In this document: in pieces, positions 1 to 64,000 of the stretch | Layout: the number at the start of each line of letters is the position of its first letter | Numbering within the stretch: position 1 is the stretch's first letter | NCBI GenBank assembly: GCA_963761335.1 | Contig: CAVXGR010000021.1 | Location: 78,242-142,241 of the forward strand | DNA: 64,000 nucleotides | Reading direction: 5' to 3' | Source of the DNA: an uncultured delta proteobacterium | GTDB taxonomy: Bacteria; Desulfobacterota; Binatia; HRBIN30; BPIQ01 | Made by a program: the position numbers and the translations under genes | Notes under the pieces: model-generated | Database searches by the model: none | What the model saw: the letters and a program-made list of their open reading frames with translations, nothing else | Told to the model about the DNA's origin: nothing

Positions 1-40
1 CGGCGCTGGGATCTGCTTCCCCGCCGAGGCGAGGAGGCAC

Positions 41-1372
41 ATGCTCGAGTTTCCCGAAGGATTTCTCTGGGGCACCGCGACCGCGGCGTATCAGATCGAG
101 GGTGGACACGACGCCGGCGGCCGCAAGCCATCGATCTGGGACACGTTCTCGCACCTTCCCGGCAAGGTCTTCGAGAACCAGAACGGCGACGTCGCCTGCG
201 ATCACTACCATCGCTATCGCGAAGACGTCGCCCTCATGGCGGGGCTCGGCCTCGACGCCTACCGCTTCTCGATCTCCTGGTCTCGCGTGCTTCCCGACGG
301 CACCGGTGCCGTGAACCGGGAAGGTCTGGACTTCTACAACCGCCTGGTCGACGCGCTGCTCGAGCGCGGCATCCGCCCGTTCATCACCCTCTATCATTGG
401 GATCTGCCGCAGGCGATCGAGGATCGCGGTGGCTGGGGGTCGCGCGAGACGCCGAAGGCCTTCGGCGAGTACGCCGCCGTGGTCGGCAGCGCCCTCGGCG
501 ACCGCGTCAAGGACTGGATCACGCTGAACGAGCCCATGGCCTCGGCGGTGCTCGGCTATATGTTCGGGATGCACGCGCCCGGCCTCCAGGACCCGGCGCT
601 GGGCTTCCGTGTCTCGCATCATCTCAATCTCGCCCACGGAGACGCGGTGCGGGTGCTGCGCGCTGCGGTGCCGCGTGCCAACATCGGCATCACCCACGTC
701 TCCGCGCCGGTGTACGCCGCCACCGACTCCGAGGCGGACCGTGCCGCCGCCCATCGCTACGACGGCTTCGTCAACCGCTGGTACTGGGATCCGCCGCTTC
801 TCGGCACCTATCCCGCCGACATCCTCGAACGCCTGGGACCCCTGGCGCCGCCGGTGGAGGACGGCGACATGGAACGCCTGTCGCCGCCGATCGATTTCTT
901 CGGTCACAACAGCTACTCGCGCGCCATCGTCCGCAACGACCCCGAGACGATGCTCACCGAGGTCGCCCAGGTGCCCGCGGTGGGCAAGCCGCACACCGAC
1001 ATGGGATGGGAGATCTACCCGGACCACCTGTACGATGCCCTGGTGCGCATCGATCGCGATTACGGTGCCCCGGAAATCTACATCACCGAGAACGGTGCCG
1101 CCTTTGCCGACGAGGTGGTGGCGGGCGCCGTCGACGACCCGCAGCGCATCGAATACCTGCGCGCCCATATCGCCGCGGCGCACCGCGCCATCCAGGACGG
1201 CGTGAAGCTGCGGGGCTATTTCTGCTGGTCCCTGCTCGACAACTTCGAGTGGTCGTTCGGCTACTCGAAGCGCTTCGGCATCGTCTACGTCGACTACCCC
1301 AGCCAGCGCCGCATCGTGAAGGCGAGCGGCCGCTTTCTCGCCGAGGTGGTGCGCCGCAACGGGTTGCCCTGA
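41..1372 (+). CDS. GH1 family beta-glucosidase
   Basis: 443-aa ORF with an RBS (GAGGAGG) upstream. Carries the N-terminal GH1 signature FLWGTATAAYQIEGG, the NEP acid/base region and the ITENG nucleophile motif. Confidence 0.9.
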   Translation: MLEFPEGFLWGTATAAYQIEGGHDAGGRKPSIWDTFSHLPGKVFENQNGDVACDHYHRYREDVALMAGLGLDAYRFSISWSRVLPDGTGAVNREGLDFYNRLVDALLERGIRPFITLYHWDLPQAIEDRGGWGSRETPKAFGEYAAVVGSALGDRVKDWITLNEPMASAVLGYMFGMHAPGLQDPALGFRVSHHLNLAHGDAVRVLRAAVPRANIGITHVSAPVYAATDSEADRAAAHRYDGFVNRWYWDPPLLGTYPADILERLGPLAPPVEDGDMERLSPPIDFFGHNSYSRAIVRNDPETMLTEVAQVPAVGKPHTDMGWEIYPDHLYDALVRIDRDYGAPEIYITENGAAFADEVVAGAVDDPQRIEYLRAHIAAAHRAIQDGVKLRGYFCWSLLDNFEWSFGYSKRFGIVYVDYPSQRRIVKASGRFLAEVVRRNGLP

Positions 1373-1375
1373 GAT

Positions 1376-1450
1376 GGGGACAGGCTACTTTTGCGCGTCG
1401 GCGGTGTCATGAAAGCGATGGTCTCGGCCGCAAAAGTTGCCTGTCCCCAG
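1376..1450. repeat. 75-bp inverted-repeat element (GGGGACAGGCTACTTTTGCG ... CGGCCGCAAAAGTTGCCTGTCCCC), family copy 1
   Basis: Near-perfect 20-bp arms seen directly, 3 nt after the bglA stop. The same element recurs at 49823-49894 and partially at 30670-30740. Confidence 0.7.
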
Positions 1451-1467
1451 CGGGCGTAGGTGCGGCG

Positions 1468-1893
1468 ATGCCTCTCGTCTCTGCCGGCTGCGTCGTCACC
1501 CGAGCCGGCCCGCAAGGTACCGAGGTGCTGCTGGTGCACGCCCGGCGGGCATCGTTCCGGCGCCCGCTCTTCGGCATTCCCAAGGGGCTTGTCGAGGCGG
1601 GGGAGACCCTCGAGGAGGCGGCCCGGCGCGAGACCGAGGAGGAGACCGGCCTACGGGTCCATATCCTCGGTCCTCTCGGCAGCATCAGGCAGAAGTCCGG
1701 CAAGATCGTGCACGCCTTTGGCGCCGTGGTGGCGCCCGAAAGTGAAGGCAGAATCGACAAAAAGGGCCGCTGTGAGGCCGCCGACGGGGAGAACGACGTC
1801 TGCCGTTTCTACCCCATCGAGAAGGCGCGTCCCCTGATGATCCCCGCTCAGCGCGAGCTCCTCGACCGGCTGGCCGAGATCCCCGCCCATTGA
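1468..1893 (+). CDS. NUDIX hydrolase
   Basis: ATG at 1468 lies in frame inside the spurious 397..1893 ORF. The product shows the Nudix box region GIPKGLVEAGETLEEAARRETEEETGL. About 141 aa. Confidence 0.75.
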   Translation: MPLVSAGCVVTRAGPQGTEVLLVHARRASFRRPLFGIPKGLVEAGETLEEAARRETEEETGLRVHILGPLGSIRQKSGKIVHAFGAVVAPESEGRIDKKGRCEAADGENDVCRFYPIEKARPLMIPAQRELLDRLAEIPAH

Positions 1894-1946
1894 CCTCGCC
1901 TCGCGCTCGCCGTAGCCTCCGGGAACCCAACCCCAAGGAGATTTAC

Positions 1947-2933
1947 ATGCGAACCATCGCCTTCACCGTCATAGCCGTTCTCGGCTCTGCCCTGATGGCT
2001 GTTGCCGCCGACACCACGGTGGCCACAGTCGCCGGGCACACCATCACCCAATCGGAGCTCGAGCAGCACGTGAAGCCCAAGCTGATCGAGATCGACAACG
2101 AGCGCTACGAGACGCTCAGCCAGGGTCTCGACGAGATGGTCACCGACATCCTGCTCGAGCAGGAGGCCAAGGCGCGCGGCATCAGCAAGGACGATCTGGT
2201 GGAGAAGGAGGTGGAGTCGAAGATCCCCGAGCCCACCGACGCCGAGGTGCAGAAGCTCTACGACGACAACAAGGATCAGCTCAACGGCGCTTCGCTCGAT
2301 TCGGTGAAGCCGCGCATCGTCCAGTACCTGAAGCAGCAGAAGGGAGCCGCGGTGGCCCAGACCTACATCGCCGGCCTCAAGAAGAAGTACAAGACGACGG
2401 TCCTCCTGCATCCGCCCGTTGTCGAGGTCGGCACCGGCCCGCGGCCGCCTCGCGGCGGCGCCAACGCGGCGGTCACCATCGTCACCTTCTCGGACTACGA
2501 GTGCCCCTTCTGCAAGCGCGCCGAGTCGACCGTGGACCAGGTGATGAAGGCGTACGGGGACAAGGTCCGCCTCTACTTCCGCGATTATCCGCTGCCCTTC
2601 CACCAGCACGCGCGACCGGCCGCCGAGGCCGCGGAGTGCGCCAATGCCCAGGGGAAGTTCTGGGACTACCACGACAAGCTGATGGCGAGTAAGGACCTGT
2701 CGCCGGAGAACCTGAAGAAGATGGCCGCCGACACCGGTATGGACGCCAAGAAGTTCGACGAGTGCGTCGCCAAGAACCCGTACAAGGACATCATCGAGAA
2801 GGACATCGCCGACGGCGCCACCGCCGGAGTCAACGGCACGCCCGCCTTCTTCATCAACGGTCGCCTGATCTCCGGCGCCCAGCCGTTCGAGAAGTTCAAG
2901 GAGATCATCGACGAGGAGCTGGCGCGGAAATAG
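1947..2933 (+). CDS. Periplasmic DsbA-like thiol:disulfide oxidoreductase with an N-terminal SurA-like chaperone region
   Basis: AAGGAG RBS at 1935-1940 and a signal peptide. CPFC thioredoxin-fold active site within FSDYECPFC. The C-terminal FFINGR motif is typical of the DsbA/FrnE family. Confidence 0.8.
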   Translation: MRTIAFTVIAVLGSALMAVAADTTVATVAGHTITQSELEQHVKPKLIEIDNERYETLSQGLDEMVTDILLEQEAKARGISKDDLVEKEVESKIPEPTDAEVQKLYDDNKDQLNGASLDSVKPRIVQYLKQQKGAAVAQTYIAGLKKKYKTTVLLHPPVVEVGTGPRPPRGGANAAVTIVTFSDYECPFCKRAESTVDQVMKAYGDKVRLYFRDYPLPFHQHARPAAEAAECANAQGKFWDYHDKLMASKDLSPENLKKMAADTGMDAKKFDECVAKNPYKDIIEKDIADGATAGVNGTPAFFINGRLISGAQPFEKFKEIIDEELARK

Positions 2934-2936
2934 GGA

Positions 2937-5129
2937 TTGGTGTCCGGCCGAGGATCAAAGAGACGGGGCGCGGCGCTGCTGCTCGGCGGCGCCGCCTTCC
3001 TGGTTGCCTCGGCGGCGTCGGCCATCGTCGTTCCCGACGATTACTCGACCATCCAGGCGGCCCTGAACGCCGCCGTTCCGGGTGACACCATCGAGGTGAA
3101 GGACACCCCCGGGCCCTATGCGGAGAAGATCGCCTTCCCGAGCAGCGGGGCCCCGGGGGCCTACATCACCCTGCAGGCGTTCGCCGGCCATTCGCCGGTG
3201 CTCGACGGCACCGGGGTGCCCGGCGAGAACATGGTGCTCATCGACTCGAAGAGCTACGTCAAGATCGTCGGCTTCGAGATTCGCAACAACCTCGGCGTCC
3301 ACGACGGCTCCGGGATCCGCGTCCTCGGCTCCGGCTCGCACATCGAGCTTCGCGACAACCGCATTCACGACATCCGCGGCAGCAATGCCATGGGGATCAC
3401 CGTCTACGGCACCGAGGCGACCTCGATCTCGGATCTGATCATCGACGGCAACCAGATCTACGACTGCGAGCCGGCGCGCAGCGAGGCGCTGACGCTCAAC
3501 GGCAATGTCGAGACGTTCGAGGTGACCAACAACGTCGTCCGAGACGTGAACAACATCGGCATCGATTTCATCGGCGGCGAGACCGACATCCAGCCGGACA
3601 CCAGCAAGGTGGCGCGCAACGGCGTGTGTCGCGGCAACCAGGTCTACCGCGCCAACTCGATCTACGGCGGTGGTTATGCCGGCGGCATCTACGTCGACGG
3701 CGGCAAGGACATCGTCATCGAGCGCAACATCGTCGCCGAGAGCGATCTGGGGCTCGAGGTCGGCGCCGAGAACTCCGGCATCGTCAGCAGCGGCGTCATC
3801 GTCCGCGACAACATCCTCTACCACAACCAGAAGGCGGGCCTCGCCTTCGGCGGCTACGCGGCGTCCGTCGGGCGGGTGAAGAGCTGCTCGTTCCTCAACA
3901 ACACGCTCTATCAGAACGACACGCTGAACGTCGGGCTGGGGGAGCTGTGGGTCCAGTACGCCGAGGACAACGTCGTCCGCAACAATGTCTTCTACGCCGG
4001 CGCGCAGAACCTGCTCATCTACTCGGAGTCCGGCAACGTCAACAACGCCCTCGACTACAATCTCTGGTTCGCGGACGCCGGCGCCGGCAGCGCCGTCTTC
4101 GTCTGGAAGAACACGGGGTACAGCGGCTTCGCCTCTTACCTCGCCGGATCCGGCGAGGACGCCCACTCGGTGTTTGCCGATCCGCAGCTCGTCGACGCCG
4201 GCGCCGCCGACTTCCACCTGTCGTCGACCTCGCCGGCGGTGAACGCCGGCGATCCGGGCTTCGCCGCGGCGATGGGGGAGACGGACATCGACGGCGCGCC
4301 GCGGGTCAGCGGCGGCCGCGTCGATGCCGGCGCCGACGAGGTGACCTGCGGCGACGGCGTGATCGACGCCGGCGAGACCTGCGACGATGGCAATCTGGTC
4401 GATTGCGACGGCTGTGACAGCAACTGCACCGATTCGAGCCTGTGCGGCAACGGCATCGTCTGCGGCGCCGAGCAGTGCGACGACGGCAACACCGTGAATG
4501 GAGACTGCTGCTCCGCGAGCTGCGGCTTCGAGGCGGGCGGTGCGCCGTGCGACGACGGCGATCTCTGCACGCACGGCGACAGCTGCGACGGCGCCGGGCA
4601 GTGCGCCGGTACCGCCACTCCCGCGCCGGTGTGCGACGCCCCGACGCTTGCGGGCAAGTCGCTCCTGCTGCTGCGCGATCGCGACCCGGACAAGCGCGAT
4701 CTGCTGGTGTGGAGATGGACGAAGGGGCCGCTGGTGGACATCGGAGACTTCGGCGACCCGACGGCGAGCACCGCCTACGCCCTCTGCATCTACGACGGCT
4801 CCGGCGACCCGCAGCCGCGGCTGCGCGCCGCCATCGATGCCGGCGGGCAGTGCGCCGGAAAGCCGTGCTGGCGCCCGACGAAGAAGGGGTACCGCTATCG
4901 CGACAAGAATCTCCTCGCCGGCGGTGTGAAGACGATCAACCTGATATCCGGCGATCCCGGTCGCAGCCGCATCATCGTCCGGGGCAAGGGGGACAACCTC
5001 GACATGCCGTCCCTCGGCCTCACGCCACCGGTCACCGCGCAGCTCGAGAACGACGCTGGAGCCTGCTGGGGGGCGACGTACTCTTCGCCGATCGCCAACG
5101 ACCCGACGTTGCTCAAGGCCAGAGAGTGA
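2937..5129 (+). CDS. Secreted right-handed parallel beta-helix (pectin-lyase fold) protein with three Myxococcus-type cysteine-rich repeats and the shared C-terminal module
   Basis: TTG start and a signal peptide (AAFLVASAASA). Beta-helix repeat region (IEVKDTPGPYAEKIAF..., NNVVRDVNNIGIDF). Three CG(D/N)G-x6-CDDGN repeats at roughly aa 470-550. The C-terminal ~175 aa resemble the C-termini of the ORFs at 38275 and 41867. Confidence 0.75.
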   Translation: MVSGRGSKRRGAALLLGGAAFLVASAASAIVVPDDYSTIQAALNAAVPGDTIEVKDTPGPYAEKIAFPSSGAPGAYITLQAFAGHSPVLDGTGVPGENMVLIDSKSYVKIVGFEIRNNLGVHDGSGIRVLGSGSHIELRDNRIHDIRGSNAMGITVYGTEATSISDLIIDGNQIYDCEPARSEALTLNGNVETFEVTNNVVRDVNNIGIDFIGGETDIQPDTSKVARNGVCRGNQVYRANSIYGGGYAGGIYVDGGKDIVIERNIVAESDLGLEVGAENSGIVSSGVIVRDNILYHNQKAGLAFGGYAASVGRVKSCSFLNNTLYQNDTLNVGLGELWVQYAEDNVVRNNVFYAGAQNLLIYSESGNVNNALDYNLWFADAGAGSAVFVWKNTGYSGFASYLAGSGEDAHSVFADPQLVDAGAADFHLSSTSPAVNAGDPGFAAAMGETDIDGAPRVSGGRVDAGADEVTCGDGVIDAGETCDDGNLVDCDGCDSNCTDSSLCGNGIVCGAEQCDDGNTVNGDCCSASCGFEAGGAPCDDGDLCTHGDSCDGAGQCAGTATPAPVCDAPTLAGKSLLLLRDRDPDKRDLLVWRWTKGPLVDIGDFGDPTASTAYALCIYDGSGDPQPRLRAAIDAGGQCAGKPCWRPTKKGYRYRDKNLLAGGVKTINLISGDPGRSRIIVRGKGDNLDMPSLGLTPPVTAQLENDAGACWGATYSSPIANDPTLLKARE

Positions 5130-5188
5130 AGGAGCGAGGTGCCGAGGGGTTGGGTGCTGGGGGCCGAACGGGGCGCGAAATTTCGCGG

Positions 5189-5764
5189 TTATTCGCGGGG
5201 AGAGCCTTCGGCATCCTGCCCGCGCAGCGTATGCCAGCCGCGGCGGACTCTGACCCAGGCGTTCATGGCGCCCCGCTGGCCCAAGATCAAGGCCGCGCCG
5301 ACGAGAATCATCGCGCCGCTCTGGGCCAGCTCGCCGGCGATCTCGCGGGCGAATTCCTGGACACTGTCACCGCGAGCGTCGCTGAGGGCGAAGGCCGTTG
5401 CGAAACGCGCAAAGTGCGGCAGTGCCGCCGCGATCATCGCGGTGCCGATGACGGCGAGGAGCATCGCTCTGAGATCGGCGATTGAGATCGTTGCCGCCGC
5501 CGGGGCGGCGGGGTCGCCGAGCTTCCAGGTGGCGAGCCGTCCGCTGTACCCGATCAGCGCCCCGCCGAGGCCGAAGAGCAGGACGGTAGGGACAATGCCG
5601 ATCGCCGCCACCGCCGGCCAGCTCACGTTGAGCGGCAGAAGCTGCTTCTGAAGCTCGGGGCTGAGCAGGAACCCTACCGCGAACAAATTGTTCAATGCCT
5701 CGACCAGGGCATAGATCCCGGCGAGCACGAAGGCGAGCGATCCGAGCTCACGCTTAGTCATCAT
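5189..5764 (-). CDS. Hypothetical small integral membrane protein
   Basis: 191-aa ORF starting MMTKRELGS with an AAGGA RBS. Several hydrophobic segments. No recognisable family. Confidence 0.5.
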   Translation of the reverse strand: MMTKRELGSLAFVLAGIYALVEALNNLFAVGFLLSPELQKQLLPLNVSWPAVAAIGIVPTVLLFGLGGALIGYSGRLATWKLGDPAAPAAATISIADLRAMLLAVIGTAMIAAALPHFARFATAFALSDARGDSVQEFAREIAGELAQSGAMILVGAALILGQRGAMNAWVRVRRGWHTLRGQDAEGSPRE

Positions 5765-5867
5765 CCTTGGTATCCTTTCAGCTGCCGGGCAACCGCGCCG
5801 ACGCGGTCGCGTTCCGGGAAAGGCTCTGGCGCTCTCTCTGCTATCTGCCTTTCCGTAGCGCCACAAG

Positions 5868-7252
5868 TCAAGGGGCGGAAGCGTAGCCAGGTAGGTGGGA
5901 GAGCTGCTCGTGCAGCCACGCGGCCAGCAGCTGGTTGCCGGCGGCGGTGAAGTGCGGATCCATCGGCCTGTCGAAGTAGATGGGACGGCCGCTCCTGTAT
6001 GCCTCTCGCACCGTCTCGCCGGCGTCGAGAGCCTCGATGCCGAGTTGCCGCGCGACGGCGAGGATCTGCGGCGCTGAAGTGCGGCTGGTCGGGTCTTCCA
6101 CCCATTGGCGCGATGGCAGCACGACGACGGTGAAGCCGATCTTCCGCGCCTCAGCTCGGCGCGGGCCGCATCCAGGATCGCTGCGAGGTGCGAGACGCCA
6201 ACCTCTTCCGAGGAAATGGTGTGCAGCGGCATCGGTGGAATGCCGGTGACGATGGCGGCGCTCAGATGAGCTGCGACAGAGGATCGGCCGACCATGGCGC
6301 GCAAGAGAAACGGAGGCGGGCTGTGGTGGAGCAGCCAGCTCGCCCCGGGCTTGGCCAAATCCACGGCGCTCGGTGTGGCGCAGCGCATCGACAATCCCTC
6401 GGGGCCGTATTCCAGAAGCGATTGCCAGCCGCAGCAGGGATAACCGTCATCGAGACCGGTGATGTCGTTGTCCTCGAATAGGTACATCACCACCAGATCG
6501 ACGTGTTGCGCCGTGAGCCAGCGACGTAGCACCAGAAGGTAGGCATCCGGCGCCGTGCCGGGAATGCCGGCGTTGATGTGCTGCGTGTCCGGTTCCAGGT
6601 GCTCGAGATCGGCGGCGATCGTCTCGTGGCGCGCCACCCCAAAGCCGAATATCATCGAGTCGCCGACGTGCAGAACGCTCCGCTTGGCCTCCCGTCGAGA
6701 TACGAACGTCGAGGGCGTCACGACGTCCGTTTCCTGGCTGGCGTCGAGAATGCCGGGATACCGGCCCCCATAGATGATCGAGCAGACGATCTCCTGGCTG
6801 CGAAGATCCCAGGAAGAATGGTGGGTGCCGGCGCGCATCGCGTCGGCGAGCAGCAAGTGCGGTCCACCCTCTGTCGGGAAGGCGGGCGGCACTGGCAGCC
6901 ACAGCCGGCAGGCGACCTCCAGCAGTAGCACGCTGCCGCCGAGCGAGCCGGCCGCCAGGGCGACGCCAGCGCGATTTGCAAGGGCGTCGTGTGCACTCCA
7001 GAGAGCCCCGGCACCGATGAAGAGGCCCTCCAGCAAAGCATCCCAGAAGCCGATGAGCGGGTAGAGCAGGACCAGTACGATGGTCAATGCGACCGGGGTC
7101 GCGAGCAGCGCGGCTGCGGCCCTGAAGCCGTCGCAGCGCCTGCCCCGCAAGCGCCGGATTACCAACCCGAGGGTTGTGCCCAGCCCGATCGGCACCACGA
7201 CCAGGGCCACTGCCGTGATTGCCGTCGCGATTGCGAGCGAGGGGTCGTGCAC
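5868..7252 (-). pseudogene. Membrane-anchored SGNH/GDSL hydrolase, apparently frameshifted near 6100-6150
   Basis: GTG start at 7252. N-terminal TM helices, then a GDS block (VLHVGDSMIFGFGV) in the frame ending at 7252. The C-terminal catalytic D-x-x-H block (DRPMDPHFTAAGNQLLAAWL) lies in a different frame (ORF 5868..6122). Confidence 0.5.
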
Positions 7253-7303
7253 TTTCTGCCCACCACCGCGCCGCGGCGACCGGAGTCGGGACCTGCCCCT
7301 CGC

Positions 7304-7981
7304 CTACACGCCGAAGAGGGGACCGTGCGCGACGTAGATCAACACCGCCAGGACGATGCCGATGACGGCACCCATCCACGGGATCTCCGCCAGCGCCAAG
7401 TGGTTACGGCCGGCGGCGATTGCGGCGAACGGGAGCAGAGACGTCTCGGCGTAGAACTCCGCGAGCGCGCCGCCATCAGTGAGGCGCTTGCGGGCGTCCT
7501 GGTGTGCGGCCCCGATCGCGCCGAAGGCGACGAAGCCGCCGAAGAAAATGACGTCGGCGAGAGAGCCGTTGACGAGCAAATGCGCCACGGCCCACAGGCC
7601 GATCGCCATGAAGAGCGGATGGCGGGTGACGCGGGTGATGCCGTGGCTGCGCTTCGCCGCTCCCGGCACCATCCCGGTCGGGCTCGGCTGCACGAAGGAG
7701 AGCACCAGGAGGACGAAGGCCGCCGCCGCGAGAATGATGGCGAGCCAGCGCACCGCCGGGACAAAGCGAAGGTTCCACAATATCGGACCGGAGTGCCGGT
7801 GATTGAAGTAGATGATTGCCAGCGGGATGAAGGTCGCCAGGGCGACCAGAGAGTAGATGCCCTGAAAGCCGCGCTCTCCGAGCCGATCAATGAGGGGCCG
7901 CCGCACCGGCATCGCGGAGAGCACCAGGTGCGAGCCCGCGAAGGCGATCCAGAGAAGCAAGACGGAGAACCAGGCCGGCAT
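7304..7981 (-). CDS. NnrU family membrane protein
   Basis: 225-aa polytopic membrane protein carrying the NnrU-typical ITRHPLF motif. Confidence 0.8.
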   Translation of the reverse strand: MPAWFSVLLLWIAFAGSHLVLSAMPVRRPLIDRLGERGFQGIYSLVALATFIPLAIIYFNHRHSGPILWNLRFVPAVRWLAIILAAAAFVLLVLSFVQPSPTGMVPGAAKRSHGITRVTRHPLFMAIGLWAVAHLLVNGSLADVIFFGGFVAFGAIGAAHQDARKRLTDGGALAEFYAETSLLPFAAIAAGRNHLALAEIPWMGAVIGIVLAVLIYVAHGPLFGV

Positions 7982-8039
7982 CGTCGATCTACCTGAGCGT
8001 ATCTACGACAAATGCCGGGAAGAATGAAGCGCTCTCCAT

Positions 8040-8633
8040 TCACGGGCGGGCGTGCTTGCCGACCTCCCACCCCGAGCCCGCCAGGTGCTGCGCCGCGAAG
8101 CGACGTGGCTCGTCCTCGAGCTCCGTGGCGAAGGTGTCGTTCCAGCGATTCAACCAGCCGAACAGCGCCGCCACCGCGACCATCTCGACGATCTGCTCTT
8201 CGCTGAAGTGTTGGCGCAGCTGCGTGAAGTGTTCGGGGGTGACGTTGTTGGGAACGATCGCCGCGTCGCGGGCGAGACGCAGCGCGATCCGTTCGGCGTC
8301 GCTGAAGTCGGGGTAGGTGTCGAACTCGAAGGCGTGCTCGATCTTCTCCGCCGGCACGCCGAAGCGCGCCGCGTGCGCCGAGGTGTGCGCCTGACAGTAG
8401 CGGCACCCGGAGGCGTTACTGGCGACGTAGGCGATCAGCTGCTTCAGACCCGGGTCGACCGTCCCCGGGCCGATCACGGCGCCGGCGAGCATGGAGAAGG
8501 GGCGGAGGATGTCCGGGCAGCGCCCCATGACGTAGAGGCTCCGCGGCACGAACCCCATCGAGGCTTCCGCCATCTGGAAGAAAGGCTCGAACTCGGCCAG
8601 CTGCTCACGCGGTATGGGTGGAACATGGGACAT
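8040..8633 (-). CDS. Carboxymuconolactone decarboxylase / AhpD-like family protein
   Basis: GAGGAG RBS. AhpD-like CxxCxxHT motif (CRYCQAHT). Confidence 0.8.
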   Translation of the reverse strand: MSHVPPIPREQLAEFEPFFQMAEASMGFVPRSLYVMGRCPDILRPFSMLAGAVIGPGTVDPGLKQLIAYVASNASGCRYCQAHTSAHAARFGVPAEKIEHAFEFDTYPDFSDAERIALRLARDAAIVPNNVTPEHFTQLRQHFSEEQIVEMVAVAALFGWLNRWNDTFATELEDEPRRFAAQHLAGSGWEVGKHARP

Positions 8634-8690
8634 TTCGCATTCTCCTCTCGGTTGGTTTGCTGGACTCTGGTGGTTCGACTGCCAGATTGC

Positions 8691-9491
8691 TCAATCGGCG
8701 CGGCCGGCGATTGCCTCGACCTGCGGCCAGACAGCTTCTCCGTTCTGACGCAGCATGGCCACCGCCGCTTCGGGAGCCCACTTCGAGACGGCGATCTCGA
8801 ATGCCGGACGGGCCTGTACCCGCTCATACCAGCGGGCCAGGGAGGGGCGCGCATCGGCGGCAAGGAGCGGCGTCATCGCCAGATGATCCAGGCGAAGCAC
8901 GTACGGGAGCACGCAGGCATCCGCGAGGCCGAAGGAGCTGCCCGAGAGCCAATCGCGCTGCGCCAGCGTTACCTCCGCCCGGTCGAGGAGGTCGATCATT
9001 TTTCTCAGGGCGCCGGCAAACTCGGGCGCCTCGACCCCGTGCTCGATGACGCTGCGACGCGCCTCGCGTTCCGCCGGATCGGGAATCGAGCTGATGTTGG
9101 CCTCCAGCATCTCCTTGGGCAGCTGCAGCAGGAGGTTGCGCGGGCCGATGGCAAAGGTCACCACGGCGGTGGCGGCGTGGGCTTTTTCGTCGACGCGCTT
9201 CGTCCACAGGCGGACCTCGTGCCGCCCGCGGGCGTCGCTCGGCCGCATTGGTATCGCGGGGAAAGCTTCGTCGAGGTACTCGTTGATGAGGGTCGACTCG
9301 ATCAGCACGGCGCCGTCGTGCACCAGCGTCGGCACGACGTGGTTCGGATTCAGCTTTACGTACTCCGAATCGTGCTGGCCCCCGGTCATGAGATCGACCT
9401 CGTGGGACACGAAGTCGAGCCCCTTCTCCGCCAACACCAGGCGGACCTTCTGGGAGCAAGTCGAGAATGCATAGTGGTAGAGCTCGAGCAT
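8691..9491 (-). CDS. Glutathione S-transferase
   Basis: ATG at 9491 with an AAGGAG RBS. N-terminal GST thioredoxin-like domain (MLELYHYAFSTCSQKVRLVLAEKGL...VVPTLVHDG...ESTLINEYL) followed by a C-terminal helical domain. Confidence 0.85.
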   Translation of the reverse strand: MLELYHYAFSTCSQKVRLVLAEKGLDFVSHEVDLMTGGQHDSEYVKLNPNHVVPTLVHDGAVLIESTLINEYLDEAFPAIPMRPSDARGRHEVRLWTKRVDEKAHAATAVVTFAIGPRNLLLQLPKEMLEANISSIPDPAEREARRSVIEHGVEAPEFAGALRKMIDLLDRAEVTLAQRDWLSGSSFGLADACVLPYVLRLDHLAMTPLLAADARPSLARWYERVQARPAFEIAVSKWAPEAAVAMLRQNGEAVWPQVEAIAGRAD

Positions 9492-9523
9492 GATGGGTGA
9501 TCTCCTTTCCGTGTGTGATTGAG

Positions 9524-11251
9524 CTAGTGGCCGAGAATCGCCTGCACGACTCGTCTCAGCTCGCCTTCCGGGTCGGGCACCGCTTGTGGGCATCGCCAGG
9601 CGACGATGCGGTCCGGGCGAATGAGCAGGCAACCCCGATCACTCACCTCGCGGGCGCGGATCCATTGGCCGAGGACGTCGTTGTTGCGCTGGCCGAGGCC
9701 GACGATGACCGGCTCGATCCTCACTCCCGTCTGGCGCGCCACCTGCCCGCATGCCTCGGCCCAGGCGGCGCCCTCGGTTCCGATCAGCAGCGTGAAACGG
9801 TCGTAGCCGCAGAGGTCGAGTGTGGAAACGTCCTCGGTGCCGCGCTGCAGCCATACGTGCGGAAGATGGGCGCCGGGATGAGTCGTCGGGCGGTAGTAGA
9901 GCTCCGGGTCGCGCTCGTAGGCGGGGAACGGGGTGCCGTCGCCGACGACGGCATTTGATTCATAGCGCTGGCCGAGCTCGACGCCGTGGGCGTTGAACTG
10001 GCCGTTCATCAGGTCCAGCCCGGCGAGGAGCTCTTCCCTCTGCTTCTCGCCTCCCGGACCGAGAAGGCGGTCGACGGCGGCCATGGCGTCCGGGCGTGAC
10101 TGACCGGGATGAAAGCCCAGCGCACTCATCCATCCACCCATCTCGGCGACACTGCGGTTGGCCCGGTCGACCACCTGTCGTCCTACGGGCTGCCGCTCGG
10201 CGCTGTAGCTGTCGAGCAGTCGATCGTCGGCATGGCCCGCAACCACCAACGCCAGCTTCCACGCCAGGTTGTAGCTGTCCTGAATCGACGTATTGCTTCC
10301 CAGGCCGTTGGCCGGCGGGTGCCGGTGGGCCGCATCGCCGGCGATGAACAGCCGCCCCTCGCGGTAGCGGGAGGCGACGACGTGATTGAACTGCCACTCG
10401 CTGATCTTCTTGATCTTGATGTCCACCGAAGGATCACCGATCGCGGCGCGCACGCGCCGCATGACCGACTCCTCCGACAGATCGCTCGGTTCGAGGCCGG
10501 GGCGCGTGAAGATCGTGCTCCATTCCGTCCACGGCTCGACGCAGGTCCAGATGCTGAGGAGGTCTTCGCCGCCGGGATTGCAGACGAAGAAAAGGGCGCC
10601 GGAGCGGTGCCGGGTGTAGCGAGTGAGGTCGGCCTCGATCCAGACCGTGATCGCATTGCCCAGACCGGCCGCGCCTTCGAGCTCGAAACCCCCTTCCTCG
10701 CCGACGATGGAACGGGCGCCGTCGCAGCCGACGATGTAGCGCGCACTGACCTCGAGCTCCGCGCCGTCGACGCGCCTTCGCACCCGCGCCACGGCGCGGT
10801 CCGCGGTCTGCCGGACCGCGACCACCTCGTGATTGAAGCGGATGTCGGCGCCGAAGCCGCGAGCGGCGTCGAGAAGGATGGGCTCCAGCACGTGCTGGGG
10901 AGCGTTGCACATCTCGCACGGGCTGGCCGAGCGGTAGTCGGCGAGGCGGTCGTCGCCCGTGCCCCAGGTCATCATGCGAGAGAGCTCGCGCCCGGCGAAG
11001 GAGGTGGCGAACACCTGCTTGCCCATCAGATGCTGAGGCAGCGCCCGCTGCTTGACCTGCGGCTCGATTCCCAGGTCGCGAAAGATCTCCACGGCGCGCT
11101 GATTGGTGATGTGGGCCCGCGGCGAGTCGGCGGTGTCGCCGTACTTGGTCAGAGTCACGGACGGCACGCCGCTGCGGGCCAGCAGCGCTGCGGCGGTCAG
11201 CCCGGCGGGGCCGGCGCCGACCACGAGAACATCGGTTTTCACGTCTTCCAC
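9524..11251 (-). CDS. FAD-dependent aromatic-ring monooxygenase (PheA/TfdB-like phenol hydroxylase family)
   Basis: GTG start with an AGGAGG RBS. GXGXXG FAD motif (VLVVGAGPAGLTAAALL). DG motif (CDGARS). GD motif (FIAGDAAHRHPPANGLGSNTSIQD). Total 575 aa. Confidence 0.85.
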   Translation of the reverse strand: MEDVKTDVLVVGAGPAGLTAAALLARSGVPSVTLTKYGDTADSPRAHITNQRAVEIFRDLGIEPQVKQRALPQHLMGKQVFATSFAGRELSRMMTWGTGDDRLADYRSASPCEMCNAPQHVLEPILLDAARGFGADIRFNHEVVAVRQTADRAVARVRRRVDGAELEVSARYIVGCDGARSIVGEEGGFELEGAAGLGNAITVWIEADLTRYTRHRSGALFFVCNPGGEDLLSIWTCVEPWTEWSTIFTRPGLEPSDLSEESVMRRVRAAIGDPSVDIKIKKISEWQFNHVVASRYREGRLFIAGDAAHRHPPANGLGSNTSIQDSYNLAWKLALVVAGHADDRLLDSYSAERQPVGRQVVDRANRSVAEMGGWMSALGFHPGQSRPDAMAAVDRLLGPGGEKQREELLAGLDLMNGQFNAHGVELGQRYESNAVVGDGTPFPAYERDPELYYRPTTHPGAHLPHVWLQRGTEDVSTLDLCGYDRFTLLIGTEGAAWAEACGQVARQTGVRIEPVIVGLGQRNNDVLGQWIRAREVSDRGCLLIRPDRIVAWRCPQAVPDPEGELRRVVQAILGH

Positions 11252-11295
11252 GGCTATCCTCCTGGCCTGCAGCGGCCGTCGCGGCCGCGAGTTTC

Positions 11296-11346
11296 GTTAT
11301 TCAACTGACAAGTAACGGCTTGACGTTCGCTTGTCAAGTGAATAAC
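11296..11346. promoter_or_regulatory. Candidate TetR operator palindrome in the divergent intergenic region
   Basis: GTTATTCAACTGACAAG-N17-CTTGTCAAGTGAATAAC, 14 of 17 arm positions complementary. It sits between the monooxygenase operon start (11251) and the TetR start (11357). Confidence 0.4.
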
Positions 11347-11356
11347 ATAAATTTCC

Positions 11357-11911
11357 ATGAACAGCCGTGACCAACAGCGGGAGCAGACCCGAGAGCGCAT
11401 CATCGAGGCAGCGGCGCGGGCCTTCGCGGAGCACGGCTTTCGCGCCGCCAGCACGCGCGACATCGCCACCCGCGCCGGGGCGAATCAGGGGCTCATCACC
11501 TATCACTTCCGCAGCAAGGAGGAGCTGTGGAAGGCGGCTGCGGGCCGCGTCTTCGGGATTCTCCAGGGCAGCTTCGAGCGCTCGACCGACGGCGGCGCGG
11601 CGAAGGACCCGCGCGAGCCGGCGCGCGCGGCGATCCGCCAGTACGTGCGCTTCGCGGCGGCGCACCCGGAGCTATTCCGACTGATGGTCGACGAGGGCAA
11701 GAACAAGGAAGCGCGGATGCGCTGGCTCGTCGATACCCATTTGAAGCCACTCTACGCGTCCTTCGAGCGGCTGGTGCGCAGGTACAATCCGCAGATGGAC
11801 GGCGCCCTGATTCCGCACGCCTACTACGCCCTGGCCGGCGCCGGGTCTCTGATCTTCGCTGTGGCCCCCGAGTGCCGCCGTCTCACCGGCGTCGACCCGA
11901 GCCCGCGCTAG
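11357..11911 (+). CDS. TetR/AcrR family transcriptional regulator
   Basis: N-terminal HTH (RERIIEAAARAFAEHGFRAASTRDIATRAGANQGLITYHF). Transcribed divergently from the monooxygenase-GST-AhpD-NnrU string. Confidence 0.85.
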   Translation: MNSRDQQREQTRERIIEAAARAFAEHGFRAASTRDIATRAGANQGLITYHFRSKEELWKAAAGRVFGILQGSFERSTDGGAAKDPREPARAAIRQYVRFAAAHPELFRLMVDEGKNKEARMRWLVDTHLKPLYASFERLVRRYNPQMDGALIPHAYYALAGAGSLIFAVAPECRRLTGVDPSPR

Positions 11912-11961
11912 TAGCCGTCGAGGTGCACGCCGAGTTCGTCGCTCGACTCCTCGTCCCGTAG

Positions 11962-12173
11962 ACCAACCCGCCAACCCGCTCACCATCCGCAGTGCTCCTC
12001 GGCGCGCTCGGCGATGCCGAGCAGCGCCAGACCATCGAGCTTGCCTACTTTGGGGGCCTGAGTCATACGGAGATAGCGCTGAAGCTTGGACAGCCCATTG
12101 GGAACGGTGAAGACGCGCATCCGCACCGCGATGATGCACCTGCGAGCCGCACTCGGCCGCTTGGAAGCGTCGC
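11962..12173 (+). pseudogene. ECF (sigma-70 family) sigma factor remnant: region 4 only, 5'-truncated and frameshifted
   Basis: Frame 1 encodes ...RQTIELAYFGGLSHTEIALKLGQPIG and frame 2 continues ...LGTVKTRIRTAMMHLRAAL, which is a classic sigma region 4.2 HTH. No region 2 is present upstream, since the TetR stop lies at 11911. Confidence 0.5.
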
Positions 12174-12308
12174 CGGCGGCGGTCGGGAAGGGGCGGGGCC
12201 TGGCGGACCACGACCCGCCGGCCGACCACCGCGAACGCGCCTCCTCGAGCGAACGGCCCGCGGCCCGATCACTGGGTCGTCGAGGGGGGAGAGGACATCG
12301 ACCTCGCC

Positions 12309-12863
12309 ATGAAGCTGGCGTCGCTCTGCTGCACCGGCGTATCGGTGCGGCGCACCGCGCCGGAGGCGACCGCCACCTCGGAGGTGGCGACCTTGGACAT
12401 ATCCGGAGAATGTCACTGGCCCGACGGCATCGGTCTGCTCGCCACTCTCGCGGTCACGCCGCGAGAGGGCTCTCCCTCGACGCGGCGAGTGCTCGACTTC
12501 GGGCCCTCTGCATACGCGGTTCCCGGTGCAATCGTTCGCGATCTGCACATCGGCGCCCTGCGATCTCTGCGAATCACTTGGGAGGGCGTCCTCGTTCCTC
12601 TGCTTCCGGGAGCGCAGGCGATTGCCTTGGTCGTGCAGCGAGGACACGGCAAGCTGCGCATTGGCAGCAGTGAAGTGGACGCCCACGACGCAGGCAATTC
12701 GACCTTTCGAGGCGAGATCGAGGCCGCCATCGACGGGCCGGTGCCGATCTCCGTCGAGGTCGAGACCTCGAGCACCGCCCTGCCGGTGCCCCGTCTCTAT
12801 TGGCGCCGGGGAGACTCTCCGCCGTCTCCGGTGCCGCCGTGGGCACTGCGCCCATCACCGTGA
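12309..12863 (+). CDS. Hypothetical protein (possibly an anti-sigma remnant); weak call
   Basis: 184-aa ORF downstream of the sigma remnant. Not low-complexity, but I recognise no family. Confidence 0.25.
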
Positions 12864-12975
12864 TCGACGACCCGAGCCGCGGCGCCGCCGCCGTGATTCC
12901 GGGCCTCCGCCGCCTCGCGGCCGATTGACACTGCCCCTGCCGGGACCATACACCCTCGGCGGGGAGGCAAGACCA

Positions 12976-14013
12976 ATGCGATTCGGATTGAACGTCGGTT
13001 ACTCGGGCTCGCGCCTGGCGATCAACATGGAGCTGATCAAGGAGGCCGACCGTCTCGGCTTCCATTCGGTGTGGGCGGCCGAGGCCTATGGCTCCGATGC
13101 GGTGACGCCGCTGGCGTGGATCGCCGGGCAGACGGAGCGCATCCACGTGGGCACGGCCATCATGCAGATGCCGGCGCGCTCGCCGGCGATGACCGCGATG
13201 ACGGCGACGACTCTCGATCAGCTCTCGGGTGGCCGCTTCCTGCTCGGCCTCGGCGTCTCCGGCCCGCAGGTGGTCGAAGGATGGCACGGCGTTCCCTACG
13301 GCAAGCCTCTGCGGCGCACGCGCGAGTACGTCGAGATCGTCCGTTCCATCTGGGCGCGCGAGAAGCCCCTCGAGCACCAGGGAGAGCACTATCAGATCCC
13401 CAATCGCAGCGCGGGCACGACGGGCCTCGGCAAGCCGCTGAAGAGCATTCTGCACGGGCGACAGATTCCCATCTACATCGCCGCCACCGGCTTGAAGAGC
13501 GTGGCGCAGACGGCCGAGATCGCCGACGGCTGGTTGCCGATCTTCTTCTCGCCGTTCCGGGCCCCCGGGGTCTATCGCGAGGCCCTGGAGTCGGGATTTT
13601 CCCGCGCCGGTGGTGGCAAGGGTCTCGATCAGTTCGACATCGCCGCCAGCCCGACGGTGATCATCGGTGACGACGTGGCGCTCTGCCTGCGCTTCATCAA
13701 GCCCGTCCTCGCCCTGTACGTCGGCGGCATGGGGGCCCGCGGCAAGAACTTCTACAACGACCTCGCCTGCCGCTACGGCTTCGAGGCGGCGGCGGCGAAG
13801 ATCCAGGACCTCTATCTGGACGGCAAGAAGGACGAGGCGGCGGCGGCCGTACCCGACGAGCTCGCCGACGAGGTGGCGCTGGTCGGTCCCAAGGAGCGCA
13901 TTCGCGAGCGCCTCGGCGCCTGGCGCGAGTCCGGGGTGACGACGATGATCTGCGGCATTCCACCGGTGAACTCCGTCGACACGCTGCGCACCATCGCCGA
14001 GGTCGCCATGTAG
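12976..14013 (+). CDS. LLM-class (luciferase-like) F420-dependent oxidoreductase
   Basis: [24 protein letters not shown]...[16 protein letters not shown]... matches the luciferase-like monooxygenase fold family. Only the C-terminal ~345 aa of the 495-aa ORF are genuine. Confidence 0.85.
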
Positions 14014-14048
14014 AGGGGGCTCCGCCCCGTGCGCCGATGCCGTCTGCG

Positions 14049-14396
14049 TCAGCGCCCGTGGGTGTACTTGATGATCTCGGCGTGCTCGAGGGTAACCAGG
14101 CCGCCGCCCCCGGCCGCCTCCATGAGCGTGTCGAGGTGCGGCAGGGCGTCGCGGATCTTCTCCTCCGTATCGACGATCTCGATGAGCACCGGCAGATCCT
14201 CGGAGAGGCGGAGGATCTTGGCGGTGTGAATCCGGCTGGCGGCGCCGTAGCCCTCGATGCCGCGCCAGACGGTGGCCCCGGCGAGCCCGAGCTCGCGCGC
14301 CTTGAGGACGATCGCCTCGAACAGCGGCCGGCCCTCGGCTTGGTCGGATTCGCCGACGAAGATGCGGAGCAACTTGCCATTTCCCGAGATCTTCAC
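14049..14396 (-). CDS. DUF190 (PII-like) protein commonly linked to crcB
   Basis: 115 aa (MKISGNGKLLRIFVGESD...). Lies immediately downstream of crcB on the same strand. Confidence 0.8.
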   Translation of the reverse strand: MKISGNGKLLRIFVGESDQAEGRPLFEAIVLKARELGLAGATVWRGIEGYGAASRIHTAKILRLSEDLPVLIEIVDTEEKIRDALPHLDTLMEAAGGGGLVTLEHAEIIKYTHGR

Positions 14397-14412
14397 GGCT
14401 ACGGCTCCTCTC

Positions 14413-14787
14413 TCAGAGAATGCGGATCATCAGCGCTCCGAGCCAGACGCCGAGCAGGCAGAGCGCCATGGTGGTGGCGGCGTTGAGCAGACCCAGGAAG
14501 GCGCTGCCGTCGCGCAGCAGGGCGATGGTCTCGTAGCTGAAGGTCGACATGGTCGTGAAGCCGCCGCAGAAGCCGACGGCGAGGCAGAGGCGCATGTTCG
14601 GTCCGAGCAGCGCGCGCTCCAGCGACAGCGCCATGAGAAGACCGAGAATGAAGCTGCCGGCGACGTTGACCGCCAGCGTGCCCAGCGGGAACTGCGATCC
14701 CTGCGCCTGCTGCACCAGCCCGGCGACCCAGTAGCGTCCCACCGATCCGAAGAAGCCGCCGAGGCCGACGAGAAGGGCGCGCGTCAT
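14413..14787 (-). CDS. crcB: Fluoride ion channel CrcB/Fluc
   Basis: 124 aa with four TM segments and the CrcB signature GFCGGFTTMSTFSYE. The start at 14787 was checked against the sequence (CAT on the plus strand). Confidence 0.9.
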   Translation of the reverse strand: MTRALLVGLGGFFGSVGRYWVAGLVQQAQGSQFPLGTLAVNVAGSFILGLLMALSLERALLGPNMRLCLAVGFCGGFTTMSTFSYETIALLRDGSAFLGLLNAATTMALCLLGVWLGALMIRIL

Positions 14788-14846
14788 GCCCCACGCAAAG
14801 CACAGCGGCTTGTACCCGGCAAGTGTCTCGGTGGGCTCGCCTCCGA

Positions 14847-16535
14847 CTAGCGAACCTCGACCGGGAGCCGCAGCTCGGCGTTGCCGAAGGCGCCCTGATC
14901 GATGCTGCGCACCTGCACGACGCGGAAGATCAGCTCGGCGCTGCCGCGGCGCGATGGCGGGGGAATGGCGGCGGTGAGGTCGATCTGATCGCCGGCTCCG
15001 AGGTTCTTGGGGAGCATGGTCACCGCCACCTCGTCGGCGATCACGGCCACCACCTCGACCTGCAGATAGCCGTAGTCGCTGAAGGCCGGCCAGCTGGCTG
15101 TTCCCTGGTTGGTCAGCAGCAGTCGTAGCTGCGAGCCCTGTCCCCGGTGCAGCGTCATCGGTGTCGACTGCGGTGCGGCGAGCTCGACCCGGCCGTCGAG
15201 CTCCGCTTCTCTCAGGGGGCGCAGGTATGCGGGCTCGGGTCGGGTGAATACCTGCCACAGCAGCGGCGCCAGCTGGGTGCCGTGCCAGCCGTCGCGGGCG
15301 GCCCGCAACACCTGCCAGTCGCCCCATTGCCAGGCGCGCTCCGGTGCCCGGTCGATGGTGATCGGCGTGCGGTTCCAGGAGTTGGCGTCGAAGTAGACGC
15401 CGATCGCCTGCACGCCGACGCTCCAGACGAGCAGGACAACCAGCAAGGCGCGGCCAGCCGCGGAGCGCCACAAGCGCTGCGCGGTGTCCGCGCCGAGGAG
15501 GGCGGCGGCGGGTAGAATGTCGACCAGGAAGCGCGGCCCATAGGTCTCGCCGGCCCACCAATAGTGAAACGAGGAGTAGAAGAGAAGGTAGAGGCCGATG
15601 CCGGCGGCGGCGTAGACGATCCAGGGCGGCTGCAAGCGCCGCCAGCGGAACATCGGCGGGATTGCCAGGGCGACCACCGGTGAGAAGACCAGCAGGCCGC
15701 GGTTGGCGCTGAACAGCAGGCCGAAGGTGCGCTCCAGGCTCGGAGTCTCCGGCAGGCTGCGGTAGCCGCCGCGCACGCCGCCGAGACTGCCGAGGTTGTA
15801 GAGGAGCAGCACTGTGGCGCCGGCGAGGGCCGGCAGGATGAAGATCGGCAGCCAGCTGCGGCGGTGGCGCATCACGAAGACCGTGGCCACCACCGCGAAG
15901 ATCACCATGGTCGGCCGCGCCATGGCGCCGTAGGTGGCGAAGATGGCGGCGCCGGCCGCCATCCACAGCGACGGGGGTTGCAGCAGGCAGAGGCTGAGAC
16001 CCGCCAGGCTGAGCTCAGCCGAAGCGTGCTGCCAGAGTGTCTGGCTGCTGATCACCCAGGTGCTGGTGGCAAAGGCGTAGCCCACGGCAACTGCTGCGGC
16101 CCAGCCCGGTGAGGTGATCGCGCACAGCGCCAGGAACAGCAGCGCCACCGAGGCGGCGGTGATCGCTGCGGCGCCGACGCGGTCCATGACCGCCGCCACC
16201 AGCCGAAACGCCACTCGCTGGTCGTCGACGTGGTGGGCGCGCAGCCATGCCACCGCCGGCAGATACAGCGGCGTGATCAACACCGGGGTGGCCACCGGGT
16301 ACTTGGACATCCAGTGCCCACCGCGGGATTGCTTGAGGAAGTACGGCACGGCGGGTTGTCGCAGCCATGCGAACTCGTCGAGGTCGAGGTTGCCCTGGCG
16401 CAGCAAGCTGAAGGGGAGCAGGCGCGTCGGCAGCGAGTCCCAGGTGGTGGCCGGCCGCAGGTTGCCCACATAGACGAGAAAGCAGAGGCCTCCCAGAGCC
16501 AGAGCGACAGCGCATCGGCGCAACGGGTTCATCAT
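14847..16535 (-). CDS. Polytopic membrane protein, GT-C-fold glycosyltransferase-like (PMT/ArnT-like), with a C-terminal extracytoplasmic domain
   Basis: Start at MMNPLRR (16535). About 11 hydrophobic helices and then a roughly 170-aa soluble tail. The function is inferred from topology only. Confidence 0.6.
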   Translation of the reverse strand: MMNPLRRCAVALALGGLCFLVYVGNLRPATTWDSLPTRLLPFSLLRQGNLDLDEFAWLRQPAVPYFLKQSRGGHWMSKYPVATPVLITPLYLPAVAWLRAHHVDDQRVAFRLVAAVMDRVGAAAITAASVALLFLALCAITSPGWAAAVAVGYAFATSTWVISSQTLWQHASAELSLAGLSLCLLQPPSLWMAAGAAIFATYGAMARPTMVIFAVVATVFVMRHRRSWLPIFILPALAGATVLLLYNLGSLGGVRGGYRSLPETPSLERTFGLLFSANRGLLVFSPVVALAIPPMFRWRRLQPPWIVYAAAGIGLYLLFYSSFHYWWAGETYGPRFLVDILPAAALLGADTAQRLWRSAAGRALLVVLLVWSVGVQAIGVYFDANSWNRTPITIDRAPERAWQWGDWQVLRAARDGWHGTQLAPLLWQVFTRPEPAYLRPLREAELDGRVELAAPQSTPMTLHRGQGSQLRLLLTNQGTASWPAFSDYGYLQVEVVAVIADEVAVTMLPKNLGAGDQIDLTAAIPPPSRRGSAELIFRVVQVRSIDQGAFGNAELRLPVEVR

Positions 16536-16666
16536 TTTCAAGCCCGGCGGCGTATCACAATGGCTCCGCTCGCCCCAACCGGCGTCACAGCCGGGGGGAC
16601 ACCGGGGACAGCCGTTGACTCCCCAGGTCGATTTCATTAGCCTTAACATGCTCTCTACAAAACGGC

Positions 16667-17272
16667 ATGTCGCAAGAGCATCAACCGGAGCTGCAGGACG
16701 CGCGCGAGAAGATTCTCACCATCGCCTGCCGACTGTTTTCGCAGCAGGGGTACGAGAGCACCTCGCTCTCCCAGGTCGCCAAGGAGGCCAAGGTCAGCAA
16801 GGCACTGATCTTCTGGCACTTCGACACCAAGGAGAAGCTCTTCGAGACGGCGCTGCGAAATATACTGGAGCCCTACTTCATCAGCATGGACGAGCTCGAG
16901 GGGCTGGACGAGCAGACGCAGATCAGCTCTCTCATCGACGAGTTCTACGCCTTCGTTCGCGACAACGTCTACTCGGTCCGCTTCTTCCTGAGCCTCATGC
17001 TGCGCGACGAGAAGGAGCCCGGCGACATCCTCGCCCGCATCAGCCAGCTCCACGATCTGTTCCGCGACCTGATTGCCGACATCATCGAGCGCGGCCAGCG
17101 CAAGGGAACCTTCCGCGGCAGCGACTCACCGCGCCAGGACGCGACCCTGATCATGGCCACGCTTGCCGGCATCCTGGTCCAACAGTTCATCAGCGACGAC
17201 TATCGGGGCGATCAGAAGGCGATACTCGATCATCTGAAGAAGAGCGTCTTTCAACGCCTCGGAATCAGCTGA
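16667..17272 (+). CDS. TetR family transcriptional regulator
   Basis: HTH region REKILTIACRLFSQQGYESTSLSQVAKEAKVSKALIFWHF. Divergent from the GT-C/crcB operon. Confidence 0.85.
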   Translation: MSQEHQPELQDAREKILTIACRLFSQQGYESTSLSQVAKEAKVSKALIFWHFDTKEKLFETALRNILEPYFISMDELEGLDEQTQISSLIDEFYAFVRDNVYSVRFFLSLMLRDEKEPGDILARISQLHDLFRDLIADIIERGQRKGTFRGSDSPRQDATLIMATLAGILVQQFISDDYRGDQKAILDHLKKSVFQRLGIS

Positions 17273-17376
17273 GATCAGTATCTCGGTGGATCAGTGTCTC
17301 GTACTCAGTATCTCAGTGTCTCGGTCATTTGAACTGAGCCACTGAGTTACTGAGCCACTGCTTCTTCCGCCGCCAC

Positions 17377-17403
17377 CGCGGGGCGCCCGAAGGCGCCCCG
17401 CGC
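17377..17403. terminator. GC-rich hairpin (GCGGGGCGCC-cgaa-GGCGCCCCGC) between the convergent TetR and nrdJ
   Basis: Perfect 10-bp stem seen directly. It is preceded by short tandem repeats (CAGTATCTC, ACTGAGCCACTG) at 17273-17360. Confidence 0.4.
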
Positions 17404-17527
17404 CGGATGGATCCGGCCGCCACACCCCAACCGCCGAGAAAGCCGTCGCCTCACCACCGCACCACCCCGCGACCTTCTCTCTCAAACCGGATCACCACCT
17501 CGGAGCCCGAGGACTCGTGAGGCTCTG

Positions 17528-20257
<2,730 letters not shown>

Positions 20258-20473
20258 CGCCGCCCCTCCTCGATGTTGTGGTGTCCCGCTATATGCCCCA
20301 CTATATCCTGTGGTGTCAAGGGATTTCTTCATGAGCCCGATTGTAGGCGAAGAGTGGGCGAAATTCGAGACTCTCGGGCGCGGTTGTCGGGCCCGGGCGC
20401 GGGTGATAGGCCGGCGCCGATGGCGAGACCAAAGGGACAGCTGTCGCGCGCCGGCGACACTCTGGGAGGGGTG

Positions 20474-20914
20474 ATGCGGCGCATCGATCCGGACCGCCGC
20501 ATCGAGGTCTATCGCCTGTGGAGCTTCTGGGATGAGGTGGTCGGCGAGGGCATCGCGCGCCGCGCGCAGCCGCAGCGGATGCGCGATCGCGTTCTCGTCG
20601 TCGCCGTCTCCAGCCACACCTGGATGCAGGAGCTGCAGTTCTTGAAGGAGAACATTCGCGAGCGCCTCAACCAGCGCCTCGGCGCACCCCTGATCGAGGA
20701 TCTGCGTCTGGTCTCGGGCAGTGTCAGGCAGCCGCCGGCGCGCAGCGAGGCGGCGGCGCCGCCGCCGGTCGCTGTCCCCGAGCTGCCGAAGACGGGATCC
20801 GCGGAGCTCGACGCGGCGCTGGCGCGGGTGGCGCACGCCTGCGCTCGCCGCCAGGCGGAGAGCCTGGCGGCGCGCAAGCCGAAGCCGAGAAAAGGGCGCC
20901 GGCGGTCCTCCTGA
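20474..20914 (+). CDS. DUF721 (DciA-like) protein
   Basis: GGGAGGG RBS. MRRIDPDRRIEVYRLWSFWDEVVGEGIARRAQPQRMRDRVLVVAVSSHTWMQELQF matches the DUF721/DciA pattern. Confidence 0.7.
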   Translation: MRRIDPDRRIEVYRLWSFWDEVVGEGIARRAQPQRMRDRVLVVAVSSHTWMQELQFLKENIRERLNQRLGAPLIEDLRLVSGSVRQPPARSEAAAPPPVAVPELPKTGSAELDAALARVAHACARRQAESLAARKPKPRKGRRRSS

Positions 20915-20931
20915 GCGGCGCCGCCGCTCTC

Positions 20932-21837
20932 TCACTCCGGAAGCAGGGTTGCCAGGCCGCTCTGCAGGTCGTCGGGTCCGAGAGCGCGGGCTCCGGCGGC
21001 AACCAGGCGCGCGTTCTGCGCGCCCCACGAGACCACGGTCTTGCCGCGCGCCAGCATGTCGAGGCCGAGCTGCTCCATGTGGCCGCCGGAGCGCGCCTCG
21101 ACGGCGATCACCAGGTCGGCGAGGGCCGCGATCAGCGCGTCGCGGCGGGCGCCGTTGGCGGGCGCCGCGTGGTTGTTCAGGCGAAATGGCGAGAGCACCA
21201 GGGTGCGGGTGCGGTCGAGGCGCAGGTGACCCGAGGTGAGGCCGAAGATGTCGCGCTCCGTCTCGTCGCCGAGAGCCGCGAACAGGCCGCGGTCGAGGAT
21301 GATGACGCGCGGTGTCTGTGCGGCGCGCGCCGACGCTGCGGCAATGCGATGGCCGAGCTTCATGGCGCCGCTCACCACGGCGAAGCCGCCGAGCGCCGCT
21401 GCCTCGACGATCTGGCGGGTGGCCACCATGGCCCCGCTCGAGGGCAGACGGGAGTTGAGCACGGCCGCCGCCGGCGACTGCAGCAGCGCCGTGTCGCCGA
21501 GGGCGAAGACCACCGGCGGCGGCGCCTTGAGGTAGTGCTCCCACACGGCCGGATAGCCGTGCGCGCCAAGCAGGAGCGGGTGGCCGCCGTGCTCGATGAA
21601 GCGCTCGGCGAGCATACCGCAGCGGCGCTCGTACTGGTCGCGAAACAGCGTCAGGCAGGCGACCGCCTCCTCCGAGAGGCGATAGGGATCGCGGTAGACG
21701 GCCTCCGGCAGGCGGAAGAACTCCTCGAGCGCCCGGCCCTGGGCGCGGTTGATGGTGAGAACGCGTGCCAGCCCCCGCGGCCCGACGCGCGGCAGCTCGG
21801 AGAGCAGAACACAATGGTAAGCGGAGATCTTGTCCAT
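20932..21837 (-). CDS. dprA: DNA-processing protein DprA (SMF family)
   Basis: Start at MDKISAYH (21837). Rossmann-like DprA core (PPVVFALGDTALLQSPAAAVLNSRLPSSGAMVATRQIVEAAALGGFAVVSGAMKLGHRIAA) and a C-terminal winged-helix domain. Confidence 0.8.
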   Translation of the reverse strand: MDKISAYHCVLLSELPRVGPRGLARVLTINRAQGRALEEFFRLPEAVYRDPYRLSEEAVACLTLFRDQYERRCGMLAERFIEHGGHPLLLGAHGYPAVWEHYLKAPPPVVFALGDTALLQSPAAAVLNSRLPSSGAMVATRQIVEAAALGGFAVVSGAMKLGHRIAAASARAAQTPRVIILDRGLFAALGDETERDIFGLTSGHLRLDRTRTLVLSPFRLNNHAAPANGARRDALIAALADLVIAVEARSGGHMEQLGLDMLARGKTVVSWGAQNARLVAAGARALGPDDLQSGLATLLPE

Positions 21838-21970
21838 GGCGACATCCTTGTCCGCGCCGCCGCCGAAAGGGCGGGGTGCTGAGCGTTTTTCACCATGGTG
21901 CTGGAACTCCGTCAAGGGCCGTTGTGGACCGGCGTCCGGCCAGGCGGGTCGAGTGAGGCGGGGCCATTGA

Positions 21971-22108
21971 CCGGTGCCGTCGTTCTCATTCTCGTTCCGT
22001 CGTCTTCAATTGTTCTGAGAGCCGGAAGAGCCCGCGGCGGTGGCGGCCGTGCTGCGCCGATCAGAGAAATGGAAGACGACGGAACGAGAATGAGAACGAC
22101 GGCACCGG
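21971..22108. repeat. Perfect 37-bp inverted repeat with a 64-bp spacer
   Basis: CCGGTGCCGTCGTTCTCATTCTCGTTCCGTCGTCTTC at 21971-22007 and its exact reverse complement at 22072-22108. It lies 5' of dprA on the minus strand. Confidence 0.7.
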
Positions 22109-22154
22109 CGAATGCCCCGCAGCCCCGCCAAGAGTAGACGCGGCGTCCCGCCGC

Positions 22155-22213
22155 GTCATGAGGAGGCGAGACGCCTCCTCTACTTTGTCATGAGGAGGCG
22201 AGACGCCTCCTCT
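22155..22213. repeat. Tandem duplication of a 32-bp unit, each copy containing a 9-bp-stem hairpin (GAGGAGGCG-AGA-CGCCTCCTC)
   Basis: GTCATGAGGAGGCGAGACGCCTCCTCT occurs twice, immediately 3' of the minus-strand lipoprotein gene (stop at 22216). Confidence 0.65.
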
Positions 22214-22215
22214 CT

Positions 22216-22956
22216 TTACGGATGGACCGTGACGTCGGTCATCAGCGTCGCCCAGCCGCGCCCGTTGAGGGCGAAGAGCAGGGCGCCGTACGGCTGCTGG
22301 CGGCGCAGCTCGGTGACCGAAGCGGGGTCGTGGAAGCAGCGCACGATGCCGAGAAGCTCGGCGTACGCCCATGACTTGCGGTGCGTCGACACGGCGACCG
22401 CCGCGTCTCCGGTCTTCTCGGCGGACATGGTGAGCACGTAGATGGCGGCGTCGGGCACGCGGGGCCAGTCGAGTTGCTGCTCGCCGCGGTCGAAGCTGAT
22501 GCCGCCGGCGGCGTAGGTCGTCGGTCGCGAGGCCGGTGTGGCGACCAGAATCTCGGAGGCGAGCAGCTCGTCGTCGCGGTCGGCGATCACCAGGAGCCAG
22601 GCATCCTCGTCGCTCATCCCCGTGCGAAACTCGCCGAAGAGTCCGCCGTAGACGGGGCGTGCCTTCAGGTCGAGGTCGACGAACTGCGCCGCCGATTCGC
22701 ACGGTCCCTCGCTCGGGTTGCAGCGCAGCAGGCGATAGCGGGTGGCGCCGGGAATCCAGGCGAAATCGACGCGCACCGGGATCTCGTCGTCGCCGTCGTA
22801 GCCCTTGGCGCCGCCCCATGCCCAGGCGAAGACGCCCTTGGTGATCACGGAGCGATACGGGCTGAGGTCCGGAGGCAGACCGCGCGTTGACGAGCAGCCG
22901 GCGCCGGCGGCCAGACAGAGGGCCAGCGCGAGGGGCCCGAGGCGAGAGCGAATCAT
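22216..22956 (-). CDS. Hypothetical lipoprotein
   Basis: Signal peptide with a lipobox (LAAGAGC|S). 246 aa with no recognised domain. Adjacent to the ybbN-like gene. Confidence 0.6.
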   Translation of the reverse strand: MIRSRLGPLALALCLAAGAGCSSTRGLPPDLSPYRSVITKGVFAWAWGGAKGYDGDDEIPVRVDFAWIPGATRYRLLRCNPSEGPCESAAQFVDLDLKARPVYGGLFGEFRTGMSDEDAWLLVIADRDDELLASEILVATPASRPTTYAAGGISFDRGEQQLDWPRVPDAAIYVLTMSAEKTGDAAVAVSTHRKSWAYAELLGIVRCFHDPASVTELRRQQPYGALLFALNGRGWATLMTDVTVHP

Positions 22957-23817
22957 TCAGCTGAAGAGGACCTTGGCCAGCTCGGACCGATAGCGGTCGG
23001 TCAACGGGTGGTCGGAGCCGAGGAGCGCGAAGAGGTCGAGCATTGCCTTGCGCCCCGCCTCGTCATCGTAGGCGCGGTCGCGGCGGACGACTTCGAGATA
23101 GCCCTGCAGCGCCTCCTCGTATTGCTTCGCCGCGGCCGCCGCCTGCGCCAGCGCCATGCGCGCCTCACAATCGTCGGGGTTCTGCTCGAGGCGCCGGCGC
23201 AGTGCCTCGCGGTCGACCGGAGCTCCTTGCCCGACGCGGATCTGCGCCGCCAGGCGGTCCGCCTGGTCGCGCCACGGGCCGGGATCGACGCGCTCCAGCA
23301 GCTCGAGGGCCTCGTCGCTCTCGCCGCGCTCGGCGAGGATGGTGGCAAGCTTCAGAAGGGCGCCGCCGTGGCGCGCATCACTGGCGAGCGCCTCCCGGCA
23401 GAGCGCCTCGGCCTCGGCGTGCTTCCCGGCGGCGAGCTTGTCTCCGGCCTGCGCCGCCAGCTCATCGGCGCGGCTCGGCAGCAGGCGCTGGATGAACTCG
23501 CGCACACCGCTCTCGGGTAGGGCGCCGACGAACTCGGCGGCGATCTGCCCATCGCGGAAGCCGAGAACCATCGGAATGCTCTGCACCCCGAACGCCTGGG
23601 AGAGCCCCGGGCTCTCATCGACGTTGACCTTGGCCAGCTCGAAGGCGCCGGCGTACTCCTCGGTGAGGCGCTCGAGCAGCGGCCCGAGCGTGCGGCAGGG
23701 GCCACACCACGGAGCCCACAGGTCCACCACCACCGGCACCTGACGGGAACGCTCGAGCACGGCCGTCTCGAAGCTGTGGTCGGTGACCTCGTAGACGAGA
23801 GGGTTCATGGCGGGCAC
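22957..23817 (-). CDS. Thioredoxin-domain plus TPR co-chaperone (YbbN/CnoX-like)
   Basis: WAPWCGPCR thioredoxin active site and C-terminal TPR-like helices (...QYEEALQGYLEVVRRDRAYDDEAGRKAMLDLFALLG). Confidence 0.8.
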   Translation of the reverse strand: MPAMNPLVYEVTDHSFETAVLERSRQVPVVVDLWAPWCGPCRTLGPLLERLTEEYAGAFELAKVNVDESPGLSQAFGVQSIPMVLGFRDGQIAAEFVGALPESGVREFIQRLLPSRADELAAQAGDKLAAGKHAEAEALCREALASDARHGGALLKLATILAERGESDEALELLERVDPGPWRDQADRLAAQIRVGQGAPVDREALRRRLEQNPDDCEARMALAQAAAAAKQYEEALQGYLEVVRRDRAYDDEAGRKAMLDLFALLGSDHPLTDRYRSELAKVLFS

Positions 23818-23872
23818 GTGTGGCCTGTACCGAGGGCGCCGCGCCCTGTCAACGTCGCCGCGCCCGCCGCCG

Positions 23873-25963
23873 CTACTGGGGGGTGCAGACGGTGATCGGC
23901 GCGCTGGTAACGCCCGTAGGGCCTTGGTCGGTGGTCACCTGGAGTTCCACCGGTGCGGTGCAGGTGAACGGCCAGCGCACCACCAGCATCGTCGGCGTGA
24001 CGGCGACGACGTCGGCGGGCGCGCCATCGATGCGCACGCAGTTGCCGCGCAGCGGCACACAGCGATTGCGGAGGGTGACGTTGGCGCAGTCGGTCTCGCT
24101 GAAGTGGCCGTCGATGGCGTTGAAGCCGGAGCCGAAGATGCGCAGGAGCCCTCCCTGCTCGCCGCGGGTGGGCTCCACCCGGTCGAGTATCGGCGGCTGC
24201 AGCGAGCGGTGCGCCTGCGCCGGTACGACAGTGGTGAAGGCGCCGTGATCGGACAGGTCGTGCGCCAAGATGGCGTCGGTGTTGCAGCTCGTGCCGGTGC
24301 CGCAGTGCTCCCACTGGTTGTTGATGGCGCTCATCTGCAGACCGGTGGCATTGCGGAAGTTGTCGCCGCCGACGTTGTTCTGGGTGAAGGCGTTGTTGCC
24401 AGCGCTTCCCAGCGGTCCACCGCCGAAGTCGCCCACCGAGGTGTTGGTGATGATGGCGCCGTCGACGCCGTTACAGACGCTGGTGCTGCCCTCGACCACG
24501 GCAGTGGCGCCGTCTCCGCCGTCGTTGGCGATGCGGATGCCGGAGCTGGCGTTGACCGCGAAGTAGGAGTCCTCGACGCTCGCCAGCGAGCTGGCGCGTA
24601 CCGAGATGCCGTTGGCGCCGTTGAAGCGCACGATGTTTCCCGCCGACTCCAGGTCCGAGAAGGCGCCGCTGCTGGTGTCGTCGGCGGGGCTGACGGAGAG
24701 ACCGTTCTGCGCGGTGCTGCCGCGGTTGCGCTCGATCAGGTTGTCCGCTGCCTGCACGTGGCCGCCGAGCGTGCTCTGGATACCGCCGTTCTGGTTGTCG
24801 TGGATCCAGCTGCCCTCGATGCGGGCGTAGGCGCCGGTGGTGACCTTGACGCCCTTGTCGGCGGCGCCCGAGATGTCGCAGTCGCGGACGATGTTCACCG
24901 TGTCGTCGAACCCCTTGCCGGCGCCGCCGTCGATGCCGATGCCGTCGGCGCTGGTGGCGTTCTGGACGATGCAGTGCTCGACCACGTTGCCGTCGGCCGC
25001 CGCCCCGGTGATGCTGAGCACGTCGCGGTCGCCGCTGCCGGCGTTCCGCAGCTGCATGCCGACGATGTGGTTGCGGGCGCCGGTGATCGACAGGGCCGGG
25101 TTGCCGAGCATGGCGCCGCCGGCATCGATGATGCGATTGCCGGGAAGGCCGTCCTCGTCGAAGCCGTCGATGGTGACCTCGTCGGAGTCGATGGTCGGCA
25201 GCGCGAAGGCGAGCTCGATCGCGATGGGCGACCCCGAGGGAAAGGCGGCCGGCGCGAACTGGATGAGCAGGGGCTTGGCGGCGCCGGCGGCGTCCTGCAG
25301 GGCCTTGCGCAGGGTGCCGTCGCCGGTGTTGGCCCTCTTTTGCACGGTGATGACCGTGGGAAACACGGTGAAGGCGAGGCGCGACGGGTCGGCGGCGGCG
25401 AGCAGCAGCGAGCGCCGGTACTGCTTCTGGCCGGTGTCGGGAGAGGTGACCTCGATGCTGTGTCGCCACGGTCCGGGAGCCAGGCCGGCGATCGGGCCGC
25501 AGCTGAAGCTGCCGCTGCCAGAGCAGCTCTGATGGTAGCTGGTTTCGCCGGCGCCGCCGGCGCAGCTTCCGCCGAGCGCCTGACCGCTGAGCACCACATT
25601 GACGCTGGCGGCGCCGCTGCGGTCGTCGATGTCGACCATCAGATCGGCGGTGGCGCTCGGGCAGGCCCGCGGGGTGCCCGTGGCGGTGGCCAGGGGCGTG
25701 GCGGTCGGCGTGGGCGTCGAGGTCGGCGTGCCGCTCTCGGTGGGTGTCCCCGTCGGTGTCGCCGTGCCGCCGCTGGCCACCGCGAGGGCGAGGGCGGGCA
25801 GGTCGGCCGCCGAGATGCGGCCATCGCCGTTGGGGTCGCAATCGGCAGCGCCGCTGCCGAAGATTGCCGGGACGATCTGCTCGACGGGCGGAGCTTGCCC
25901 CGGGCTGCAGGGTATGGGGCTCGCCGCGCCGGCGAGCCCCCAGGTGAGGGCGACCGCGGCCAT
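23873..25963 (-). CDS. Secreted protein with a dockerin-like Ca-binding loop, Thr/Pro linker, PbH1 parallel beta-helix repeats and a C-terminal IPT/TIG-like domain
   Basis: Start at MAAVALTW (25963) with a signal peptide. DCDPNGDGRISAADL motif. TPTGTPTESGTPTSTPTPTATP linker. Repeated NxxGxxxxGIxI-type beta-helix units. The opposite-strand 796-aa ORF is low-complexity antisense. Confidence 0.7.
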   Translation of the reverse strand: MAAVALTWGLAGAASPIPCSPGQAPPVEQIVPAIFGSGAADCDPNGDGRISAADLPALALAVASGGTATPTGTPTESGTPTSTPTPTATPLATATGTPRACPSATADLMVDIDDRSGAASVNVVLSGQALGGSCAGGAGETSYHQSCSGSGSFSCGPIAGLAPGPWRHSIEVTSPDTGQKQYRRSLLLAAADPSRLAFTVFPTVITVQKRANTGDGTLRKALQDAAGAAKPLLIQFAPAAFPSGSPIAIELAFALPTIDSDEVTIDGFDEDGLPGNRIIDAGGAMLGNPALSITGARNHIVGMQLRNAGSGDRDVLSITGAAADGNVVEHCIVQNATSADGIGIDGGAGKGFDDTVNIVRDCDISGAADKGVKVTTGAYARIEGSWIHDNQNGGIQSTLGGHVQAADNLIERNRGSTAQNGLSVSPADDTSSGAFSDLESAGNIVRFNGANGISVRASSLASVEDSYFAVNASSGIRIANDGGDGATAVVEGSTSVCNGVDGAIITNTSVGDFGGGPLGSAGNNAFTQNNVGGDNFRNATGLQMSAINNQWEHCGTGTSCNTDAILAHDLSDHGAFTTVVPAQAHRSLQPPILDRVEPTRGEQGGLLRIFGSGFNAIDGHFSETDCANVTLRNRCVPLRGNCVRIDGAPADVVAVTPTMLVVRWPFTCTAPVELQVTTDQGPTGVTSAPITVCTPQ

Positions 25964-26196
25964 CGACCAGAGCGCGCTGCGGGTGCAGCGCGACTCCTTC
26001 CTTTGCTGGCGTGGTCCTCGCATCTGGGCCGCCCATCAAACCATCGGACGCCGAGGCGTTCAATCGCGGCGTCGCCGTGCGTCGGCCGAAGTTGCGCCGT
26101 CCCGATCATTCCTGCAAGCTGCGTTGCCGAGAGCGCGACGCCGATGCCCGACTGCCACAGCCTCGAATCGCCGGTGCCCGCCGTCGCCGTCACCTG

Positions 26197-26877
26197 ATGC
26201 ACCTCGAGCCCCGCACCGTCGACATCGGCAGAAACGGCAGCGTCTCCGCCGTGGTCGGGTATCCGCCGCGCTTTCGCCCCGGAGAGGTGACCGCCGTGAT
26301 CCTGGCGCACGGCGCCGGCAATGACATGAACAACCCGCTGCTGAGCGGTGTGCATCGGGGCCTCGCCGCCGCCGGGTTCGTGGCCGTGAAATTCAATTTT
26401 CCCTTCAAGGAGCGCGGCTCGCGCCTTCCCGATCGAGCGCCGGTTCTCGAGGACTGCTACCGGCGGATGGTCGATGCCATCCGCGACGACTCGGCCATCC
26501 GTCCGCGCGCCCTCATCCTCGGCGGCAAGTCACTCGGCGGACGCATGGCGTCGCACCTGGCCGCCCAGGGGACGGAGTGCGACGGTCTCCTTTTTCTCGG
26601 CTATCCGCTGCACCCGCCGGGCCGTTCCGATCAGCTGCGCGCCGCGCATCTCCCGTCCATTCGCGTGCCCATGCTGTTCTTTGCGGGCACGCGCGACACG
26701 CTCTGTGACCTCGAGCTGCTGCGCCGCGAGCTCGGCAAGCTGCACACCCCCTGCGCCCTGCACGTCGTCGAGGGCGGCGACCACTCCTTCAAGTTGCCCA
26801 AACGCCTCGGCCGCACCGAGGATCAGGTGGTCGGCGAGATCGTTGGGGCGAGCGCCGCGTGGCTGGCAGCCTTGTAG
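26197..26877 (+). CDS. Alpha/beta hydrolase (dienelactone-hydrolase-like)
   Basis: ATG at 26197 (verified). Nucleophile elbow GGKSLGGRMASH. About 226 aa. Confidence 0.75.
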   Translation: MHLEPRTVDIGRNGSVSAVVGYPPRFRPGEVTAVILAHGAGNDMNNPLLSGVHRGLAAAGFVAVKFNFPFKERGSRLPDRAPVLEDCYRRMVDAIRDDSAIRPRALILGGKSLGGRMASHLAAQGTECDGLLFLGYPLHPPGRSDQLRAAHLPSIRVPMLFFAGTRDTLCDLELLRRELGKLHTPCALHVVEGGDHSFKLPKRLGRTEDQVVGEIVGASAAWLAAL

Positions 26878-26934
26878 TTGCTCGCTGGAGAATCGCGCGC
26901 GTCTCGAACCGTGAACCCAGAAGAGGAGCTAGCC

Positions 26935-27243
26935 ATGTCGGAAGAGAAGAAGGCGCCCGAGCACCAGATCTCGATCCAGATGGAGGGGCAGAGCGCCGTT
27001 GGCGTGTACGCCAACCTGATGATGATCAGTCACCGCAAGGAGGAGTTCGTCCTCGACTTCCTCTTCGTGCAGCCGCAGCGCTCGACGCAGGGGCAGGCGG
27101 TCGCCAATCTGCGCTCGCGGGTGATCACCTCGCCGGAGCACATGAAGCGCATCCTCAAGGCCATCGAGGAGAACATCCGCCGCTACGAGGAAGCCTTCGG
27201 GGCCATCGAGGAGTCCACCGACCTGCCCAAGGTCATGCACTGA
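26935..27243 (+). CDS. DUF3467 domain protein
   Basis: GAGGAG RBS. MSEEKKAPEHQISIQMEGQSAVGVYANLMMISHRKEEFVLDFLF is a typical DUF3467 sequence. Confidence 0.7.
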   Translation: MSEEKKAPEHQISIQMEGQSAVGVYANLMMISHRKEEFVLDFLFVQPQRSTQGQAVANLRSRVITSPEHMKRILKAIEENIRRYEEAFGAIEESTDLPKVMH

Positions 27244-27260
27244 TCGAAGAGCGGGGGCTC

Positions 27261-27722
27261 TCAATCTCGCCGGCTGCGAAAGAAACGGCGCAGGAGCTCG
27301 GCGCAGATCTCCTCCTCGACGCCGCCGGTGACCTCGAGGCGGTGGTTCAGGCGCTCGTGGGCGCGCAGCGGATACACCGATCCGAGGGCGCCGGCCTTGG
27401 GGTCGCGGCAGCCGAACACCACCCGGCGCAGGCGCGCCTGCACGGCGGCGCCGACGCAGAGAATGCAGGGCTCGGCGGTGACGTAGAGGGTGGTGTCCAA
27501 CAGCCGGTGGTTGCGCAGGCGGTGGGCGGCGGCGCGCAGCGCCACGACCTCAGCGTGCGCGGTCGGATCACAATCAGTGAGTGTGCGGTTGTGGCCGGCG
27601 GCCAGCTCGGTGCCGCCCCGCACCACCACCGCGCCGATCGGAACCTCCCCCAGGTCGGCGGCCGCTTCCGCTAGCCGCACGGCCACCTGCATCCAGCGCC
27701 GATCCTCCTCCGTCGCCCTCAT
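27261..27722 (-). CDS. tadA: tRNA-specific adenosine deaminase TadA
   Basis: CDA zinc motifs HAE and PCxxC (TAHAEVVALR...AEPCILCVGA). Its start overlaps the upstream ATPase stop (ATGA). Confidence 0.85.
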   Translation of the reverse strand: MRATEEDRRWMQVAVRLAEAAADLGEVPIGAVVVRGGTELAAGHNRTLTDCDPTAHAEVVALRAAAHRLRNHRLLDTTLYVTAEPCILCVGAAVQARLRRVVFGCRDPKAGALGSVYPLRAHERLNHRLEVTGGVEEEICAELLRRFFRSRRD

Positions 27723-28477
27723 CCAGGCTCCCTCCCGAGCAGCGAGCGCGCCGCCGGCGAGCGCGGCCTCTCCAGGACCTGCTCGGGCGTGCCGCTCTCG
27801 GCGATGAGGCCCTCGTCGAGGACCACGACGCGGTGCGCGACGCGGCGCGCGAAGGCGATCTCGTGGGTCACGATCACCATCGTCTGTCCGGCGGCGGCGA
27901 GATCGGCGACCACCGCCAGCACCTCGCCGACCAGACGCTGGTCGAGAGCCGAGGTGGGCTCGTCGAGGAGCAGCACCAGCGGCTCCATCGCCAGGGCGCG
28001 GGCAATGGCGACGCGCTGCTGCTGGCCTCCGGAGAGGGTGTGCGGCATGGCCTCGGTGAAGCTCGACAGGCCCACCCGGGCCAGCAGCTCGCCGGCGCGC
28101 TGCCGCGCCGCCGCCGCGCCCATGCCCAGCACCCGCACCGGCGCCTCCATGACGTTGGCGATGGCGCTCAGATGCGGGAAGAGATGGAAGCTCTGGAACA
28201 CCATGCCGACGCGGGTGCGCACCGCCCGCAGTGCCGCGGCGTGGGCCCGCTCGCTCATTCCCGGCCACAGGCGGTGGCCGGCGATCTCGACCTCGCCGGC
28301 ATCGAACGGGGTCAGGTAGTTGAGAGCCCGCAGCAGCGTCGTCTTGCCGCTGCCCGAGGGACCGACCACGGCCACCACCTCACCGCGGCCGACGACGAGA
28401 TCGATGCCGCGCAGCACGTGGCTCGGTCCCCGGCGGGTGTGCAGGCCGCTCGCCGTGATGACCGGTGCGGCGCTCAT
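27719..28477 (-). CDS. Polar amino-acid ABC transporter ATP-binding protein
   Basis: Walker A GPSGSGKTT, signature LSGGQQQRVAIARAL, Walker B LLLDEPTSALD. Confidence 0.9.
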   Translation of the reverse strand: MSAAPVITASGLHTRRGPSHVLRGIDLVVGRGEVVAVVGPSGSGKTTLLRALNYLTPFDAGEVEIAGHRLWPGMSERAHAAALRAVRTRVGMVFQSFHLFPHLSAIANVMEAPVRVLGMGAAAARQRAGELLARVGLSSFTEAMPHTLSGGQQQRVAIARALAMEPLVLLLDEPTSALDQRLVGEVLAVVADLAAAGQTMVIVTHEIAFARRVAHRVVVLDEGLIAESGTPEQVLERPRSPAARSLLGREPG

Positions 28478-29946
28478 GCGGCGGCATGCCCCAGGCGGCT
28501 CTCGAGGCGTCGCGCCAGACGCGAAAGCGGATAGCTCAAGGCCAGATAGAGGGCGGCGCAGAGGAGACCGGGAATCAGCCAGCCGCGCATGTCGACGGCG
28601 GTGATGGTCATCTGCTTGGTCAGCTCGACCACCGTGATCACCGACACCAGAGACGAGTCCTTCAACAGGGAGATGAAGTCGTTGGCGATTCCGGGGAGTG
28701 CCACGCGCAGCGCCTGCGGCAGAACGATGCGGCGCAGCGTGAGGCCCTGTGACATGCCGAGGGCGAGCGCTGCCTCGGTCTGGCCGACCGGCACCGCCTC
28801 GAGCCCGGCGCGATACAGCTCGGCTTCATACGCGGCATAGTTCATTCCCAGCCCGAGGACCGCGGCGGTGAAGGCATCGAGCGTGAGCACGGGTGCCAGC
28901 CCGTAGTACAGCACGTAGAGCTGCAGGAGAACGGGGGTGCCGCGGAACAGCTCGATGTAGCCGGTGGCTGCCGCACGCAGGGGCGCGGCGCCGTAGCGGC
29001 GCACCACGCTGAGCAGCAGGCCGCCGCCGATGGCCACGGTCATGGCCAGCGCCGAGATGATCACGGTCACCGCCGCGGCGCGTAGAAAAAGGACGACGCG
29101 CCCCGCGGTCAGCTCCTTGCGCGGCGCCGCCGGATCGGATGCCGCGGGCTCGGCGCCGAGCCGCTGCTGGCGGTCGTTCCAGAGGTCCCAGCGCTGCAGG
29201 ATGCGGCGCAGCTCGCCGTCCGCCTGCATTGCCGCCAGCGCCTGGTCGACCGCCGCCAGCAGCCGTCGGTCGGCGGGGCGCACGGCGATGGCGTAGACAC
29301 CCTCGCCGACGATTGCCGCCTGTCGCAGGCCCGGCCGCACCAGGCCGTAGCGGCGGGCGATGATGTCGTCGAGGACGACGCCGTCGAGGCGCCCCTGCTC
29401 GAGATCCATGTAGGGCTCCTCGACCCCCTCGTAGATCACCGTGTCGATGCCGGGATCCGCCGCCACCAGATCGAAGGCGAGCGAGTTGCCGAGGGTGCCG
29501 ACGCGATGGCCGCGCAGGTCGGCGAGCGCGGCCACCTCGCCCTCGTCCTGGCGCACCACCAGCGTCTCGGAGAAGAGGTAATAGGGGCGCGTGAAAGCGA
29601 CGCGCCCGCGGCGCGCAGCTGTGACCTCCAGGCCGTTCAGGATCATGTCGAAGTCGCCGCGCTCCAGCGAGGGAATGAGGTTCTGCCAGTCGTTCTGGAC
29701 GAACTGGGCGCGCACCCCGAGACGCCGTGCGATGCCGTCGGCGATCTCGACCTCGAAGCCGACCAGGTGCGCCGGTTGCGCCGGATCCTGAAACACGTAG
29801 GGCTCGCCTCCCTGCATGTCGCCGCCCCAGAGCAGAACGCCGCGGCGCTGTACCGCCGTCAGTCCATCACCGCCGCCGGCGTGCGCCATCGCCGCCGCGA
29901 GCGCGACCCCGACCAGGGCGACAGCGGTAGCCGGCTTCCACTGCAT
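28474..29946 (-). CDS. Fused periplasmic substrate-binding and permease component of the polar amino-acid ABC transporter
   Basis: Signal peptide. PBPb-like N-terminal half, then a C-terminal His/Gln-type permease with five TM helices. GTGA overlap with the ATPase gene. Confidence 0.85.
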   Translation of the reverse strand: MQWKPATAVALVGVALAAAMAHAGGGDGLTAVQRRGVLLWGGDMQGGEPYVFQDPAQPAHLVGFEVEIADGIARRLGVRAQFVQNDWQNLIPSLERGDFDMILNGLEVTAARRGRVAFTRPYYLFSETLVVRQDEGEVAALADLRGHRVGTLGNSLAFDLVAADPGIDTVIYEGVEEPYMDLEQGRLDGVVLDDIIARRYGLVRPGLRQAAIVGEGVYAIAVRPADRRLLAAVDQALAAMQADGELRRILQRWDLWNDRQQRLGAEPAASDPAAPRKELTAGRVVLFLRAAAVTVIISALAMTVAIGGGLLLSVVRRYGAAPLRAAATGYIELFRGTPVLLQLYVLYYGLAPVLTLDAFTAAVLGLGMNYAAYEAELYRAGLEAVPVGQTEAALALGMSQGLTLRRIVLPQALRVALPGIANDFISLLKDSSLVSVITVVELTKQMTITAVDMRGWLIPGLLCAALYLALSYPLSRLARRLESRLGHAAA

Positions 29947-30047
29947 CGATCTCTCGCCCTTTGCCCGCTGCGACGGCGAGAATCAACCTGTGGGCGCAGG
30001 TTGCCCCCTCGGGCGGGCTGTGGTTAAAGCCCCGCCGGAGGAGATCC

Positions 30048-30227
30048 ATGCTGCAGGTAGGCGACGAGGTCATCGTGATGTCCGCCGCCGGCCATTTCCA
30101 CATCGTGGCCGTCGACGGCGAGATCCTCACGATCGAGAACGACGCGGGGCTGCGCAAGCAGGTCCACTTCGCTGCCGTCCGCCGCCGGCCGGTGAAGGAG
30201 CCGCCCAGCAACGGCGGCGCCCACTGA
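30048..30227 (+). CDS. Hypothetical small protein (59 aa); weak call
   Basis: GGAGGAG RBS before the ATG at 30048. No family recognised. Confidence 0.3.
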   Translation: MLQVGDEVIVMSAAGHFHIVAVDGEILTIENDAGLRKQVHFAAVRRRPVKEPPSNGGAH

Positions 30228-30349
30228 TCGCGTCTGGGCACAGTGCGTCATGAGCCTGCGGCTCACCAACAGACGATCAAAATGAGGCTGGGGATCTGCC
30301 CCGTAGAGAGATTTGGCGGTTCTCGCCTGGGCGAAGTTCGCTCCGGAGG

Positions 30350-30610
30350 GGCGGTGGCGTGTAGCCCCGGGTGAAACCCGGGGAAGAATGCGCGCTCCGT
30401 CAGGCGCGCCCCGGCAGGGGCGCGGGCAAGTTTTCGTCGATGTCACGCCTGTGCGCCGATGGTCACCGCTGGGTTGCGTGGGAAGCTCATCGACTTGATT
30501 CACGCGGCCTCTACGCCCGCGCCCCTGCGGGGCGCTGATCTGGGCCGACCGGAACGCGGTCCCCGGGTTAACACCCGGGGCTACATGCCTGCGCCCCTCC
30601 GGGGCGATAA
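30350..30610. repeat. Cluster of GC-rich REP-like palindromic units (TGTAGCCCCGGGTGAAACCCGGGG; GGGGCTACATGCCTGCGCCCCTCCGGGGCG) in a 540-bp gene-free region
   Basis: The same units recur at 45231-45387. Hairpins were seen directly. Confidence 0.55.
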
Positions 30611-30770
30611 GCCTCCACGCCAAGCGCCGGTACGCTCCGCCAGACCTTCACCCAACAGATTTTCGAAGCAGGCAACTTTTCGTCGCCGATCGGTGACTGC
30701 TTGATCGAAGCGGCGCTGTGCCGAAAAGGAGCCTGTCCCCTTCTGCAGCCCTAAGGCACTTGCATCGCCG

Positions 30771-31181
30771 CTAGCTGCACGCCGGCGCCGTCTCCACCAG
30801 CGCCGTGCCGATCACCAGCCGGTCGCCCTCGGCACTCTCCATCCAGACGTCGCACCCGATGGCACTGCCGCCGCCGGGGATCTCGCGCCTCTCGGTGACG
30901 TTGCCGCGCACGTGCACCGTCTGCCCGGCGACCACCGGAGCGCGGAAAGTGGTGCCGAGCTTGCGAATGCGGACACCGGGTCTCCAGTGCAGCAGCGCTC
31001 GCGCGATCAGCGCCAGCGACAGGTTGCCGGGGGCGATCTGGCCGGGAAGGCCCTCGGCGCGCGCCTGTGCTGCGTCGGTGAAGCGGCCGAAATCCATGCC
31101 GATGCCGCGGGCGTAGCCGGCGACGAATTCGGCGGAGAGATCGACGCTCAGCTCGGGCAGCTCATCGCCGATGTCGATCAT
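30771..31181 (-). CDS. MaoC-like (R)-specific enoyl-CoA hydratase/dehydratase, hot-dog fold
   Basis: 136 aa with a MaoC C-terminal-type hot-dog domain. ATGA overlap with the upstream gene. Confidence 0.75.
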   Translation of the reverse strand: MIDIGDELPELSVDLSAEFVAGYARGIGMDFGRFTDAAQARAEGLPGQIAPGNLSLALIARALLHWRPGVRIRKLGTTFRAPVVAGQTVHVRGNVTERREIPGGGSAIGCDVWMESAEGDRLVIGTALVETAPACS

Positions 31182-31645
31182 CGCCGCGGCGCGTCTCCCT
31201 TCTGCATCATGCGCGAGTCGACCGTGGCCACCATCTCGCCGCGCTGGTTGGTGAGCGCCGTGCGGAAGACGATGAAGTACATCGGTCCGGAGCGGCCGGT
31301 CTTCTCGTAGATGTCGTGAATGCTCGAGGAGATGGTGATGCGATCGCCGGGGCGGATGGGCTCGCCGAACTCGATGTCCTTGCCGGCGTCGAAGCCGAGG
31401 CGCCGCATCTGGCGGACGACCTCGCCGGGAGCGAGCTTCTCGCCGCGCAGCCGCACGACGAAGCTCGGATGCGCCACCAGGCCGCCGTACGGTCCGGTCG
31501 CGGCGGCGCTCTCGTCGAGGTAGATCGGGTCGCTCTCACCGAGGCTGCGGGCGTAGGCGACGAGCTCCGCGGCGGTGACCGGCCCGTAGGTGGCGCTGTC
31601 GTACTCCTTGCCGATGAGGCTGCGGTCGATGTCGAGAAACGACAT
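31178..31645 (-). CDS. MaoC/FAS1-like N-terminal hot-dog domain protein (partner of 30771..31181)
   Basis: 155 aa. The split two-gene hot-dog hydratase arrangement is inferred from adjacency and overlap. Confidence 0.65.
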   Translation of the reverse strand: MSFLDIDRSLIGKEYDSATYGPVTAAELVAYARSLGESDPIYLDESAAATGPYGGLVAHPSFVVRLRGEKLAPGEVVRQMRRLGFDAGKDIEFGEPIRPGDRITISSSIHDIYEKTGRSGPMYFIVFRTALTNQRGEMVATVDSRMMQKGDAPRR

Positions 31646-31699
31646 GGTCCCCGATGACTATCTCATTGCAGAAATACGAGGAAGTCCCACGCAACGGCG

Positions 31700-32458
31700 C
31701 TACGGCGCAACCTCGCCGCAGCGGCGCAGGGAGCGCTCGGCGGCGCGCCGCAGGCTCGCGTCATTGCTGGCGGCGGCGCGGCGGAGGGCGTGGCGCACGG
31801 CCTCGCTGTCGCCGGCGATATCGCCGAGCCGCCCGGCGGCGGCGCGCCGCAGCCCCGGGCGATCGCCGGCGAGCAGGCGCAGGGTCGCCTCGCGAAAGCG
31901 GGCGTCCGTGGGGGCCAGGCGCGCCAGTGTCGACAGCGCTGCCATGGCGACGCCGTCGCCGGCGCCGTCCAGCGCCGCCAGTGCCGCCTCGCGCACCGCC
32001 TCGCTGTCCTCGCCGAGATCGCGCAGGCAATAAAGGGCCATCTTGCGCAGTTCCGGGCTTCCGCCGCGCGCGGCGCCGAGGAGATCGTCCGCCGCCTCCG
32101 GGCATTCGCGGACGAGGCGTACGGCGATCGTCGCCGCCGCCCAGCGCACGTCGCCGTCAACGCTGCCCAGTGCCTCGAGCAGCGCCGCGCGCGCCGGGAG
32201 CAGATCGCCGCCGAGCAGCGACAATGCGTAGGCGGCGCCCCAGCGCCGGCCCGGCTCGGGTGCCGCCATCGCCGCGATCACCGGCTCGCGCACCGCGACC
32301 CCCGCCGCCGCAAGCCGGGCGCAGGCCTCGGCGGCGCGCCGCTGCACCCGTTTCTGCGGGTGGCCGAGGCACTCGACCAGAGCGGCGACCTCGGCGCTGC
32401 CGGCATCCGCGGTCAGCGCCTCGATGGCGGCGAGGCGCTGGCTGGCGTCGTCGCTCAC
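31700..32458 (-). CDS. HEAT-repeat (PBS-lyase-type) protein
   Basis: Repeated A/L-rich HEAT units (...VRWAAATIAVRL..., ...LRKMALYCLRDLG...). GTG start at 32458 overlapping the upstream stop (GTGA). Confidence 0.6.
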   Translation of the reverse strand: MSDDASQRLAAIEALTADAGSAEVAALVECLGHPQKRVQRRAAEACARLAAAGVAVREPVIAAMAAPEPGRRWGAAYALSLLGGDLLPARAALLEALGSVDGDVRWAAATIAVRLVRECPEAADDLLGAARGGSPELRKMALYCLRDLGEDSEAVREAALAALDGAGDGVAMAALSTLARLAPTDARFREATLRLLAGDRPGLRRAAAGRLGDIAGDSEAVRHALRRAAASNDASLRRAAERSLRRCGEVAP

Positions 32459-33522
32459 GCGGAAAGTCCCCGCGTGATCATGTCGGCGATGGTGCGCAGG
32501 CGGCCGATGCCGAGAATGTAGTTGTGCGGATCGCTGTAGATCTCGTTGGCGACCGCGTCGATTGCCCGCCAGTCGGTCGGGCAGAGGCGCAGCTCGTGCT
32601 CGAGCCGCTCGATGCCGGCGGCGTTGGCGAGAAAGTCTCCGGAGAACATGATCTCCTTGACGAAGCGCTCCTGCTCGAGCGAGAAGCTCGCCTCGAACGA
32701 GCCGAGCTGTACCCACAGGGAGGCGCGGCGATCGAGCTCGGGCCGCGGGCGTCGCTGTTGCAGCCAGCTGTCCGAGGCGAACTCGCGGGCGGCGACTGCC
32801 TCGATGGCGCGCGTCTCCAGGGCGGTCAGCGGGTGCGGGTCGCAGACGAGGCCGAACTGCTTGCAGAACCCACGGCGCAGCATCTCGGCGATGTCACCAA
32901 AGGAGAGGCGGGTGCGCAGCTCGCGCAGCAAGGAGGTGGTGGAATCGGGGGTCAGCATCTCGATCTTGATCAGACCCCCGGGGTCGACCCGTTCGAGCAG
33001 CGTGGGAAGGATGCTGAAGTCGCGGGTGTTGGCAATGACCGCCTCGAACAGCAGCGCTCCCGCCTCGTCCGTCTCGAACGATACCAGCCCGAGAACGCGG
33101 CGGTCGACGGTGATGAAGTCGCGGCCGGGATAGAAGGCGGGGACGTTCACCAGCTTGCAGGCCTCGAGGATGCCGCGCACATAGCGGTTCATCACCTGGT
33201 ACGGCGCCAGCACCAGCGGATCGTCGGAGTAGAGCGCCGAGCGGTGCGGCAGGACCAGCGACAGGCCGATGAAGCCGTCGCCGAAGGGCACGGCGCGACC
33301 GCCGGTGTGCCGCCGCCACAGCCGGGGAGCGGCCGCCTGGTCGTTGGGCGGGGCGAGGTGATAGCGGCCGATCGACACGGCGTCACCGCCGAAGCTGTAG
33401 ATGCGCAGCACCGCCGGGCGCATCCGCGAGGCGCGCCGCACCGCGGTCATGAAGTGGCGGTCTGCCGCCAGACTCATGGCCGGCTCGATCTTCTCCTGGG
33501 TGACGAAGTCGGCGGTGATCAT
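32455..33522 (-). CDS. Lipoate/biotin protein ligase (BPL/LPL catalytic-domain) family protein
   Basis: 355 aa with weak LplA-like similarity (RLHSRGGAV-type region ...RRHTGGRAVPFGDGFIGLSLVL...). The assignment is tentative. Confidence 0.5.
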   Translation of the reverse strand: MITADFVTQEKIEPAMSLAADRHFMTAVRRASRMRPAVLRIYSFGGDAVSIGRYHLAPPNDQAAAPRLWRRHTGGRAVPFGDGFIGLSLVLPHRSALYSDDPLVLAPYQVMNRYVRGILEACKLVNVPAFYPGRDFITVDRRVLGLVSFETDEAGALLFEAVIANTRDFSILPTLLERVDPGGLIKIEMLTPDSTTSLLRELRTRLSFGDIAEMLRRGFCKQFGLVCDPHPLTALETRAIEAVAAREFASDSWLQQRRPRPELDRRASLWVQLGSFEASFSLEQERFVKEIMFSGDFLANAAGIERLEHELRLCPTDWRAIDAVANEIYSDPHNYILGIGRLRTIADMITRGLSA

Positions 33523-33745
33523 CGGCTAGCCGGGATCATCGCTTCCCCATCGACGGCATCGGGGGGAGGGTTCACAGATCGATAGTACCGCCCGGCCGGG
33601 TGGCAGCGGAAGAGCCCGGGGCTGCATCGGACGGCATCGTAGGCGGAGGCCAGCGCCGGCGCAATCGGGTGCGCCGGTCTTTGACTTTGCAGGCTGATGT
33701 GGGAACAAAGGCGCTCCGAGCCGCTGGCCCCTCCCGCCGAACGAA

Positions 33746-34576
33746 ATGCGCACCCCGAGCGAGCACACCATCGAGGCCAATGGCCTGCGACTCCACTACC
33801 TCGAGTGGGGGAAGGCGCCGTCGCCGACACTGCTTCTCATTCACGGCGGCTCGGCGCACGCCCACTGGTGGGACTTCTTTGCCGCGGCGGTCGCCGATCG
33901 CTACCGCGTCGTCTGCCCCGACCTGCGCGGCCACGGCGACAGCGGTCAGCCGGAGCCGGCGCGCTACGAGATCGAGGACTATGTCGCCGACGTGGCCGCA
34001 GTCGTCGAGGCGACCGGCGCCCGCCGCCTCGCCGTGGTCGGCCACTCGATGGGCGGCGCCGTGGCGGCGGCCTATGCGCACCGCGCCGGCGATGCCGTCG
34101 AAGCCCTGGTGCTCGTCGACATGCGGGTGCGCACCGGCGCCGGCAGCCGCCGCTATCTCGAGCGGCTGGCGCAGGTTCCCCATCCCGTCTATTCGTCGCG
34201 GGCCGAAGGCGTTCGCCGCTTTCGGCTCCTGCCGAGTGCCCACGGTGCCTCGCGGCCGGTGCTCGAGCACGTCGCCGCCCACGGCCTGCGCGATCTCGCC
34301 GGCGGCCGCAGCACGCCGAAGTTCGCGCGCGCCGCCCTGGCGGCTGCTGCCCTGCGCGACGTCAGCGCCGAGCTCGGCGCCCTCTCCTGCCCGCTCCTCT
34401 TCGTGCGCGGCGCACACAGCACCGCGGCGCCGCCGGCGGCCGCGGCCGAGGTGTGCGCCGTTGCCCCACAGGCGCGCGTGGTGGAGATCCCCGACGCCCA
34501 CCACCACGTCATGCTGGACAATCCACAGGCCTTCGAGCGCGCCGTGGCGGGCTTTCTGGACGCGGCGCTGGGCTGA
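33746..34576 (+). CDS. Alpha/beta-fold hydrolase
   Basis: [10 protein letters not shown] oxyanion region, nucleophile elbow GHSMGG, C-terminal His (DAHHHV). Confidence 0.8.
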
Positions 34577-34623
34577 CCCCGGCGCGTGGTACAATCACCT
34601 GCGGATGGGGAAGGGGAAGCGCG

Positions 34624-36318
34624 ATGGCCGCCGATCTCAAGCACCGCAGCCGGGCTCTCACGCAGGGACCCGACCGCGCCCCGGCGCGGGCGATGTTCAA
34701 GGCGATCGGCCTGGGCGATGAAGACCTCGAGCGGCCGCTGATCGGCGTCGCCAACACCTGGACCGAGGTGATGCCGTGCAACTTCCACCTGCGCCGTCTC
34801 TCGGCGAAGGTGAAGGAAGGCATTCGCGCCGCCGGCGGCACGCCCATCGAGTTCAACACCATCGCCGTCTCCGACGGCATCTCCATGGGGACCGAGGGCA
34901 TGAAGTGCTCACTGGTGAGCCGCGAGGTGATTGCCGACTCGATCGAGCTGGTGGCGCGAGGCCATCTCTTCGACGCCGTCGTGGCGCTTTCCGGCTGCGA
35001 CAAGACCATCCCGGGGACGGTGATGGCGCTGGCGCGCCTCGACCTGCCGTCGCTGATGCTCTACGGCGGATCGATCGAGCCGGGGCGCCTCGGCGGTCGC
35101 GACCTGACCGTTCAGGACGTCTTCGAAGCGGTCGGCGCCTACAGCGCCGGCAGGGCCACGGCAGAGGAGCTGCGCGCCGTCGAGAACGCCGCCTGCCCCG
35201 GGCCCGGAGCGTGCGGTGGGCAGTTCACTGCCAACACCATGGCGATGGCCTTCGAGATCATGGGCATCTCGCCGCCGGGGACCGCCAGCGTGCCGGCGAT
35301 GCATCCGGCCAAGGACGAGGTCGCCTTCGCCACCGGGGAGCGGGTGATGGATCTGCTGCGGCTCGGCCTTTCGGCGCGCCGCGTCGTCACGCGGCCGGCG
35401 ATCGAGAACGCCATTGCCGCGGTGGCCGCCTCGGGCGGCTCCACCAATGCCGTCCTGCACCTCCTCGCCGTCGCCCACGAGGCCGGCGTCGACATTGGCA
35501 TCGACGATTTCGGCCGCATCAGCGAGGCGACGCCGCTGCTCGCCGATCTCAAGCCCGGCGGGCGTTTCGTCGCCACCGATCTCTACCGCGCCGGCGGCGT
35601 GCCGCTGCTGGCGCGTCGTTTGCTCGATGCCGGCCTGCTCCACGAGAGCGCCATCACCGTGAGCGGGCGCAGCATCGGCGAGGAGGCGCGCGCCGCCGTG
35701 GAAAGCCCGGGGCAGGAGGTGGTGCGGCCGCTGGCGGCGCCGCTCAAGCCGAGCGGCGGCTTGGTCATCCTCAAGGGCAACCTCGCCCCCGAGGGTGCCG
35801 TGGTGAAGATCGCCGGCCACGAGCGGCTGGCGCACCGCGGGCCGGCGCGGGTCTTCGACTGCGAGGAGGATGCCTTCGCCGCGGTGCAAGGGCGGCGCAT
35901 CGCCGCCGGCGACGTGGTCGTCATTCGCTACGAGGGCCCGGTCGGCGGCCCGGGGATGCGCGAGATGCTCGGCGTCACGGCGGCTCTCGTCGGCCAGGGC
36001 CTCGGCGAGACAGTGGCGCTGCTGACCGACGGACGCTTCTCGGGCGCCACGCGCGGCCTGATGATCGGCCACATCGCCCCGGAGGCGGCGTGCGGCGGCG
36101 CGCTCGCCATCCTGCGCGACGGCGATCCGATTCTCATCGACGTGGCCGGCCGGCGGGTCGACGTCATCTTGAAGGACGACGAGATCAACGCCCGGCGTCG
36201 CGCCTGGACACCGCCGCCGCCGCGCTACACCGGCGGCGTCCTCGGCAAGTACGCGCGCTCGGTCTCCTCCGCCTCTCTCGGCGCCGTCACCACGGAAAGG
36301 CAGGTTGTTGGTTGTTAG
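34624..36318 (+). CDS. ilvD: Dihydroxy-acid dehydratase
   Basis: 564 aa with the ILVD/EDD signatures ([20 protein letters not shown]...) and Fe-S cysteines. The last six codons (QVVGC-stop) lie inside the heptad repeat array. Confidence 0.9.
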
Positions 36319-36416
36319 GTTGTTGGTTGTTAGGCAAGAGACTAAACCACAACCACCAACCACCAACAACCAACCACCAACCACCAACCACCAACAACCT
36401 AACAACCTAACAACCT
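36301..36416. repeat. Palindromic heptanucleotide tandem array: about 4.5x GGTTGTT(A), then about 10x AAC(C/A)ACC ending in AACAACCT x3
   Basis: Seen directly. It overlaps the ilvD stop codon and ends 10 nt before the GHMP kinase start. Confidence 0.8.
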
Positions 36417-36426
36417 GCCTCTCCCC

Positions 36427-37464
36427 ATGCGTCTCTTCGTTCCCGGCCGCCTCTGCCTCTTCGGCGAGCACTCCGACTGGGCCGGGGAGTTGCGCGCCGG
36501 CGATCCGTCGATTGCCGCGGGGGCCTGTCTGATCGCCGGCACGGATCAGGGAATTGCGGCGCACGCCGCCGCCGCGGATGCCTTCGAGATGGTCTCTCGC
36601 CTTCCCGACGGCAGCCTGCGCGGGCCCTTCGGCGTGCCCATGCAGATGGCGGCGCTGCGGCGCGCCGCGACCTCCGGCGATTTCTTCAGCTACGCCGCCG
36701 GCGTCGCCGCGGAGATCGCGGCGCAGTACTCGCCCGGAGGCGTGCGCATCGAGGTCGAGTCGATGACCCTGCCGATCGGGCGCGGGCTCTCTTCCTCGGC
36801 GGCGATCTGTGTGCTGGCGGCGCGCGCCTTCAACCGCGTCCACGGGCTGCAGATGAGCCTGCGGCAGGAGATGGAACTCGCCTACCGCGGCGAGCGCGCC
36901 GCCGGCTCGCAGTGTGGCCGCATGGACCAGGGCTGCGCCTTCGGCAAGCGCCCGGTCCTGCTGCACTTCGACGGCGACCTTTTCGAAGCCGAGCCGCTCT
37001 CGGTGGGAGCGCCTCTGTCCCTGCTGATCGTCGACCTGCGCCGCCGCAAGGACACGCGCCGCATCCTCGCCGACCTCAACGCCGCCTTTCTCGCCGCGCC
37101 GGGGCCGGCGCGGCGAGCCCTGCGGTGCGCCCTCGGTGCGCAGAACCTCGAGCTGGTGGCGGGCGCGCGCGCCGCCCTCGAAGGCGGCGATGCTCCGCGG
37201 CTCGGCGAGCTGATGGGCGAGGCCCAGGATCTGTTCGATCGCGCCGTGGCGCCGGCGTGCTGGGGTGAGCTGGAGGCCCCGGGACTGCACGCGCTGCTCT
37301 CTCATCCGGCGGTGCGCCGGCTCACCTGGGGAGGGAAGGGCGTCGGCTCGCAGGGAGACGGCGCCGCCCAGCTCGTCTGCCGCGGCGCCGAGGAGCGCGC
37401 GGCGCTGGTCCGCGCCCTCGCCGGCGAATCCGTCGACTGCCTGCCGCTGACGATCGCTCCGTAG
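36427..37464 (+). CDS. GHMP kinase family protein
   Basis: GHMP ATP-binding motif PIGRGLSSSAAICVLAA. 345 aa. Confidence 0.8.
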   Translation: MRLFVPGRLCLFGEHSDWAGELRAGDPSIAAGACLIAGTDQGIAAHAAAADAFEMVSRLPDGSLRGPFGVPMQMAALRRAATSGDFFSYAAGVAAEIAAQYSPGGVRIEVESMTLPIGRGLSSSAAICVLAARAFNRVHGLQMSLRQEMELAYRGERAAGSQCGRMDQGCAFGKRPVLLHFDGDLFEAEPLSVGAPLSLLIVDLRRRKDTRRILADLNAAFLAAPGPARRALRCALGAQNLELVAGARAALEGGDAPRLGELMGEAQDLFDRAVAPACWGELEAPGLHALLSHPAVRRLTWGGKGVGSQGDGAAQLVCRGAEERAALVRALAGESVDCLPLTIAP

Positions 37465-37550
37465 CGGCGCTGCGGTCGGAGTGCGCGAGCAGTCCACTGC
37501 AGTCCACTGCGGAAATCGCGGTTCGCCGCCGGACGTGCTATAAGCACAGC

Positions 37551-37967
37551 ATGCCTTGCAAGCGCATCTGGTTGCTGTGCGGGCTCGCGATTCTGCTGGC
37601 GGGAGTGGTTGCGAGCTGCTCGCGGACGGAGCCGGCGGCCCCCACGTCGTCGATCGCTCCCGCGGATCTGTACCAGCGCCTGCAGGCCGGAAAGGCTCCG
37701 GTGATCCTCGACGTGCGCAGCCCGCAGGAGTTCGCCGCGGGACACATCGTTGGCGCCATCAACATTCCCGACACCGAGGTGCAGCAGCACCTGCCGGAGC
37801 TGAACAAGTACCGCGATCAGGAGATCGTCGTCCATTGCGCCGGCGGCAAGCGCGCCGCCAGGGCCGAGAAGGTGCTGGTCGGTGCCGGGTTCTCACACGT
37901 GCTGGATCTGCAGGGCCACATGAACGGCTGGAAGGCGAAGGGCCTGCCCACCGAACCGTCGCCCTGA
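37551..37967 (+). CDS. Rhodanese-domain lipoprotein
   Basis: Lipobox VASC. Rhodanese active-site loop CAGGKRA. Confidence 0.8.
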   Translation: MPCKRIWLLCGLAILLAGVVASCSRTEPAAPTSSIAPADLYQRLQAGKAPVILDVRSPQEFAAGHIVGAINIPDTEVQQHLPELNKYRDQEIVVHCAGGKRAARAEKVLVGAGFSHVLDLQGHMNGWKAKGLPTEPSP

Positions 37968-38189
37968 GCGGCCCACCCGCAGACGATCAACGCAGGCGGC
38001 GGTCGGAGTGCTCCCGCACCCCGTGCTCGCCGAACCTGCGCCCGCTTCGCTGTTTGGCACGGCGAGAACGCCTGCGCCAGCTGCCGCAGTGGCGGTGACG
38101 GCGCGCCGGTAGTCGGGCGATTTTGCCGGCTCTCCATCTCCGCTCACCGGTTCTCCACTCTTCATTGCCCCCGGCGGTCAAATTCGTCC

Positions 38190-38217
38190 TTGTCATGACC
38201 GGCCAGGGCGTACTAAT
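38190..38217 (+). promoter_or_regulatory. Candidate sigma-70-like promoter upstream of the beta-propeller/CCP gene pair
   Basis: TTGTCA (38190-38195), 15-16 nt spacer, TACTAAT (38211-38217). The spacing is sub-optimal, so this is a weak call. Confidence 0.2.
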
Positions 38218-38274
38218 CTCGGCGGACCGTGCGGCCGGGGGGGTCGCGGCGGGACTTCGGGAGGGGTTCATTCT

Positions 38275-41200
38275 ATGCGGCTAACGACCACCTGCGCGTA
38301 CCTGGGCCTGCTGTTGGCCTTGACTGCCGGCGAGAGCGGGGCAGTCGGATCTTTCGTCACCTTCGAGAGCGGCCAGGTGCGGCCGCTGGCGATGTCGCCG
38401 GACGGCAACACGCTGTTCGCTGTCAACACTCCGGACGATCGGCTGGAGACCTTCTCCGTCGATTCTTTTGGCCTGACCCATACGGGGTCGGTGCCGGTCG
38501 GCATGGAGCCGGTCGCCGTCGCGGCGCGCACCAATACCGAGGTGTGGGTGGTCAACCACCTCTCGGACAGCATCAGCATCGTCGACATGAGCCTGGTTCC
38601 GCCGCGGGTGATTCGCACTCTGCTGGTCGGCGACGAGCCGCGCGACATCGTCTTCGCCGGTGCCGCCCACGACCGCGCCTTCATCACCACGGCGCATCGC
38701 GGCCAGAACGATCCCATCGATCCGCAGCTCACCACGCCGGGAGTGGGGCGCGCCGACGTCTGGGTGTTCGACGCCATCAATCTGGGGCTGTCCCTGGGCG
38801 GCGACCCGCTGACCATCATCACGCTCTTCGCCGACACGCCTCGTGCCCTGGCCGTCACCCCCGACGGCTCCACGGTGTACGCGGCCTCCTTTCTCTCCGG
38901 GAACGAAACGACGGCGGTCTCCGAAGGCGCGGTGTGTGACACCAGCGACGCCAACGTCAACAATGAGGTGGTGGAGCTCGCTTGCAGCATCCAGGGCGTC
39001 ACCATGCCCGGCGGGCTGCCGCTGCCGCACCACAACTCCGCCGGCGACCGGGCCCCGGAGGTCGGGCTGATCGTCAAGTACGACGGCAGCCACTGGGTGG
39101 ATCAGCTGGGCCGCAGCTGGGACAACGCCGTCAAGTTCTCGCTGCCCGACGAAGACGTCTTCTCCATCAATGCCAACGCCACCCCTCCAGCGCAGACCGG
39201 CTTCTTCACCCATGTCGGCACCATGCTCTTCAACATGGCGGTGAACCCGGTGAACGGAAAGGTGTACGTGACCAACGGCGAATCGCGCAACGAGGTGCGC
39301 TTCGAGGGGCCGGGCATCACCAGCACCACGGTGCAGGGTCACCTGGCCGAGTACCGGATCACGGTGCTCGACGGAGCGAACGTGCTGCCGCGCCACCTGA
39401 ACAAGCAGATCGACTACAACGTTCGCCCGGCGCCGCTGGGGGTGAAGGACGACAGCCTGGCGACACCGCTGCAGATGGCGATCACCAGCGACGGGCAGAC
39501 GCTCTACGTCGCCGCCTTCGGCTCGAGCAAGATCGGCATCTTCAACACGGCGCAGCTGGAGAACGACACCTTCACGCCGAGCGCCGCCAACCACATCCCG
39601 GTGAGCGGTGGCGGCCCGAGCGGCATCGTCCTCGACGAGGCGCGGCAGAGGCTCTACGTCCTTACCCGTTTCGACAACGGCATCGCGGTCATCGACACCG
39701 CCACGCACAACGAGATCGACCACCTGTCGCTCTTCAATCCGGAGCCCCCGAGCGTCGTCAACGGCCGTCCGTTCCTCTACGACGCCTACTTCACCTCCAG
39801 CAACGGCGAGGCCTCCTGCTCCAGCTGTCACGTCTTCGGCGACTTCGACAACCTCGCCTGGGACCTCGGCAATCCCGACGACGTGATGATCCCCAACCCG
39901 CTGACCAAGAAGCTGCAGCAGGTGGCGCAGCTCCAGGGGACGAACGTCGATTTCGACAACTTTCATCCGATGAAGGGCCCTATGACCACGCAGACGCTGC
40001 GCGGGCTCAAGAACCACGGGACCATGCACTGGCGCGGTGACCGCGTGAACCAGAACGGCAACGTCTACGACTCCGACGTCGCTTTCCGCAACTTTCGCGT
40101 CGCCTTCCCCGGCCTGGTCGGCCGCGACTCGCAGATTCCCGAGTCCGACATGCAGGCCTTCTCCGACTTCGCCCTGCAGATCATTCAGCCGCCCAATCCC
40201 ATCCGCGCGCTCGACAACTCGTTGACCGCCGACCAGCAGGCGGGCAAGAACTTCATGACCGGCAGCCGACGCGCCGATGGCATCTTCGTCGGCGGCGGCA
40301 CCGGCTTCAACTGCGTGGGCTGCCACGTGCTCGACGCGTCCAACGGATTCTTCGGCACCAACGGCGACCAGAGCTTCGAGAACGAGACACAGGTTTTCAA
40401 GGTCGCGCAGCTGCGCAACATGTACCAGAAGGTGGGCATGTTCGGCATGCCCGGCGTCGACTTCTTCAGCAACCATTCGGGGGAGAACAACTTCATGGGG
40501 CCGCAGATCCGCGGCTTCGGTTTTCTCCACGACGGCAGCGTCGACACCGTCTTCCGCTTTCTCCACGCCAGCGTCTTCGACGACGGCGGGACCTTCAACC
40601 CGGTCGGCTTCAACGGCGGTGACACGCAGCGGCGGCAGGTCGAGCAGTTCATCCTCGCATTCGATTCCGACCTGGCGCCGATCGTCGGCCAGCAGGTGAC
40701 CCTGACCAGCACCAACGCGGCCGCCGTCTCGGCGCGCATCAGTCTCTTGGAGCAGCGCGCCGGCGCCGCCTTCGTCCTCAAGGGGATGCCGGGTGCGACC
40801 GAGTGCGACCTGGTGGTGAAGGGCGTCGTGGCCGGCGAGATGCGCGGCTGGGTGCGCACCGCCGCCGGAACCTTCCAGAGCGACCGCGCCGCCGAGTCTC
40901 CGCTGACCGACGCGCAGCTGCGGGCGCTGGCGGCGACGCCCGGAGAGGATCTGACCTTCACCGCGGTGCCCCCGGGCTCGGGCGTGCGCACCGGCATTGA
41001 TCGCGACGAGGACGGTTATCTCGACCGCGACGAGATCGACGCCGGCTCTGATCCCGCCGATGCGGCCAGTATCCCGGGCTCGGTCCCCTCACCGACCCCG
41101 ACGGCGACGACCACGGCAACCGCCACCGCGTCGACGACGATGACCTCGACACCGGTGTTGACGCCGACGATCACCAGCACGCCGATGGATACCGGAACAC

Positions 41201-41844
41201 CCACCATCACCTCGACGCCGGGGGACACGCCGACCGTGACTCCGCCGCTGCCGACCTCGACGGAGACGGCGAGCCCGACGATCACCGAAACCGGGACGGT
41301 GACATCGACGCCGACGGTGACGCCGACGTCGACGCCTCTCGGCGGCTGCAGCAGCGGTTCGTCGATGCAGCGGGCGGTGCTCAAGGTCCGCAGGGACCGC
41401 GACCCGGCTGGTGACGAGAGGCTCGTTCTCCAGGGCGAGGCCACCTTCTCGACTCCGCTCGATCCGCATGCCGACGGGCTCAGCTTTGCGGTCGCCGGCG
41501 CCAGCGGTGATCTCCTCTACAGCCGTACCGTGCCGGCGGGCTTCTGGTCGGTGAACGGCCGCGGTACTCGCTGGCAGTACAGGGAGCAGACCGGCACTCT
41601 GGCCGGCGGCATCGTCAAGGTGATCGTCATCGACAAGAGCAACCGAGCGCCGGGCCTCTACAAGTTCAAGATCGTCGGTCGCGACAGCGACTTCCAGATC
41701 GACCCGGGGCAGCTGCCGGTTCATTTCGAGGTCAGGCTGGGAGCCGCGGCGAGCCAGTGTGCCGCGCAGGCGTTCAACCCGGATGGGGCGGCGCGCCCGG
41801 CCTGTCGCATCTCGAGAAATCTCAACACGGTCACCTGCCGGTGA
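38275..41844 (+). CDS. Large secreted protein A: N-terminal beta-propeller-like region, di-haem cytochrome c peroxidase/MauG-like domain (CSSCH, CVGCH), DxDxDG Ca-binding-like motif, Thr/Pro linker, shared C-terminal module
   Basis: 1189 aa with a signal peptide. CxxCH codons at 39817-39831 and 40312-40326. CCP-like blocks HWRGDR, FKVAQLRN and GFLHDGSVDTV. The opposite-strand 761-aa ORF is antisense junk. Confidence 0.8.
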   Translation: MRLTTTCAYLGLLLALTAGESGAVGSFVTFESGQVRPLAMSPDGNTLFAVNTPDDRLETFSVDSFGLTHTGSVPVGMEPVAVAARTNTEVWVVNHLSDSISIVDMSLVPPRVIRTLLVGDEPRDIVFAGAAHDRAFITTAHRGQNDPIDPQLTTPGVGRADVWVFDAINLGLSLGGDPLTIITLFADTPRALAVTPDGSTVYAASFLSGNETTAVSEGAVCDTSDANVNNEVVELACSIQGVTMPGGLPLPHHNSAGDRAPEVGLIVKYDGSHWVDQLGRSWDNAVKFSLPDEDVFSINANATPPAQTGFFTHVGTMLFNMAVNPVNGKVYVTNGESRNEVRFEGPGITSTTVQGHLAEYRITVLDGANVLPRHLNKQIDYNVRPAPLGVKDDSLATPLQMAITSDGQTLYVAAFGSSKIGIFNTAQLENDTFTPSAANHIPVSGGGPSGIVLDEARQRLYVLTRFDNGIAVIDTATHNEIDHLSLFNPEPPSVVNGRPFLYDAYFTSSNGEASCSSCHVFGDFDNLAWDLGNPDDVMIPNPLTKKLQQVAQLQGTNVDFDNFHPMKGPMTTQTLRGLKNHGTMHWRGDRVNQNGNVYDSDVAFRNFRVAFPGLVGRDSQIPESDMQAFSDFALQIIQPPNPIRALDNSLTADQQAGKNFMTGSRRADGIFVGGGTGFNCVGCHVLDASNGFFGTNGDQSFENETQVFKVAQLRNMYQKVGMFGMPGVDFFSNHSGENNFMGPQIRGFGFLHDGSVDTVFRFLHASVFDDGGTFNPVGFNGGDTQRRQVEQFILAFDSDLAPIVGQQVTLTSTNAAAVSARISLLEQRAGAAFVLKGMPGATECDLVVKGVVAGEMRGWVRTAAGTFQSDRAAESPLTDAQLRALAATPGEDLTFTAVPPGSGVRTGIDRDEDGYLDRDEIDAGSDPADAASIPGSVPSPTPTATTTATATASTTMTSTPVLTPTITSTPMDTGTPTITSTPGDTPTVTPPLPTSTETASPTITETGTVTSTPTVTPTSTPLGGCSSGSSMQRAVLKVRRDRDPAGDERLVLQGEATFSTPLDPHADGLSFAVAGASGDLLYSRTVPAGFWSVNGRGTRWQYREQTGTLAGGIVKVIVIDKSNRAPGLYKFKIVGRDSDFQIDPGQLPVHFEVRLGAAASQCAAQAFNPDGAARPACRISRNLNTVTCR

Positions 41845-41866
41845 CCGGAAGGACATAGGATAGCCG

Positions 41867-44800
41867 ATGCGCGTTTTCCCTTGGCGGAAGCTTCTGCTGG
41901 CGCTGACGATACTCGGGCTGGGCGCGGCGATTCCCGCCGGTGCGCAGTCGTTCGTCACCTTCGAGAGCGGCCAGGTGCGGCCGCTGGCCCTCTCCCCGAA
42001 CGGGAGCCAGCTGCTCGCCGTCGATACACCCGACAACACCCTGGAGACCTTCGACGTCGCCCCCGGAGGGGTGACGCACGCCGGCTCGATCCCGGTCGGG
42101 CTCGAGCCGGTCGCCGTGGCCTTCCGCGGCGATACCGAGGCGTGGGTGGTGAATCACCTCTCCGACAGCGTCAGCATCGTCGACCTGTCGCTGACCCCGC
42201 CGCGGGTCGTGCGCACCCTGCTGGTCGGCGACGAGCCGCGCGACATCGTCTTTGCCGGGCCGGGCGGCAACCGCGCCTTCATCACCACGGCGCATCGCGG
42301 ACAGAACAGCCCCATCGATCCGCAGCTGACGACCGAGGGTGTCGGTCGGGCCGATGTCTGGGTCTTCGACGCCACGGCGCTCGGCTCCTCACTCGGCGGC
42401 GACCCGCTCACCATCGTCACCCTCTTCGGCGACACGCCGCGGGCGCTGACGGTGAGCCCCGACGGCAACACGGTGTACGCCGCCATCTTCGAATCCGGAA
42501 ACCAGACGACCTCCGTCTCCGAAGGCGCCGTGTGCAACACCAGCGCGACGCGCATCAATAACGGCACCGTCCAGCCGGCGTGCAGCATCTTCGGCGTGAC
42601 CATGCCGGGAGGCCTGCCGCTGCCGCACAAGAACATCGAGGGCATTGCCGCGCCGGAGACCGGCCTGATCGTCAAGTACGACCCGACGCTCAGCCGCTGG
42701 AACGACAACATCGGCCGCAACTGGAACAACGCCGTCGACTTCTCGCTGCCCGACGACGACGTGTTCACCATCGACGCCAGCGCCGCGACGCCGGTGGAGA
42801 CGGGCGCCTTTCCCCACGTCGGCACCATCCTGTTCAACATGATCGCCAACCCGGTCACCGGCAACGTCTACGTCACCAACACCGACGCCCGCAACGAGGT
42901 GCGCTTCGAGGGCACCGGCATCCTCGGCGGCAGCAGCGTCCGCGGTCATCTGCACGAGGCGCGGGTCACCGTGCTCGACATCGCCCACGGCGGCGTGGTG
43001 GTGCCCCGGCATCTCAACAAGCAAATCAACTACGCCGTGGTGCCCAGCCCCCCCGGGGTGAAGGAGCTGAGCCTGGCGACACCGATGGGGCTGGCCATCG
43101 ACAGCGCCGGCGCCACGCTGTACGTGGCCGCCTTCGGCTCCAGCAAGATCGGCGTCTACGACGTCTCCAGCCTGGAGGATGACAGCTTCGATCCGGCGAC
43201 CGTGCCGCAGATCTCGGTCAGCGGTGGCGGGCCGTCCGGTCTCATCCTGGACGAGGCCAACGGCCGACTGTACGCGCTGACCCGCTTCAACGACGCGGTC
43301 GCGGTGATCGACACCGGCAGCAAGCTCGAGATCGACAGCCTGCCGCTGCACAACCCGGAGCCGCCCTCGGTGGTGCAGGGGCGACCGTTCCTCTACGACG
43401 CCGAGCTCACCTCGAGCAACGGCGAGGCCTCCTGCGGCGGCTGCCACGTGTTCGGCGACTTCGACAGCCTGGCCTGGGACCTCGGCGACCCCGACAGCAA
43501 CGTCATCACCAACGTCAACCCCTTTCGGGTCGCGCAGCCGCCCGCGGGGTTGCCGGTCATCCAGTCGTTCCCCGATCACCATCCGATGAAGGGGCCGATG
43601 ACGACACAGAGCCTGCGCGGCCTCGCCAACGCCGGCCCGATGCACTGGCGGGGGGACCGCTCCGGCGGCAACGATCCGGGCGGAGATCCGCTGGACGAGG
43701 ACGCCGCCTTCAAGCACTTCAACGTCGCCTTTGCCGGCCTGCTGGGGCGCAGCGGTCCGCTGACCGCCGACGAGATGCAGAAGTTCACCGACTTCGCCCT
43801 GCAGATCACCTACCCGCCCAACCCGATTCGGGCTCTCGACAACTCACTTACCCCGGACGAGCAGGCGGGTCGCGACTTCTTCATGCACCCCCCTTCGCAG
43901 CCGTCGGACGTGTTCCAACCCTGCCATGGCTGCCACCAGCTCGATCCGGCGCAGGGCTTCTTCGGCACCGACGGGTTCTCCAGCTTCGAGAACGAGCCGC
44001 AGCAGCTCAAGATCGCGCATCTGCGCAACGCCTACCAGAAGGTCGGCATGTTCGGCATGCCCGATGTGGCATTCTTCAATCAGAGGACGACCGGGTTTCT
44101 CGGACCCCAGGTCCGCGGCTTCGGATTCCTGCACGACGGCAGCGTCGATACCGTCTTTCGCTTCCTCAACGCCGTCGTCTTCAACCAGCACCAGTTCGTC
44201 ATCAATCTCGGCGGCTTTCCCGACGGTCCGAGCGGCGGCGATCCGTCGGCGGGGGACCCGCTGCGGCGCCAGGTGGAGTCGTTCATCCTCGCCTTCGACA
44301 GCAACCTCAAGCCGATCGTCGGACAGCAGATCACGTTGACCGACACCAACGCGGCCACGGTAGGAGCGCGCATCGACCTGCTCTTGACGGGCGCCGCGGC
44401 CGGCGACTGCGACGTCGCCGTAAAGGGGGTCGTCAACGGCGCGCAGCGCGGCTGGTACCGCCTCGCCGACGGCAGCTTCCAGAGCGATCGCGCTGCGGAG
44501 GCGCCGATCACCGACACGCAGCTGCGCCTGCTGGCGGCCACCCCGGGCCAGGACCTCACCTACACCGCGGTTCCGGTGGGCTCCGGCCAGCGCATCGGCG
44601 TGAATCGCGACGGCGACTGTGCCTTCGATGGCGACGAGATCGACAGCGGTACCAATCCGGCGAGCGGCGTCGCGGTGATCATGTCGAAGCCGAAGCTGCG
44701 GGTGGCCCGCGACCTGGCACCGGCCGGAGACGAGAGGTTCGCCCTCAGAGGCAATCTGGAGCTGTGCAACGCCTCGGTCACGGTCGATCCGCTCACCGAC

Positions 44801-45205
44801 GGCTTCAGCTTCACCGTCTCCGACAGCAGCGGCACGCCGATCTTCACGCGCGTCATCCCGCCGGGCGCGGCGCCGACTTCGCACGATCCGGGCTGGAAGG
44901 TGAATGGGAAGGGCACGCGTTGGGTCTTCAAGGACAAGACCGGCCTCGTCGCCGGCGGCGTCGTCCGCGTCGTCGTCATCGACAAGACGGCCCACCAGCC
45001 CGGACTCTACAAGATCAAGGTGGTCGGCAAGCGGGGCAACTTCCAGGTCGACCCGAACGATCTGCCGCTGCGCGCCACCGCTGTCGTCGACACCGTCGAT
45101 CCCTGCCTGAGCAAGCTCTGCGGCCAGGTCGCCTTCAACGCCGATGGCCAGCCGCGCCCGGCGTGCGCCGCCAAGAACGGAGGCAAGACGATCCTCTGCC
45201 GGTGA
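41867..45205 (+). CDS. Large secreted protein B, a paralogue of A: beta-propeller-like region, di-haem CCP/MauG-like domain (CGGCH, CHGCH), shared C-terminal module, no Thr/Pro linker
   Basis: 1112 aa. Starts 22 bp after A's stop, with an AGGACATAGGATAG-type weak RBS. CxxCH codons at 43433-43447 and 43922-43936. Colinear with A along its whole length. Confidence 0.8.
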   Translation: MRVFPWRKLLLALTILGLGAAIPAGAQSFVTFESGQVRPLALSPNGSQLLAVDTPDNTLETFDVAPGGVTHAGSIPVGLEPVAVAFRGDTEAWVVNHLSDSVSIVDLSLTPPRVVRTLLVGDEPRDIVFAGPGGNRAFITTAHRGQNSPIDPQLTTEGVGRADVWVFDATALGSSLGGDPLTIVTLFGDTPRALTVSPDGNTVYAAIFESGNQTTSVSEGAVCNTSATRINNGTVQPACSIFGVTMPGGLPLPHKNIEGIAAPETGLIVKYDPTLSRWNDNIGRNWNNAVDFSLPDDDVFTIDASAATPVETGAFPHVGTILFNMIANPVTGNVYVTNTDARNEVRFEGTGILGGSSVRGHLHEARVTVLDIAHGGVVVPRHLNKQINYAVVPSPPGVKELSLATPMGLAIDSAGATLYVAAFGSSKIGVYDVSSLEDDSFDPATVPQISVSGGGPSGLILDEANGRLYALTRFNDAVAVIDTGSKLEIDSLPLHNPEPPSVVQGRPFLYDAELTSSNGEASCGGCHVFGDFDSLAWDLGDPDSNVITNVNPFRVAQPPAGLPVIQSFPDHHPMKGPMTTQSLRGLANAGPMHWRGDRSGGNDPGGDPLDEDAAFKHFNVAFAGLLGRSGPLTADEMQKFTDFALQITYPPNPIRALDNSLTPDEQAGRDFFMHPPSQPSDVFQPCHGCHQLDPAQGFFGTDGFSSFENEPQQLKIAHLRNAYQKVGMFGMPDVAFFNQRTTGFLGPQVRGFGFLHDGSVDTVFRFLNAVVFNQHQFVINLGGFPDGPSGGDPSAGDPLRRQVESFILAFDSNLKPIVGQQITLTDTNAATVGARIDLLLTGAAAGDCDVAVKGVVNGAQRGWYRLADGSFQSDRAAEAPITDTQLRLLAATPGQDLTYTAVPVGSGQRIGVNRDGDCAFDGDEIDSGTNPASGVAVIMSKPKLRVARDLAPAGDERFALRGNLELCNASVTVDPLTDGFSFTVSDSSGTPIFTRVIPPGAAPTSHDPGWKVNGKGTRWVFKDKTGLVAGGVVRVVVIDKTAHQPGLYKIKVVGKRGNFQVDPNDLPLRATAVVDTVDPCLSKLCGQVAFNADGQPRPACAAKNGGKTILCR

Positions 45206-45230
45206 AGTGGTAGCTCCGGGCTCGGTCTTC

Positions 45231-45387
45231 GCCCCGGGGCTACACGCCCGCGCCCCTCCGGGGCGGATGATCGGGGCTTGCCGGAACGTCTTCCCCGGGT
45301 CGCACCGGGGGAAGGTTCAACGCGAGGAACCGGCGCGTCTTGGGGATCGCGCCGCGGAGCGGCGCGGGCATGTAGCCCCGGGTGACA
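45231..45387. repeat. REP-like GC-rich hairpin units, same family as 30350-30610
   Basis: GGGGCTACACGCCCGCGCCCCTCCGGGGCG (45236-45265) and CATGTAGCCCCGGGTGA (45371-45386). Confidence 0.55.
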
Positions 45388-45508
45388 GAGGCTGTCCCAA
45401 AACCAGAGTAGAAGCGCCATCCCGGCGCTTTCCGAAGCGGCGAGACGCCGCTTCTACCTTGGCCCGCGGGCCGGCGGAATCGTTTTGCCCGGGTTCTGAG
45501 ACAGCCTC
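45388..45508. mobile_element. MITE-like element, family A, copy 1 (121 bp, TIR GAGGCTGTC/GACAGCCTC, central hairpin GTAGAAGCG...CGCTTCTAC)
   Basis: About 90% identical to the reverse complement of 51198-51317. Confidence 0.6.
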
Positions 45509-45584
45509 GACAACCCGGGAGAAGGGCGTCGGCCTTGCCCGATGCGCCCCACAGGGCGCGGGGCCCTTTCGAACAGCCCGTGTC

Positions 45585-46004
45585 TTACTGCCAGCCGATG
45601 GGGTCGTAGCCGCGTTCGCGCAGGCAGCGTTCGACGAAGTTGCGGTAGACCGGGCTGGGCTCGTGGGTCTTGAAGAGGCCGCCGAGCAATCCGGCGGTCG
45701 CGCCCGAGGCGGCGCCGACCGCGGCGCCGCGACCGGCATCGCCGGTAACCGCGCCGCCGGCGGCCCCGATCGCCGCGCCAGCCCCAGCTCCCACCGCCGT
45801 GCCCGTGGCGACCTCCGCCGCCTGGCCGCCGCCGGCGGAGACGAACTGCTCGGCGCGGCGCATGCAGTCGTCGATGTCGCGCTCGGCCGTGGCGTTGCCG
45901 ACGCGGTCGAGCTGGGCGTTGGGGTAGAGCACCGGACGCTGCGCCGAGCAGCCCGCGAGGAGACCGCCGGCGAGCAGAAGAGGGAGAAGCGTGCGTGATC
46001 TCAT
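45585..46004 (-). CDS. Glycine-zipper lipoprotein (YMGG-like)
   Basis: Start at MRSRTLL (46004). Lipobox LLAGC. Gly/Ala zipper segment GTAVGAGAGAAIGAAGGAVTGDAGRGAAVGAASGATAGLLGG. Confidence 0.65.
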   Translation of the reverse strand: MRSRTLLPLLLAGGLLAGCSAQRPVLYPNAQLDRVGNATAERDIDDCMRRAEQFVSAGGGQAAEVATGTAVGAGAGAAIGAAGGAVTGDAGRGAAVGAASGATAGLLGGLFKTHEPSPVYRNFVERCLRERGYDPIGWQ

Positions 46005-46095
46005 ATGATCAATCATACCGGATTGATCTGCCCAAGCGACGTGCATGCGGATGCCGTTTGGTATCGACGTGCCGGTGCGCGATCTCCATCGCCGC

Positions 46096-46869
46096 CTAGC
46101 GCGGCGGCATGCGGATGGCGCCGTCGAGGCGGATGGTCTCGCCGTTCAGGTAGGCGTTCTCGACGATGTGGCGCGCCAGCGCCGCGAACTCCGCCGGCTG
46201 GCCGAGGCGCGAGGGGAAGGGGATGTTGGCGGCGAGGGCCTGGCGTTGCGGGTCCGGTAGCATGGCCAGCATGGGCGTGTCGAAGGTGCCCGGTGCGATG
46301 GTCATGATGCGGATGCCGAGCGAGGCGAGATCGCGGGCGATGGGCAGGGTCATGGCGACCACGCCGCCCTTGGAGGCGGAGTACGCCGCCTGGCCGATCT
46401 GCCCGTCGAAAGCGGCCGCCGAGGCGGTGTTGATGATGACGCCGCGCTCGCCGCCGTCGTTGGGAGCGTTCTTGGCCATCTGCGCCGCCGCCAGGCGGGT
46501 GACGTTGAAGGTGCCGATGAGGTTGATCTCGATCACCTTGGTGAAGATCTCCAGGGGCATCGGCCCCTGCTTGCTCACCGTGCGCATGGCGGCGCCGACG
46601 CCGGCGCAGTTCACGGCGACGTGGACGGTGCCGAAGCGCTCGGCGGCCTTGCCGACGGCGGCCTCCACCTCGGCGGCGTTGGTGACGTCCGCGGGCGTGA
46701 ACAGGCCGAGGTCGCCGAGCGACTTGGCCACCTCCTCGCCATTGGACTGCGGCCGGTCGACGATCACCGCCCGCGCCCCGCCGGCGACCAGGGTGCGCAC
46801 CGTCGCCTCTCCCAGTCCGGAGGCGCCACCGGTCACCAGGGCGACGATCCCTTCGAGCTTCATGTGCAA
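46096..46869 (-). CDS. Short-chain dehydrogenase, 3-hydroxyacyl-CoA dehydrogenase type-2 (HSD10/FadB2x-like)
   Basis: TGGASGLG cofactor motif and YSASK catalytic motif. Near-colinear with HSD17B10-family sequences ([38 protein letters not shown]). Confidence 0.9.
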
Positions 46870-46909
46870 TCCTCCTCGTGTGCGAAATCGGGAGCCAGCG
46901 GCCCGCGAA

Positions 46910-48046
46910 TCAGCTTTTCAAGTCGTACAGCTCGATGCAGTTTCCGGCGAGGATGGCGCCGCGTTCCCCGGCATCGACTCCCTGGAACATCTCGTCGATC
47001 ACCTTGCGGGAGTAGGGCCAGTCGGCGCCGTGGTGCGGGTAGTCGGTCGACCACATCATGTTGCCAACGCCGATGGCGTGGCGGTTGCGCACGCCGTAGA
47101 AGTCGATGATGAAGGTGGCCATCCAGTTGCGGCGGAAGTACTCGCTGGGAACGCGCTGCAGCGTGCTCTTCGCCCAGGAGCGATTGCGCCAGTAGCGGTC
47201 GTCCATCTGCTCGAGGAAGTACGGGATCCAGCCGGCGCCGCACTCCACGCCCACCATCCGCAGGCTCGGAAACTTGTCGAACAGTCCCCAGAAGATGGTC
47301 TCGCCGATGATCAGCGGCATGGTGGTGAGCCCGGCGGCGCTGAAGCCGGTGAGCGCCGCCTTGCCGACGCGGGCGATGCTGCCGATCTTTTCCTGCTGCT
47401 GGCCGCGGTGCACGAGGCTGATGTGGACGCTGACGGGAATGCCGAGGCGCTCGGCCTCGGTCCAGAAGGGATCGCAGTCGTCGTCGAGGAAGGGCTTTCC
47501 CGAGGGCCAGCTGGAGATCACCACGCCGCGGAGACCCAGGTCGCGGCAGCGCTTCATCTCCGCCACCGCGGTGTCGACGCCGAGGTTCGGAATCTGACCC
47601 TGCCCGACGAAATGCTGCGGCGCCTTGGCGACGAAGTCCTTGGCGAGCCAGTCGTTGTAGGCCTGCACCCCGGCGAGGTGGAAGTCCTTGTCCTCGTCCA
47701 GCATGAAGTGGCGCATGGTGCGCTGCGGCGGGTAGATCACCTCCGCCTGGATGCCGTCCTCCTGCATTTCCTTGACGCGCGCCAGCGCCTCGAAGCACCC
47801 CTGGTTGATGGTGTCGTAGCGCGAGCCGCCCCAGCGCAGCTGGTCATAGCTCTTGCCCGGGGTCTTGGTCACCAGACCGATGGTCGCCGGCTTGCCGCCG
47901 TCGTGAAAGTCCCAGGCGTCGCCGCCCTCGTCGTCTTTGACCAGCTTTGGAGCCCGCTTCTGGAACTCCGAAGCGAGCCATTTCTCCCACAGATCGGGTG
48001 GCTCGACGATGTGCGAGTCGGCGGAGACGATCTCGTAGCGCTGCAT
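46910..48046 (-). CDS. Amidohydrolase-2 (ACMSD/decarboxylase-like metal-dependent hydrolase) family protein
   Basis: 378 aa. N-terminal [10 protein letters not shown] metal-ligand motif and the TIM-barrel amidohydrolase_2 pattern. Confidence 0.8.
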
Positions 48047-48134
48047 TGGGGCGGACCTCCTTCTGGTTAACGATCGTTAACCTCGTACCAGACGGGCAGA
48101 CCGGTCGTCAAGCGGGTCCTGGGGGGCCGGGCAG

Positions 48135-48380
48135 GGGGTGAACCGCAGAGGCGCGGAGGACGCAGAGGGAAGAGGGACCGCCAAGGCGCCGAGGACGCCA
48201 AGAGAAGATCGCCAAGGGGAAAAGGGGCCGGGCCACTCCAGACGCTCCTGCCGGATAACAGGTCTTTGCCGATCACAGCGAGTGGCCCGGCCCCTTTTCC
48301 TCTCGGTGTCCTTTCTTTGCGTCTTGGTGCCTTGGCGGTTTCTCTTCTCTGCGCTCTCTGCGCCTCTGCGGTTCGTCCCC
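48135..48380. mobile_element. MITE-like element, family B, copy 1 (~245-bp imperfect palindrome with ~100-bp arms)
   Basis: Arms GTGAACCGCAGAGGCGCGGAGGACGCAGAGGG...GGGCCGGGCCACTC and the reverse-complement-like GAGTGGCCCGGCCCC...CTCTGCGGTTCG. A second copy lies at 54465-54712. Confidence 0.6.
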
Positions 48381-48425
48381 CGCCCCGGGTTTCCACCCGC
48401 CTGACAACTGTGTTACCGAGGTTCG

Positions 48426-49229
48426 ATGGCTGACTTCGAGACGGTGCGCTTCGAGGTGCGGGAGCGGGTGGCGACGATCACGCTCAATCGCCCGGAGAGG
48501 AAGAACGCGATGAATCAGCAGCTCAAAGACGAGCTGCGCTCCTGCTGGCAGCGGGTGAAGGCCGACCCGGACATCTGGGTGGCGATCATCACCGGCGCCG
48601 GGACGGCGTTCTCGAGCGGCGCCGACGTCGAGTCGCTGGCGACCGGCGGCTTCGTCAAGCCCGATCGCTGGCGCGAGCTGGCGATGATCGAGGGAATCGT
48701 CGAGCTGCCGACGCCGCGCCGGCAGCGGGTCCATAAGCCCGTCATCGCTGCGGTCAACGGGGTGGTCGCCGGCTTCTCTCTCGATCTGGTCACCGAGTCC
48801 GACATTCCCATCGCCTCGGAGCAGGCATCCTTCGTCGACCCGCACGTATCGATCGGCTACGTCTCCTCCCACGAGATGGTGAACATGGCCCGGCGCGTGC
48901 CGGTGGCCGTCTGCCTGCGCATGGCGCTGCTCGGCAGTCGCGAGCGCATGAGCGCGCAGCGCGCCTACGAGGTGGGGTTGGTGACCGAGGTCGTGCCGCA
49001 CGACAAGCTCATGGATCGCGCCCGCGAGCTCGCCGAGATGGTGCTCAGCAACTCGCCGCTGGCGGTGTGGGGCACGAAGATGGCCATTCTCCAGGGCCTC
49101 GGGCTGCCGATCCCGCAAGCCGAGGAGATCGCCGCCGGATACCTCGAGGTCGTCGAGCAGTCCGAAGATCACAGCGAAGGCCCGCGCTCTTTCGTCGAGA
49201 AGCGCAAGCCGGCGTGGAAAGCGCGGTGA
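48426..49229 (+). CDS. Enoyl-CoA hydratase/isomerase (crotonase family)
   Basis: Crotonase-fold pattern including the KPVIAAVNGVVAGFSLDL oxyanion-hole region. Confidence 0.9.
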   Translation: MADFETVRFEVRERVATITLNRPERKNAMNQQLKDELRSCWQRVKADPDIWVAIITGAGTAFSSGADVESLATGGFVKPDRWRELAMIEGIVELPTPRRQRVHKPVIAAVNGVVAGFSLDLVTESDIPIASEQASFVDPHVSIGYVSSHEMVNMARRVPVAVCLRMALLGSRERMSAQRAYEVGLVTEVVPHDKLMDRARELAEMVLSNSPLAVWGTKMAILQGLGLPIPQAEEIAAGYLEVVEQSEDHSEGPRSFVEKRKPAWKAR

Positions 49230-49272
49230 CCGCTGGGACCGCGGCCGCCCCGGCCGCATCCTTCTTCGGTGC

Positions 49273-49803
49273 ATGCCCATGTCCATCCTGAAGATCCTCG
49301 GCATCGGCGGCAACGATGATTCGCAGCCCCGCAATCGCCTGGCGGTCGAGATTCGCGAGCGACTCGACGAGCTCACCCCCGAGCGCGCCAACTTCGTCGC
49401 CTGCTTCGCCGGCCTGCTGGTGCGCGTCGCCCGCGCCGATCAGCAGATCTCCGACGCCGAGCGGGCCGCGCTGCGGCGCCTGATCGCCGAGCAGGCCGGC
49501 CTCTCCGGTGACGAGTCGGCGAAGGTGGCGGAGATCGTCACCCACCACGCCCTCGATCTGGCGGGTATCGAGTACGCGCAGCTGACCCGCAGCTTCAACG
49601 AGATCGCCAGCGACGAGGAGAAGCTGCGGCTGATCGACTGCCTCTACGCCATCGCCACCGCCGAGAGCCCGGTCTCCGTGGTCGAGGAGGAGGAGATCCG
49701 CGCCGTCGCCAACGCTCTCCTGCTGTCGCACAGCCAGTTCATCGGCGTGCGCCTGCGTTACCGCGACCAGCTCGAGGTGATGCAGAGCCTCCGCCGCCGC
49801 TGA
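49273..49803 (+). CDS. TerB-like domain protein
   Basis: 176 aa. Paired helices with the acidic TerB-like pattern (ANFVACFAGLLVRVARADQQISDAERAALRRLI...). The family call is moderate. Confidence 0.6.
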   Translation: MPMSILKILGIGGNDDSQPRNRLAVEIRERLDELTPERANFVACFAGLLVRVARADQQISDAERAALRRLIAEQAGLSGDESAKVAEIVTHHALDLAGIEYAQLTRSFNEIASDEEKLRLIDCLYAIATAESPVSVVEEEEIRAVANALLLSHSQFIGVRLRYRDQLEVMQSLRRR

Positions 49804-49822
49804 CGCCCTTGAGAGCGCGGCC

Positions 49823-49894
49823 GGGGACAGGCAACTTTTGCGGCCGAATCCGCAGCGGCCCGGCGATCCTCGAGCCGCAAAAGTAGCCTGTCCC
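49823..49894. repeat. 72-bp inverted-repeat element, same family as 1376-1450
   Basis: GGGGACAGGCAACTTTTGCGGCC ... GCCGCAAAAGTAGCCTGTCCCC, 19 nt after the TerB-like gene stop. Confidence 0.7.
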
Positions 49895-49897
49895 CGT

Positions 49898-51067
49898 TCA
49901 CTCCCCCGGCGCGAAGGTCACCGGCAGCCGGTCGGGAGAGCGAAAGGCCATGCCGACGATCTGCGACTCCTGCGACTCGTCGAGGCGCAGGTCGCGCAGC
50001 CGATCGAGAAGGATGTTGACGGCGATGCGGGCCTCCATGCGCGCCAGGTGCGAGCCGGCGCAGAAGTGCTGCCCGAAGCCGAAGGCGACGTGGTCGGCGG
50101 CGCGCCGGTTCATGTCGAAGCGGTCGGGGTCCGCGTACTTGCGCTCGTCGCGGTTGGCCGAGCCGAGGGCGCAGGAGATCATCGCGCCCTCGGGAATGTC
50201 GACGCCGGCGACGGTGATCGGCCGCGCCGCCTCGCGCGAGACGTACTGCACCGGCGATTCCCAGCGCAGCGTCTCTTCGATGATGAGGTCGAGCTTGGCG
50301 CGGTCGGCGAGCACCTGCTCGAGCTGCTGGCGATGTGTCAGCATCGCGAAGAGCATGCTGCCGATCAACCGGTAGGTGGTCTCGGCGCCGGCCGGGAGGA
50401 GGAGGCGAATGAAGCCGAGGATCTCCTCCTCGGTGAGCTTCTGCCCGTCGACCTCGGCGGTCAAAAGCGTCGTCAGCAGATCGTCGCGCGGCTCGGCGCG
50501 GCGTTCCGCGAGCACCGGCTGCAGATACTCGACCACCTTCCGCGACGCCTCCAGGCCGCGCGGTGGGTTGTCGCCGACGCCGACGATGTCCAGCGCCCAG
50601 CGGTGGAACATCTCGTAGTCCTCCACCGGAACCCCGATGATGTGGGTGATCACCTGCATGGGGAAGGTGAAGGTGAACTGCGAGACGAGGTCGGCGCGCC
50701 CATCGGCGATGAAGCTGTCGATCAGTCCGTTGGCGATCCCGGAGATCACCGGCGGCATCGTCTCGAGGCCGCGCGGCAGGAAGGCCGGAGAGATGATGTT
50801 GCGATGGCGGATGTGCTCCTTGCCGTCCATCTCCAGGATCGTGCGCCCCATCACCAGGCCGATGCCGCGGGCATTGGCGCGCGAGGAGAAGATGGAGTTC
50901 GCCTTGAGAATGCCGAGGACGTCCTCGTACCGGGTCGCCATGAAGACCCGGCCCATGATCGAGTCGAGGAGGATGACCGGCTCCTCGTCCCGCAAGCGCT
51001 TGTACTGCAGGTACGGGTTTGGCACCGGGCTCATCATGGTGCCGCCGAAGATCTCGATCATGTTCAT
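49898..51067 (-). CDS. Cytochrome P450
   Basis: Start at MNMIEIF (51067, verified). Haem-binding FGFGQHFCAGSHLA. ETLRW K-helix ExxR. AGAETT I-helix. Confidence 0.9.
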   Translation of the reverse strand: MNMIEIFGGTMMSPVPNPYLQYKRLRDEEPVILLDSIMGRVFMATRYEDVLGILKANSIFSSRANARGIGLVMGRTILEMDGKEHIRHRNIISPAFLPRGLETMPPVISGIANGLIDSFIADGRADLVSQFTFTFPMQVITHIIGVPVEDYEMFHRWALDIVGVGDNPPRGLEASRKVVEYLQPVLAERRAEPRDDLLTTLLTAEVDGQKLTEEEILGFIRLLLPAGAETTYRLIGSMLFAMLTHRQQLEQVLADRAKLDLIIEETLRWESPVQYVSREAARPITVAGVDIPEGAMISCALGSANRDERKYADPDRFDMNRRAADHVAFGFGQHFCAGSHLARMEARIAVNILLDRLRDLRLDESQESQIVGMAFRSPDRLPVTFAPGE

Positions 51068-51197
51068 GGCGGGCGTCTCGCCTCCAACGCAGTGGTTTGC
51101 CCGCCAGTCGTCCCCCGCCGACGGCCGATTGTCAAGCGATTGATTGAATTCAGGGGCGCGTCGCGTGCCCCCGCTCGCGATCTCGCGGGGCGTTTCA

Positions 51198-51317
51198 GAG
51201 GCTGCCTCAAGAGCTGGGCAAAACGATTCCGCCGGCCCGCGGGCCAAGTAGAAGCGGCGTCTCGCCGCTTCGGAAAGCGCCGGGACGGCGCTTCTACTTC
51301 AGTTTTGAGGCAACCTC
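51198..51317. mobile_element. MITE-like element, family A, copy 2 (inverted relative to copy 1)
   Basis: TIR GAGGCTGCCTCAA/TTGAGGCAACCTC. The internal sequence is about 90% identical to the reverse complement of copy 1. Confidence 0.6.
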
Positions 51318-51332
51318 GTAAGGACGGTGTTC

Positions 51333-51950
51333 TCAACCCAGCGCCGCGATCACCGCTTCCGCCGTGGTCACCGTGGAGATGAGCGGCAGGATGTTGCCCA
51401 CCGAGAACTGATGCCACTCGTCCGGGTAGCTGGCACAGCAGTCCTCCATCACCACGACGTCGAAGTTGCGGTTCACCGAGGCGCGCACCACTCCCTCAAC
51501 GGCCAGGTTGGTGGAGACTCCGGACATGATCATCGTCGAGCGCCCGAGCTGGCGCAGCACCGGATAGAGCTGCGTGCCGTAGGAGCCGTCGACGGCGACG
51601 GTGCGCTCGAGGACGAAGTCCTCGGGGCGCGGCGCCAGGGCCTCGTGGACCTGTACCCCCCAGGTGCCCTCGACCAGCGTCGGGTGGCGCTGCGCGCGCC
51701 GGTGCAGGACGGTGTTGGGGCGCGGAAAGCCGGGCTTGAGAGCGAAGTTGATGTAGAGGATCGGCACCTGCCGGACGCGCGCCGCATCCATCACCTGCCG
51801 CAGCCGTGGGATCACGCCGCGCCGCTGCACCGCCTCGGCGAGCACGCCGCCGATGCCGCGCTTGCCGATGTTCGACTCGTGCACGATGTCGTTCTGCATC
51901 TCGACGATGCAGAGCGCGGCGCGCCCCGGGTCGAGGGAGAGATCGCTCAC
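51333..51950 (-). CDS. Isochorismatase-family (cysteine hydrolase) protein
   Basis: GTG start at 51950 overlapping the upstream stop (GTGA). Conserved D...K...C triad context (VVMEDCCASYP). Confidence 0.8.
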   Translation of the reverse strand: MSDLSLDPGRAALCIVEMQNDIVHESNIGKRGIGGVLAEAVQRRGVIPRLRQVMDAARVRQVPILYINFALKPGFPRPNTVLHRRAQRHPTLVEGTWGVQVHEALAPRPEDFVLERTVAVDGSYGTQLYPVLRQLGRSTMIMSGVSTNLAVEGVVRASVNRNFDVVVMEDCCASYPDEWHQFSVGNILPLISTVTTAEAVIAALG

Positions 51951-53170
51951 TTGAAAAGACCCTCCGCTTGGAGCGCCTCGTACTCCGCCGCCGGCATGCC
52001 GAGAAGCTGGCGCATGACGTACTCGGTGTGCTCTCCGAGACGCGGCGCCGGCATGCGGATCTCCTCCGGAGTCTCCGAGAAACGCATGGCGTTCGCCTCG
52101 CACAGATGCCGACCGATCACCGGATGCTCGACCTCGCGGAAGTGGCGGCGATGGGCGAGCTGCGGATCGCGCACCAGATCCTCGAAGTTGCTGACCATGC
52201 CCGCCTCGACACCCGCCTCCTGCAGCGCCGCCATCACCTCGGCGGCGCGATGCCGGCGGGTCCATTCCTCCACCCGCGTTTCCAGCTCGGTGGCGTTTTC
52301 CTGCCGCCCGGCGGTGGTGGCGAAGCGCGGATCCGCGGCCCAGCCGGGATCGCCGATGGCGCCGCGGAAGCGTTGCCAGTCCTCGTCGTCGTGCACCGCG
52401 ATCGCCACCCAGCGGTCGTCGTCTTCGCCCTCGGCGGCGCAGCGGAAGGCTCCGTGTGGGGCCGCGTGGCGCGAGCGATTGCCGATGCGGCCGAGCGCCT
52501 CGCCGGTGGCGGTGGTGGTGAGGATGCTCTCGCTGAGACAGACGACGCCGCCCTCGACCTGCGAGAGATCGATGTACTGCCCCTCGCCGGTGCGCCGCCG
52601 GTGGATGAGCGCCGAGGCGACCAGCAGTGCGACCAGGCGCGGTGACAGCGAGTCGGTGATGGTGCCGTACGGCCCCAGCGGCTCGCGGTCGGGCCAGCCG
52701 GTGAGGTGATTGAACCCCGAGATCGCCGAGCCCTGACCGCCGAAGCCGGGATAGTCGCGGTCGGGGCCGGTCTGCCCGTTGAGGCAGGTGCTGATCATGA
52801 TCAGGTCGGGCTTGAGGGCGCGCAGCGACTCGTAGTCGAGCTTCCACTTCGCCATCGCCTTGGGAGCGAAGTTCTCGGCGACCACGTCCGCCCACTGCGC
52901 CAGGCGGCGGGCCAGCGGCGGCCCCTGCGGGTGGCTCATGTCGAGGGCGATGCCGTGCTTGTTGCAGTTCACCATGGCGAACATGTGGCTGGCGTCGAGG
53001 CCGCCCTCGGTCCCCGGGGTGTAGCGCAGCAGGCGGATGAAGTCGGGACGCTTGCGCGACTCGACGCGCACCACGTTGGCGCCGTGGTCGGCGAAGTAGC
53101 GCGTGCCGAAGGGGCCGGCGGCGCCGCCGCCGAACTCGAGCACCTTGATCCCCGCGAAGAGCCGCGCCAT
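51947..53170 (-). CDS. CoA-transferase family III (CaiB/BaiF) protein
   Basis: N-terminal GIKVLEFGGGAAGPFGTRYFADHGANVVRVE and the conserved catalytic Asp region. 407 aa. Confidence 0.85.
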   Translation of the reverse strand: MARLFAGIKVLEFGGGAAGPFGTRYFADHGANVVRVESRKRPDFIRLLRYTPGTEGGLDASHMFAMVNCNKHGIALDMSHPQGPPLARRLAQWADVVAENFAPKAMAKWKLDYESLRALKPDLIMISTCLNGQTGPDRDYPGFGGQGSAISGFNHLTGWPDREPLGPYGTITDSLSPRLVALLVASALIHRRRTGEGQYIDLSQVEGGVVCLSESILTTTATGEALGRIGNRSRHAAPHGAFRCAAEGEDDDRWVAIAVHDDEDWQRFRGAIGDPGWAADPRFATTAGRQENATELETRVEEWTRRHRAAEVMAALQEAGVEAGMVSNFEDLVRDPQLAHRRHFREVEHPVIGRHLCEANAMRFSETPEEIRMPAPRLGEHTEYVMRQLLGMPAAEYEALQAEGLFK

Positions 53171-54420
53171 CAGATCACGCCCTCCGCTTCGAGACGCCGG
53201 CGGGCGCCGGTATCGATGCCGAGCGCCTCATAGATCTCGGCGTTGTGCTCGCCGAGGCGCGGGGCGGGCCGGCGGATGCCGACCGGGCCGCGGCTGGTGC
53301 GCGCCAGCGCCGCGGGATACCGCAGGCGCACGCTCTTCTCGGGGCCCTCGACCTCGGCGAAGAACTCGCGCGAGGCGAGCTGCCGCGATTCGAGGATCTC
53401 GCGCGCCGTGTTCGCCGGCGCCAGCATGAGCTTGCGCTCGCAGGCGACGGCAAAGAGCTCCCGCATCGTCCTGGCGCGAAAGAAGGCGCCGAGGGCGCTC
53501 TCGATCTCGTCGACCTCCGGCTGGGTGACGGTGTTGTGGTTGTACGCCGTCCAGTCGCGCTCCTTCAGCGCCGCCGGAGCCATGCCGCTCTCGTCCATGT
53601 ACTGCACCAGCGCGATGATCCCGGGAATGCGCGCCGGACCGCCGCGCAGGGCGAAGGACACATAGCCGTCGCGGCAGGGCCACAGCTCGCGGAACACAGC
53701 GCGGTTGCCGCGGAAGCTGCCGCCGATGCGCCCTCCTTTGAACCCGGTGAGCGGGAACTGCGCCGGCACGGTCATGTTGGGCATGGTCATCGCCTCCTGG
53801 AGCGAGACGTCGACGTGCTGGCCAATGCCACTGATCTCGCGGCCCCAGAGCGCGAAGGTGACGGCGACCGCCGCCTCGATGCCGCCGTGGTAGTAAGCGA
53901 CCGGCAGCGAGCAGCGCACCGGGGCGCGGTCGGGATTGCCGGTCGGGTACATGTTGCCCCCGAGCGCCACGGCGGTGAGATCGGAGCCGCGGTAGGAGGC
54001 GTACGGACCGCTCAATCCGAAGGGCGTGATGGTGCAGAGGACGATGTCCGCCTTGACCGCCTTCAGCGACTGGTAGCCGAGGCCGCGGCTCTCGAGCGTC
54101 TCGCCGGCCGAGGGTGCCGACTCGATCACCGCGTCGGCGCTGCGGCACAGGTCGAGAAAGATCTCGCGGCCGCGCTGCTGCTCGAGATCGAGGGTCACGC
54201 CGCGCTTGCTGGTGTTGAGCGCCAGCCACAGAACCGAGCTCTCGCGCGCCGCGACGCCGGCAACCAACGGCTCGCGCCGCCGCGCCGCATCGCCCCCCGG
54301 CGGCTCGACCTTGACGACGTCGGCACCGAGGTCGCCGAGCAGCTTTCCGGCGAAGAATCCCGCCTCGCGCGTCAGATCGAGGATCCGAAAGCCCTCGAGG
54401 TTGCCGCCGGCCGCCTGCAT
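53170..54420 (-). CDS. CoA-transferase family III (CaiB/BaiF) protein, second paralogue
   Basis: N-terminal FRILDLTREAGFFAGKLLGDLGADVVKVEPPGG. 416 aa. ATGA overlap with the downstream gene. Confidence 0.85.
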   Translation of the reverse strand: MQAAGGNLEGFRILDLTREAGFFAGKLLGDLGADVVKVEPPGGDAARRREPLVAGVAARESSVLWLALNTSKRGVTLDLEQQRGREIFLDLCRSADAVIESAPSAGETLESRGLGYQSLKAVKADIVLCTITPFGLSGPYASYRGSDLTAVALGGNMYPTGNPDRAPVRCSLPVAYYHGGIEAAVAVTFALWGREISGIGQHVDVSLQEAMTMPNMTVPAQFPLTGFKGGRIGGSFRGNRAVFRELWPCRDGYVSFALRGGPARIPGIIALVQYMDESGMAPAALKERDWTAYNHNTVTQPEVDEIESALGAFFRARTMRELFAVACERKLMLAPANTAREILESRQLASREFFAEVEGPEKSVRLRYPAALARTSRGPVGIRRPAPRLGEHNAEIYEALGIDTGARRRLEAEGVI

Positions 54421-54464
54421 CGCGGGCGAGCTAACCGTGGCCCGGCGGGGGAGTCAAGGACCGG

Positions 54465-54712
54465 AAGGTAAACCGGAAGGTAAACCGCAGAGCCGCAGAG
54501 GGCGCAGAGAGGGGCCGCCAAGGCGCCGAGGACGCCAAGAGAAGATCGCCGAGGAGAAAAGGGGCCGGGCCGCTCCGCTCGACTGTGCCGAGATTCGCTG
54601 TCCGCCACTGACCGGAGTGGCCCAGCCCCTTTTCCTCTTGGCGTCCTTTCTTTGCGTCTTGGCGTCTTTGCGGTTCTCTTCTCTGCGCCCTCTGCGGCTC
54701 TGCGGTTCACCC
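54465..54712. mobile_element. MITE-like element, family B, copy 2
   Basis: Arms ...ACCGCAGAGCCGCAGAGGGCGCAGAGAGGGGCCGCCAAGGCGCCGAGGACGCCAAGAGAAGATCGCC... and GAGTGGCCCAGCCCC...CTCTGCGGTTCAC. About 85-90% identical to copy 1. Confidence 0.6.
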
Positions 54713-54766
54713 CTCGGGCCCCGCCCCCCCTTGACCACCCGGATTAACATCTGTTAACCCCGCCGC

Positions 54767-56047
54767 ATGTCTGCATCCTGGCCGCCTTCGAGCGCGGACT
54801 TTGAGCGCCTGCGCCAGACGCTCGCCTGGGTCGGCGAGCGCTCGCCGTACTACCGGCGGCTGTGGGAGGCGGCGGGGGTGCGGCCGGCGGAGATCGTCGA
54901 CTACGGCGCCTTCCGGAAACGCGTGCCGCGCACGGCGAAGGCGGATCTGGTGACCAACCAGCGGGAGCATCCGCCCTTCGGCGAGTTTCTCGCCGTGCCG
55001 CCCCAGCAGTTCGGGTCGCTGCACACCTCCCCGGGGCCGATCTTCATCCCGCGCCTCGCCGAGGAGCGCGGCGGCACGCCGGTGCTGGCGGAGGCGATCA
55101 AGGCGATGGGCGTGCGCCGCGGCGAGGTGGCGCACGTGACCCTCTCCTACCACATCATGCCGGGCGGCATGCGCCTGCACCGCGCCTTCGAGGAGGCCGG
55201 CTGCCTGGTGATCAACGGCGGCACCGGGGCGAGCCGCCTGCAGGTGGAGGTGGCGCGCGCCTGGGGCGCGTCGGTGTATGCGGGCACGCCGAGCTTCCTC
55301 GGCAACCTCGGCGACACGGCGCGCGAGATGGGTCTCGACCCGCGCCGCGATCTGCACTACCGCGTCGGCTTCTCGACGGCGGAGGCGCTGACGCCGGCCC
55401 TGCGGCGCGATCTCCATGAGACCTTCGGCATCGAGCTCTTCGACCACTGCGGCGAGGCGCAGATCGGGCCGCTCGCCGGCGAGTGCCGCGTCCACGAGGG
55501 CATGCACCTCCACGCCCGCGATCTCTTCTGCGAGTTCCTCGATCCTGAGAGCGGTGAGCCGGTCGAGCCGGGCGGCACCGGCGAGATCGTCGCCACCCAG
55601 CTCGGGCCGCGCGCCTTGCCGCTGGTTCGCTATGCCCCGGGCGACGTCTTCCGCCTGCTCCCCGGCAGCTGCCCGTGCGGCGATCCGTCGCTGCGCGTCG
55701 TCTTCGTCGGCCAGGTCGGCGCCATTCGCAAGATCAAGGGCGTGCTCGTGCATCCGGCGCAGGTGCACAAGGTGACCAGCCGCTTCCCCGAGATCGGGCG
55801 CTTCCAGATCGTCGTCGAGCACCCGCCGGGTGAGCGCTACGACCGCGCCACTTTGCGCGCCGGCCTGGTGCGCGAGCTCGCCGACCCAGACGACGCGGCG
55901 CGCCTCGAGCGCGAGCTGGCGGCGCAGCTCAAGGCAACGGTGCTGATCCAGATGGAGATCGAGCTGGTGCCCGAGAACGACATCCCCGAAGCCGCCGGCC
56001 CGCCGCGCTTCGCCGAGGCGATGGTCGATCTGCGCCACCAGGTGTGA
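54767..56047 (+). CDS. Phenylacetate-CoA ligase-like (PaaK family) adenylate-forming enzyme
   Basis: 426 aa with PaaK-like blocks (TSPGPIFIP..., YAGTPSFLGNLGD, GPLAGEC..HEG.HLHA). Confidence 0.8.
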   Translation: MSASWPPSSADFERLRQTLAWVGERSPYYRRLWEAAGVRPAEIVDYGAFRKRVPRTAKADLVTNQREHPPFGEFLAVPPQQFGSLHTSPGPIFIPRLAEERGGTPVLAEAIKAMGVRRGEVAHVTLSYHIMPGGMRLHRAFEEAGCLVINGGTGASRLQVEVARAWGASVYAGTPSFLGNLGDTAREMGLDPRRDLHYRVGFSTAEALTPALRRDLHETFGIELFDHCGEAQIGPLAGECRVHEGMHLHARDLFCEFLDPESGEPVEPGGTGEIVATQLGPRALPLVRYAPGDVFRLLPGSCPCGDPSLRVVFVGQVGAIRKIKGVLVHPAQVHKVTSRFPEIGRFQIVVEHPPGERYDRATLRAGLVRELADPDDAARLERELAAQLKATVLIQMEIELVPENDIPEAAGPPRFAEAMVDLRHQV

Positions 56048-56125
56048 TGCACCTTCCGAACGAGGGTTCCCTCTCCCGCATTGCCCGCGGGAGAGGGCCA
56101 GGGGCCGCGAAAAGAGACGCAAGAT

Positions 56126-57421
56126 ATGACTGAGTCCCGCCCCGGCGCCGCCGATCGCCGCTACTACGATCCCGAGATCCAGACGATGCCGATGGAGAAG
56201 CTGCGCGCGCTGCAGGCGCAGCGGCTCGGGCGGCAGCTCGACCGCATCTGGTCGCAGCCGGTGCCCTTCTTCCGCCGCAAGCTCGAGGCGGCGGGGCTGG
56301 GCCGCGGCGATCTTCGCGGCATCGAGGACCTACGCCGCATCCCGACGACGCTGAAGGCGGAGCTGCGGCAGAGCGAGGAGGAGCACCCGCCGTTCGGCGA
56401 CTACCGCGGTGCGCCGCTGCGCGACTGCGTCCGCCTGGGCGCCTCGACCGGCACCAGCGGCAAGCCGACGCTGATCCTGTGGACGCGCAAGGATCTCGCC
56501 GTCGACTACGCCGCCTCGTTCCGCGGCCGCTGGCGCTGGGGGCTGCGCCCGGGCATGAGCCTGGCGAACGCCCACCCCTTCGGGCAGAACGCCGGCGGCT
56601 GGCACTTCAGCCACGGCATCGAGGGGCTCGGCTGCCTCAACATTCCCTCCGGCCCGCCGGTCGGCGAGCAGCACGTGCGCGACGTGGTCGAGTTGTGGCG
56701 CCGGCTGCGGCCGGACATGTACCGCCTCTTCGGCAACGTCGCCACCACCTACGCCGACGCGGCGCGCGTCCAGGGGCTCGACCCCGCCGGTGACCTCAAT
56801 CTGACGATCGCCGGCGACGATCCGGCGCAGCAGTACCTGATGGCCAGCTCCGGGCTCGAGGCGCTGCCGCTTCTCGGCAGCGCCTGCGACCAGCGCGACG
56901 GCGCGCATCTCGCCGAGGACCTCGCCATCGTCGAGGTGATCGATCGGCACAGCGGCCGCGAGTGCGATCACGGCGAGCGCGGCAACCTGGTGGTCACGGT
57001 TCTGGAGAAGGACAACTTCCTCCTGCGCTACGACCTCGAGGACGTGGTGCGCTGGAACCTGAAGCCGTGCCCGTGCGGCGAGACACACCGGCGCCTGTTC
57101 TACGAAGGCCGCGTGCGCGACATCGTCAAGGCCGGCGAGCGTGAGGTCCTGCCCATCGACGTGGCGCTGGTGCTCTACGATTTCCCGGAGGTGTCGCGTC
57201 CGTCGGCCGAGTACCAGATCGTGCGCCGCCCGACGTCCTCGGCGCAGCTGCACGTCCGCCTGGAGTACGATCCCTCTGCCGGTGCGGATCTCGACGGCCT
57301 GCGCCAACGCCTCGTCGAGGAGTTCCGCCGCCGCCTCGACGTCGACGCCGATCTCGAGCTGCTCCCCCGCGGCGGCCTGCCGCGATTTGCGTACAAGGCC
57401 GCCCGCGTCGTTGAGGAGTGA
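56126..57421 (+). CDS. Phenylacetate-CoA ligase-like (PaaK family) enzyme, second paralogue
   Basis: Start verified at 56126. Adenylation motif GASTGTSGKPT. 431 aa. Confidence 0.8.
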   Translation: MTESRPGAADRRYYDPEIQTMPMEKLRALQAQRLGRQLDRIWSQPVPFFRRKLEAAGLGRGDLRGIEDLRRIPTTLKAELRQSEEEHPPFGDYRGAPLRDCVRLGASTGTSGKPTLILWTRKDLAVDYAASFRGRWRWGLRPGMSLANAHPFGQNAGGWHFSHGIEGLGCLNIPSGPPVGEQHVRDVVELWRRLRPDMYRLFGNVATTYADAARVQGLDPAGDLNLTIAGDDPAQQYLMASSGLEALPLLGSACDQRDGAHLAEDLAIVEVIDRHSGRECDHGERGNLVVTVLEKDNFLLRYDLEDVVRWNLKPCPCGETHRRLFYEGRVRDIVKAGEREVLPIDVALVLYDFPEVSRPSAEYQIVRRPTSSAQLHVRLEYDPSAGADLDGLRQRLVEEFRRRLDVDADLELLPRGGLPRFAYKAARVVEE

Positions 57422-57566
57422 GGCAAGGTGTTGAGGGGTTGAGGTGTTGGGTGTTGAGGGTGAAGACGTCGCCGGAGAAATCGTGGCGCCGCAGCGCCGT
57501 GGCGTGAGATCTCAGGGCCGGCTCGCGCAACGGCGCCACGACGCGACGTCCCGCGAGCTCGATGGT

Positions 57567-57983
57567 TCATACCCCGATGCAGGTGAAGCCGAGAGCCCGC
57601 GCGGCGGTGGCCTGCTGGACGTCGTGGGTGGCAAACACCAGCGACAGATCGCGGCGTTCTTGGAGCAGCAAGGCGGAGGCGAGATGCAGCGCGTCGAGGG
57701 TTTTGACCGCGGTCGCCATCGGCAGCGAGGCGCGGCGCAGCACGATGCGGGTCAGGCGTATCTGCCCGACCGACGACTCGAGCGCGGTCAAGCTTTCCTG
57801 CGCCGCCGCTACGCTCTCATCATCGAGGGCGCCGTCCAGGCGCAAACGATCGATGACCCGCCGCGCCTCGACCCCGGACAGCTCGCTCGCGTACGCCCGC
57901 TCCCACGTGCCCCACTGCTTCAGCCGCGACGCCTGTCCGAGGAGCACGCGCAGCAGGACGCTGGTGTCGAGGTACGCGATCAT
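57567..57983 (-). CDS. vapC: PIN-domain toxin VapC
   Basis: MIAYLDTSVLL N-terminus with conserved acidic PIN residues. ATGA overlap with the antitoxin gene. Confidence 0.8.
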   Translation of the reverse strand: MIAYLDTSVLLRVLLGQASRLKQWGTWERAYASELSGVEARRVIDRLRLDGALDDESVAAAQESLTALESSVGQIRLTRIVLRRASLPMATAVKTLDALHLASALLLQERRDLSLVFATHDVQQATAARALGFTCIGV

Positions 57984-58237
57984 CGCTGATCGCGGCTCTC
58001 GCGCAACAGCTTCCCCACGTCCACCCGGCGGCGAAGTCGGAGTGGCTTGACCTTGGCGAGATCGCGCCGTGGCCGTGTCGGCTCAACGACCTGAAGATCT
58101 TCAGTCTGCTCGCCGAAGGGGACCAGCCGCGCCACCGGCGTGTGCCGATCACGAACGACCACCGACTCGCCGCGACGCACGGCCGCGAGATATTCGCTGA
58201 GCCGGGCCTTCAGGTTGGAGACGTTCGTTTCCTTCAT
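57980..58237 (-). CDS. vapB: Phd/YefM-type antitoxin (VapB)
   Basis: MKETNVSNLKARLSEYLAAVRRGESVVVRDRHTPVARLVPF. An alternative upstream start lies at 58264. Confidence 0.7.
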   Translation of the reverse strand: MKETNVSNLKARLSEYLAAVRRGESVVVRDRHTPVARLVPFGEQTEDLQVVEPTRPRRDLAKVKPLRLRRRVDVGKLLRESRDQR

Positions 58238-58533
58238 GGTCTCAATCTGACCAGATGAGGTCATGATGTCAAATGTGGAGTGCACGGTCATCGGGCTCTG
58301 TCTAGCCAGGTCGTTCCATGCGACGCGGCGAAAGGACGGCTGCACGGTTGACCGCGAGCATTAGCGAGTGCGGGATCGAATGGGCACAGGTGACGTGGAG
58401 CACCTCCTCCAGAAGAGCAGCTGTGCCACAGAGAGCCCGTCGCTCAGCGGACCGCGATGATACCTTTCGGGAGTACGGCCTTGAGATGTGGGCCTATCGG
58501 CGGTCGCAGCAGAAAGCTGGTGAGAAATGCGGG

Positions 58534-59568
58534 CTAGTAGTCGGCGCCACCGTCGCCACCCTCTCCCACTACCTCAGCCCGGGTGTCGAATGTGCCGTCC
58601 CGATTCGGGCCTGACGACGCGCTCAAGCCGCCGTTGTCCAGCACCTGTTTCCAGCGCAGCGGTGACAGCTGTTGCGCGAGGTAGCCGGTCGGAAAGGCGG
58701 GGATCGATCCAATCCCGACCGAACCCGCAAAGGAAGCGTTGGGCCGAAAGAAGCTCTGGAAGACATGATCCCAGACGTTGAGCACCGCACCGTAATTGTG
58801 GTTGCCCTCGCGCGAGTTGGCCGAATGATGCCAGCGGTGCACGCTCGGCGAACTCCACAACCAGTCGATCCAGCGCGGCGTCCGCATGTCGATGTTGCAG
58901 TGCTGTACCTGCCCATACACGGCGCGGAAGACGAAGTACGGCCCGAGCACCTCACGCCCGGCACCCATCAGCGCCAGCGGTATCGACTCGCAGCTGATGA
59001 TCAGGAACAGATCGAGCACCTGAAAACGGGTTGCGTTGAGCCAGTACAGTCGAGTCGCCCCGTGGTGGGTGGCGTGCAGGCGCCACACCCAAGGGTTCTC
59101 GTGCGCCAGACGGTGAAAGACGTAGTGCCCGAGCTCGCCCAGAACCAGGGCGAAGGCGAGTTGCGCGAGCATGGGAGCCTGAGTCGGCCACAGCGGTCCT
59201 CCGGCTGCTCTGGCGACCCCGGCTGACAGCAGCGTCAGCGGGCCAACGATGAACGCGCGCGCCAAGCCTTGTGCGGTCGGCCCTGTCAGGCCCAGGTGCA
59301 GTGCGTCGGTGAAGATATCGCCGTGCGAGCGGTTCCATTCGGGACGATACGGAAGCAGCCGCTCGAGAATCGCGAGCAGCGGGTAGGCGATCGCGATGGC
59401 CGAGATCACGGCCACACCCGCGTACACATCTCCCGCCTGCCCAAACGAGTCCGTCGCGTAGATCCCGGGAGAGATCAGCGCGTATGCGGTGATCCCCGCA
59501 ACGACGAGCGGAAACAGCAAGTACGACGCGACGCAACGCACTGCCTCCCCGTACCATGCCCACCTCAC
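58534..59568 (-). CDS. Fatty acid hydroxylase / sterol desaturase superfamily membrane protein
   Basis: Histidine boxes HYVFHRLAH, HATHHG and HRWHH. The start is uncertain: GTG at 59568 or ATG at 59706. Confidence 0.75.
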   Translation of the reverse strand: MRWAWYGEAVRCVASYLLFPLVVAGITAYALISPGIYATDSFGQAGDVYAGVAVISAIAIAYPLLAILERLLPYRPEWNRSHGDIFTDALHLGLTGPTAQGLARAFIVGPLTLLSAGVARAAGGPLWPTQAPMLAQLAFALVLGELGHYVFHRLAHENPWVWRLHATHHGATRLYWLNATRFQVLDLFLIISCESIPLALMGAGREVLGPYFVFRAVYGQVQHCNIDMRTPRWIDWLWSSPSVHRWHHSANSREGNHNYGAVLNVWDHVFQSFFRPNASFAGSVGIGSIPAFPTGYLAQQLSPLRWKQVLDNGGLSASSGPNRDGTFDTRAEVVGEGGDGGADY

Positions 59569-59686
59569 GGCCGCCAACTCACGGCTCGTTCCGATCCGTC
59601 GTGGCAACCGATATGAGCGCCGCTCAGAGAGATCTCCGCGATCGCTGATCGGGTCGAATCGATTGTCCCGGGGCGAGGGGTGGGCT

Positions 59687-61711
59687 ATGGCATTCGCAAG
59701 CCACACGCCGGACCGACGCGCCTACATGGCCGAAGAACCCCAGTCTCGCAGACTCACCACGATCGTCGCCCTGGACGTTGCCGGCTACTCGGCGCGGACG
59801 GAAGCCGAAGAGGCCGGGAGCACCGCCGCGGTCGCGGCACTGCGGGGTGTGATCGAAGGCATCGCGGCGCCGCGCGGCGGGCGGATCTTCAACACCGCGG
59901 GCGATGGCTTCATGCTGGAGTTCGGTTCGAGCCTGGCCGCCGTCGAAGCCGCGTTCGCGCTCGCGGAACGATGCAATCCGAAGGTGCGGGTCGGCGTGCA
60001 TCTGGGGGACGTCGTCGTGCAGCCGAACGGCGATCTCCTCGGCCACGGCGTCAACGTTGCGGCGCGACTGATGGCTCGCAGCGATCCGGGCTCGGTTTTG
60101 GTGTCGGCCGACGTGCGCCGCACGATCCGAGGTCCGTTGGCCGTGGGTCGCGGGCGCGGGGCTTCCGCAGCTCGACAAGATGGCGGAGGAGATCGAGGCA
60201 TTCGCGCTGGATGCCGCCGGGTCCGCAGTCGCCGCGGCGCCGTCCAAGAGCCGCGAGGCCCTTCTCGCCGTGCGCCCCCCGACAACTTGTCGGATGATCG
60301 GGAAATGCAGTTCTTCTCGGACGGGGTATCGGAGGAGATCATCCAACGTCTGTCCCGCGGCGCCAGAATGAAGGTCATCGGGCGCACGTCGAGCTTTCAG
60401 TTTCGCGGCGCGGACAAGACGGCGCGCAAGGTTGCGAGTGAGCTCCAGTGCACCCACATCCTGGACGGCTCCATCCGCCGTGCCGGCGGGCGGGCGCGCA
60501 TCTCGGCGCATCTGGCGGAGGCGGCGGCGCAGAGGACGTGTGGTCGGACAGCATCATCCGCGGCCTCGAAGAACATGTTCGCCGTGCAGGACGAGATCGC
60601 CGAGCACATCGCGGCCGCCCTCGACCAGACCTTCACCAGCTTCTCGACAAAGGCGATCGATCCGTCGGTCTACGATCTCTATCTGCGCGCCAGCCCCAAG
60701 CTCTTACGCACCGGACGAGCTGCGGACCAGCGTCAGCCTGCTGGAGGGCGCCACGCAACGCGCCTCGCATTTCGCGGAGGCTTTGGGTCGGTTGGCAGAG
60801 GGTACGGGCCTGGCGGCGCCTCTATCAGCCCTTCCTCGACCGCGCCGCAAGCGCCGGCGCTGTGACGCGCGAGGTGGAACAGGCTCGGCACTCGATCCGC
60901 AGAACGTCGACGCCATGCTGGCGCAGCTTCTTCAGGCCCTCCTTTCGGACGGTTCATCGATGACGTCTTCGATCGTCGAACGAGACGTCGCGCCGCCGGT
61001 CTCGGTGGGGGACAAGATCGTCGGATGGTACTTGCGGACATCGGCAAGCTCCACGAGAGCCTGGAGGAAACCGAACGCGCCTATCGGCCGGACGTACTGA
61101 ACCGATGTCGGCGAATCTGCTCGGACTGGCGCGCATGGCCGCCGGCCGCGTTAAGGCCGTGCCCGATCAAGATCTGGTGGCGCGAGTGCCCAAATGAGCT
61201 TCCCGGTTGCGAACCTGCTGCGGGCCAAGGCTTCCTCGGGGACTGGGCGGCGGTCGACCCCTTGTTGGACCCCGCGGCGAAATTTCCGTGGCGCGAGTTC
61301 CAGGACGATGGCGTTCATCCGGGCCAAGCGCACCCCACGCCGGAGAATATCCGCGGCATCCAGAGCCGCTCGGCCGCGTCCCGAGCAGACCGCCTCGGTC
61401 GACGCTCGCGCCTCGTGTATGCGGCCCATCTGGGCCTCGTCGACGAAGCGTACCGGACACCGAGGTCGTCGTCTCGGCCGACGCCGACCATAGATGACAT
61501 CATGGGCTCGGACGCTACCGCACGGCGCTGTTGTTCCATGCCGGGATGCCAGAGCTGCGCAACGTTTTTCGTTCGGCCCCTGTGTGCACGTGGGGCTGGT
61601 CGAGATCTGGTTGTCCAGGGGCAGGTGGCCGATGGCTTCGATGAAGTCCCAACGACTCAGGGCCGAGTGCTACATGGCACGTCACATCCCATAGAGGAGT
61701 TCGGGTTCTGA
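59687..61711 (+). pseudogene. Class III adenylate/guanylate cyclase with a TolB-like and TPR region, disrupted by at least five frameshifts
   Basis: The cyclase domain is intact (LTTIVALDVAGYSARTE...FNTAGDGFMLEF...VRVGVHLGDVV). The downstream blocks (ALLAVRPP|DNLSDDREMQFFSDG; RISAHLAEAA|GAEDVWSDSIIRGLEE|MFAVQDEIAEHI; YLRASPKLLRT|DELRTSVSLLEGA) alternate between all three frames. Confidence 0.55.
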
Positions 61712-61782
61712 ACGCTCAGTCTCGAAGACGGCGGAGACTGCTCCGATCCAATGAGTCGCGTCCGGCACACAAGAGCAACGTC

Positions 61783-62408
61783 ATGAGCAACGTCATTTCG
61801 CTGCGTTTCGAGTCCACGCTACATGCCTCTGCCGAGAAGGTTTGGGAATGGATCACTTCGATCAGGGGCATCCGTGCCGAGATGTGGCCGTTCTTCTTCA
61901 TGACCGCGCCAAGAGGCGTTCGCTCATTGAGCGACGTCCAGATAACGCCGGGCAAGCGCATGTTTCGCAGCTACGTCTTCCTGTTCGGCATGCTGCCCGT
62001 TGACTACTCGGACATGACCTTGCTGGAGCTCAATATCGGGCAGGGGCTCATGGAGCAGTCCCCGATGGGTTCCATGAACCTGTGGCGTCACGAAAGGCAA
62101 GTTTTCCGTGCCCATCTGATCCAAGCGCGGTGGTGCTGGTCGACCAACTCACCTTTCAGCCCCGCATGGCCCGGCGCCTCGTCGGCTCGTTCATTCCCCG
62201 CGTCTTCATCCATCGGCACAAGGTTCTCAGGGCCGAGCTGGCGGTACCCAGCAGGTGCGCGCGGAGGCGAGGCAGCGTATCGATGCGTGATTTGGCAAGC
62301 CGGCGAAGTCGTTCTATAAGCGGCGCAGCGCGATTGCGACGGCGAGAGCGATGGACGCTCTCGACAAAAGGAGGATGGACATGCCTAGTGGAATGGTTGC
62401 CGGCTTGA
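61783..62408 (+). pseudogene. SRPBCC (polyketide-cyclase-like) family gene with an apparent frameshift near 62110
   Basis: The N-terminal part (MSNVISLRFESTLHASAEKVWEWITSIRG) and the C-terminal part (VVLVDQLTFQPRMARRLVG) lie in different frames. Confidence 0.4.
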
Positions 62409-62619
62409 GCAAGAGCGAGCGCATCAAGGTTGCCAAGCAGATGGATCGTCTGTGTGCGCGGACTCGAGAAGAACACCAAGTTCGTCGAGAAGATGGCGAA
62501 GCAGATGGAAGCGCTCACGCGGGCGCTCACGGGTAGCAGCTCGCGGCGGCGTCTCGCACCTCGGGATTGCTTCGACAGACCGCCTTACGCGCGTGCCCGG
62601 ACCGCGCGCCACGATGGCC

Positions 62620-64000
62620 AACCCACCAGCCGCTCCCTCGGCGCCTCTGCCAACAGCGGCGCAGACGACCGGTGCCGCAACCGCTTCGTAGGACGCAATC
62701 CGTGAGCGCGCCGAGCTGCGTGCCGCCTTGGAGGACACGCTCAGCGGATGCGGGCGGCTCATCCTGCTCGCCGGTGAGCCCGGCATCGGCAAAACGCGCC
62801 TCGCCGACGAGCTGAGCACGGAAGCCACCGCCCACGGCGCCCGTGTCGCGTGGGGGCGGTGCTGGGAAGGTGGCGGCGCACCGGCCGGGTGGCCGTGGAT
62901 TCAAATTCTGCGGTCGTTGATCTCCGCGCTCCATCCGACGAGCGCTGCGGCTCAGGGCGCATCGTTGATCCAGCTTCTGCCTGAGCTTCATCCCGCAGCG
63001 ATCCGCCGGTGGGTCCCCGGCATGGCTGCGCTCTCGGATCGCTGCCGCAGAGCGAGCGCTTTCGGCTGTTCGATGCAGTGGCAACCCGCTGCTGCGCCGC
63101 GCTGCACGGACGGCGCCGCTGGTCATCGTCTTTGATGACGGTCACCTCGCGGACCCGACTTCCCTCCTCCTGCTGCGCTTTGTCGCACGCGACCTCCGCG
63201 ACTTGCCGGTGATGATGATCGTCACCTATCGCGACATCGAGGCGCGACTCCCGTGCGCATCTGAATGAACTGATCACCGATCTCGGCCGCGAAGGCACCA
63301 CGCTCGTCCTGCAAGGTCTGGACGAGGCGGCCGTGCGCCAGTTGGTAACCACCAGCGCCGGGTATCCCCCGGAGCGGGCGACGCTGGAAACGTTACATCG
63401 CGTCACTGAAGGCAATCCGTTCTTCCTGACCGAGGTGGTCCGTTTGCTCATCGCGCAGGGGCAGCTGTCACAGATTAGTCGTGGCGGCCTCACCGCGTTC
63501 AGCATCCCCTACAGCGTACGCGGTGCCATTTGCCGCTGCGTCGCCTTGGTGTCTGCGGAAACCCGACAGGTGTTGATCGTTGCCGCAGTGATCGGCCGTG
63601 ACTTCGATCTAGCGGCGATGTGAATCGTCGGGGTGCTTGTCCGTTGAGCAGCTGACGGTGGCGCTCGATGAAGCGGGAACCTGCGGCATCATTGCCCTGC
63701 TCAGCGACGGCATCGGACGCTATCGCTTCACGCACGCCCTCATCCGAGAGACGCTGTACGATGATCTACCGAAAGCGGAGCGACGCGCGCTGCATCTGCG
63801 TATTGCAGACATCACCGAAACCGTGCATGCCGCGGACTTCGAGCTCCACCTCAGTGAGCTGGCGTATCACTACTGGCAGGCGCTACCCGTCGGACCGATC
63901 GAGAAGGCTTTCATGTACGCGCGCCGCGGCGCCGAACACGTCTAACGCCTTGCTCGCCTATCAGGAAGCCGGGCGGCTGTGCGAGATGGCGATCGAAGCG
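62620..64000 (+). pseudogene. AAA-ATPase (AAA_16) plus TPR transcriptional-regulator-like gene, multiply frameshifted, continuing past the window end
   Basis: Blocks FVGR|ERAELRAALEDTLSGCGRLILLAGEPGIGKTRLADEL|...SERFRLFDAVA...|LVIVFDDGHLADPTSLLLLRFVARDLRDLPVMMIVTYRD|...NPFFLTEVVRLL... are spread over three frames. Confidence 0.5.

Follow-up and report, generated by a model that had tools for sequence, protein, structure and literature searches.

The window, a stretch of 64,000 nucleotides from a Binatia contig, contains two co-directional open reading frames: gene A (38275..41844, + strand), which encodes 1189 amino acids and has GGGAGGGG directly upstream of its ATG, and gene B (41867..45205, + strand), which encodes 1112 amino acids. 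They are separated by 22 bp (41845-41866), and sizes and spacing agree with those given in an initial annotation of this DNA. Public data hold proteins identical to A (P0045) and to B (P0001). In pairwise alignment, the two translations were colinear, as previously described, with 63% identity over a core of 934 amino acids and 41% over the C-terminal ~170 amino acids, and every motif quoted in the annotation was present in them. Protein A consists, in order, of a leader, a propeller, a dihaem domain, an alpha/beta domain, a TSP3-like motif, a Thr/Pro linker and a C-terminal beta-sandwich module, and B has the same layout minus the linker. Other genes near the pair in the window code for a GHMP kinase, an amidohydrolase, an ECH, an SDR and a rhodanese, with 308 bp between A and the rhodanese reading frame upstream of it.

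Both N-termini are basic and then hydrophobic, and as read from the translations they would form putative Sec leaders in A (residues 1-25; 38275..38349, +) and in B (residues 1-27; 41867..41947, +). These end right before the conserved mature start F-x-T-F-E-S-G, and in the family consensus ~28 variable N-terminal residues likewise precede the onset of conservation. Both proteins thus look exported, putatively by the Sec route, in line with the signal peptides assigned earlier.

The leader is followed by a YVTN/lactonase-type beta-propeller in A (residues ~26-485; 38350..39729, +) and in B (residues 28-493; 41948..43345, +). TIGR02276 repeats scored 44.3 bits in A and 34.7 bits in B (cut-off 27.85), and PF10282 scored 34.1 bits in A, above its cut-off of 21.7, and 20.6 bits in B, just under it. 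In the AF2 model of B, residues 30-493 fold as a propeller with pLDDT values mostly between 75 and 95. Its best PDB matches are seven-bladed (Foldseek TMt 0.72-0.76), the top one being the beta subunit of hydrazine synthase (HZS), 5c2v_B (E=9e-15, TMt 0.74), which the family propeller profile also matched (2.5e-14). The six to seven blade-like repeats noted earlier are borne out by repeat models above cut-off and by a fold that matches seven-bladed propellers.

Downstream of the dihaem domain lies a conserved alpha/beta domain, which carries VGQQ and ECDL motifs in A (residues ~780-906; 40612..40992, +) and reached pLDDT values >90 in the domain model of B (residues 791-912; 44237..44602, +). 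Within it, G819, Q820 and Q821 (B numbering) are invariant in the family consensus. Next comes the Asp-rich segment that had been described as Ca-binding-like. In A (residues ~907-932; 40993..41070, +) it reads DRDEDGYLDRDEIDAGSDP and resembles a Ca-binding-type TSP3 motif (Pfam TSP3_bac E=6e-4, under cut-off), and in B (residues 913-931; 44603..44659, +) it appears, by alignment with A, as the degenerate version NRDGDCAFDGDEIDSGTNP. TSP3_bac matched 7 of 18 family members, with a best E of 8e-8.

The 90-residue Thr/Pro linker was confirmed as a feature of A alone (residues 936-1025; 41080..41349, +), being 69% Thr, Pro and Ser and missing from B. Short imperfect DNA repeats are found inside the linker, at 41295-41336. 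The conserved C-terminal module noted in both proteins comprises ~164 amino acids in A (41350..41841, +) and 176 in B (44675..45202, +), at 41% identity. AF2 predicted an all-beta sandwich for B (pLDDT about 80-90), and the same fold is predicted for A by homology. Neither module had a Pfam match, and that of B had no PDB sequence match. The module was found in 12 of 83 related loci (L001-L083). It is an addition of this Binatia subclade, tethered in A by the Thr/Pro linker.

The dihaem domain

Between the propeller and the alpha/beta domain, both proteins contain a dihaem domain with the CCP/MauG/HZS-gamma fold, located at residues ~486-779 in A (39730..40611, +) and, colinear with it, at residues 494-790 in B (43346..44236, +). 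As reported from the sequence, CxxCH occurs exactly twice per protein: in A, CSSCH at residues 515-519 (39817..39831, +) and CVGCH at 680-684 (40312..40326, +); in B, CGGCH at 523-527 (43433..43447, +) and CHGCH at 686-690 (43922..43936, +). The first motif of B aligned with the N-terminal (peroxidatic) haem of CCPs and with HZS haem gamma-I, and the second with the C-terminal (electron-transfer) haem of CCPs and with gamma-II. These motifs are not a matter of chance, since at least 99% of 272 family sequences retain the Cys or His at each of the six positions, and the 120 closest homologues each contain two CxxCH, no more and no fewer.

When compared with PDB sequences, the family profile of this domain matched HZS-gamma (2e-10), BthA (6.5e-5), Nitrosomonas CCP (1.9e-4) and Shewanella CCP (6.9e-4), in alignments that cover both CxxCH motifs, FKVPxLRN and (Y/F)xHDGS. 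HMMER thereby reproduced the alignment of FKxxxLRN and HDGS to CCP motifs that had been made by hand. The Pfam check proposed in the annotation had a divided outcome: the YVTN/lactonase models passed (PF10282 in A only), but CCP_MauG (PF03150) gave no match to full-length A or B and only 14 bits (E=0.083) for the B domain, against a gathering cut-off of 25.6. Across the family, 16 of 18 members matched PF03150 at E<=0.1, and the strongest of these matches had E=6.3e-6. In both AF2 models pLDDT was lowest in the haem region (40-70 around both motifs), and the best Foldseek match of the domain, HZS-gamma, was weak (E=4e-3, TM 0.3). At the level of fold the domain belongs with the CCP/MauG superfamily: it carries one CxxCH in each half, and the predicted models are consistent with a three-dimensional likeness to solved members.

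Conservation around the haem motifs was extensive. H593, W594, R595, D597, K575, T580, Q581, Y723 and K725 are kept in >95% of the 272-sequence alignment and M578 in 97%; W594, within HWRGDR, was found in 259 of 264 sequences, and F615, ~21 residues past it, is invariant. HWRGDR resembles FWDGRA of CCPs by motif, in a stretch that is not printed in the HMMER alignment to CCP. The four motif cysteines are the only invariant Cys of the domain, and both A and B retain every invariant residue of the catalytic region. Judged by eye against partial alignments, no conserved Met, His or Tyr occupies the sixth-ligand site of the second haem known from CCP, HZS-gamma or MauG; the consensus after H756 is DGSxDTxxxFLxxxxF, with none of these residues conserved. 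M728 and Y723, situated in a family-specific insert, are candidate haem ligands.

Family distribution and the A-B tandem

At 50% identity, the family comprises 3002 clusters with E<=1e-3 and 759 with E<=1e-30; clustering at 90% gave >7976 sequences, which is a lower bound. Relatives at 51-64% identity occur in at least 547 species, among them cultured Sorangium, Polyangium, Archangium, Hyalangium and Vitiosangium, and members were also found in sulfur-oxidising Gammaproteobacteria (Sulfuricaulis, Thiohalobacter, Acidiferrobacterales and Chromatiaceae). The core, formed by the YVTN propeller, the dihaem domain, the alpha/beta domain and the TSP3-like motif, is conserved across Binatia, Myxococcota, Gammaproteobacteria and Acidobacteriota. 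A and B belong to a very large, cross-phylum and uncharacterised family of exported c-haem proteins of ~100 kDa.

No neighbour gene was conserved across 84 loci. SDR, ABC, enoyl-CoA hydratase and two-component genes recurred, and the commonest neighbour family, a generic SDR, was present in 9 of the 84. Neither a recurrent haem-protein partner, CxxCH-bearing neighbours being sporadic, nor, as judged by neighbour families, a recurring HZS-alpha-type gene was detected in this set.

A and B fall into distinct orthologue groups. A-type orthologues share 75-76% identity with A and 62% with B, and B-type ones up to 71% with B and 64% with A, so that the two are anciently diverged paralogues; several such diverged paralogues exist per Binatia genome. 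The order A-then-B was encountered in three Binatia contigs, this one included, with different flanking genes, the two genes lying 22-26 bp apart or overlapping: in one of the others (L084) the A-type gene is followed by an overlapping 1111-aa gene, and in the second (L085), at 26 bp, by a fragment that shares 79% identity with B. The homologue search suggested in the annotation therefore showed that the propeller-dihaem fusion is widespread, that the A-then-B tandem recurs in two further Binatia contigs and that most members of the family stand alone.

For the tandem, the annotation had offered either a heteromeric complex or substrate-diverged isozymes. An obligate complex of A and B, comparable to the multi-subunit hydrazine synthase, would be in keeping with the retention of the A-B order amid different flanks and with the origin of the two genes from separate, old orthologue groups. 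We nevertheless consider it unlikely: a second family copy lies nearby in only 4 of the 83 related loci (L001-L083), on the opposite strand in two of them; the single genes of myxobacterial and gammaproteobacterial loci indicate that the fold needs no paralogue beside it to function; and all invariant residues of the catalytic region are retained in both proteins. Because closer orthologues of each protein exist elsewhere, the isozyme proposal fits best, and we favour a view of the pair as isozymes, transcribed together, whose substrates or locations have diverged.

Possible function and alternative readings

Bacterial CCPs have a peroxidatic haem on the N-terminal side and an electron-transferring haem on the C-terminal side. 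By analogy, A and B are most likely exported redox enzymes in which haem 1 is catalytic and haem 2 relays electrons. Both haems would be attached in the periplasm, after which haem 2, at the C-terminal motif, would exchange electrons with a soluble partner and pass them to haem 1, at the N-terminal motif, across the invariant Trp of HWRGDR, whose equivalence to the CCP residue is proposed from motif likeness. Catalysis would take place at haem 1, as it does in CCPs and HZS-gamma, and the fused propeller may pack on the dihaem domain as HZS-beta does on HZS-gamma, shaping or gating access to haem 1. As to the chemistry, the data point weakly to a peroxide- or O2-driven oxidation or reduction of a small, widely available substrate outside the cytoplasm, with an HZS-type reaction being less likely; the surrounding genes gave no pointer to the substrate or to a use of H2O2. 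Taken as a whole, the explanation that A and B are anciently diverged paralogues of a large family of Sec-exported c-haem enzymes, with relay and catalytic haems, acting as isozymes, appears somewhat probable to us.

If the proteins were HZS-gamma-like reductases, haem 1 would reduce a small N or S oxide (NO to hydroxylamine, nitrite or an S-oxyanion) with electrons delivered by haem 2, and the propeller would serve as a tunnel for substrate or product, like that of HZS. HZS-beta and HZS-gamma, rather than CCPs, are indeed the nearest solved relatives of both halves, the WDLG after haem 1 is common to HZS-gamma and absent from CCPs, members occur in sulfur-oxidising Gammaproteobacteria, and the rhodanese gene lies close to A. 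This reading is rather unlikely, given that no conserved Cys matches gamma-Cys165, that the position equated by motif with gamma-His144 holds a Trp as in the non-functional homologues described in PMC12758564, that the 84 loci contained no HZS-alpha-like or other conserved partner, that NCBIfam HZS models scored 32-43 bits against cut-offs of 560-1250, and that the hosts are mostly aerobic soil heterotrophs. An ordinary periplasmic CCP that detoxifies H2O2 and bears accessory domains would account for the CCP fold and motifs, and export without a conserved partner gene is usual for ccpA-type genes. It is improbable in view of about 700 added residues conserved at 51-64% identity across phyla, a distal region that is very different yet invariant (HPMKGPMTTQ, HWRGDR) and the lack of a Met ligand at the CCP position; the several diverged paralogues in Binatia genomes likewise suggest substrate diversification rather than housekeeping detoxification.

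A protein-modifying role, which the annotation had raised as one option, and in which the propeller docks a protein substrate that a bis-Fe(IV) dihaem centre oxidises by long-range hole transfer, as in MauG and MbnH, would find a use for the conserved Trp594 between the haem motifs. The genes of known MauG-type enzymes, however, sit next to those of the proteins they act on (the mau cluster, mbnP and the BthA partner; PMC6405878), and such a substrate is disfavored here because no neighbour gene was conserved in the 84 loci. Inspection also revealed no conserved Tyr at the MauG ligand position, and we regard this role as highly improbable. A broader proposal, which we hold to be doubtful, is that the family constitutes a new catalytic class of exported dihaem enzymes, with the propeller forming part of the active site or tunnel system, as it does in HZS, and with a widespread redox reaction outside the cytoplasm that converts a small substrate containing N, S or O. 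If true, the family would be the aerobic, free-living branch of the lineage from which the HZS beta-gamma module was recruited.

Comparison with known dihaem systems

The weakest superfamily match was RoxA, an extracellular rubber oxygenase and 70-kDa dihaem relative of CCPs that lacks a propeller; in A, the C-terminal module on its Thr/Pro linker may nonetheless recall the catalytic domain-linker-binding module layout of polymer-active extracellular enzymes, although nothing observed in this analysis points to a polymer as substrate. The MauG/MbnH/BthA group, represented by BthA as the second-best profile match to the dihaem domain, may share the Trp that is invariant in the family between the two haem motifs. 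It differs in having no N-terminal propeller, in its conserved partner or substrate gene and in the MauG Tyr ligand, which on inspection was not evident in the family.

Dihaem CCPs (Pseudomonas, Nitrosomonas, Shewanella and YhjA) align with the family at both haem motifs, the G-R/K-x-L-F/Y-D lead-in, FKVPxLRN and xHDGS, and are exported, as A and B appear to be. In contrast to CCPs, the family remains below the PF03150 gathering cut-off in A and B, has about 700 extra residues, the propeller included, and carries a conserved 30-aa insert (YQKVGMFG...) between LRN and HDG; the canonical His/Met electron-transfer haem has its Met about 14 residues past the HDG His, where the family has none.

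The closest known system is HZS, whose beta and gamma subunits match the two halves of the family proteins better than any other solved structure. The initial annotation knew of no described propeller-CCP fusion, yet HZS beta and gamma (Kuenenia 5c2v chains B and C), fused in Scalindua as HZS-BC (NCBIfam NF052342), have the same order of a seven-bladed YVTN propeller and a CCP-like dihaem domain with two CxxCH, and WDLG straight after haem 1 is common to HZS-gamma and the family. The layout is thus not unprecedented, being that of fused HZS beta-gamma; non-anammox homologues of this fusion were reported in 2025 to be very common among environmental bacteria (Hagglund et al. 2025, PMC12758564). 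Sorangium, Archangium, Hyalangium and Vitiosangium were not among the hit-table entries of PMC12758564 that were examined, in which Polyangium and Binatia are represented only by other proteins.

In HZS-gamma, haem gamma-II takes up electrons and gamma-I is catalytic (PMC12607021). The non-anammox homologues carry, like the family, a Trp in place of gamma-His144, the family position being assigned by motif and spacing; mapping by spacing also gave no equivalent of gamma-Cys165, the third covalent haem link. HZS-BC has ~690 amino acids, against about 1000-1200 in the family, and its propeller 350, against about 465 with large insertions; it lacks the alpha/beta domain, the TSP3-like motif and the C-terminal module, the last of these a feature of this Binatia pair. 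The NCBIfam models NF052340, NF052341 and NF052342 scored 43, 11 and 32 bits against cut-offs of 560, 625 and 1250. HZS, like the clade I-IV homologues of PMC12758564, is marked by a co-located HZS-alpha-type gene, whereas neither an HZS-alpha homologue nor an FG-GAP protein or ABC genes were found as conserved neighbours in the family loci. HZS hosts are anammox bacteria, whereas those of the family are aerobic heterotrophs and sulfur oxidisers. The family is therefore distinct from HZS beta-gamma and its non-anammox homologues, being set apart by the missing HZS-alpha partner and third haem Cys, the Trp in place of His and the extra alpha/beta domain.

Gene layout and domain organization of A and B

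Gene A (38275–41844, plus strand, an ORF of 1189 aa) and gene B (41867–45205, plus strand, an ORF of 1112 aa) are separated by an intergenic gap of 22 bp. The positions proposed in the initial annotation matched our ORF calls exactly for both genes, and every motif quoted there was present in the two translations. Likewise, the two CxxCH motifs reported per protein were recovered (CSSCH 515 and CVGCH 680 in A, CGGCH 523 and CHGCH 686 in B), as were the colinearity of A and B, with 63% identity over 934 residues and 41% over the last ~170, and a Thr/Pro linker present in A alone (90 residues, 936–1025, 69% of them Thr, Pro or Ser). In a scan of the 64-kb window, no other convincing CxxCH-bearing gene was found besides A and B. 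The GC content of the A/B region is 66–70%, and long antisense ORFs (e.g., 38281–40566, minus strand) were rejected as genes and considered high-GC shadows, since the plus-strand frames are backed by thousands of homologues. Neither an RNA family, nor a tRNA, nor a convincing promoter or terminator was found in this region. A basic-hydrophobic leader is present at the N-terminus of each protein; among homologues, the first ~28 residues are variable and conservation sets in sharply at F-x-T-F-E-S-G, as expected of cleaved Sec leaders, which A and B are predicted to carry.

The propeller of B comprises aa 28–493, where the AF2 model is confident. TIGR02276 YVTN repeats scored above the cut-off in A and in B, and PF10282 above it in A and just under it in B. 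In Foldseek, the closest PDB match of the B propeller was 5c2v_B (E = 9e-15, TMt 0.74), the beta (propeller) subunit of anammox hydrazine synthase (HZS) from Kuenenia, followed by other seven-bladed propellers. With the full-length B model, Foldseek retrieved propellers only, and a domain-only model was needed for the dihaem domain; similarly, Pfam and NCBIfam searches with full A and B returned only propeller models and sub-threshold matches.

The dihaem domain of B spans aa 494–790. It had been assigned to the CCP/MauG proteins in the initial annotation, with the proviso that the lack of a significant CCP/MauG HMM match would speak against it, and this, taken literally, is what we found: the proposed check with PF03150 was not significant on A or B, the full-length proteins having no match and the isolated domain reaching 14 bits with Pfam CCP_MauG, compared to a cut-off of 25.6 bits. 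As judged by profile comparison, the CCP/MauG homology is real despite this failure. A profile built from 18 diverse family domains matched, among PDB sequences, HZS-gamma, the dihaem subunit of HZS (2e-10), BthA (6.5e-5) and the CCPs of Nitrosomonas (1.9e-4) and Shewanella (6.9e-4), which upholds the assignment. In these alignments, the two CxxCH fell, in order, on the N- and C-terminal haem motifs of the PDB sequences, and the motif pairing previously made by eye was reproduced (FKVPHLRN with FKVPTLRN of CCPs, FLHDGS with PYFHDGS). PF03150 itself was detected at E ≤ 0.1 in 16 of the 18 family members (best E = 6e-6). Foldseek on the dihaem domain gave a weak result, again with HZS-gamma as the top match; this weakness is expected, since the domain was modelled without haems and pLDDT was 40–70 around both haem motifs in the AF2 model. 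Overall, the catalytic half of the family is recognised by no Pfam or NCBIfam model.

Downstream lies an alpha/beta domain (aa 791–912 of B) with invariant VGQQ and ECDL, which is conserved across the family and gave neither a fold match nor a Pfam or PDB sequence match. It is followed by a TSP3-like Asp-rich motif; Pfam TSP3_bac was sub-threshold in A and matched 7 of the 18 family members (best E = 8e-8). Both proteins end in a predicted beta-sandwich module (44675–45202 in B and 41350–41841 in A, plus strand) of ~165–176 aa, Cys-containing and terminating in ...CR, with no match in Pfam or among PDB sequences. This module was present in only 12 of the 83 related loci searched and could be a lineage-specific binding or sorting module. 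By analogy, the linker and beta-sandwich of A recall secreted enzymes in which a linker joins the catalytic domain to a binding module, and they could serve to tether or direct the Binatia proteins.

Family distribution and genomic context

A word-indexed search reached saturation with more than 7976 homologues, the 120 best of which were 894–1218 aa long with exactly two CxxCH in each; homologues that bear a name in their source are called 'YncE/YVTN beta-propeller', 'lactonase' or 'hypothetical'. With the dihaem half as query, an exhaustive HMMER scan returned 3002 clusters (50% identity) at E ≤ 1e-3 and 759 at E ≤ 1e-30, and in full-length matches the domain begins at around residue 470–520, so the propeller is consistently N-terminal. 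In one-genome-per-species data, relatives occurred in at least 547 species. The best 80 loci showed 51–64% identity over residues ~28–932, and their hosts were Binatia, Myxococcota, sulfur-oxidising and other Gammaproteobacteria, Entotheonella, Acidobacteriota and others, with Sorangium, Polyangium fumosum, Archangium gephyra, Hyalangium and Vitiosangium as cultured Myxococcota. One contig labelled 'MAG: Klebsiella pneumoniae' (L077, CAMBZJ010000007.1) holds a family member sharing 53% identity with B and is probably mis-binned or mislabelled. Among 272 sequences, the six haem-motif residues were kept in at least 99%; K575, M578, T580, Q581, H593, W594, R595, D597, F615, F618, Y723 and K725 in more than 95%; and M728 and H756 in more than 90%.

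With regard to the neighbourhood, A and B are flanked in the window by unrelated metabolic genes, namely rhodanese, GHMP kinase and alpha/beta hydrolase genes upstream and SDR, amidohydrolase, ECH, TerB, P450 and CoA-transferase genes downstream. No conserved partner gene emerged from these neighbours, from three look-ups of distant loci or from the clustering of 640 ORFs from 84 loci, in which the commonest neighbour family occurred in only 9 loci and recurrent ones were generic (SDR, ABC ATPase, ECH, two-component). Neighbours with haem motifs were sporadic across the loci scanned, none of them recurrent. The gene therefore looks self-sufficient. The upstream rhodanese-domain ORF (37551–37967, plus strand; PF00581, E = 7e-22) is co-directional with A at a distance of 308 bp, and no rhodanese was seen adjoining family members in other loci. 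In one Binatia MAG, a run of multihaem cytochrome ORFs (L005:1-2589, plus strand), a single one of which has as many as 12 CxxCH, precedes a family member by a few kb and does not recur elsewhere.

Three other window genes, all on the minus strand, were recorded: a 490-aa single ORF with SBP_bac_3 and BPD_transp_1 domains, i.e., a family-3 solute-binding protein with an ABC permease (28474–29946); a class II ribonucleotide reductase ORF of 1428 aa (17528–21814), whose first ~570 residues have no domain assignment and may represent a high-GC over-extension or an N-terminal addition; and a 716-aa right-handed beta-helix protein (23873–26023; PF13229), probably another large secreted protein.

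A second copy within 6 kb was found in only 4 of the 83 related loci searched. A recent tandem duplication giving rise to A and B was rejected, because each copy has closer orthologues elsewhere: the A-type orthologues P0072, P0054 and P0060 are 75–76% identical to A and 62% to B, and B-type orthologues are up to 71% identical to B and 64% to A. Furthermore, the A-then-B order occurred, with different flanking genes, in two other metagenomic Binatia contigs, one in which the A-type gene overlaps a 1111-aa gene (L084) and one in which it is followed, 26 bp downstream, by a fragment 79% identical to B (L085). The orthologue identities and this recurrence indicate that the pair is an old unit within a Binatia subclade, where it is probably co-transcribed.

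Proposed function

From their sequences, A and B emerge as exported proteins with two invariant c-haem sites in a predicted CCP/MauG/HZS-gamma fold, fused C-terminal to an HZS-beta-like propeller. In CCPs, electron exchange with a partner takes place at the C-terminal haem and catalysis at the N-terminal one. The same division of roles applies to HZS-gamma (PMC12607021). By analogy, the family would use its C-terminal haem to trade electrons with a partner and its N-terminal haem for catalysis, with the invariant Trp594 predicted to sit between the two.

As to the reaction, the kinship to HZS in both halves does not make these proteins hydrazine synthases, since an alpha-type partner is missing from the 84 loci. 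Regarding a MauG-like modification of a protein, the genes of MauG-type enzymes adjoin those of their protein substrates (PMC6405878), and the lack of a conserved neighbour makes a dedicated protein substrate less likely. The very high cross-phylum conservation, the stand-alone gene, the diverged paralogues, several of which occur per Binatia genome, and the mainly aerobic hosts tentatively suggest, as the best fit, an extracytoplasmic redox enzyme that uses peroxide or O2 to act on a small common substrate.

Relationship to hydrazine synthase

The initial annotation regarded the architecture as undescribed, which proved wrong: a propeller with a CCP-like dihaem domain is the already described HZS beta-gamma layout. 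This is the closest known system, it is fused in Scalindua, and an NCBIfam model for the fusion exists. The family is large and uncharacterised, with a module pairing of known type and not an architecture new in kind. Fused non-anammox HZS beta-gamma homologues are described as 'highly prevalent in environmental bacteria' (Hagglund et al., PMC12758564). Among the matches listed in PMC12758564, there were no entries for Sorangium, Archangium, Hyalangium or Vitiosangium, and the Polyangium and Binatia entries were other proteins than the family, the Binatia beta-gamma match being a 659-aa protein; this does not establish that the family is absent there. In the literature, we found neither the family architecture outside the HZS context nor Binatia with CCP.

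A distant paralogue of 1050 aa (L022:749-3901, plus strand) was observed in a Binatia MAG, where a regular family member follows ~1.3 kb downstream. Over residues 31–692, the paralogue shares 27% identity with B; it retains CASCH as the first haem motif as well as HWDG, whereas its second site is C-SRARA-CH and not CxxCH. Compared on its own with the PDB, it matches HZS-beta (8e-12) and HZS-gamma (3e-5), which suggests that large propeller-dihaem proteins make up a broader superfamily.

The family is unusually well conserved across phyla (51–64% identity) and present in cultivable myxobacteria, and recognition of the propeller and CCP-fold dihaem domain offers a testable handle on a piece of the enzymatic dark matter of bacteria from soils and sediments. 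The family lends itself well to enzyme discovery, although new chemistry is not demonstrated by the present results, and is relevant to the origin of HZS. Compared with HZS, the family lacks the HZS-specific third cysteine (gamma-Cys165) and has Trp at the motif-inferred His144 position, a state common to the family and the non-anammox beta-gamma homologues as described by Hagglund et al. (PMC12758564). Family members are also longer (~1000–1200 aa vs. ~690 aa for the beta-gamma fusion), with an inserted propeller, the extra alpha/beta domain and the TSP3-like motif; they lack alpha, FG-GAP or ABC neighbours, and their host biology differs. The evolutionary origin of the HZS beta-gamma module is under active debate, and the remote kinship to this module means that the family adds an aerobic, alpha-less branch to its origin story.

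Follow-up and report, generated by a model that had tools for sequence, protein, structure and literature searches.

A C-terminal, predicted beta-sandwich module on diverse exported proteins of Binatia-like bacteria: a candidate attachment domain

Described C-terminal elements of exported proteins

Among the described elements that most resemble the module reported here, the T9SS CTDs of Bacteroidota (Por_Secre_tail, type A/B) are folded all-beta domains that form the very C-terminal end of Sec-exported proteins of many unrelated kinds, with one copy per protein and with many bearers and more than one subtype per genome. T9SS is not known outside Bacteroidota and relatives, and none is known in a Binatia-like lineage. 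Type I dockerins are C-terminal non-catalytic attachment modules of diverse secreted proteins and often follow a Thr/Pro linker; CBMs and pre-peptidase C-terminal (PPC) domains are non-catalytic beta-sandwich appendages joined by linkers to secreted enzymes. Tags of the MYXO-CTERM/PEP-CTERM type are short tripartite signals in which a TM helix and a basic cluster follow a motif (PMC11980579). They are carried at the C-terminus by surface proteins of related deltaproteobacterial-type lineages and have a Cys conserved near the end.

Binatia abound in soils and sediments but are uncultured, and how they display or release extracellular proteins is not known to have been described. In the literature on sorting or secretion in Binatia or Binatota, we found nothing relevant. 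Here we analyse a 64,000-nucleotide stretch of DNA from a member of this lineage (hereafter the window, meaning the whole stretch), for which an earlier note, made from the sequence alone, had pointed out a common pattern at the end of three secreted proteins.

C-terminal modules of three proteins of the window

The three open reading frames are as previously described and encode protein A (1189 aa, 38275-41844, + strand), protein B (1112 aa, 41867-45205, +) and protein C (730 aa, 2937-5129, +), each with a signal-peptide-like N-terminus and a module at its extreme C-terminus. The passenger of A (38275..41070, +), delineated by Pfam/NCBIfam and from the translation, comprises the signal peptide, a beta-propeller and a di-haem peroxidase-like region with two CxxCH haem-c motifs, visible as CSSCH and CVGCH. 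It is followed by a Thr/Pro-rich linker of 92 residues read from the sequence (residues 933-1024, 41071..41346), also seen earlier, and by the A/B-type module (residues 1025-1189, 41347..41841; HMM match 1.8e-55, reaching the last residue). This module runs from an opening conserved Cys, whose codon lies exactly at the start 41347 given in the earlier note, to the terminal ...TCR, with the stop codon at 41842-41844. In protein B, the passenger (41867..44650, +) is the tandem paralogue of that of A at 63% identity, and the A/B-type module (residues 929-1112, 44651..45202, +; HMM match 9.3e-63, again to the last residue) ends in ...ILCR; the start proposed earlier for this copy, 44684, falls inside it. 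Both passengers match Pfam Lactonase and NCBIfam beta_rpt_yvtn, with a weak match to the MbnH di-haem family.

Genes A and B lie on the same strand, 22 nt apart, and their products are full-length tandem paralogues (63% identity over residues 26-939, BLASTP). The 92-residue linker, present in A only and skipped in the BLASTP alignment, is the main difference between them. Because the two are paralogous over their whole length, the tail that they share represents one architecture and not an independent occurrence. About 500 relatives of A and B were seen in Binatia and Myxococcota genomes, often as tandem pairs or triplets (e.g. L007, L008, L012, L051).

Protein C is built differently. In its passenger (2937..4616, +), delineated by Pfam/NCBIfam, a signal peptide is combined with a right-handed beta-helix, a choice-of-anchor Q domain (NCBIfam, 30.1 bits; cutoff 25) and acidic repeats rich in cysteine (DUF4215 / myxo_disulf_rpt), the last of which had rightly been placed ahead of the module. 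The C-type module (residues 561-730, 4617..5126, +), defined by its own family (P0002-P0016), by hhalign to the A/B-type and by an AF2 model, has a Cys pattern of its own and does not carry the terminal C-[KR]. Upstream, a gene for a SurA_N + DsbA-like thioredoxin fusion (1890-2933, +; Pfam Thioredoxin_4 4.1e-33, DSBA 4.6e-23) ends 3 nt before the start of C and is probably co-transcribed with it. The presence of a DsbA-like gene next to C fits an oxidatively folded, Cys-rich product, and by its adjacency the fusion protein is a plausible candidate for a disulphide-forming helper or chaperone of C.

Other features of the window were recorded in passing. Directly downstream of C on the opposite strand, an ORF of 687 aa (5189-7252, -) has coding-like GC3 and no Pfam match, and its hydrophobic segments suggest a membrane protein. 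A second beta-helix protein of 716 aa (23873-26023, -) has an N-terminal dockerin/EF-hand-like motif (DCDPNGDGRISAADL), then a Thr/Pro linker, and a C-terminus that by eye looks IPT/TIG-type; the protein carries none of the four module types distinguished below. Finally, a class II (B12-dependent) ribonucleotide reductase ORF (17528-21814, -) of 1428 aa has about 570 residues before its first recognised domain, which reflects either an over-called start or an uncharacterised N-terminal extension.

Is the tail of C related to those of A and B? The C-termini of A and B share 41% identity over 174 columns (E 4e-40). In pairwise BLASTP, the C tail has no significant similarity to the A tail (E 0.13) and a weak one to the B tail (E 1e-4, 27% identity); it has its own relatives, P0002-P0016, with E down to 5.8e-41. 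An HMM of three sequences nevertheless returned C as the best non-self match among the 792 six-frame ORFs of the window (E 0.0018). Following the HMM-HMM route that the earlier note had suggested, we aligned a 36-sequence A/B-type profile with a 16-sequence C-type profile using hhalign and obtained a probability of 97.2% in local mode (E 3.9e-11, 142 columns) and 98.1% in global mode (E 5.9e-13), the alignments spanning 142-177 columns. With reversed or column-shuffled templates as controls, the probability was at most 1.3% (E >=0.04), which rules out chance similarity of the C tail. In addition, a natural protein in locus L026 (59-2065) is matched by both the A/B-type and the C-type HMMs. Judged from these profiles, the A/B-type and C-type modules form two subfamilies of one superfamily, proposed here and linked at the profile level. 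The earlier claim of a tail common to three proteins thus identified a real relationship, in which C is only a distant member (profile probability 97-98%), and several of the motif equivalences that had been drawn for C hold at the profile level only. All three proteins do carry a tail; to call them three different proteins was an overstatement, A and B being paralogues and the tail of C belonging to a different subfamily. Across the six-frame ORFs of the window, the HMMs found no further copy of the module.

AF2 models agree with this relationship. The A module (36-sequence alignment) was modelled with pLDDT 94.8 and pTM 0.90 and the C module (16-sequence alignment) with pLDDT 91.0 and pTM 0.88; both are all-beta and have the same order of 12-13 elements, with one short helix after the second strand. 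These independent models predict the same fold for the A/B-type and C-type modules. A Foldseek search of PDB with the module model gave nothing at E <=1e-3, and the best E in a profile search of PDB sequences was 0.078. The module is thus modelled as an autonomously folding beta-sandwich without a specific solved relative in PDB, and the modular, beta-sandwich-like domain that had been proposed is borne out by the models and by the very different passengers that carry it.

Just as the earlier note could name no family for these tails, Pfam and NCBIfam do not cover the last 160-185 residues of A, B and C, even when isolated tails are searched at E 10 (Pfam) and E 1 (NCBIfam), with LamG and FN3 included. 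Of all Pfam families, PKD_6 scores highest with the modules, at 12.9 bits (cutoff 25), and Pfam/NCBIfam models likewise gave no matches for the C-type, for other A/B-type members or for the g3 and g4 tails introduced below. Membership in specific families was rejected as follows. There is no match to Por_Secre_tail or to T9SS type A/B sorting domains (whole proteins at E 0.1, modules at E 1-10). The modules do not match the Pfam dockerin model PF00404, which does find true dockerins in L030 and L047. No HMM of PEP/MYXO-CTERM tags matches, and a globular beta domain without a hydrophobic helix is architecturally incompatible with them. For CBM, lectin, PKD, FN3 and LamG families, nothing reached the Pfam gathering score.

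Family size, position and interchange of tails

A word-indexed homologue search with the B tail returned a single relative, and an exhaustive HMM search was needed to reveal the family. Scanning 1.84 billion representatives by HMMER with a profile of A, B and P0001 resulted in 1,708 proteins at E <=1e-3, of which 1,111 are at E <=1e-10; the A/B-type subfamily alone amounts to 1,708 clusters at 50% identity. In the source database, family members are named only 'hypothetical protein'. The A/B-type and C-type modules are about 165-185 residues long, and a Thr/Pro linker precedes the module in many relatives of A as it does in A itself.

The position of the module is strict, as had been claimed from three cases. 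It ends on the last residue of the protein in 141 of the 150 best matches, the remaining nine ending 1-16 residues short. Likewise, when HMMs of all four subfamilies were run over 1.4 Mb of loci, 60 of 61 matches lay 0-4 residues from the stop, the lone exception being a weak C-type match 14 residues before it. None of the family members checked contains two copies of the module.

The A/B-type ending is usually ...x-C-[K/R]. In an alignment of 36 A/B-type sequences, most have the opening Cys, three more cysteines (A residues 1162, 1177 and 1188) are invariant or nearly so, and W1091 is invariant, with further conservation at several Gly and Pro positions and in a P-x-G-D-[DE] motif. Gly, Pro, Trp and Cys make up most of the conserved positions, a pattern that reads as that of a scaffold, with no catalytic set apparent. 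The four cysteines are compatible with two putative disulphides.

Genomes were scanned with the full-length A+B alignment as query, a design that samples loci orthologous to A/B. The scan resulted in 80 loci, each of 20 kb or less, mostly from Candidatus Binatia MAGs or from MAGs labelled Deltaproteobacteria/Myxococcales, with cultured Myxococcota represented by Sorangium, Cystobacter and Archangium; the closest loci have 65-66% identity, in line with a Binatia-like source of the window. The orthologous passengers can be aligned up to about residue 917-935 of A and are variable beyond. In Sorangium and other cultured myxobacteria, the orthologue stops at this junction and has no tail. Elsewhere, the passenger continues into A/B-type tails (ten loci plus the window), C-type tails (three loci), g3 tails of about 190 residues that end in ...WCADAPAK...PSGAFL[DE] (about 22 loci) or g4 tails of about 135 residues that end in ...GGQCFRGNATKVKP (ten loci). 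Two orthologues, L030 and L047, carry type I dockerins (32.4 and 42.6 bits, cutoff 22.9), and others have EF-hand-pair, dockerin-like tails. In L055 and L061, the tail has a Cys, then a hydrophobic helix and finally a cluster of Arg, an arrangement that resembles MYXO-CTERM-type tags; NCBIfam assigns no named sorting tag to these tails.

The g3 and g4 tails belong with the other two subfamilies by hhalign (A/B-g3 95%, A/B-g4 97.5%, C-g3 96%; controls negative). Effectively, four of the six subfamily pairings are supported at 95-98%, and g4 is linked only via the A/B-type. Subfamilies also occur mixed in single genomes, namely A/B-type with C-type in the window and in L026, and g3 with C-type in L022.

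Two terminal peptides deserve a separate mention. The g3 tails (L006-L013, L015, L020-L022, L037, L060) often have ...GSPSGAFL[DE] at the extreme C-terminus, after a Pro-rich stretch with a conserved Cys, and this peptide could be a separate terminal signal. In L030 (7593-11102, +; last 75 residues), the dockerin tail ends in ...CEGGTLSCR, which is the A/B-type closing peptide G-x-T-L-x-C-R. This may be a trace left by an exchange of modules, or the two kinds of tail may have a terminal motif in common.

Passengers, charge and proposed role

We collected 64 full-length members, in which 52 Pfam families were matched overall; by a crude test, 42 of the 64 have a signal-peptide-like N-terminus. 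The passengers include disintegrin-like Cys-rich repeats (26 members), TSP3 repeats, DUF4215 and LamG_3, propellers of the DUF5122, NHL, BNR and sortilin types, enzymes such as alpha/beta-hydrolases (lipase-like, one PETase-like) and an M4 protease, and binding domains (CBM96, F5/8-type C domain, B_lectin). Hydrolases, CBM96, lectins and F5/8-type C domains are what one would expect if the module targeted its bearer, in a CBM-like or adhesin-like manner, to external anionic material, for example acidic polysaccharides, the surfaces of humic matter or minerals, or cells of another kind. The Thr/Pro linkers, typical of enzyme-CBM junctions, point the same way, as do the basic charge and the stand-alone copies described below. 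However, many passengers (propeller/di-haem and Cys-rich repeat proteins) are not polymer-acting enzymes, no Pfam CBM or lectin family matches, and the module is always single and always last, whereas CBMs are often multiple and not restricted to the C-terminus. Furthermore, the dockerins and membrane-tag-like tails that substitute for the module are devices of self-attachment. We regard external targeting as conceivable but somewhat unlikely.

Charge is a common property of the modules. A set of 128 A/B-type modules has a median pI of 9.57 and a median net charge of +7, with 98% positive, and the parts upstream of them are acidic (median pI 4.15). Over the four subfamilies, the median module pI is 9.0-9.8, against passengers at about 4.7-4.9; the C-type modules are the least consistently basic, some having a net charge of -1 to -5. 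Complementary charges of a basic tail and an acidic passenger, together with the C-terminal position, would suit an intramolecular folding aid or C-terminal propeptide that neutralises or chaperones the passenger during export and is then removed. The passengers are far too diverse for a common folding need, though, and long flexible linkers separate them from the module; many orthologues, such as that of Sorangium, function without a tail, and some proteins consist of the module without a passenger. This explanation is very improbable.

One such module-only protein, P0182 (223 aa), is the product of a complete gene and comprises nothing beyond a signal peptide and the module; it is found on two independent contigs, in the longer of which it lies mid-contig. 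Judged from its sequence, P0079 (201 aa) is of the same layout. In L085 (3925-12729), P0182 lies directly upstream of a module bearer of 1091 residues, with a third bearer, a beta-helix protein, within 12.7 kb; all three modules are A/B-type. This cluster adjoins a gene for a 780-residue PDZ plus thioredoxin/AhpC protein. One further entry, P0170, is a frameshift fragment of a beta-helix protein.

The module-only genes argue against a purely transient export tag, and they bear on a rival view in which the module would be a signal for secretion or sorting, folded and C-terminal, of T9SS-CTD-like logic. In that view, Binatia would have a dedicated outer-membrane machinery that recognises the module, exports the passenger and may also cleave off or alter the module. 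Much of the pattern agrees with such a signal: the extreme C-terminal position in single copy with a conserved terminal ...C-[KR], the dozens of unrelated passengers, the Cys-TM-Arg tails resembling MYXO-CTERM-type tags that replace the module in orthologues, and the several bearers per genome region (three in the window, three in 12.7 kb of L085). Against it, besides the proteins that have the module and no cargo, stand the divergence of four subfamilies side by side in single genomes, a size twice that of T9SS CTDs, the lack of a match to Por_Secre_tail or any other sorting-signal HMM, and the fact that T9SS is not known outside Bacteroidota and relatives. Moreover, no recurrent partner or 'machinery' gene was found in the gene neighbourhoods examined. 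What keeps some weight on a sorting signal is that the module is strictly C-terminal and that the orthologues show a 'choice of anchor'; overall, we consider such a signal unlikely.

Between sorting signal and binding domain, a choice that the earlier note had left open, the evidence leans towards binding or anchoring, because the basic charge is kept in four divergent subfamilies, Thr/Pro linkers are present and genes for a signal peptide plus module exist. More specifically, we propose, at a rough probability of 0.4, that the module, without catalytic activity of its own, would serve to attach its bearer to an anionic polymer of the envelope or matrix. We favour attachment because of the conserved cationic charge, the scaffold-type conservation combined with linkers, and the module-only proteins, and we also count for it the strict position, the modularity of the passengers and the choice of anchor. 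That dockerins and membrane-tag-like tails replace the module in orthologues suggests that the target is the surface or matrix of the producer itself. In this mechanism, a stable beta-sandwich with four conserved cysteines and strong net positive charge, placed on the extreme C-terminus of Sec-exported, mostly acidic proteins, would be exported beyond the periplasm and fold oxidatively with disulphide formation. Its cationic surface would bind an anionic polymer of the producer, for example LPS, capsule or EPS, and the passenger, be it an enzyme, a propeller-haem protein, a lectin or a Cys-rich adhesin-like stalk, would be held non-covalently at the cell surface, often tethered through the Thr/Pro linker.

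Several observations count against attachment. The basic charge could instead serve contact with the acidic passenger or with a translocon. A conserved terminus of the form ...C-[KR]-COOH is seen more typically in recognition signals, and binding modules as a rule also occur away from the very end of a protein. Finally, some C-type modules are net negative. A more speculative view, which we hold to be quite unlikely, would make the four basic sandwiches the cargo tags of an undescribed sorting or surface-attachment pathway of Binatia and allied uncultured lineages, in which a folded, disulphide-locked CTD with a free ...C-[K/R] end would be recognised by a dedicated outer-membrane partner. In function, such a pathway would correspond to the T9SS CTD/PorV system, to which it would have no evolutionary relation.

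As a non-catalytic C-terminal beta-sandwich on secreted proteins, the module is of a familiar kind; none of Pfam, NCBIfam and PDB contains the superfamily, which is large and found mainly in an uncultured lineage. It marks a large part of the exported proteome of Binatia, including enzymes, haem proteins and adhesin-like repeat proteins. A definition of the superfamily would help to predict which proteins these bacteria secrete or carry on their surface and would offer a candidate anchoring or sorting principle, and a curated domain model would allow better annotation of thousands of proteins from metagenomes.

Compared to the described systems, the module shares with the T9SS CTDs the all-beta fold, predicted in its case, the extreme C-terminal position on many unrelated Sec-exported proteins, the single copy per protein, and the many bearers and more than one subtype per genome. 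It differs from them in length (about 165-185 against about 70-100 residues), has no sequence match to them, and has conserved cysteines, strong basic charge, a Binatia-like lineage and cargo-less genes. Dockerins resemble it as C-terminal attachment modules behind Thr/Pro linkers and fill its very position in the A/B orthologues L030 and L047, but a dockerin is a Ca-binding, EF-hand-like helical pair of about 60-70 residues, whereas the module is a predicted beta-sandwich without a Dockerin_1 match. The MYXO-CTERM/PEP-CTERM tags, carried by surface proteins of related lineages, share its C-terminal place and a Cys near the end; they are short and contain a TM helix, whereas the module is globular and has none. 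With CBMs and PPC domains, the module has in common that it is a non-catalytic beta-sandwich appendage, joined through a linker to secreted enzymes.
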